Origin: Pecten maximus
Taxonomy: Eukaryota
Length of the DNA stretch: 64,000 nt
NCBI RefSeq assembly: GCF_902652985.1
Contig: NC_047017.1
Location: 6,634,001 to 6,698,000, forward strand
Direction of reading: 5' to 3'
The translations under genes were made by a program, and so were the position numbers. This document shows positions 1 through 64,000 of the stretch, piece by piece. The notes below the pieces were generated by a model. The model searched no databases. It was given only the letters and a program-made list of their open reading frames with translations, and had not been told where the DNA came from. The first letter of the stretch is position 1. Every line of letters begins with the position of its first letter.

Positions 1-230
1 GAAGAAAATCCCCCAAGTCAAGGAATCAAGCTGCTTGAGCGCTCACAAGTTCTTTTTTCCGAAAATAGTAACGGTGACATTAACATTGACCCGAAACAAA
101 ACCCTGAAACTCGAATGTTTTCATCATAGCCATGTACTATGGCTTTACGTACATAGGTAGATGTAGATTTTCAAGATGGACGGAGAGAAAATCTATATCC
201 CCGACTCCCGGGCCCCCGCCCCCTCCCCTC
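1..230. mobile_element. Fragment of a non-autonomous Helitron/Helentron-like (HINE-type) repeat
   Basis: Degenerate GTGACATTAACATTGACCC and GATGGACGGA...CTATATCCCC motifs resemble mollusc non-autonomous Helitron-like repeats. Recognised from memory only, not searched. Confidence 0.3.
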
Positions 231-557
231 TCCCCCTCACCGACCCAAACGTATCGCGATTTCTTTCATATCATGTTTCCCACTTAAGTAATTTTCAAGG
301 GTTATGGAATAATTTGGATATCCGTGAAATTTGGCCGTTAATTTTTTTTATATAAATGAAGTGTTATACTATATATATTTATCTGAATTACGCCTACACA
401 AAGCAACCTTTTTGACATAATGTACATAATAAGTTTAAGTTAACAAGTTAGAATTTGGTCTAATTTGGGATAATTAGTGTTTTTTTAAAGGCGACCTTTA
501 GGAAACTGTTTACCAATCAACTTATTTCAAAGAAGAAGAAACAATAATTTCACTTAC

Positions 558-3500
558 TGTCAATTTCTGCCTTCTGCAAAGATGAAAATACTTTCTTGTA
601 CCGTACATACTTGTTCGATGCCTGCCAAAACAAGGACGACAACATATTCGTTAAGACAAAAAATCAGTTTATGTAGGTCACAAAATAGCGTCCGTCTCAA
701 GGTTAAGTCGCCACTGAACAATGAATAGCCCTAGCCTGTTTTGTGTTAAGATATATATCATGGTAGGTAATATATCACAGTAAGTAATACTACGTAAGTC
801 GTGGGTATTTTCTTAGAGAATTATTCATGGTCCGACAGTTCTGACTTTTAAAGATGGCTAGAGCGATCAGCCTTCACAGGCTTAATTACAAGTTTTAGTA
901 TTCACTGTGAACGTTGTTAGTAATTAACACATTGTCCCATAAAATCAAGATTTTGGTTGGAATCGTTATACGTACATTCGAGTATAAACATGTATATGAA
1001 TACATGCTTAATCTTTTGATATTAATTACGATCATTCTTATTTTCGTTAAAGAAAAGTGGCAAGGAAATAAAAAGTAAATTAAATTACACAAATTAAAAT
1101 AAAAGTCCTTTTTATAGTAGCGTTTTTCATAAGAAAAGTCCGATAACNNNNNNNNNNNNNNNNNNNNNNNNNNNNNNNNNNNNNNNNNNNNNNNNNNNNN
1201 NNNNNNNNNNNNNNNNNNNNNNNNNNNNNNNNNNNNNNNNNNNNNNNNNNNNNNNNNNNNNNNNNNNNNNNNNNNAAACAGATCCATATATACGAGAACG
1301 TAGTTGATTGACTTTGTAGGCGTTCGTCAGTGATCGATTATAGATAATGTATTACCACGATACATAGTTAACCCTTAATTTGATATTTTAATGAATTCAG
1401 GTGATTAACTCTCCTATTCACTATGTAAAATATAATTCTAGATTAGATAATTTTCAGGTTAGTATATGTTCTTATTTCAACCTCATACGGAGTAGGTTAA
1501 TATAGCTATCGATTGTTACCTGGTCCTAAAAACAGGTGCGTGGGATTGAATTGAAACACAGCGAATATGCATACTGTCAATCACCCGTGATACATACACT
1601 CCAGAAATTATATATATATATATAGATAATAAATTGTTTTTATCCTTACGGACGAATTATAAAAGTAAAATAAAAAAAAACCAACTCTCCGTTAGCGCTT
1701 TCTTCAGAAGAGTCGCCATGACGCGACGAAAGCGCTAACTGAGAGTTTTTTTTTTTATATTTTACTTATATATATATATATTTCACTTAATGTCACACCT
1801 AGTATTATTTGCATATTTTTCTCATAATTGACTTTGTCGGCTATAGGGATGATTATTTCGATTATATAGGTAAATGATGACATTTAAAGTGGATATATCT
1901 GTTTAAATATTTGAAATAAGTCCTTCCAAAAACTGATAATAAAATCTGTAAAATATTCGACTTCATGAATATTGTCATTAGCTCCGTTCCGCCCTGGAAA
2001 ACCTTGTCAACCAAACGAAATCGGATGAATAAAACAGTTTAAAGTAAATATATCTGTTTAAAGTCACGATATTCAAATATTTGACATCATAAAAAAAATC
2101 CCAGGACTGGTTCTACCACATTCAACCTTGTCAATCAACCGAAATCTACAATCTTGTTCATTTCGCCCAACATCGACTGTTGGTGTTTGACTGAACAGAA
2201 CCTATACATGTAGCTAGCTAGTTAGCTAACTGGAGTATGTCGGCTAATAGCTTTCTTTTATGGGTCAGACTTTGTTGACGACAGAATATTATGTAAACTT
2301 GCGATAATCTTCTAGTATTAGAAAATATGGTGTAATGGAGTTGTTTCGTGACGTAACACTCCGGCCGTTTAAAAGAGACCGCTGACAATCCTCAATTTAA
2401 ATTTAAATAGCAAAACGGCGATTATATAGGTAGTGTCGTGGACCCTGGACTATCTATGGTAATATTGGACATTTTATCTAACTGTATTAAACCTGCATGT
2501 ATTGATTATTGTAGAACTCCTTTGTGAAATAAATAATTATAATAATAATGTAAAAAAAAAAAAAAAAAAAAAATCATACCGTTGTTGTCACGGAGTTTGA
2601 TGTTCGTTTTCATTGAATCCACAGAGAATTACATAACTATTGATTAAATGGGCCAATTTCGTTTGAACAGAATATAATTTTATTTCGTTTGCAAGGAATA
2701 CAAGATTATGATTACGTAATGCTTGTTTAGACGCATAGCAGACAAAAAAAAAAAAAAAAACAACAACAACAACAACAACATAACAATATAACGAACTGAT
2801 AACCGATTTAAATATGGCGTAGCATCAACTTGTCGCATTAACATATGATTCAATAAGAACTTCAATCGTTACGTCTCGGCCAATTCCGTTAAAACTCGGA
2901 ATAATTACTACGGAAATTGACGGAATGTACCGAAATTTTGTTATTGATATATAAACAATGTAAGTTTTATTTTGTCAAGAAGGACACAAATAATGGGAAA
3001 TGAGGGTACTTGCGTTAAAATAATTTGGACAGATTTTAGTTTTTCAACGAAGTGTTGAAAGAGAACACAATAGATCATTTGATTTCAAAATAAGAACAAC
3101 GGAACTTTTCTTGTCAGGAAGAAATTAATTTTGAAATAACATTATGTGTTCCATGAAAAATATAAAATCGCTGTGCGAGGACCACAGGGGATATGACGTC
3201 ATAAGAATCACGTCATGAGAATAGTGTTTGGGTCAGGGAGGCTTGGCTTCGGCTGAATGGTCGAGGTTGGGGGAAAAGTTATGTCGGGAAGATGGAGGTA
3301 TTGTTTCAGAGGATTTTACGAGTGACGCGGTCACGTGACTTACAATATAATTTGGTTTGGTTTATTTTGTTTAACGTCCTATTAGCATCTAAGGCCATTT
3401 AAGGACGGCCTCCCGTGCGTTCGACATGAATGAGTGTGGTGATACACGAAAGAAGAGAAAAGATAAGATCCCAAGTTTAGTCGCCTCTTACGATCATGCA

Positions 3501-6088
3501 ATAGGGGCAGCAGGTACAATTCTTACGCCCTACCTGCAGGGCAATACAATATAATATTCCTGGACAATATAATATTCCTGGAGATACTAGTATATACATA
3601 TACACTTATGGTTCAGACTTATCGATCATATTTGTAAGATTTTAAAAGAAGGTACATACTGAACTAATATAGATTGCTATTGACGACCATGATTGAACTG
3701 CTCAAGGGGTCTTAATGGTAAATGAAAACTAGGAAGCGAACTGAGAAAAGCGAGCAATTGTGTTGTTTATGATACATGCAACAAGAGAGGCAATACAATA
3801 CCTAAATGTAGCATTTATAATTATATACATATATATATGTATAGAATTGACACTCACGTTTAATTGGGTTAAAGTAACGACTACTACTGATAATGTCTCC
3901 TCTTAGTGCAATCGGGATTCTTCAGCATTCGTCTACAGAAAGTGCCGAAGGTTCCCGATTTATCCGAGTGTGGATCCAAGAAAAAACCTACCACCTTATT
4001 AATGGAATCGCCCTCATTTGACAGATCAGTTTGGTCAGGGAGTGATGCATCAATGTTTGTTATGTCTAAACAACGGCGTGGTACCAGTTCCGGATTTTAA
4101 AAATTAATGTCAATATCAGAAAATTGGGCGTATACATTTATAATGGCGATCCACTGGATCAGAAAGCTTTATTGACAGAAACAACAGCGGAAATTAGTAT
4201 TTAAACACAAATTTGATAATGGGCGTAAACGTTTGGTGTTCTAAATGATCTAGACTAATTCGGAAAGAATTCAATAAAGACTTGGGTCCAATAGAAGCTT
4301 TCACGAAAGCCACAAAATGGCGGACGGTTTGCGTTCGACATTGAGCTAGAATTCCAGAGCTAATGGTGATATTTTTGTTAATAATTTATGACACCCGCGA
4401 TCGAATGTCACTCTCGCATTTTTACAGACTTGTATTAAACACAAGAGAAATATGATCAATACATTTACACACGTATGCGAATGGCAGGATAGGCCATGGT
4501 ATGACAAGAGAAACGTAATTTATGGGATGTGTGTACACATTCATAAAGGCAGTGTATGTAACTATGACGTGAACTGGGTCCCCAGGGAGTACCAGAATCC
4601 TGGGAAATGTAGACCAATAAAACTGTTTGACTACAATATGTATATATACTCCAGAACCTCTGCCAATCTTTATGGTACTTTTATCGTGCATTTAACTGTA
4701 CTGTTGTTTGATCATATTGATTAGCTACATTTCATTTCTCGCTGTGGTTGTAATTTGTGAATAATTATGACGCACCATTTTCTTATCAGACCGATATGAC
4801 TGCTATTTATTTGATAAAGAACGCCCTTTGAAATAGTTTTACTTATCAAAACCTTATAATACCAAACTAGACACCCTCTATGGAATGGATTTCACTTTGT
4901 CTTGCACGGTTCTGTTTTATAATTTTAACATGATATACATTTATTTATATGGGTATCAGACATGTTATTTGTCAAAGTGCGAACATCCAAACTGCTCTTT
5001 GTTAAAACGCCGATCTTAACTGTCATTTTGTCTAAGGATATCGGTCCAAATTGCTAATTTGTCAAAATAATTGTGTTCAAATTGCTATTTGTCAATGCAC
5101 GGATCCAAATTTCTTGTCCATCAAAACATGAGTATACATTTCTGTATTGCTAAGACATAGAAGTATCTATCAAAATTGCTATTTGTCAGACCATTGCAGG
5201 TCAAACTGCAATGCCTTTTTCAAAGAAGAGAAATCTTAAATTCACTTCATGAAAGGATCAGTCGCTCGACTGGTGAAATTATGATACCGACAACAAATAT
5301 CTGACTTGGGTATCCACATTTCTACTTTAACCTATCAATTAAGAAAAATCTAAACCTCTACCTGTCATAATTGACAGCATAAGCGGTTATTTGTCAAAAC
5401 AGGGGATCCATTGACAATTGCGATTTGTCAATGATAAACAAATATTTTAAGAGCAAAGCGCCATTTGATGAAAAACTAAAAGATAAAAACTGAGGCGACA
5501 TTGCTAGCCTATTCTTATCACGAACCCCGATATATTACATTGTTTATCTTTCTTGCTCGATCCCGATGTTAGTTTTCCGTATGAGAAACATGTTGACGGT
5601 ATCATTCTTCAGTTTTGATTACGGAAGTCTTCAGGAAGTTCAAGTGTAGCGATCTGTTCTTCTCTTGTAGTTCACCACAGTGGCCGTTAACAACCAGCTT
5701 TGATTACCAATAATCCAAGTCTGATGGACGACACATTCGCTGATATCTGTTTGTCCACGCTGTGTTTGTCTATTTGTTTAATATATAGAAACCATGTCCA
5801 TGTTTGCCTTTCACATTGATTAGAAATTGTTCCTTGAAAAATTCCAATGGTATCAATATGAGAAACAAGAAGAAGAAAAATCTGTTCAGCATCAGAGTTC
5901 AACTGTTTAGTATCGTAAACGAGAAACCATTTTGGAATTCTGACGTAATGGCAAAGTCTCAAGAACGTTTTAGTAGCCACGTGACAGAAATATACAGTGG
6001 TCCCAGTTTTTACTTAACTTTACACAAACATCTTTTAAGCTAATAGAAAAAATATTTCAAAATAATTTCACAGGTGACAACTTACCAT
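558..6088 (-). CDS. 5' part of a probable second calmodulin-like / EF-hand gene (partial, continues beyond the left edge)
   Basis: First exon ends ...TAAATG|gtaagt (ATG 6088-6086, phase 0). Exon 621-558 (ttttggcag|...|gtaagtg, 64 nt, ends in phase 1) reads ASNKYVRYKKVFSSLQKAEID. LQKAEID| aligns with calmodulin LTEEQIA| at the same phase-1 intron. No EF-hand is inside the window. Confidence 0.55.
1148..1275. other. Assembly gap (128 N)
   Basis: Run of N. Confidence 0.99.
1658..1770. mobile_element. Short foldback / MITE-like inverted repeat in a (TA)n context
   Basis: Arms ...AACTCTCCGTTAGCGCTTTC and GAAAGCGCTAACTGAGAGTT... extend into A-rich and T-rich arms, with an inner GTCGC/GCGAC stem. 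(TA)n runs flank it. Confidence 0.6.
3351..3544 (-). mobile_element. SINE-like retroposon, internally deleted copy with target-site duplication
   Basis: Flanked by direct repeat TACAATATAA (3341-3350 and 3545-3554). Head shared with 30400-30510; tail (TTTGGTTTATTTTGTTTAACGTCCTATTA) shared with the SINE at 57311. Confidence 0.75.
4760..5460. repeat. Highly degenerate ~33-bp tandem repeat
   Basis: Recurring (C)AAATTGCTATTTGTCAA-like core at about 30-35 bp spacing. Confidence 0.5.
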
Positions 6089-6237
6089 TTATAATGTCGT
6101 CAATGAAAACTTCTGTTGCCTTGGTAACGAAAGGTTTCACTTCCTGTTCGCGAGGTCCTGCTCGTTACACTTTGAAGTCCTTGTTCTTGTGTGTCCTCTT
6201 CTCTGACCGGTGTCCTATAGTCATCAGTATGGCTACC

Positions 6238-6247
6238 CATTAAATAC
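6238..6247 (-). promoter_or_regulatory. Candidate TATA-like box (TATTTAA) for the ATG exon ending at 6086
   Basis: Minus strand reads GAGTGTATTTAATGGG about 150 nt upstream of the ATG|gtaagt donor. Confidence 0.3.
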
Positions 6248-7828
6248 ACTCGGATGTATTATTATTTGATCATTGAAACCATTACTGTTCTAATCATGAT
6301 GAAGCTTTCAATGTTTACATTGCTGTTTCAGACTGTCAGTTTAAAACCTAGGTCTTGCTTCGTTTCGATGCCATCTCAAATACCTACCAACCCCCGGATT
6401 TCTCAATCGACAGGACCCCAGAGAGAGTATATGATGGTTGTCAAGCGGCCGGTTACCACACGACACATATTCGAATATTAATTAGACCTAAATTATTCAG
6501 AGATAACTGTTTAGGTTCCAAGCATATCGCTCCGCTCCATTGGTCACTAAACAATGTTTTCATTATATAGTATACATTGTGAAATGTCTTGGTTAACACA
6601 CGTCAAAGCTTTGCATATGGCTCTGCAATAACGAAGGTGGTGTGTTAAAATATGTATCAGCAATCTTTATAACCGTATATTGGAATCTCACAGGTACTAA
6701 TTATCATGGTTGATGTTTTTAATTTTCTGATATATCGTATACAATGGCTACCACAATCAAAAGGGAAAGTGTCTCATTAAAACTGGATTGGATTTGGCGC
6801 ATGGCATATAATATGACACTATTGACTATAAAAATGCTTTGTAGTCGATCTCCGATGAAATGTGTGTATTTTAATTAAATCATACCTCGATATTTATAGC
6901 AGTAAACCTATCAGCCACTGAAGCCGGTGAACAGCCAGAATGACGAGCCGTACGGTTGATGTACCTCGCTAAAAAGCTCCTGACGTCCCGACAACACTGT
7001 GAACCACAGGATGGGATTAACACCGGGTCGGGTTCGTCCGATATCATACGACAATCTAATTATGAATCAATATATAGGCCATTTCGCTTTACTGTTTAAT
7101 TAGTACCAATTAAAGATAAGCTGTGTTTATCTATATTGTAAAACGTTAAAATGTAATTTTAAATAGGCTATTGATTTCTTAATTGCTAATTGCGTTTCAA
7201 AAAAAAAAAAAAAAAAAATCAGAGCGTCAAAGTGCAAATCTATTCGGATATTGATATTCTTTAAATGATTTAATAAAATTGTAATGTGCATCGTTTCATT
7301 TTTATTGCGAACAAAGACATTTTGCGCGTGATTGTACATTATTGTTCCTTTGCTTGTGAGCAATACATATGACCTAATATTAGTTCCTGTAAAGATATGT
7401 AAATAATGGTTACAGGAGTGTTCGGTACGCAAAGGCTGAATACGCAAACAAGATGATGACGTTTCAATTTACGTATATGATATTATCGATATAAGTACAT
7501 ACTATTATCAATATAAGCAAACGGGCAATGTCAGCATCGCTTTTGTTAGGAACCTGCAATCATTGTGTCTGTTTTACATTTTACCGACTTTGCCTGACTG
7601 AGACGAACGTAGTCAATAAAAGCTGTACAAGTTTGCTATAACTGTCAGTTTGTGAAGCTCACCATATCTATGATGATGATAATTTACTTTTTATTTTTTG
7701 TTAACGTTCCCTGACTTCGTGTTCACTGAATCGACATGAATGTAGTTTAGGCATAAAGTTATAGTATATAATGAAGAAATATTTTCAGGGAGAGAAGTTA
7801 GCAGCGAAGAATCTAAATATTCCCTTTA

Positions 7829-8248
7829 GGGAACAACCAACAAAATGAAAAAATAGAGTCAGAGACACAATGTCTGGCAGCCACTGATTGGCCAGTATTA
7901 TATGAAGTTCCAAAAATATATGTAGCCTGATAGGTAACTATCCATAGGTAATGTTGATATAGGTTTTGTAAGTCCGATTGATTTTTCTCTCAAAAGTTCA
8001 GGTGATAATAATTAAGGGGTGAACATTTCAGATTATTGAGAATTTTTACCGCGAAATTTACCCTTTTTCAAAATGGCTTCCATGAAAAAAGTTTGAGCTG
8101 AAGGACCCAACTTATTTTTGATAAATGTTATATCGGACCCTGATTTTTTTTATAAGCTATAATTGCCATATTGAGTTGAAGAATTTTAATGATATAACCC
8201 AAAACGTTAACACTAAATTCTAAGGAAAACAATTGGTTGGTTGGTCTC
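7829..8248. mobile_element. MITE, copy 1 (same family as 24836-25294)
   Basis: Imperfect TIRs GGGAACAACCAAC...GTTGGTTGGTCTC. Body (AATGTCTGGCAGCCACTGATTGGCCAGTA...) is clearly homologous to 24909-25294. Confidence 0.8.
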
Positions 8249-9116
8249 TGTACATAAATGCCTTTAGTTTAGTAACTGTTCGTGTTTTATGTGTTTCAAT
8301 ATAACAGACGGTGCTGAAATTTTGCTTAATGAATTGTAAAATAATGAAAAAATCCTCTTAAGTCATATGAATTACATATATAACACAACCTAACACTGCG
8401 TCTAATTTCTATGTTTGCGATTCATGTTTTGTCTTTATTACAAAACAGATATTTAACTGTAATTTTTAATTGTACAATGTATGTCTTTTTAGGAAACCTT
8501 CCAGAAGATAAGCTCTACTGGTTGGGTGTAAGTCACCGAGTTTCGCCGCTATCCAATAGGTCATATCTGAATTCTTCAAACTACTGGTTTAGATTTTACA
8601 AACGTTATTGATAATATAAATTCTAAGTATACTGAAAAGAATAAACTAGAAGCTTGATCATGTGTCCTTTAATATTTCATAATTGGTTTATTTCCTATTT
8701 TGTATTTCTCCTGTCTTTCTGAATGTCAACACTATTGGACACAAGAGTCACGTGACAAAAACAGTGTATGATGCATTGAAGCGTGTCAGTTACTGATATA
8801 TCTATTTTCGATCCTTTATCGATTTCTGAAGACTTTAACTTTAAAGATAATGTTAAAAGTTTCAATTGCATGCTTTTTAACTTGCACTGGCACTGCGAGT
8901 CGTAAGGTCATTCTAATCAAAGTCCTTATTTAATCCCTTCAAAATCATTGTTCAAATATTGCAAAAGGAGCCCAGTGTCTATTTCGTCACGGTTCAATGA
9001 AAGAGATCGATTGAATTCTTGTCTAAAAGCTGTAAGTATAATGAAAGACAAATAACACCTTACATCGAAACTCTTGTAAGGATATGGAGACGAACGCTTA
9101 CAGCTGCTACACAAGA

Positions 9117-9122
9117 TTTATT
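9117..9122 (-). terminator. Candidate polyadenylation signal AATAAA of the carboxylesterase-like gene
   Basis: TTTATT on the + strand, about 220 nt downstream of the stop codon at 9342. Confidence 0.4.
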
Positions 9123-9341
9123 GAGAATCTGATATCATAGAATAACAAGCAATAAAAGGAGACAATCAGAATGAACGAATATAAGAAAGATTAAAATAGG
9201 TAATGTTAAGAGCTTACGTTTCCATGTGGAGAACGGATTTCAGAATAAATTTACGAATACAGGTAACTAAAATTTTCTTACGTTGAGAAAGGATCGCTTA
9301 TCTCGACTTAATGATCGCATATCTCGATGTTTCTGCTTTCT

Positions 9342-10402
9342 TTATACGTCATAGATCCTGGTGTAGTCATAGTAACCGATCTTATCCCAGAGGCGACACT
9401 GGTTTCCTCGAATAGCGCTGGTTACACCGACGGTCTGACTATCTGCTCTCAATATCATATGGAATCTTGATCTGAACTTTCTCCAGTCAACCAGTCCATC
9501 ACCTCGGCGATTTGGATTACCATATTTGGCGAAGTTTGAAAAATAGCCACCAATCCTTTTAGCAAGTTTGGCTTCCTCCGCTGTGTGATTGAGATGAAGC
9601 AATTTGAAGATATTAAAGACGAACGGTAGTTCAACTCCGTGGCATACTCTTCCGACGCAATGTGGCAAGTCCTTAAGCAAGTCAGCAGACGAGAGTGCTT
9701 GGTCAAAGAAATACAACCAAGAACTCCCGCCTTTAATTCTTATGTGTTCGGCTACTTTCCTTGCGGGGCAAGTAAAGAGAAAATCAGTTGTGATTTGTGC
9801 AAATACTTCTCGAGCGTCAAAAACGTGCTGTTGACACAAGAAAGAGGATAGTTTGTCACCAGTTCTTGAGCTGTAGGAGCAGGATCAACTCTGTTCACCA
9901 AGGCTCCTCGGACTTTCCCTTGGACTTTAACGTAAGACACAGCATCTTTGTTTTGTCCGAGAAGGAAGCGGACTCCTTCTTCTCTTACCGATCCCAGCAT
10001 CACAGGTTTTGATATTTTTTGCCTTGCTTCCTTGAAGGCATCAACCAAAGTAGCGGGAACCCAGTCATAATCAATCACAGGCCCAATAGGTTCGATAGCG
10101 TTTACGAACTCGCTTGGTCCAATTTTGATTCTTTCAGAGAGAAAGAAGTTCTGAGCTCTCAGTAGGTCGTCACTATCAGCATTGGCTCGCAGACAGGTAA
10201 TCATAACGTCCAAACTATGGATAGAACACCCCAGAATTTGGGCGATGACCTGGGTCTGGAAGAGGGCGCTGTAGTAGGTCTTGAAAGGAATCGTGAATGG
10301 CGCGCTCATCATGATACTCGAGGAAAAGAAATCCTCCGACCTATTATTAGTCATGTGGATACCAACGGACTCAGCACCGTCGCCGTCACCAAAAATCGTC
10401 AC
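9342..10402 (-). CDS. Carboxylesterase-like gene, exon 5 (elbow GDGDG, acid EEG, His CHGVEL, stop); contains a 1-bp frameshift
   Basis: Acceptor ttttgcag|GTG ACG ATT TTT GGT. Corresponds to ORFs 9752..10465 and 9342..9839 in different frames. TAA at 9344-9342. Confidence 0.9.
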
Positions 10403-10898
10403 CTGCAAAATTGTAAATTGAAATCGGCTATAAGAAATACTAACTTTTAGAAACATTCCAGACATTTTGATTATATTTCATGGAAAAGTATGACAGCGTA
10501 TTTGATCACACTATGATACGAAAATTCGATTGTTTATATTTGACATTGGTAAGTGTGGAAAATAATTTCTCCAGGAAACTCGACAATATAGAGCAAGAGG
10601 CCACTTGCAAATTACAAAAAATCACTGCAGATAAGACATTGGAAAGTTCCCGTTTTCACAACGCATAGTTGGAACACTTTGGCTGAAAAAGTGGTATCGT
10701 CCTGTATACTCAATGAACTTAAATGAAACCTTAAAGAGCAATGGAGAAACCAGTCTATAAAATTCAGACCAGTTGCAACCCGGATATGCCAGAACCAGAA
10801 AACAAAAATGTGATTGGTCAGAGCGGCGGTCGCTGATAAAAGACATCAAAGAAGGTAACGGGTGAATATAAGTGTTAATGTTAGTTATGGCTGTTTTA

Positions 10899-11087
<189 letters not shown>

Positions 11088-12008
11088 TTAAACGTGTTAT
11101 CAAAGTTCCTTTAATGAGACAACATATGATTAACAACTTGTCTTATATCATTGAACTGTTATTGTTTGATAGATATCTATTCAAATGATTTGTTTTTTTT
11201 CTAAATATAAAAATAGAACATTTGGTTACAGATTCCTGATAATCCAAAATGCAGTATAAATCAATCGCGGAATCTAGACTGATTCTGTCAAATTTCGGAA
11301 TCAAATTGGGGTTGCTAAGCGATGGTTCTATCATGTGAGCTATACGGACTTGCGGGAATGTGAAGTTTATGTTATAATTTAGAGTCAGTCTAGTTAATGC
11401 TTAAATTGAAATGTTTTATCAACTACGTTTTTTCAATTTTTCTTTACCAGCGCATAGGAGGACCACTTTTTAAGAATAGGATTTTAGTTGACTTTTGGTA
11501 CATAGAATAAAATAAAAAATTTGTAAAAGTTGGTCTTCCGATGCGCTTTATGTCAAAAAATGATTTGAATGCGGGAAACGCCCTATGATGCAACATACTA
11601 ATGAACAAACTAATTTTTCGCAAATAATTTTTATTTGTTATAGATTGAAGATTTGTATTCCAAAACTCAGTTTTCAACATTTATTTTTTGATTTTGAAAA
11701 CGGTCACCGTTAAGTCGGAACAGGCCAATATGCGCCATACCTCTTTGGGAAAAGCGCTTACATTTTGGAGTGCCAAACAAGTACGTGTAAAGTATTGTTA
11801 CATATATGACAAAATGCACGTTTATCACATATCTATTTTATTAACCATCAAGTTTGAATCTGGATTATATAATGTAATCTATGTTAGTAAATTGTTCCGT
11901 AATTTGTGACGACTCGGTCGCGAGAATGAATGGTCGAAACCAGTCATACGTGTTCTCAGTCTTTTATACCGCCAAGTGAGTATCTACACAGCAATAAATC
12001 ATACAAAC

Positions 12009-12201
12009 CTAAACGGTAGTTGATTGTCACTACGATAACGTCGCCCTTCTCAGCCAGAGTATTTCCGAAATTGACCGGCGCCAGACCAGTGCCGCGGACA
12101 AACGATCCACCGTGGATGTAAACCATGACAGCTTTCGGGTGGTTAGTCGAGCAGGCGTTGATTGGCGTGAAGATGTTTAGGTAAAGACAGTCTTCAGAAG
12201 T
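12009..12201 (-). CDS. Carboxylesterase-like gene, exon 3
   Basis: acacag|ACT TCT GAA GAC TGT...CGT TTA G|gtttgt; reads TSEDCLYLNIFTP...HGGSF...TINYRLG. Confidence 0.92.
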
Positions 12202-12382
12202 CTGTGTCAAAGAACATTTTAATTCAATAACAAAATTAAACAATCTATCAATGAAAACGTTATCTCTAACTGAAATGAATAACACAAGTTATGTACGAAA
12301 CAAAAATATTCATATTTTGCATTTGTTACATTATTGAATTTTAATTCCAGTTAAAGATTTGTTTAAGAAATAAAAATCGTAC

Positions 12383-12498
12383 CGAATTGATGCAGAACAG
12401 CCTATCATTACAGGGGTTCTGTTTACACATCGGCTTCAAAGAGTCTGCAATTAACGTAGTCTCCTTCAAATTTGTCCGGATGAACAGGATCTCTGAAC
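12383..12498 (-). CDS. Carboxylesterase-like gene, exon 2 (116 nt; contains a 1-bp frameshift)
   Basis: ctctag|G TTC AGA GAT CCT...AAT TCG|gtacga. The entry frame gives RFRDPVHPDKFEG and the exit frame gives TLIADSLKPMCKQNPCNDRLFCINS, both family-like. Confidence 0.8.
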
Positions 12499-13224
12499 CT
12501 AGAGCACAAAATGATGCCATACACTCACGGTTTACTTAAATATTGGTGGACTGACACATGCCTAGTAAACTTGAGGTAAGTATTTAACATAAATAATTCA
12601 CTCATTGGAGAAGAAAGATTGCAAACATATTTATTTGATTCATAAAAATATGGAATGTTAAAAAAGATGGTTTTAAGATATGAAACTGTTGTTAGTGGAA
12701 CTTTCGTATGCAACTCGTTTACGCAGGAACACAAATAATGAAGGAAGACATTATTTTAGTATCGTGCCCTGAACGGGCATCGAACTCACGACCTACAGGA
12801 ATAATTTATCATGAGAAAAATAGCCACGGCTGCTACCATGTCGATATCTCTAGATGCCTGATATTTTGTCATGCTTAAAGCTGAATATTTATCAGATTAT
12901 GTGAAAACAAAGATCGCAATACCTAGTCAGAGCACGTGACAAAAAGGTCTTCCTTTGACAGTTGTGTGTCAGCTGTATATACATGCTTATCAAAACAATT
13001 TGTCATTTGTATTAAGTTTTGGTAGAAAGGTTTGATAGAAGTACTTAACAAACATATGTATTGCATTGGTCTTGTTACACCCGGATTCTGAGTAAGGTGA
13101 AAACATTACAAAATTTATCATGATATACAATTATAAGTTTGTAATAATTAACATATACGACTATCGTTAGCAAGGAAAACACATGTTTTATCATTACGTA
13201 AATGTATGTTTCAATTTGAATTAC

Positions 13225-13394
13225 CTTTCCGGTGGCTTGGCATACGGAATTCCAAGGAAGACATTGACCTTAGTTTTCTGGTTTCCTATGATCTTACCCA
13301 GTGGTGTACTAACATGAACAGATCTAAACACTTTTGCTTTCAAGCAGGTCCCAGCAAAGACCAGCATCAGGCACAGAAAATACATGGATGCCAT
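13225..13394 (-). CDS. Carboxylesterase-like gene, exon 1 (signal peptide to GIPYAKPP)
   Basis: ATG at 13394; MASMYFLCLMLVFAGTCLKAKVFRSVHVSTPLGKIIGNQKTKVNVFLGIPYAKPPE; donor AG|gtaatt. Confidence 0.9.
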
Positions 13395-13502
13395 CGCGGT
13401 CACTCCACAGGAATCGTCTCAGAGAGTAACTTGTCCTAGATGTCGCGTATTCGTCAAGAAAGGTCTGTGTGTGAGGATGTCCTGGCTGCTCTTTAGCTTT
13501 GA

Positions 13503-13510
13503 CTTATATA
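13503..13510 (-). promoter_or_regulatory. TATA box of the carboxylesterase-like gene
   Basis: Minus strand reads TATATAAG about 110 nt upstream of the ATG. Confidence 0.5.
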
Positions 13511-16500
13511 AGAAGTTTGGGGTCACACATGTTTCAGTACCGGCTGCATCATTATATAAAATTCATCAAAAAATATATTTACAAATTAAGAAAACAGAAC
13601 AGCTTTATCAACCCGTCTGGCACTTTAGAATCTTAATATTATTTTCAAAATGATTAATCTTAAACGATTTTTGATTGACGACGTATTTATCGCCAACATA
13701 TGTTTCCATAAAAAAGGTCCCTATTTTAATATTAACATTTTGTCGTAATGTAATTTTGGGGAAAAGTTAAAGATAACTTAATTGTTAAATGGTTGTTACA
13801 CATTGTATACCACAACAATCAACAGTAATTATCCCTGCACACTCTACATACACAGATGTATTTCCATATCCAAACTAATGGCAACCCCCCCCCCCCCCCC
13901 CCCCCATCATTTGCATCCCTACAATATTGGAACTTAATAAAATAATTAAACTCTATAAACATGTTTGTATTCGTGCCACAGCATTACCTGTCCTCCAAGA
14001 TAAATATGAATCTATTTTTAATTTGCTGAGAACATAAGTTTTAGAGCTATCTTTTTACATTCAAGTTAACAGTATGTTTTGGTGGATAACCTTTCTTCCA
14101 TAGAAATAATGATACAGATGCTATGTTCGTATATAGAGTTTTTCATTTGTATTTTCTATTTTTGATTTGGCATAAAAGGTGTTATTCTATCAATAGCTTT
14201 TTCATGAACACCAACGACATTTCTTTTCCACATTGTCACAATCTTAAAAGGGAAAATGACGAGAGAAGGTAAAATTTGAGAATTTAGAATATCGACTACT
14301 GAAAGTATCCCAAAAGAAATTACGGAAAGCGACAACCGTATCTGACAGGTCATATTGTCATGTCAAGTGAAGGTTCAAAAGTGTTTTGAGGACCAGCCAT
14401 TTGGCTACCATTATACCTTCCTTAAGCACAATATACATCCCTTAATCAATCTTTTGTTCGACAACATACATTATTATTTACTTTCAGATAGTTAGAATCA
14501 CCTAAATAACAAACTATATAAGATATATATTAGTCTATGTTGAAGAACGTCTGATTGTCTAAGTCAGTAAATTCAAACCAGCCAGAACTGTTCATGAAGT
14601 TAGGATATCGTGGACAATCGACTGATTCCTGTTCTCCTCGAAGTATCGGTACAAATCCTCCTCGAATAAGTCCAGGATCATTTGTGGACAGGCGTCAAGC
14701 AGACACCAAGAGTAGAAAAAACAGAATGAAAGTGTCAAACAAGAACAAAAATGAGTAAAACCTGGATATTTTTATCATTTCTTTGTATTGCCTTATTTCC
14801 TTATAATCATCTTTTTTCTATGATTTTCTTTCCTAATGTCTCATTGACTTACATTGTATGACCTAATCTGACACTGACTGATGCGAGGACCCTAAACCTC
14901 ATATTCTTTGAGGGAAAATCCAGTCATTGCCGATACCTATCCCATAGTATTTTAAGAAAATATTATAAGATTTTTATATTTACTTTATGAAATTGTTTTT
15001 ATTGACATTCATAATTTCTTTGTCATTTGCTCTAGTCTTGTTGTTGATTTGCATTTGTTAAAAAAATCATTATTACAATTTAAAACTAATAACTTTCTTT
15101 TAACATTTCTTTTCATATTTACATAAAAAAGTATTTTTTTCTTAATTCTATATTTCTCCTTGTTAGAATAATTATTTTCGTTGTTTTAAAAAAACATTTT
15201 CAGCGGCTCTTTTGTCGGTTCTTCATATCTTCATAACTGGACTATATTATGTGACTATATTTGGGCATGTTGTGTTACACGTTTTTGGTCGCCTCCTTTA
15301 GCATTACTGATGAGCCCTGGAAGTTTGAAACAGCAGCATGGTGCAGTTTTAATTAATTTTCGCTGTAATAGATCTAACACTCAATTAGTTTTGAAAGGTG
15401 CCAACATTTTGTGTGTCATTTGTACAATTCCTTGCATTTTTTTTTTTTTTACTCCAAATGCATTGGTGGCAATTTTTTTTACCGAGCTGATTTGATTAAT
15501 ACTTTACACTGTCATTCTTTTCAATGTGCATCTATCATAGTTGGTACGTGAGGTGTGTGGGAGATCATTACAGCTGGCGTTGCGTCGTGTGGTAGACAAT
15601 ATGCTTATAATAACCGAATTGTAGGCTAGTATTCGTAATGTTTTTGTCAATTTACTCCGCATTTGTACATTAAGACACTTTAATTAGTTACCTCGTTCTT
15701 GTTTGATTAATGTTCTTGTATGTTGTATATTAATTCACAAGCAACCGGATGATGAATAAAAACAATATTTTTTTATAATTCACAAAAATCAAGTCATGTA
15801 TCATCAAATTATTAATTGCTCAATTTAGATAAATTGCTGAAAAATGTTTTCTTCTTTTTCTTTCAGTTTTTAAGCCAAACTTGGTAATTTAGATTGACTG
15901 ATTTTGTCGCATGCCAAAAAGTTACATGACAGAGATAAACTTCTCCTAGCAAGATATAGTCTAATAAGAATATATTTCTACCTCAAACTCATTGCAACAG
16001 AATAGATTTGATATATCTTACAAAATACAGCGACTAATGAACAAAATTATAAATATCTGCAGAAATTTGAATTAGAGAAGGTGTCTTAATAAGCGATTGA
16101 AAATCGTTATATTGGTGCGAGAGCTGTACGGCGTGTACAGTCATATTTCATTAACGGAACTATTTTTTTGTTAGAAAAGTAATTGAAAATAACACGCATG
16201 TTAATGCTTAAAAAATAAAACTTTTCGATCAAATCTGTTATTACCCTGGTTAAAATGACTATTTTGGTGGAGATGTGTGCTTGTTAGGACTCGGTTGTGA
16301 GAACTGTCACAAAAATCTGAAACATCGTTTATCAATCTCTGCTTGTGTCTAAAATTTTGTAAACGTCCTTTAAATGACCTTGATGCCAAACTAATGAACA
16401 ATATGGGATTGATATCAACAACAAGCATTCATTTTATCTTCTTGATGAACAATTTTGGGACAATTATAGAATTCAGAAGATTTTTCAATCGTCTGTTCGC

Positions 16501-17715
16501 AAGTTGCGCTGGACGAAGCTGCCAAGATCGGCATATCTTCGCCAGTGTCTCTAGCCATGTTGTGCTCATCGTAGAAAAGAAATCTTAAACCGGCGCCTGT
16601 CGAAGAGTTACCTACACCGAGGATCCTGAAGAGTATTATGGTATTTTTCGACATACTTTTGGTCCCGGATATGACGCGACAGGTGGCGTTACTGGTCAAG
16701 ATGACGCATGTGATTGGTCAATGTAGTGGTAAATGCAAAATGCAGTTATGCAGTTAAAAACGAAACAAAGTTAAGATTGAATGCAAGCTGAATAAGTGGT
16801 TGTATCTTTTCAAATGACACATTGATAAGATTATATTCCTTATTCAAATGCAGTCTTATTATCACCAAAAATGATTCAAACTGATATAATTTTGTTATCC
16901 GTTGTTGAAGCGCATTAGTTGATTTATTTCACCAGCAGTTTTACATTTTATAACCACCAGCATTAAAACTATGCCGTTTGTCTTTTTTAAAGCTATGTCT
17001 TGTTTGATGTGTCTTTTTATGTTTGTGAGCCAACTGTATAATGCAAACGATCTGTCTGAATTACAATTCAGTCTGGGATGCTTCTGTCACATAGATTTAA
17101 AAGATTTAAAGAATTAATTTCAAATTTCTTATTGTAATTAAATATCAATGTGCTGCTCCCATTGAGATGTGTCTAGTCCAAAACATTTGACACCGATTCC
17201 GACTCTCCGTATCCTCTACCAATCCTTGTATTTACCTAATAAAACACACAAATCTAGCGCTATGAACATGGACGATGGTTTTTATGATAACTGAAGACTT
17301 GTTATCATATTAAATATTCATATGTAGCATTTGATGTCCTTAGTTTTGCACACATACTTCGAAGTTTACTGGACAATAAATACAGTGTGCACAGATATTC
17401 ATGATGCTATTGGGCTTTCGTTAGACACAATCAAAGATGCACCAGACTTGAAGAAGCCGAGGTACATTACGAAGAGAGAACCCAACAATCCACTACATGC
17501 AATCTATCAATGATTTTTTTTTTCAGGTTTGCGTGCATAGTTTTATGTTCCTCTGATAAAACAGTGGTTTGTAAAATACGTTCGTGTTTTGCTTTCGTGC
17601 TCGATGTGACTGGGAATGTAGGTAAGCAACAGACAGTATCTATTTGGTAAAGGTGCATACCAGTCTATGTGTTCAGAATATCATCGTAATATTATTCTCT
17701 AATGGTTATCATTCC

Positions 17716-18520
17716 TGTTGTTTTGTGGCATGTTGAGGCTGTGCTATATGTTTTGTGGTGTGTTGATGCTGTGCTATGTTTTGTGGTGTGTTGATGCTGT
17801 GCTATATATTTTGTGGTGTGTTGATGCTGTGCTATATATTTTGTGGTGTGTTGATGCTGTGCTATATATTTTGTGGTGTGTTGAGGCTGTTCTATATATT
17901 TTGTGATGTGTTGAGGCTGTTCTATATGTTTTGTGGTGTGTTGAGGCTGTGCTATATATTTTGTGGTGTGTTGAGGCTGTGCTATGTTTTGTGGTGTGTT
18001 GAGGCTGTGCTATATATTTTGTGGTGTGTTGAGGCTGTGCTATGTTTTGTGGTGTGTTGAGGCTGTTCTATATATTTTGTGGTGTGTTGAGGCTGTGCTA
18101 TATATTTTGTGGTGTGTTGAGGCTGTGCTATGTTTTGTGGTGTGTTGATGCTGTGCTATATATTTTGTGGTGTGTTGAGGCTGTGCTATATATTTTGTGG
18201 TGTGTTGAGGCTGTGCTATATATTTTGTGGTGTGTTGAGGCTGTGCTATGTTTTGTGGTGTGTTGATGCTGTGCTATATATTTTGTGGTGTGTTGAGGCT
18301 GTTCTATATATTTTGTGATGTGTTGAGGCTGTTCTATATATTTTGTGATGTGTTGAGGCTGTTCTATATATTTTGTGATGTGTTGAGGCTGTTCTATATA
18401 TTTTGTGATGAGTTGAGGCTGTTCTATATATTTTGTGATGTGTTGAGGCTGTTCTATATATTTTGTGGTGTGTTGAGGCTGTGGTATATGTTTTGTTGTT
18501 TAGTCACGCTGTGCTATATG
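17716..18520. repeat. 28/30-bp minisatellite (TTTTGTGGTGTGTTGAGGCTGTGCTATATA), about 27 copies
   Basis: Direct tandem repetition; source of the spurious FCGVLRLCY ORFs. Confidence 0.95.
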
Positions 18521-20495
18521 CCTTATCAATTTTTTTTAAATTTTTTTTTGTCAATTCCCATTGGTTAAAAACAGATAACATGAACACCTATCAAAATAAT
18601 TTTGACCGCTGCTTCTAGAAAAAAAAAGTTTACAAAAACAGTGTATCGTACGGTTATAATTAGAAATCTGTATTAGATAGCTCTAACAAGGTCGCTCAAT
18701 ATCACTGACCGTTTCAAACAAACGTTTCTCTGACCCGGACATACTGTAACCTTTAACGAACGGAGATGGCCGACAAAATTGTCAAACTCATGTGCAACTA
18801 AGTATATATGGACCTTGCCAATAACTACATTCATAAGTTATATAATCATTATATGTACATCAGCCTGATTAATTATCACATTCAAACGAGTATAATGAAA
18901 TACTGATTTTAAGTGTTATATTATCCAACCCATCCCACTTTCTGATTTCCCACAAAATTAAAAAAAAAATGATAAAGCAACTACATGTAATGCATTTAAA
19001 TATCAGTTTATACATGGTTAAATCGACCTCATCAAAATTATATTTTTCATCATGTATATTGATGATTCAGCATATTTTTGGGTTGTGTAGCGACATGTTG
19101 GGGCATGTAACATTGTCAAAGTATATAATCCATTGTTTTGTTTTTGTTAAGGATTTCTGTCTTATTCGTCAAAATAGAGATCCAATTTATAAAAAAAATA
19201 AAAACAAAAGGAAACTTTCAGAGTAACTGGAATGCCATTTTATTTGTAAGTAAACTACGAAAGTGTACAAAGTCGGTACCCTCCTCTCAGGAGGAACCAC
19301 GACGGGAACTCGAAACCCTCCATCCGGCAGCACAAATCATTATAATCAAATACGGAATATAATTACGAGTTTCCTGTAAATAAAAAAAAAATCTATGAAT
19401 GATATTTTATTAACTTTTTCAAATACATCACGACTTCTTTTCATTTTTCAAATTATCCGTCAATTTAGGTGACAGTTGTGTCCCAAATTATACGATGAAT
19501 GACCAAGAGGATTTAGATTTGCTCAATGCGAAAAGATAGAATGATGTGTTGTGTTTGAGGATCCTTCCATTCGGAAAACCTCTTGATAATGCATCTACTT
19601 TTCGTTGCAATCATAATACCGTACTTCGAACTACGAGAATGATTCACAAATACAATTATAATGCTTGTCGCTTTGTTCATTCATGGCAATTACGCGGGGG
19701 AAGACAAAACACATCGCGAATTAATTTTTTTTTATGAATTAAAATGAAATAAGATGATAATTGAAAACTCATTATTGAACAGCATGTCTCAACATTTAAA
19801 CCAATGCCAACGTACAATGTACAATTTATATCATCTCCCCTTAATTTATGATGATGATAATAATAATATTGTATCTACATATACCAGAGAGAGAATTTAC
19901 TGCAGTTGTACAAAAATGCAAAAATGCCAAAAAAAAATGTGGTAGGTATGCCTGCATTGAAATGCAACGTCACATCATGTATAAATTATACAATAAAATA
20001 TTAAAATCGTGTAATAAAACATCCCTCGTTAAATCTTCTCTTTGTGGTAATAAAACCTCCAGCCGTGAAGAAATCGGAAATGAAGATGCTTTAAAATGTT
20101 CACGAAGGAAAAATCCAAAATGGAAATAACTAAATAAGGATGTCAACTCTTCCACGGACTAGATGTTGTAAGAGTTACTTCCCTTAGAACGACATTCTCT
20201 AAATTCTCTAATAATGGTAATACAAAGGTGAAAAAAATCCTCGTTTTCCCCGAAATTATCTTATTGCATAGTATCCAGTGGGATCAATTAATTACGTATT
20301 AATTAGATTAAAATGTTAAATAATTTACTCGAAAAGACAGCTATGTTGTCTGTGCGATTGTAAAGCTACAAGATCAATTGAAGAGAGAAAGAACGATGGA
20401 TAAAAAACAATATGATGACAAGTCTTTGAAATCTCGAGACCAGGTAACGGGTGGTCACGTGACATCATTCCGCTCCAGCAGCTTGGCATGTTATG

Positions 20496-20524
20496 TTACC
20501 GATGTTTCATCATCTGGATGAACT
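20496..20524 (-). CDS. Calmodulin-like gene, last coding exon (EFIQMMKHR*)
   Basis: tttttctttcag|AG TTC ATC CAG ATG ATG AAA CAT CGG TAA. Confidence 0.9.
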
Positions 20525-20974
20525 CTGAAAGAAAAATAATAATAAACGTTATATAAATGTACATTCTGTATAATGTGACTTTTTCGTGGTGAGTTATTTA
20601 CAATCTCATTTTAATTTCACTGATTGTATATTTCACTCAATAATAGAGAAATCCGGAAATATCTTAATTATATATTTTTTTTTATATTAAAATGACATTA
20701 ACATAACCCGTGTAATGAACAATCGATACAATAACACCTCGTTATAAAGTCATCACTATAATGGATCGAGGTTTAGATAGGGCAAAGGAAATATATTCAG
20801 ATAGAGGAGGGAGGGAGTATCTAAATATATTAAATTAAATGTGATTGGACCGTTAGCGAAGACATAAATAAGCAAAAATGATAAAGAAAAGGAACAAAAA
20901 CAAAAAGAAAAGAAAGTCAGAAAGAAAACAAAGAAAACGAGAAAAGTGAAAGAAAGAAAGAAGCAAATACACTG

Positions 20975-21063
<89 letters not shown>

Positions 21064-24000
21064 AGAAAAAACTGAAAAGAATCAGAAAGAAAAAAAAGAA
21101 AAGTAAAAAGGAAAGAAAAAGAAAGAAGGAAAGACGGAGAGAAAGATAGAAACTTGCAAACGATGAAATAAATAAATTTAGAAACGCCGATGGAAACGAA
21201 ATAAATTGAAATCCGATATGGACAGGACATACCCAGGTCCTACTTACCGACGTAATTGATTTGACCGTCACCGTCCAGGTCGGCCGCCTTCATCATATCA
21301 TCTATATCCTTGTCATTAATCCGTTCGCCCATAGACTTGAGTACCTGTCGGAGTTCGGATGCACTGATCACCCCGTCCCCATTCTGGTCCATGGCTTTAA
21401 AGGCGTCTACATATTCCTTTTTTTCTAGATCCGACGTCAATCGTTTAGACATCATTACTAGAAATTCGTTAAATTCGATCGTTCCGTTTCCTGGAATATA
21501 AAGAAAATTAGTTTAGAATTGATTGATAGAAATAAAACAGATTAGAAAGAAATGACTACAGTGTCAAAACGGTCGGGGAACATGGAAAAAATTCAGTTAA
21601 ATTTAAACAAATTAAAAGATGTAAGTAGTGTTATACACAGGCAATATTCCTTCACGTGAATTTCACGTGAAAAAAATTCACGTGAAATTCACGTGTAGAA
21701 ATATTGCCTGTGTATCATAAAAGGTTTTGAAATCTGCTTCTGATAGTTTTGATAAATAACAAAGAAAAATGACAACAAACCTGATTTAACAAGAATACGG
21801 TGTTGAATCTATACAAAATTATGGCATGGATTGGAATAAGTGAAAAACGGATGAGACATTGGTTATTTAAATTGGTATTAGTCAAGGATAACTCCAACAA
21901 CACATGATGTTGCTGAAAGATTGGTTGAACACTAATAGCACGGTAAACGGTTCTTATCGCTACGTCGGAACTGTATTGCATGTTTTAAACTGTTCAGTGG
22001 CGTCGTGAAGATAGATTTTTTTCGACATTCCTGACCATACATAAACAGGTAAATTAACTCATTTTACAATCCAACTCCGAGTTTCCAAACATATCGCGGC
22101 CATATTTGAAATACGAATCACGTGATTAAAGTCTCACAGGAAGTCATTTCCAGCATAAAGAATTAGCCTGGGTCACGCGAGATCTCGTCCGGTCATATGA
22201 ACGCAATAATTACAAATATGGTCACGAAATGTTTGAAAACATGTCAAAGTGTTCATTTTCCTTATTTTGTAGATGTTTCTATTCTAAACTAGTAAGACGT
22301 TTTAATAAAAAGTGCCCGTTAAAGATAGGAATACACACACAACCCAAGTTGCAATGACTGATAATTTAATAAAAAGTTGGGAATTCCTGTCAATGAACAT
22401 TTCAAAATGAAAAAAAAAGAAGTTTGTTTCAAAGATATATTATATCAGAGAAATAGATTACACAAAAAAGGTACAACGCATTTTGTCTATAGGGAAAAAA
22501 CTGCCATGATGTCATGACACCATCGAAGGTGTAATTAGGACCCCAGGCGCCATCTGTAAATCTGTATTTAGGAGAACACAATCAATTCTAATCAGATATC
22601 ATTTTTTTCCCGCCAGACGACTTCGTTCTCACCGACTCTGTGAAGTATACCTCTCCAAGGATCACTCATGTTAAAAATAAGACGCGGAGAAACTTTTTAG
22701 TAATTAAATTATGATCGTCTGTGACGGTATCGGTAACTCTCTAGCGACTATTTATCTTAGGTTGTGTCAATAGTGCGAGTCCTGTCACCGGTGATGTCAA
22801 AGACTAGTACTTTTACCTCGGTGTTGACCTACTGTAAAACAAACATTTTCGTGATTTTTATTTTTTTAATTTTTTTTTCAAGACACGATAATTAAATCAA
22901 TGTAAACATATAGTTTTTATTTTAAACCATCCAATGGGAGTGACGAGCGTGCATTTAAACTTGTGTGTTTTTGAACATTTGTTCAGGCACATCTAAAATG
23001 TAAAATTCGTAAATTCCTTTTTGATTACTCGAAAATAAAGTCTCGCGAATAAGTCTAACGAAGCAGTATATCTACATCGGGAAAAAAAGTCACGATTCGT
23101 AAATATATATAGATTTTTTCGATTGTGCTTTTTTGCGATGGGGTTAATCTTTTCATTTTCATTTGTTCAGTTTGAGGTTCGCTATTTCAAAGAAACCACG
23201 GGGAACAAAATATTCTCCGAGTTGTTCTAAAACAAAACTTTTACTTCGTATACATTATATCGTAGAGATATAATCATAGGGAGAGACTCTATATTTCAGC
23301 TAAAATGAAACATTTTTAACAAGCCGCTGAAATGTCACTGACAATTAAGTAATTTAATATCACTTTCCCTTGTTTCCTCTATTGTGTGACTTTTAGCTTT
23401 GAGGGAATTTGTCATGTGAGCAATATCAATTTGCTTGCAATTGTCAATATTACGGATCGGTAGGCTTTGTTTAATTCTGACAGCATTTTATTGATTTTAA
23501 ACAGAAAATAAACACATTCTACAATTTCTGCACACAATAACGACACTGTGAACATCTTCAGTAAACAATTTCTAGTTTAATTGCGATTTGGTACAATTGA
23601 TTCACTTAAATAAAAATCGCGCATGCCTAATCATGTATCGATGCTCCCAATAGACATTTCCCTGTGTACAAATATAAACCCATCAAAATTCAATATAAAT
23701 GTCCCATCAAAATTGCAAGCAAAGCACATGTCAATATAGACAAATGTTAGATAAGTAGGTTTTTACAAAAACTTCAATCCTATATCTGACGGCTGTCTAA
23801 ATGTTGGTGAAATTTCTACTTAACTAGATACTTTGGTACCAGCTGAATATTTCTCATTTCTCACCTGCCAAAAAAAACTTATTAAAATCATATTTTACAT
23901 TTTGTATGTATGATACGAAACATGGATTGAAGTACAGAAAACATAATGAGTTTGATTTTAATTATATTTCGCCACCTACCGTCCGCGTCCACTTCGTGAA

Positions 24001-27000
24001 TCAAGTCCCGTAACTCTGTATCGGTTGGTGTGTGCCCCATGGACTTGAGTACGACTCCGAGTTCAGAGGCGGTGATTCGACCGTCTCCATCCTTATCGAA
24101 CATGTAGAAGGCCTCACGGAGCTCTGAAACAGAAACAGTCAATTATAATGAATCATGTCAACAATTAGATTTCTGGTTTCTTTCATGCCATGATTCCTTG
24201 TACAAATGACGCACACTCGAAACGTTTTAGTATCATTTCTCTCCGCCTGCCGAGCTTGTTATAACATCAAAGTCAGTGATTTTAACTTATTCTAATTTAC
24301 TCGGAACTCCTCGAACGTAGCTAGATAGATTAGGTTATCCGTCTTAGTACTATTTCTCACCGCTAGGTTGCTCTCATTAATACTAGTACTATGTATTTCC
24401 ATTCGGCAAACTTCGGCTGGGTACAGGAATCTGACAAGGTTTTACGAATGACTAAAGCAGGCAGGTCAACTTAAAGCGCCAACTATATAGCGACTATGAT
24501 TTAACTATAGTAGAAGCGAACTCACTTTGGTTACATGTTATATGCATGTGTAGAGAAACAAAAAGTTACGGGGGCTAAAATTTATTAGAATCCTGGGTAT
24601 ATTGCTGAATATGCATGCAAATTAACTATTTTCCTGTACAGACATATTAGAAACTCAAAAAAAGTAGGTTCTCGTTGAGATGGAAGACATGAGTTCACTG
24701 AAGAGCGTTATTCTTTGTTCAGCATAAGTATTACAGTTACAAAGGGAACAAAGGGCGTCTTCGACCGGAAAGTATGAATGACAACGTTGATCAGCAACAA
24801 GGTTGCCTCTAAATAAGCGATTTCCTAATGTACTAGGGAACAACCAACCAATTGAAAAAATATATTTTTGAAACAGCCCCTGTGTATAGAACGTTGAGCC
24901 AAGGATAAAATGTCTGGCAGCCACTGATTGGCCAGTATGTTATGAAGTGAGAAAATAGATATGTAGCCTGATAGGTAACTATCAATAAGAAATGTTGATA
25001 TAAATTTCTTAAGTCCGATTGGTTTTTTTCCCAAAAGTTCACGTAATAATAGTAAACAGGTAAACATTTAAGATTTTTGAGAATTTTTACTGCGAAATTC
25101 ACCTATTTTCAAAATGGCTACCCTGGAGAAAATTTGAGCTGAAGGACCCAACTTTTTTTTTTGATTAGGTGTTATATCAGACCCTAAACTTTTGTTATAA
25201 ACCATAATCGTCATATTCAATTCAAGAATTTGAATGAAATAATCCAAAACGTTAACACTAAGGTCTATGGGAAAACAATTGGTTGGTTGATCTCTACTAG
25301 CATGGTTTCTTAATCCTGTATGCAGAATATCATTTTTTCTTTCGCCATAGTAATACAAGTTTGGTATCCCAATGAATGGAATTTTGAAAAGCAGAAAATG
25401 ATACACTGTGTCTGATGTTTAAATGCAATATATTCCACTGTCTCATAGTAGAGGGAAAGAAGGGTTGATTAGAGGATTCAAGTCTGTTGTTCAGCAAGTT
25501 ATATTTTCCAGAATTACGGAGATTGTGTTGAGAATTATTAGCAACAACAGGAGGGAGTATGGTGTTCTGATAGTTAGAAGGACAATGTTTGTGCATCTTA
25601 AAAAAACAATTAGAGTTTTCGACGGGATCGTCTCTGGGCTAAAGTCTCCCAACCGTTTTAGTATAGAGTGATTGTCTGCTTGTATAAGAAGTAAAGTTAG
25701 TGACTATGCGGCCAGCCTCGTTGTAATTTTTCTAACCTTTCCCCGTCAGCAATAGAGCAACAGTCCCAAAGATCACAATATTCTAAAACTGGAAGAAGTA
25801 AGGATCTATATATTCTATTTAATGTTCTTCTAGTAAGATTTTGATTTACGAAGGATACCTAAGTGTTTTGCGACTGTTTTCAATGATGTGTTCTATATGA
25901 AAGCTCCACTTACAATTTGTATCGATATATACATGTACTCCTAGATGCATATGATAGTTTACAAATTCAATACTTACATCATAAAAAGTATATCAATCAC
26001 ATGACCTAGTTCACTATTAGAGAAGAGCAATGCCTCAGTTTTTGAAGGATTGAATTTAAGCAAACATTTCTTTCACGATTGTATTTTGGAAAGATAATTA
26101 TTTATGGTATGTTCAATAAGTTACAGAGATTTATCGGAGAATGAAAAAGATGTATCTTCAGCAAAACGTTATGAGAAGCTAATACATTGTCGGTTATATC
26201 ATTAATATATTTTGATGAATAAAAGTGGGCCAAGGATGGAGCCCTGAGAAATCCCACGTAGGATTCGAACTCGCGTCGTGATAAAAATTTATTGAAAGAC
26301 TAACCCATTAGCCCACTCGGCTAAAGTAACCTTTTATAAAACGGGTGAATATTAGATATATAAAATTGTTACAGCCGTGACTCCCGACCGTGCACGAGCG
26401 TGGGTTATTGGAAAATAATACATGGTTTTAAACCAATCAAAACTGGCGTTGCATAGCAAACATGGTAGAATATTATATAATGTACAAAAAAAAAACGTGT
26501 TTCTTATCAGACACATTATCCATCAACCAGTCCAGCAACATGCCTGATATACCATAACTCCTTAGTTTCACTTCCAATCCTCTGTGCCAAAGCCTTGGAA
26601 ATATCACAGAAAACTAGACAGGTAAGTTGTTTTCCCCATATTTTCACATATCTTAAGGTACATTTCTATGAGCTAGGGAACATTGAAATGACCCGAGGCG
26701 TGTTGAGGATTACACGCGCTCGCGTGACAATAAATCGACGATCCTGAACGGTAGCGTGCGCAAGCATGCGCATGAATTCAAAATGGCGGCCTCCATTGTA
26801 TGTAAACAGCGTAAGGTACATTGTGAGGTGATTGTTATTGAAAAAAATCATTTAAAGTGCATGATTGTCGTTATTTTTAACAGTAAATCCTACGAATCGG
26901 AATGACAGTGGTCATCGATTTCACCGGTCACATAAAATGCGTATGATAATCTTCTGTCATCGCTTTTTAAAGTCAGGTTTTTTGTGTTCAATACATTGGA

Positions 27001-30000
27001 CGCCATCTTGGTTTTTCTGGCGAACCGTTCGATGGGTTGGTACGCGTGCACTCGCGATAAAGACAGCTCACAAATTGTGTGTTAGCACGTGATATTTTTT
27101 TGATCATCCAAGATATATCATACAAAACGTTTCTGATTAAGAGTTTAGATAATGGTGCATTGCTTTGAGCAAATGTTCACATCTTTACAACATATGAATA
27201 ATGAATACTAAATTTATAGCCAGAGAAGTCTGCAATAGTGATAACATTGCATTTAAATATTTGAAATAGATTTCATCATTTTTCTGATTCTGATGTAGTA
27301 CGTACGATACAACTGAAGGTAAAATTAAATTATTATTGTAAAACTAATATGCGAAAGTCGATGGATGAAAAAAAAAAAAAAAAAAAAGATGGAAAGAAGA
27401 TAAAAACAAGAACCGATCAATCTTTTGAGACACAATGACAATAATTCATTTTGCTTGTCATGTAATTTTATTTTTATCATTTCGTCGGACATTTTTATGG
27501 ATATATGACGAACATTTATCTGCCAACTAGCACGTGTACTGCACTCTGCAGTCATTATCAGACACGTGTGCGTGACAGTTTGATAGAAACATGATCAAAT
27601 AATCCAACAAAAATTAACACTTGTTTAGCAGAGACTGGCATTTACAAACCTATAAACGTCATATATATACAAAGTTTTATCTAATATTACGTGAAACTGA
27701 AAGAAGCCCTTCATAAATATATTTTATAAATTTGGAGTAACATCACACCATTGTCAGACTGTGTTAATTTGCGTGCTTTTACTTTCTCGAAGAATTTTTT
27801 TATACTGTGTGATAATATTTATGTCTGTAACTATTTATTTTGCTGATTATTTCAGAATTTCACGTTCCTTGACTGTTTGAGAGAGGTCATTATATTTTAG
27901 AAGTCTGATAGTTATCGCACTCAGACCATCATCTTGCTCTAAAGACGGACTCTCTATAGAACGAGCTGAGATGCTCTCCTTACTAAGTCGGTTGGAAGCA
28001 GAGTTGCGATTTATCTACATGTACTTTGATTTTTTGAAAAATCTTCCAATTATAGACTGTACATGTATATACATATATCAGTCAGTCATTCGATCGCCCA
28101 AACATTGACTTTTCTTCACATAATGTGATAATTCAGCTACAGTAGAACTAGAGGGGATTATGTGACCTATCGGCTACCGTAGAACGACACTGGATCATGT
28201 GACCTTTCGTCTACTGTAGAACTACGCTTCAGGTTATCTTTCGACTACCGTAGAACGAGACGGGATCATGCATATGACCTATCGGCTACCGTAGAACGGG
28301 ACGAAATCATGTGACCTTTCGGCTACCGTAGAACTCCAATGGTTTAGGTTATCTTTCGGCTGCCGTAGAACTAGCCGAAGTCATGTGACCTTTCGACTAC
28401 CATATTACTACTCTTCAGACAACCTTTTGGCTGCAGCAAAACTCCAAGAGCTCAGACTATCTTTCGGGCTATCGTATGACTTGACAAGGTCATGTGACAT
28501 TTTAGCTACCAGAGAACTAGTTGAAATAATGTGACCTTTCGATTGCTGTTGCTAAAGCAAGTCAAGTGTTGCTACCCATTTTACCTTGATTGGATAATGG
28601 TCAGTAAAGATCGTGTTGGGATTGGAGTCACGTAACATTTTGCCATCGAAAGTGGAAGTAAATAAAATATATTAAAATCTGTTGAAAATAGTTCATAAAT
28701 GGCTTAGACTTGTAAAGGTATATTGGAAATAACATTCATTTAAAAACTTTGTACTCGTTTTACGAGCCTGCAATATTGGACTCGTAACAGGAAAGCGATT
28801 CGAAGCTTTTAGGAAAATTATCAGAAAATCTATTTAAGGAATGCTCTTCAATAAAGGTTGGGAGAGGGATTTCTAAAAGCTCAAGACCCGTTAGCTTATC
28901 CTTAAGGTTTAAATACAATGGTTGCGGTTATTGAACTGGTTATTTGAAAAACTGTTTAGATCAAATTAATAAATTTGAAATAATGCTTGCACATACGAAT
29001 TTGACATTAGAAATCTATGTCAAATCGACGACACCCGTCATACAAATCTATGTCAAATCGAGGACACCCGCCATACAAATATATGTCAAATCGAGGACAC
29101 CAACCATAAAAATCTAGGTCAAATCGAGGACACCTGCCATAGAAATCTATGTCAAATCGACGATACCCGTCACACAAATTTATGTCAAATCGAGGACACC
29201 TGCCATAGAATCTAGGTCAAATCGAGGACACCTGCCATAGAAATCTATGTCAAATCGACGACACCCGCCATACAAATATATGTCAAATCGAGGACACCCG
29301 CCATACAAATCTAGGTCAAATCGAGGACAACAGCTATACAAATCTAGGTCAAATCGACGACACCCGCCATACAAATCTTTGTCAATTGACGACACCCACC
29401 ATTCAAATCCGGTTAAAGTAGCAATCTTAAAAAATATTCCACCAGGGGAGGCAACTAACGATATTTCGTAATCTTTTTACAATATAAAGTTAAACACGTG
29501 TATTTGTAATCCGTTGTCAAATTGATTTGAAATTCATAGTAATCACGGTTAATTACATTTACTTTTTAATGAAGCAAGTGGAACTGATTTGTGTCGGTAG
29601 ATTATTGATGATCATCATGCTATATTTAGATGAAGTTGTAAACATTAATTAGAATTGTCAATGAAAGGTAGCAAATACTAATTAAGTAATTAAAACACTG
29701 TATTATCGCATTCTTAACTTCTGTTTAGCCTGACCTACATTCTATTTGAAAATCACGGATGGATTCGTTTTTAGTATTCCTTTTCAGTGCTCGTCTGAAT
29801 TGAGTTATTTCTGATAACGCCATTTCCGGTAGAGCTACAATATGGCTACTGCAATGATAGGAAAAAGAAATAACTAAGAGAGGTTTAATACTTGAATAAA
29901 ATAAAGTGAAACAAAGGGAAGTAATTAAGCACGAACTTCCGGTAAACTATGTCTCATTTCCGAGTTCTTGACGTCATGTATATTATTGTCCTTTGATGTT

Positions 30001-33000
30001 TGGCTTGCTTTGGTATTGTTTAATGTTCTATCAACATGTTTGTTAATTCAAGGGCAGTCTTCCTTGTGTGCGAGATGAATACCAATAATAAGTGAGTATT
30101 CTGAGGGGCTTGGAATGTTCGCGCGTGTCTCCCTTTGGAAGCCCAGAACTGATGCCGACTACTGCCTGGTCAGAAGGCCTATCCACTTTGTCGAATGATA
30201 CTGGCAACGAACAACCCATTCGTACTACTTCCAAAATGCTAAGCGCTGAGCAGGAGTAGCAACTACCTTTTTTAAAGATACTGGTATGCCTCAGCCAGGT
30301 GACAGACCCAAAGCCTTCATTACCGGTGCGAGCGTAAAACTAAAGGCAAAAAGGGAGACAGTGTCAAGGGAGATACACATATGTATCACGAAGAAGAAAC
30401 AGTTGTTAAGAAAGAAGAGAAAAGATAAAATCCCACATTTTGTCGCCCCTTCGAATCATACAATGGAGCCGGCAGGTACAATTCTGACGCCCTAGCTGTA
30501 GGATAGGGTCATTTGACGGTACTAAACATTTGTTATGGTTCTTTTTATAATACATTTGAAGAATAGAGAGAAGCTTCAATTCAAGTTTAAAAAAAATCAT
30601 TACTATAAGTTAATTACATCATATAAGCCAATATAAGGTTGACCCGTGTTTGTGACCTTATGGTTTCGATATAGAAATGGAAATGTAATCTCTGCCTCGA
30701 ATGTTCTCTTTTGCCATTAACCAAATTCCACTCGTAACACAAAGATTACTGTTAAGACGATTCAAGGCATATGCTCAATGCAATTTAGAGAGTAGTCCTA
30801 CAGCACAAAAATACAATACTTCACACTTAATGTAAAACATTCACATCGATTTTCGGAACAGTTTTATATATTTTTTTCGTTTTATTTAATAATGTGAAAT
30901 TCACTGATCTTCCACTAATGTTGTCAAATTTCCAATTAAGATTGAAATAAGAAATCATGGACATTTAATGGACTTCGATTTTAATATCGTTATTAGATTT
31001 TAATATCGTAACTGTACGAAGCTTTTTCGGTTTATTCTGGTTTAAAGCCCCTTGGGGAGCTAGCGTCCTGTATACAGTTGCCATCAGTTACTACTAGGAG
31101 AGTCCGCCTCAAAATAACCCCTGTCACATTCTTACTAGGAGAGTCCATCTCAAAATAACCCCTGTCACATTCTTACTAGCAGAGTCCGCCTCAAAATAAC
31201 CCCTGTCACATTCTTACTAGGAGAGTCGGCCTCAAAATAACCCCTGTCACATTCTTACTAGGAGAGTCCGCCTCAAAATAACCCCTGTCACATTCTTACT
31301 AGGAGAGTCGGCCTCAAAATAACCCCTGTCACATTCTTACTAGGAGAGTCGGCCTCAAAATAACCCCTGTCACATTCTTACTAGGAGAGTCTGACCCAAA
31401 ATAACCCCTGTCACATTATATCCAGGGCCATGGGGGTAAGGTGTCTAGCCCAAGGACACAACACCACAAGAACACAGAATAGCATGTCAGCTTGTCAGCT
31501 TCCCTCACCTCAAATCTTCATCTGACGTTGCGTTGGCCGACGGTCTACCCACTGAGAATCACGGCCCTACTTTTACACACTTTTACAACACCGCCGTTCG
31601 TGAAACATATTATTTTCGCCTTTGTTCATAATATAATATAATTTTTAGTTATCAGTACGTAAAAGCACTGCAGTTGATATACACAATAGTAGGCCATTGG
31701 TCTTATGCTGTATCAACAGATTGACTCCTTATTAATACACAAATTCAGTCTCAATTTATTGGCAATGAGAAAATTAGAATCAATGACGACTTCCTAATGA
31801 AAGAAATTTAATTTGTCAGTAGAAATATGAAATTAGATGAAACCATTGTCCAATTCATACACTTTATAATATCTTTGCTACCTACTTTGTAAGCTTACAT
31901 TATAACTTCCTTCTGCCAATAAGGTCAACCCTAACACAAAATAAAATAGACATGAAAACAAAAGATGTTTTTGTTGACAGAAAAAAATAATATTAAACAT
32001 AGCTACTTTATGTTCTTAAATATCATTTAACTTTCTGGTTTGTAAGCTTAAACCGTAACCTACTTCGATCAATAATGAATAATACTTTTTATATGCCTAC
32101 CATACACCAATACAGCCTGTTTTTATTCTTTTACATCATTCTGTTAATCAAAAACTGGATCTCGTATATTTTGTGGGCGGTCAAGCGGATTCTATTAACC
32201 AGAATTATATCTGGCCATAATCATTTAACACAAGTTCATGACCCCAATGAATCAATTGCCTGTATATTAACCGATGGTCAAGTCTCTGTTATAATTCCAC
32301 ACCATGCTTCTTCAAAAGTACCGAAAACCGCCTTTCATCTATCGGTAGACAGTCCTGGAATTTAACTCGCATCAAATACACAGCATCAAACACAAATGGA
32401 TTCTTAACAGGGAGATACGACTGTGTTAAGGGGCGTTTACAGTCAAACGTTTCTCCAGAGAGAGAGAAAAGGAGCCTTTTGGGACCTGGATCGATATCAA
32501 AATGGGACTGATGGGGTTTATCGAAATAGGCTCGGGTAGTAGGATGTTTTCATTAAACGACTTTGCCGATGGCCAAGGAAACGTTAATTATGAGAAGAGC
32601 TTGTCCATTTGTCGGCTGTCGTATAATTTCCTTGGTACACAATGACATCCATGCTCTCAGCAATACCGTCTGAAAGAGACCATTCACACAAAACCGTTCT
32701 CTACGGATTGTACAAACTACAATTTAGTGTACATCATCCGTAAATATGATTTAGTCATATACACATATACATGATCAATACATGTAATGAATGTAAAAAG
32801 AAAAAAAAAAAAATGCATCATACAGTCGGTTCGTTTAATTAGGACTGTCAGTACTGCGAGAGACTAAAGGATAAATAAAAATCAGAATTATGTTAGGTAT
32901 GACAAAACAAATAAACCTGATTTGATGGAATTGTTTAATTGTTTAATTGTTAATTATTGGGTTTATCGGATATCCTATATCATTCACACAGCTATGAACG

Positions 33001-36000
33001 TAACTGTTGCATGCGGTGTATGTTCATACATGCATGGATGAATTGAAACTCATGACTGTATTTGGACATTTTAGATATCAATATTTCAATTGTATAGATA
33101 AGTGTCCCGTCATGTTAACGATTTCGTCAATGTCAACGTCATTCACGGACAGTCTAACGGCATCTGATTGCTTTCCCCTAACGATGATCTCTCTCAGTTA
33201 ACGTGAAAAATAAAAACTTGTGAAAAACCAAGAGTCAAAATTTCAAAATTTAAAATTGAAAAAAAAAAAAAAAAAAAAAAAAATTTAAATAAAAAAAAAA
33301 AAGGAAAAAGCAATTTATTGGCTGAATAATAATTAAAGGGTTACAGGGATGATATTTGGATCAGTTGATGCATTTTACTCGTACATGGAACCAATCTATC
33401 ATTATAAATACTGTAAGCTTGTCAGGAACGGACTACTATGATAAGAAGTATAAAAGTTCTGTTTCCAAATCATAAAATTTGATAAATAATTACTAGGTAC
33501 AGATATCGCCAAACCTTAATCTAGCTCCATTGAAAAAACAATATTTCCAACATACAGGAAAGTCTCGTTTCTGTTTTTATTAAAAGAGGATTTCTGCCAA
33601 AAACAATTCACACTAAAACGCCATTATAATACACTACTTTATGAACCACCGTTTGTCTGAGAAGTATCATGTTAAAGCGTGTAGCTGACGGTGTCAAGAC
33701 CTAGGTCATCAACGTGCTTGTACGCAACAAAACACATGTACGAAAGATGTCCCGGGCGTCCTCGAGCGGAGACGATCGCCAGTGCCAGATCTCTGTTTGG
33801 CGCAGTACCACCATACCGGCGTGCTCCCTTGAGACCGCGCTGAACCACTAACAGTTCTATGTATCTGTTGTGCTTGATCTTAACCAGATACTTCCTGGGC
33901 ATATAACTGTACACTGAGGCTGAATTAAATGCAAAAGCGTGTGTAAAAGGTATCAAATATTTGTCAATAGTCAAGTATATTTCAAATGTATGTAAAATTC
34001 ATCCATTTCACACACACGACGGTTTGATCGACTATCTGGCAGCTGACAAGATTCTGATATTTGAAATAAAAAACATATAACATTCAAGTGATTATACTAT
34101 CTAGTTGCGTTTTCATCATTCTTAGAAATGCAGGTCTTTGGTATTTCCGGCTCCGAATTTGGAACTATATTTCCTTTGCGGAAGCCCTACGGGAAGACTT
34201 CGATAGCACTCTTGTGATCAATTTGTCTTCATGAGCCACATATCACTGACACCTGCGCGCGCGGTGTTTCCTAATGACCCCAGACAGCGCTCGTAAAAAC
34301 CCTGCCCTTTGCCCGCGAACAATAATTGGCGACCTTGACTTAACTATCAAAATAAAAGTTACATGGTCAACTGTAAACATAACATATGATGAGTTGCTTC
34401 ATTTGGAATGTCTAATTCACTAATGCAACACCTAATTCGTGTAACCGGCAAGACAGTCTGGCCTTCATTTTGCAAAGACAATAAAAGTTTGTCACGTGAT
34501 CTAAGATGATGGAGATTTATTTTCAAGTCGAAAGTTTTTCTTCGTAATAGCTTTTTGTTTTAGTGTCACGTTGCTTTTTGTCAGTAATTCTGTACATGTA
34601 AGTCGATCTTAATTGGAGGAACGAATGCACTATTTTTCATAGTTAGCATAGCTGTGTATGGTGAAACCGGCATCGCTAACTAACGGATGTGCGGGCGATA
34701 TTACTCCCTTTTAAGTAGATATCGGGATGGGTTGGAAGATAATTGGAACGACTCTTGAAGCAGTGTTTATTACAAAGATAGTAGCGATTCGTATCAGTAA
34801 AACGCAATGCTGTGTAGAATTAACAGTGACAGAACGGTTTTAAGATAGTTTAAACCTTGGTAAAACTCCAAGGGTATCCACAGACGTCTTGAACATTTTG
34901 AGATTAATACTTCCTGCAGACAAGATTTGACATTGTTTTCAAAACGATTGATGCACGACTGAAACAGTTTCGACAGTAACACCATAAAAACTAAAAGGTT
35001 TTACTCAACACTCAATCTACATTAAAAACTCGATTTTCATCGTTCTACATGTGAAAACTCCATTTTTCATCTTTGATGATCTGTCATTTTCATACCTCCA
35101 TGTGAAATATTCTAAAGGACTGAATATTTTATATTATTCTTACAATTATTGGTCAAAAAGTTCCTTAAACGCCCCCCCCCCCCCCCCCCCCTAAAAATAG
35201 CATACTCTGAATTACAGTTTGCTACAAACATATTTCAGGATCCGGTTCTAGTCTTAAACATGGCGATTGCATGATTCTACTTTGTATCATATTCTGAGGG
35301 ATGAAAGTTGACAAGGCAAACTCGGACTGCCATTGTGGATGACTGTTTTCAGAACAAGAGGTCAAAACCGCACAGAACCTTTCCGAAGTAATGGAGATTT
35401 ATCAGATAGTGAATGTGTACCGATAAACAAAACCGCGATCAAGGGACATACCTTGAATAATTAATGGCGGCTGGATCCAGCCACATGAAGTCTCCGTCAC
35501 ACTGGCTGTTGAAGGTACGCAACACGGCAAGTTGAGCCTGTGTTGAATTAATTTGGTACGTTTTCTATCGAATCCTTGATATTACATATGTACATGTACC
35601 AAGAATATTTCATGATACAATGTTCATTTTTTTCTTTCTATCCCCCTTGCTACAGATGTTTTATCATACTTATCAAATCAACTTCATCTACTAAATGCAA
35701 TATGTAATGGACACCTTTTTGATTTTCTCCTCGCTAGAACTTTGCTGAACTACTAAACATGTTTTCCCATTTCCCCCTTTTGTAGAGCAGTAGTGACCAG
35801 TACCTTTTCTCCCGGCCGTACCATTCCCAAATGTTCCTTAAGTTAGAACAACGTTATTGGATCAAACACTTTTCCTACTTCCACCCCATCTTAATAAACC
35901 ATTGAGAATGTCTTCTAGTTCTAAAGTGCACACTTTCTGATGACGTCATACAAAGCGCTTATTGAAATGTTTTACTTTTAGTAACAAGTTATAAGATTTC

Positions 36001-39000
36001 TATTAGGCTATCTATAAATCACTCTTAACCTAATAGCAGAGATAAATATAGACAACTTTAAAACAATTTATCCTGAAACATTGATGCACAAACGTCACAT
36101 ACACTGATAGGCAGATAAGACAAAAGAATACATTTTGGCGGTTGTCTTATTTTTAGTTAGTTGGGCTTTCAAAAATTGCGGTTTGTATAATTTCTGTCAT
36201 TTTTCCAAAATACCAGGACTAAAAATCAAAAACAAATTTCCGTTAAGAACATAGGATTACAACCAAAGTTATTGTTCTATTGCAAAATGTGACTCCAAAA
36301 AGTATTGAAACATTCTTTTCCATCATTCCTTGAAGATCCATTTTGACCATAAAATTCAAAATTCAAAATTCCTTTTGACTCCAAAAGTATTGAAACATCC
36401 TTTTCCACCATTCCTTTAAAAAGATCCATTTTGACCATAAAATTCAACCTTTATCTCATGATTCCGATCATGCCCTCTGAAGACTTACACACATTCAGGT
36501 AAAACAATAACATTCAAATTTGAAATGTAACATTAAGGTTTCTTTACGGCCCTATCTACAATAAAAGTCATTTAGGGCGAATTGTTTAATAGTTTCTTTT
36601 TTGTTTGTTTTTGTTTGGTGTTTATTGTATTACATTCACTGGCAATTAAAGTCAGTTAATGCCAACAGTTTGATAGGTGATACGATCTCAACAGATTACG
36701 AAACATACATGTACAAGTGACAATTCATTCATTTGGTGAGTAACAAAAAAAAAAGAGTTCCTCCAAATCTCCTCCAACTATCCCCTTCCTCTCCAATACA
36801 ATCATTTGATAAAGTATAGTTGTATGATGTAAAAGGTCAAAGGTTGACAGAATGAGATGTTTTGTTGTTTCAGTCATTCGAGTGTTTTAGATAATGGGCA
36901 AGCGCCCTCTGGTGTGAGTTTCAAATATCGACATCACGGATGAAAAAGCCAGTTCTGGTATAATTACATTGGAACATTGATGATATGCATCAATGTGGTC
37001 GTTTGATAGGTACATGTACAAATGTTATTACGACAACCAGAAACATCTAGGTCTAACATAACTATTATACATTTCAAACAAATGGGGCTGTACCGATATT
37101 CAGCATCAATTTACGTTATCGATTTTTGTTTTCAAATTCCGGAGTTATGTGACTGAACGGTGTCATCGACGTAGCATGGTGTATGTTTTTTTTTCTAGAA
37201 CATGCGAGGGGCAACTTGATGGAAATGGATTCATTTCGACTGGCTTTAATGAGGTTTTCCATGCATTTGAAAAATCGTTTATATTCCATGATAGACTACT
37301 AATGTAAAGTGTCCCGTATATATATATATGTATTCTACGAAAGACGTCATTCCGTACATTTCTGAGCTCCGGAAAATACATAGGCGTTGCCTTGGTACGA
37401 AGTTTTACACAAAACACGTGAGAGAAAAATAAACAATTTCCCGTAGACATTACCCCGGTAAAGAGAATGGATACCTGACTGAAGTAACCTGACAGTACAG
37501 AAAATGACTTTCGACCGAAGGATTTATGGTCTTCGATCTAGTATATTACAACATTATTAGAAGTCGGTAAAGGCATGTCACCATAGCAACGCATTTTTTA
37601 TTTCGCTTTTGACGTAGGATGTGAAAAAAAAATATAGCACAGAACACTGTACCTTACCTTAAACATATTCTGTAAACTAGTCTACATATACATGTATTGT
37701 AGCTTCCTCTATTCTACATTAGTAACAAATTTTGTTAGCACTAGATCCAACCAAGCTGTGACCAAACTCATGCATCGACACTAAAGTGGATCATTTGCTG
37801 TTTGTTTTTGTTACGACTCAACAGCACCAAAACCCCTGTCCAAAATAAGACAAATATATGACTTACACACCAGGTGGAACCTCCTTTTATTATTATTAAT
37901 AACATTTAATTTGAAAATTCTACCATCGTTCTAATTCATACATTTTAGATTTCTTCAAAGATATTGCGTAGATATCTAATAAGTAGATATATACTTTATT
38001 ATCGAATATTGCAAAATATAATTTGTCCATTCCTTGGCCAACTTCATTTTCATGTTGTAAATATGATTTTCTGAAGTGTTTAGTAACATTCCCCGATATG
38101 TTAACTATGTATAGAAAATATATAACGAATAAAATATCATATTACGTTTTTTTCTTGTTACGTTGGAAATAATTCGCGATCTGCTGAATAAGGATCTTGT
38201 TATAATTCATTTTACTGAGTTGTCACCAAAGTCGTTTAATCATCTTCGGACACAGTTTTAATTGGCAAAATCACCTGTAACAGAACACAAGCCTTACAGA
38301 ATCTGTCTGATTTACTCATTTGCTCTGTTGTGCTGCCGTTGCTTGTTGCTTTCAATGTGATTATAGGCCAAGTGTTGAGTTTCTAGACGTTTCTGCTGAA
38401 ATCCCTCAGATATTGTTGACAGGTGAAAGGTCAAGTTGCCGAAGAAATGGAATGTACATTTCTTGAACATTTCTACGGAATGTACATTTTCCTTACACTG
38501 TTGACGAAATGTACATTTCCTATCACTATTTACGCAATCTACATTTCCTGATACTGTTTACGCAATCCTCATTTCCTTACAATGTTTACGAGATATACAT
38601 TCCATGACACTGTTTACAAAATGTACATTTCATGACACTGTTTACAAAATGTACATTTCATGACACTGTTTACGAAATTTACATTCCATGACACTGTTTA
38701 CGAAATTTACATTTCATGATACTGTTTACATAATGTACATTTCTTGACACTGTTTACAACATTCCCTGAGCCTGTTTACGAAATGAACATTTCCCTACAA
38801 TGTTTACGAAATGAACATTTCCCTACAATGTTTACGAAATGAACATTTCCCTACAATGTTTACGAGATGTAAATTCCCTACAATGTTTACGAACCCCCTC
38901 GTCTGTGCACATATCTAGTGCATCTTACAACCTGCACAATCATTCAACCGGCAATTTGATTTATAAATCCAGCATCTATCAAGTTACTATAGACAATCAG

Positions 39001-42000
39001 TACAAAAGTATCATCATTTAAAATTACAAAGGCATTAACGCGAACGGGACCATGTCGTTCCAAACACTAGCATAGTTAGTACAGGCTAGTTTTAATTGGT
39101 TTGAATGCCTTTTGTGCTTCTGTCCAAACAATATATCAAATGCTACAATCTTACGATACAAATCGAATTTCTATTAACCTACATAAGCATTCTATGTTTT
39201 AATTATGTAGAAAATGTTCATTTTCAGAGCAAACATGAATATCTTTAAAGTTTGTTAAGTTGTCGCTGTGCTGTGGATCCAGTCCAGGAACTATTGATTT
39301 TTTTTATCCAAAACTTGTGAATGGAACACTTTGTATTTTTTTCAGCGAGAACGCCCGAGCGAAAATAATGGCAATTTTGATAGCTTTGTAGATAAGAGAA
39401 ACCGAATCGTTTTCATGGTGTAGTGTTTTTCCCTTGTGTCTGTCGACAAATAATTGTGGGGCGTTGTGCCGACTGTCACATGTTATGTTATTTAGATCAT
39501 CCATCATCAAATTTAAACTTAAAGTCACAGAAAAAACCAAGAGCTTAGAAACCAAACTGCAACACAGGGCTTAAAAATGGTAAAAAAAGTGAAGTACGTT
39601 ATATTCTTGTTGCTAAAGTATGAAATTTGACTTTTAATCTTGTTTTCCTTCCTTTTCTTTTAATACCAACTATTTCTGATGTTGTCTTCCCTTTTGTTTT
39701 GGACATCCAATGTTCCGGGGTTGATTTCGCTTTATATATATGGTGTAGAATCATGTTATGGTATTCCCTCTATATCTATGGTATAGAATCATGTTATGGT
39801 ATTCCCCCTATATCTATTGTATAGAATCATGTTATGGTATTCCCTCTATATCTATGGTATAGAATCATGTTATGGTATCCCCCTATATCTATGGTATAGA
39901 ATCATGTTATGGTATTCCCCCCTATATCTATGGTATAGAATCATGTTATGGTATTCCCCCTGTATCTATGGTGTAGAATCATGTTATGGTATTCCCCTAT
40001 ATCTATGGTGTAGAATCATGTTATGGTATTCCCCTATATCTATGGTGTAGAATCATGTTATGGTATTCCCCCCTATATCTATGGTATAGAATCATGTTAT
40101 GGTATCCCCATATATCTATGGTGTAGAATCATGTTATGGTATTCCCCCCTATATCTATGATATATAATCATGTTATGGTATCCCCATATATCTATGGTAT
40201 AGAATCATGTTATGGTATCCCCCTATATCTATGGTGTAGAATCATGTTATGGTATTCCCTCCTATATCTATGGTGTAGAATCATGTTATGGTATTCCCCC
40301 TATATCTATGGTGTAGAATCATGTTATGGTATTCCCCCCTATATCTATGGTATAGAATCATGTTATGGTATCCCCCATATATCTATGGTGTAGAATCATG
40401 TTATGGTATTCCCCCTATATCTATGGTGTAGAATCATGTTATGGTATTCCCCCTATATCTATGGTGTAGAATCATGTTATGGTATTCCCCCTATATCTAT
40501 GGTATAGAATCATGTTATGGTATCCCCCTATATCTATGGTGTAGAATCATGTTATGGTATTCCCCCCTATATCTATGATATATAATCATGTGATGGTATC
40601 CCCCTATATCTATGGTATAGAATCATGTTATGGTATTCCCCCTATATCTATGGTATAGAATCATGTTATGGTATTCCCCCTATATCTATGGTGTAGAATC
40701 ATGTTATGGTATTCCCCCCTATATCTATGGTATATAATCATGTTATGGTATCCCCCCTATATCTATGGTGTAGAATCATGTTATGGTATCCCCCTATATC
40801 TATGGTGTAGAATCATGTTATGGTATTCCCCCTATATCTATGGTGTAGAATCATGTTATGGTATTCCCCCTATATCTATGGTGTAGAATCATGTTATGGT
40901 ATCCCCCCTATATCTATGGTGTAGAATCATGTTATGGTATTCCCCCCTATATCTATGGTATAGAATCATGTTATGGTATTCCCCCTATATCTATGGTGTA
41001 GAATCATGTTATGGTATTCCCCCCTATATCTATGGTGTAGAATCATGTTATGGTATCCCCCCTATATCTATGGTGTAGAATCATGTTATGGTATTCCCCC
41101 CTATATCTATGGTGTAGAATCATGTTATGGTACCCCCCCTATATCTATTGTATAGAATGATGTTATGGTATCCCCCCTATATCTATGGTGTAGAATCATG
41201 TTATGGTACCCCCCCCCTATATCTATTGTATAGAATGATGTTATGGTATTCCCCCTATATCTATGGTGTATAATCATGTTATGGTATTCCCCCTATATCT
41301 ATGGTGTATAATCATGTTATGGTATCCCCCCCTATATCTATGGTGTAGAATCATGTTATGGTATTCCCCCTATATCTATGGTGTAGAATCATGTTATGGT
41401 ATCCCCCTATATCTATGGTATAGAATCATGTTATGGTATCCTCCCTATATCTATGGTGTAGAATCATGTTATGGTATCCCCCCTATATCTATGGTGTAGA
41501 ATCATGTTATGGTATTCCCCCCTATATCTATGGTGTAGAATCATGTTATGGTATTCCCCCCTATATCTATGGTGTAGAATCATGTTATGGTATCCCCCCC
41601 TATATCTATGGTGTAGAATCATGTTATGGTATTCCCCCCTATATCTATGGTATAGAATCATGTTATGGTATCCTCCCTATATCTATGGTGTAGAATCATG
41701 TTATGGTATTCCCCCCTATATCTATGGTGTAGAATCATGTTATGGTATTCCCCCCTATATCTATGGTATAGAATCATGTTATGGTATTCCCCCTATATCT
41801 ACGGTGTAGAATCATGTTATGGTATTCCCCTATATCTATGGTGTAGAATCATGTTATGGTATTCCCCCCTATATCTATGGTATAGAATCATGTTATGGTA
41901 TCCTCCCCCCTATATCTATAGTGTATAATCATGTTATGGTATTCCCCCTTACATCTATGGTGTAGAATCATGTTATGGTATCCCCCCTATATCTATGGTA

Positions 42001-64000: not shown

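Follow-up and report, generated by a model that had tools for sequence, protein, structure and literature searches.

We analysed a window of 64,000 nucleotides of Pecten maximus DNA, and a COesterase gene was located on its minus strand. The gene spanned 13394-9342 in five exons, and all four introns were of the GT-AG type (Table 1). PF00135 was matched in order by five of five pieces (exons 1, 3 and 4 and both halves of exon 5), which covered profile positions 3-37, 82-142, 144-184, 185-328 and 378-515, and the PF00135 assignment in the ESM Atlas agreed. The N-terminal half of exon 5 was modelled as a 194-residue piece with a pLDDT of 83.9 and a predicted strand-turn-helix at the elbow. The best structural match of this model was butyrylcholinesterase (E 2.6e-8, TMq 0.69). 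A high-copy repeat was observed within intron 3 (11258-11990; summed contig depth in thousands), and a weaker repeat was present in intron 1 near 12728-12874. The nearest coding neighbour seen was a calmodulin-like EF-hand gene with exons at 21243-24142 on the minus strand, which is usable as a synteny anchor. Long tandem repeat arrays at 17700-18600 and 39800-43500 gave spurious open frames on both strands.

Table 1. Features of the COesterase gene, in window coordinates.
Feature	Position	Strand	Remarks
TATA-like TATATAA	13504..13510	-	~110 bases 5' of ATG; consensus match only
Exon 1, coding part	13225..13394	-	ATG, hydrophobic leader (putative signal peptide), start of COesterase domain; PF00135 E 6e-6
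Exon 2 (116 bases)	12383..12498	-	contains frameshift 1
Frameshift 1, four extra bases	12449..12452	-	in X1 and X3 contigs; absent from X5; X2 contigs do not cover
Exon 3	12009..12201	-	SEDCLYLN and oxyanion loop HGGSF (12100-12114); PF00135 E 6e-21
Exon 4	10923..11056	-	PF00135 E 3e-16
Exon 5, coding part	9342..10402	-	elbow to stop, contains frameshift 2; PF00135 E 5e-19, 6e-21
Altered elbow GDGDG	10376..10390	-	GGT GAC GGC GAC GGT; butyrylcholinesterase has GESAG
Gly at nucleophile position	10382-10384	-	residue 209
Asp at +1	10379-10381	-	residue 210; third oxyanion residue, Ala -> Asp
Triad Glu, kept	9977..9979	-	E344 of GSVREEG, on Glu325 of butyrylcholinesterase (GVNKDEG)
Frameshift 2, homopolymer one base short	9819..9823	-	X1 as window; X2 and X5 one base longer
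Triad His, kept	9639..9641	-	subfamily motif C-x4-CHGVEL
AATAAA	9117..9122	-	~220 bases 3' of stop; consensus match only

The preliminary description of this DNA had given the repaired protein 557 residues, and this was corrected to 556 residues in the frame of the other alleles. The window protein, read through with X at both breaks, has 555 residues, and the residue numbering follows this version. It was basic overall (pI 8.76) and carried four N-glycosylation sequons. The leader, judged from the hydrophobic N-terminus alone, is likely a signal peptide. No 19-residue hydrophobic stretch above 1.8 was found in the window protein, which meant that no membrane segment was seen. Its C-terminus was TRIYDV, where the esterase domain ends, with no KDEL-type end, and its Cys residues fell on conserved columns of the family. 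These features were consistent with the earlier account of a putative signal peptide, paired cysteines and neither a transmembrane nor an ER-retention tail.

Exon 5 starts with VTIFGDGDGAESVGIH (10402-10355, minus strand), immediately 3' of a TTGCAG acceptor. This start aligned without a gap to VTLFGESAGAVSV/AASV of butyrylcholinesterase, also given as VTLFGESAGAASV, which placed Gly on Ser198, Asp on Glu197 and Asp on Ala199. The G-x-S-x-G nucleophile pattern of active serine carboxylesterases was absent and GDGDG stood instead. The alignment confirmed GDGDG with Gly on the catalytic Ser, as had been described from the sequence, and the triad acid (GSVREEG), the His (CHGVEL) and the oxyanion loop with its Gly-Gly (HGGSF) were all present as claimed. 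In cholinesterase chemistry, the acyl-enzyme cannot form without the nucleophilic Ser. Two of the three clustered changes in the preliminary description were unusual (S209G and A210D). However, Asp208 was not, since abalone proteins that keep the Ser also have an Asp preceding the nucleophile (GDSAG; 2 of the 190 rows with Ser). Asp at +1 occurred in none of the 190 Ser-bearing and none of the 15 Ser-less rows, and position 213 was variable among relatives. Human BChE with changes at Ser198 or Ala199 (Ala199Val) is silent, according to the accessible part of PMC4108472. The same two positions are altered in the window gene. The silent human variants are rare and arise in an active gene, whereas GDGDG appears common to the alleles compared here. 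No mention of S198G in BChE was found in the literature searched.

Homologues were sought with HMMER among 1.84 billion representatives, and 254 matches were obtained. The best was P0003 (~39-40% identity, E 1.6e-31), an exon-5-like frame carrying GQSAG. Another match, P0005, was a Mizuhopecten protein present as a partial 252-residue model. When P0003 and P0005 were searched against the window's genome, each scored top on the window gene (two pieces summed). HMMER gave no orthologue of more than 41% identity among the representatives, and a close orthologue retaining GDGDG was found in none of the representative, word-index and metagenome searches. When the exon 5 piece was used as query in two word-index searches, none of 1501 and none of 124 candidates matched. 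The metagenome scan gave one locus among 164 stretches, and this was rejected: it lay in a microbial contig and matched over 10 residues by chance. Such blanks do not imply absence, as records of the own genome or close to it may have been omitted.

Most named matches were 'cAMP-regulated D2' or 'crystal protein-like' proteins of molluscs, echinoderms, hemichordates and fish. By sequence, the gene belongs to this subfamily, in which it nests among so-named proteins and has the C-x4-CH motif and common introns; these names come from automatic annotation, and the tree is without the Dictyostelium proteins. This supported the D2/crystal-protein-like placement made earlier, as did the intron places. 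Members such as Haliotis XP_071096518 and those of Saccostrea, Ptychodera and Amphiura share C-x4-CH before the triad His and, like the window gene, have a leader without a membrane anchor. Nearly all members carry G-[QE]-S-A-G, whereas the window gene carries GDGDG and has at most 41% identity to any of them. Several carps showed a different elbow, SESAG, in their D2-like proteins (P0018, P0184-P0191), in which the first Gly is replaced by Ser; Cirrhinus has GESAG. The subfamily is named for Dictyostelium D2 and crystal protein. The accessible part of PMC2116030 reports a hydrophobic leader on the crystal protein and crystals of D2 and crystal protein in ER vesicles. By analogy, these crystals hint that the subfamily may serve as structural material. 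No animal substrate for the subfamily was found in the literature searched.

The window's genome gave 85 PF00135 matches. No second copy of the gene was found in it, and none of 35 paralogous frames was Ser-less, in a set that leaves multi-exon neuroligin-type genes outside. D2-like paralogues on C9 and C11 had the same intron places as the window gene, and both carried GQSAG. In the C9 paralogue, the Ser codon was AGC and the next codon GCC, one base each from GGC GAC, and this paralogue grouped with Pinctada and Tegillarca proteins (100/99), which identifies the genome as bivalve. Intron 3 of the C11 paralogue (G000:C11, L050:2382-4122) held ~43 copies of a 41-base minisatellite, the unit of which is the exon 3 end plus the splice donor, hence many donor-like sites in the intron. 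On C1, C14, C18 and C15 of G000, large tandem clusters of intronless carboxylesterases were observed with GESAG. Their Ser codon is TCN, whereas the cholinesterase-like genes and the D2-like gene on C9 use AGY.

We surveyed the elbow in 150 representatives. Nine of more than 900 residues were dropped, and 135 of the remaining 141 covered the elbow. Ser was present in 124 of the 135 and absent in 11. Ten of these 11 were of the GDGAG, GDGSG, GAGAG or GAEAG type, and all the named ones were gastropod. The preliminary description had overlooked this Ser-less gastropod clade with G-D-G elbows in the same subfamily. Its rows were P0009, P0011, P0020, P0029, P0036, P0048, P0056, P0073, P0110, P0179, P0180 and P0182, with P0028 added by motif. 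The clade spans heterobranch and caenogastropod snails, with GDGAG (Aplysia XP_005113083), GDGSG (Plakobranchus GFN98787, Elysia KAK3705315), GAGAG (Batillaria), GAEAG (Babylonia XP_076471174) and GEEAG elbows. The proteins contain low-complexity insertions and are annotated as esterases nonetheless. They resemble the window gene in subfamily, in loss of Ser, in having no clear membrane anchor and in the heterobranch G-D-G. However, they lie on a separate branch with low-complexity insertions and no Asp at +1, and some have lost the His or an oxyanion Gly, both of which the window gene keeps. As a pseudo-enzyme family, this clade is of greater age than the window gene and has the stronger support. 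No paper on Ser-less D2-like esterases in molluscs was found in the literature searched.

In a FastTree of 200 rows, the window gene fell inside a 39-row clade. The tree was refined with 36 of those 39 rows (three near-duplicates omitted) and 8 outer rows, and the elbow columns were removed. The window gene, P0003 and P0005 came together (100/98). The neighbouring 16-row clade (96/90) consisted of Ser-bearing abalone proteins and the 12 Ser-less rows (100/99), and the two groups were neighbours on the tree (91/89). The minimum number of changes of the Ser state was two. A forced grouping of the window gene and the 12 Ser-less rows was rejected (AU p 0.018; 0.0003 with P0005 added). The Ser loss in the window gene therefore looks independent of the gastropod clade, since the nearest relative P0003 has GQSAG and the AU test gave p 0.018, but it is not unique. 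An independent loss of catalysis had been proposed before, and P0003, the two changes on the tree and the AU test supported it. The branches of the window gene, P0003 and P0005 were long (0.7-0.9 changes per column; window end branch 0.8), so the grouping needs denser sampling.

Conservation was scored at 60 columns with a conservation of 90% or more across 120 relatives that have the Ser, and the window protein covered 59 of them. It kept 57 of the 59, and the two misses were the adjacent elbow residues S209G and A210D. Active relatives missed 0-5 of the covered columns. At the 80% level, the window protein kept 85 of 95, similar to active relatives. The remainder of the gene was thus well preserved, as had been described. 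Long neutral decay is excluded, because other conserved columns would have been hit. The clustering of changes, which had been taken as a sign of remodelling, was no proof of it, since one slip could suffice. Given the Ser change, a second random change would fall at +1 with a chance of 1/58 and at any other conserved elbow position with at most ~5/58. AGC GCC to GGC GAC requires two base changes, and a single multi-nucleotide slip in the apparent GGTGAC six-base repeat could yield both elbow changes.

Alleles were compared over 9200-13600 using short-read contigs of four DNA runs (X1, X2, X3, X5; three samples, three studies). X1 and X3 are one sample, perhaps the source sample of the window; the contigs are independent assemblies of reads. 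The contig-window differences listed were 11 of 13 for X2, 6 of 10 for X3 and 4 of 53 for X5. Divergence from the window was 1.0% for the X2 allele and 2.6% for the X5 allele. Among the differences listed, no change was found at 10376-10390 in any of the four runs. The X1 contig over 9942-10549 showed a single difference from the window in 608 letters. This was fewer than the 3-4 changes between GDGDG and GESAG/GQSAG, which indicated that the motif was not an assembly error. X1 contigs aligned ungapped to the window over both breaks and the elbow, and X3 contigs over break 1. Among 24 runs, none with RNA was listed as carrying the gene, which tells neither way.

Spliced as it is, the window allele runs into a stop at 12425-12423 and gives an 81-residue product. 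Exon skipping was ruled out as a rescue, given the 116-base length of exon 2 and the position of the second break in the last exon. The frameshifts were not fixed in the species, with break 2 missing in X2 and X5 and break 1 missing in X5. The restored base at 9819-9823 was the only gap of the X2 contig, which meant that exon 5 of X2 is in frame. X5 lacked both breaks and, on the differences listed, likely represents a wholly intact allele. The window carries a segregating null allele with two disabling frameshifts, neither of which was found in all samples. Since the frameshifts segregate, a point that the preliminary description had missed, the gene is likely dispensable, at least in heterozygotes. 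The break-free alleles had no listed elbow change, and the elbow change is therefore likely older than the frameshifts, which agreed with the order proposed in the preliminary description. In exon 5, the listed differences between the window and X2 were 5 synonymous and 4 replacement (pN/pS 0.23-0.29, p 0.03-0.07). When two further X2 differences were taken as replacements, pN/pS was 0.35-0.44 with p 0.08-0.15 (9-11 differences in all). Over all exons, the 13 differences listed were 6 synonymous and 7 replacement, and three of these 7 fell in residues 20-25, at the leader end. The allele pN/pS leans toward constraint, and this is only suggestive.

We favour, with a probability of about 0.55, a dispensable secreted pseudo-esterase, of which the unbroken alleles would be folded and non-hydrolysing and the window allele null. 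Ser would have been lost in the lineage of the window gene after the split from its Ser-bearing sister, and the neighbouring oxyanion position would then have been free to change. The fold would have been kept by selection, and the gene may now be of little need, which would let null alleles persist. The product of an unbroken allele would be secreted and folded, and the old substrate pocket would hold a small ligand that it cannot cut; an extracellular scaffold would be an alternative role. Our preferred guess is that the protein sequesters, in secretions, an ester that would once have been a substrate; sequestration has also been proposed for triad-mutant silkworm esterases. That 57 of 59 columns are kept along an end branch 0.8 changes per column in length argues for the pseudo-esterase, as do the existence of alleles that lack the break in exon 5 (X2, X5) or in exon 2 (X5) and the unchanged elbow among the differences listed for all four runs. 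The low chance of a second hit in the elbow, the exon 5 pN/pS against X2, the modelled fold of the exon 5 N-half and the silent human BChE variants point the same way. The long-lived gastropod clade indicates that the fold can persist without Ser. Against it, two frameshifts lie on one assembled sequence, which requires a long-lasting null haplotype, and the clade member from Mizuhopecten is itself the partial 252-residue model. The searches without a close orthologue carrying GDGDG, the weak pN/pS signal and the single slip that could explain both elbow changes also count against it.

Recent pseudogenisation is a serious competitor, though a less probable one. A secreted esterase would have lost its Ser lately, drifted to high frequency and begun to gather frameshifts, and the conservation would reflect its past as an enzyme. 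The route would have been either one transition from AGC or a multi-nucleotide slip that changed Ala too. The two segregating frameshifts, the AGC GCC of the C9 paralogue at one base each from GGC GAC, the GQSAG of the nearest relative and a worst-case pN/pS not clearly below 1 fit this course, and the 85 PF00135 matches make redundancy plausible. However, the other 57 conserved columns were undecayed and all four splice pairs were intact. Alleles 1.0% (X2) and 2.6% (X5) apart had no listed elbow change, and exon 5 showed a synonymous excess among the differences listed (p 0.03-0.07).

The cation binding raised in the preliminary description is improbable. D208, D210 and E213 with E344 and H457 would form an acidic site that binds a cation such as Ca2+, in a setting such as shell, byssus or mucus. 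The Asp at +1 is peculiar to the window gene among the Ser-bearing (0/190) and Ser-less (0/15) rows. A secreted D2-annotated gene of the oyster mantle responds to low pH by a fall, as the available part of 10.1101/2023.01.19.524809 reports, and is likened here by annotation name. However, cholinesterases are already acidic at 208, position 213 varies freely, the net gain over GESAG is one acid and the pI is 8.76, and the proposal was not supported. Slightly less probable again is a hydrolase of altered chemistry, in which Asp210 or water would attack in place of Ser, aided by the kept His-Glu pair. The Asp-nucleophile alpha/beta hydrolases are the model for this reading, and the window gene retains the His, the Glu and the oxyanion GG alongside a new Asp at the elbow. 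However, the ungapped alignment sets Gly, not Asp, on the nucleophile, Asp210 is off the small-x-Nu-x-small pattern, and several Ser-less gastropod proteins also keep the His. One ancient Ser loss common to the gastropod GDGAG/GDGSG clade, which would make a single pan-molluscan pseudo-esterase, is very improbable. Both elbows start with G-D-G and the two clades are neighbours (91/89), but the window gene is joined by P0003, which has the Ser (100/98), and the gastropod clade by abalone proteins that also have it (96/90), and the AU test rejected the joint grouping without (p 0.018) and with P0005 (p 0.0003), in a test that shares the model's bias on long branches. That the motif or the frameshifts were assembly errors is hardly credible: frameshift 2 sits in a homopolymer, but the X1 contigs, from possibly the source sample, match the elbow and both breaks ungapped, as does X3 at break 1.

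Neuroligins have Gly at the nucleophile position. Neuroligin, gliotactin, neurotactin, glutactin and the thyroglobulin ChEL domain have the cholinesterase fold without a working triad, according to the accessible part of PMC5943944. These proteins lack the catalytic Ser, as the window gene does. However, the window gene is without their TM segment and cytoplasmic tail, and it is young, confined to a single lineage and present with null alleles. It scored 32 bits against neuroligins, below 43 bits for butyrylcholinesterase, in a score that ranks only and with trees without a verified neuroligin. The window gene is not a neuroligin-type protein, as it has no membrane segment. In the silkworm alpha-esterases, triad changes occur in 15 of 55, of which 11 are expressed and 2 are called pseudogenes, and sequestration has been proposed (PMC2784812, accessible part). 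They resemble the window gene as fast-evolving carboxylesterase paralogues, whereas the silkworm set is an insect alpha-esterase clade and the window gene a secreted D2-like bivalve gene.

Non-catalytic cholinesterase-fold proteins are already known, and triad loss in fast-evolving paralogues is frequent. A wider proposal is doubtful, namely that molluscs made soluble non-catalytic D2-like proteins at least twice via G-D-G, once in a widespread gastropod clade and once more in the bivalve lineage of the window gene, that the bivalve +1 Asp might form a new ligand or cation pocket and that the null alleles might act as a natural knockout. If the gene is dying, it would represent ordinary turnover in a large esterase family. 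If the intact alleles are expressed, it would be a young soluble cholinesterase-fold pseudo-enzyme, at an early stage of the neuroligin/gliotactin route, with an active sister to compare it with and natural null alleles in which a phenotype could be tested. The Ser-less D2-like members may point to a non-enzymatic role of the subfamily.
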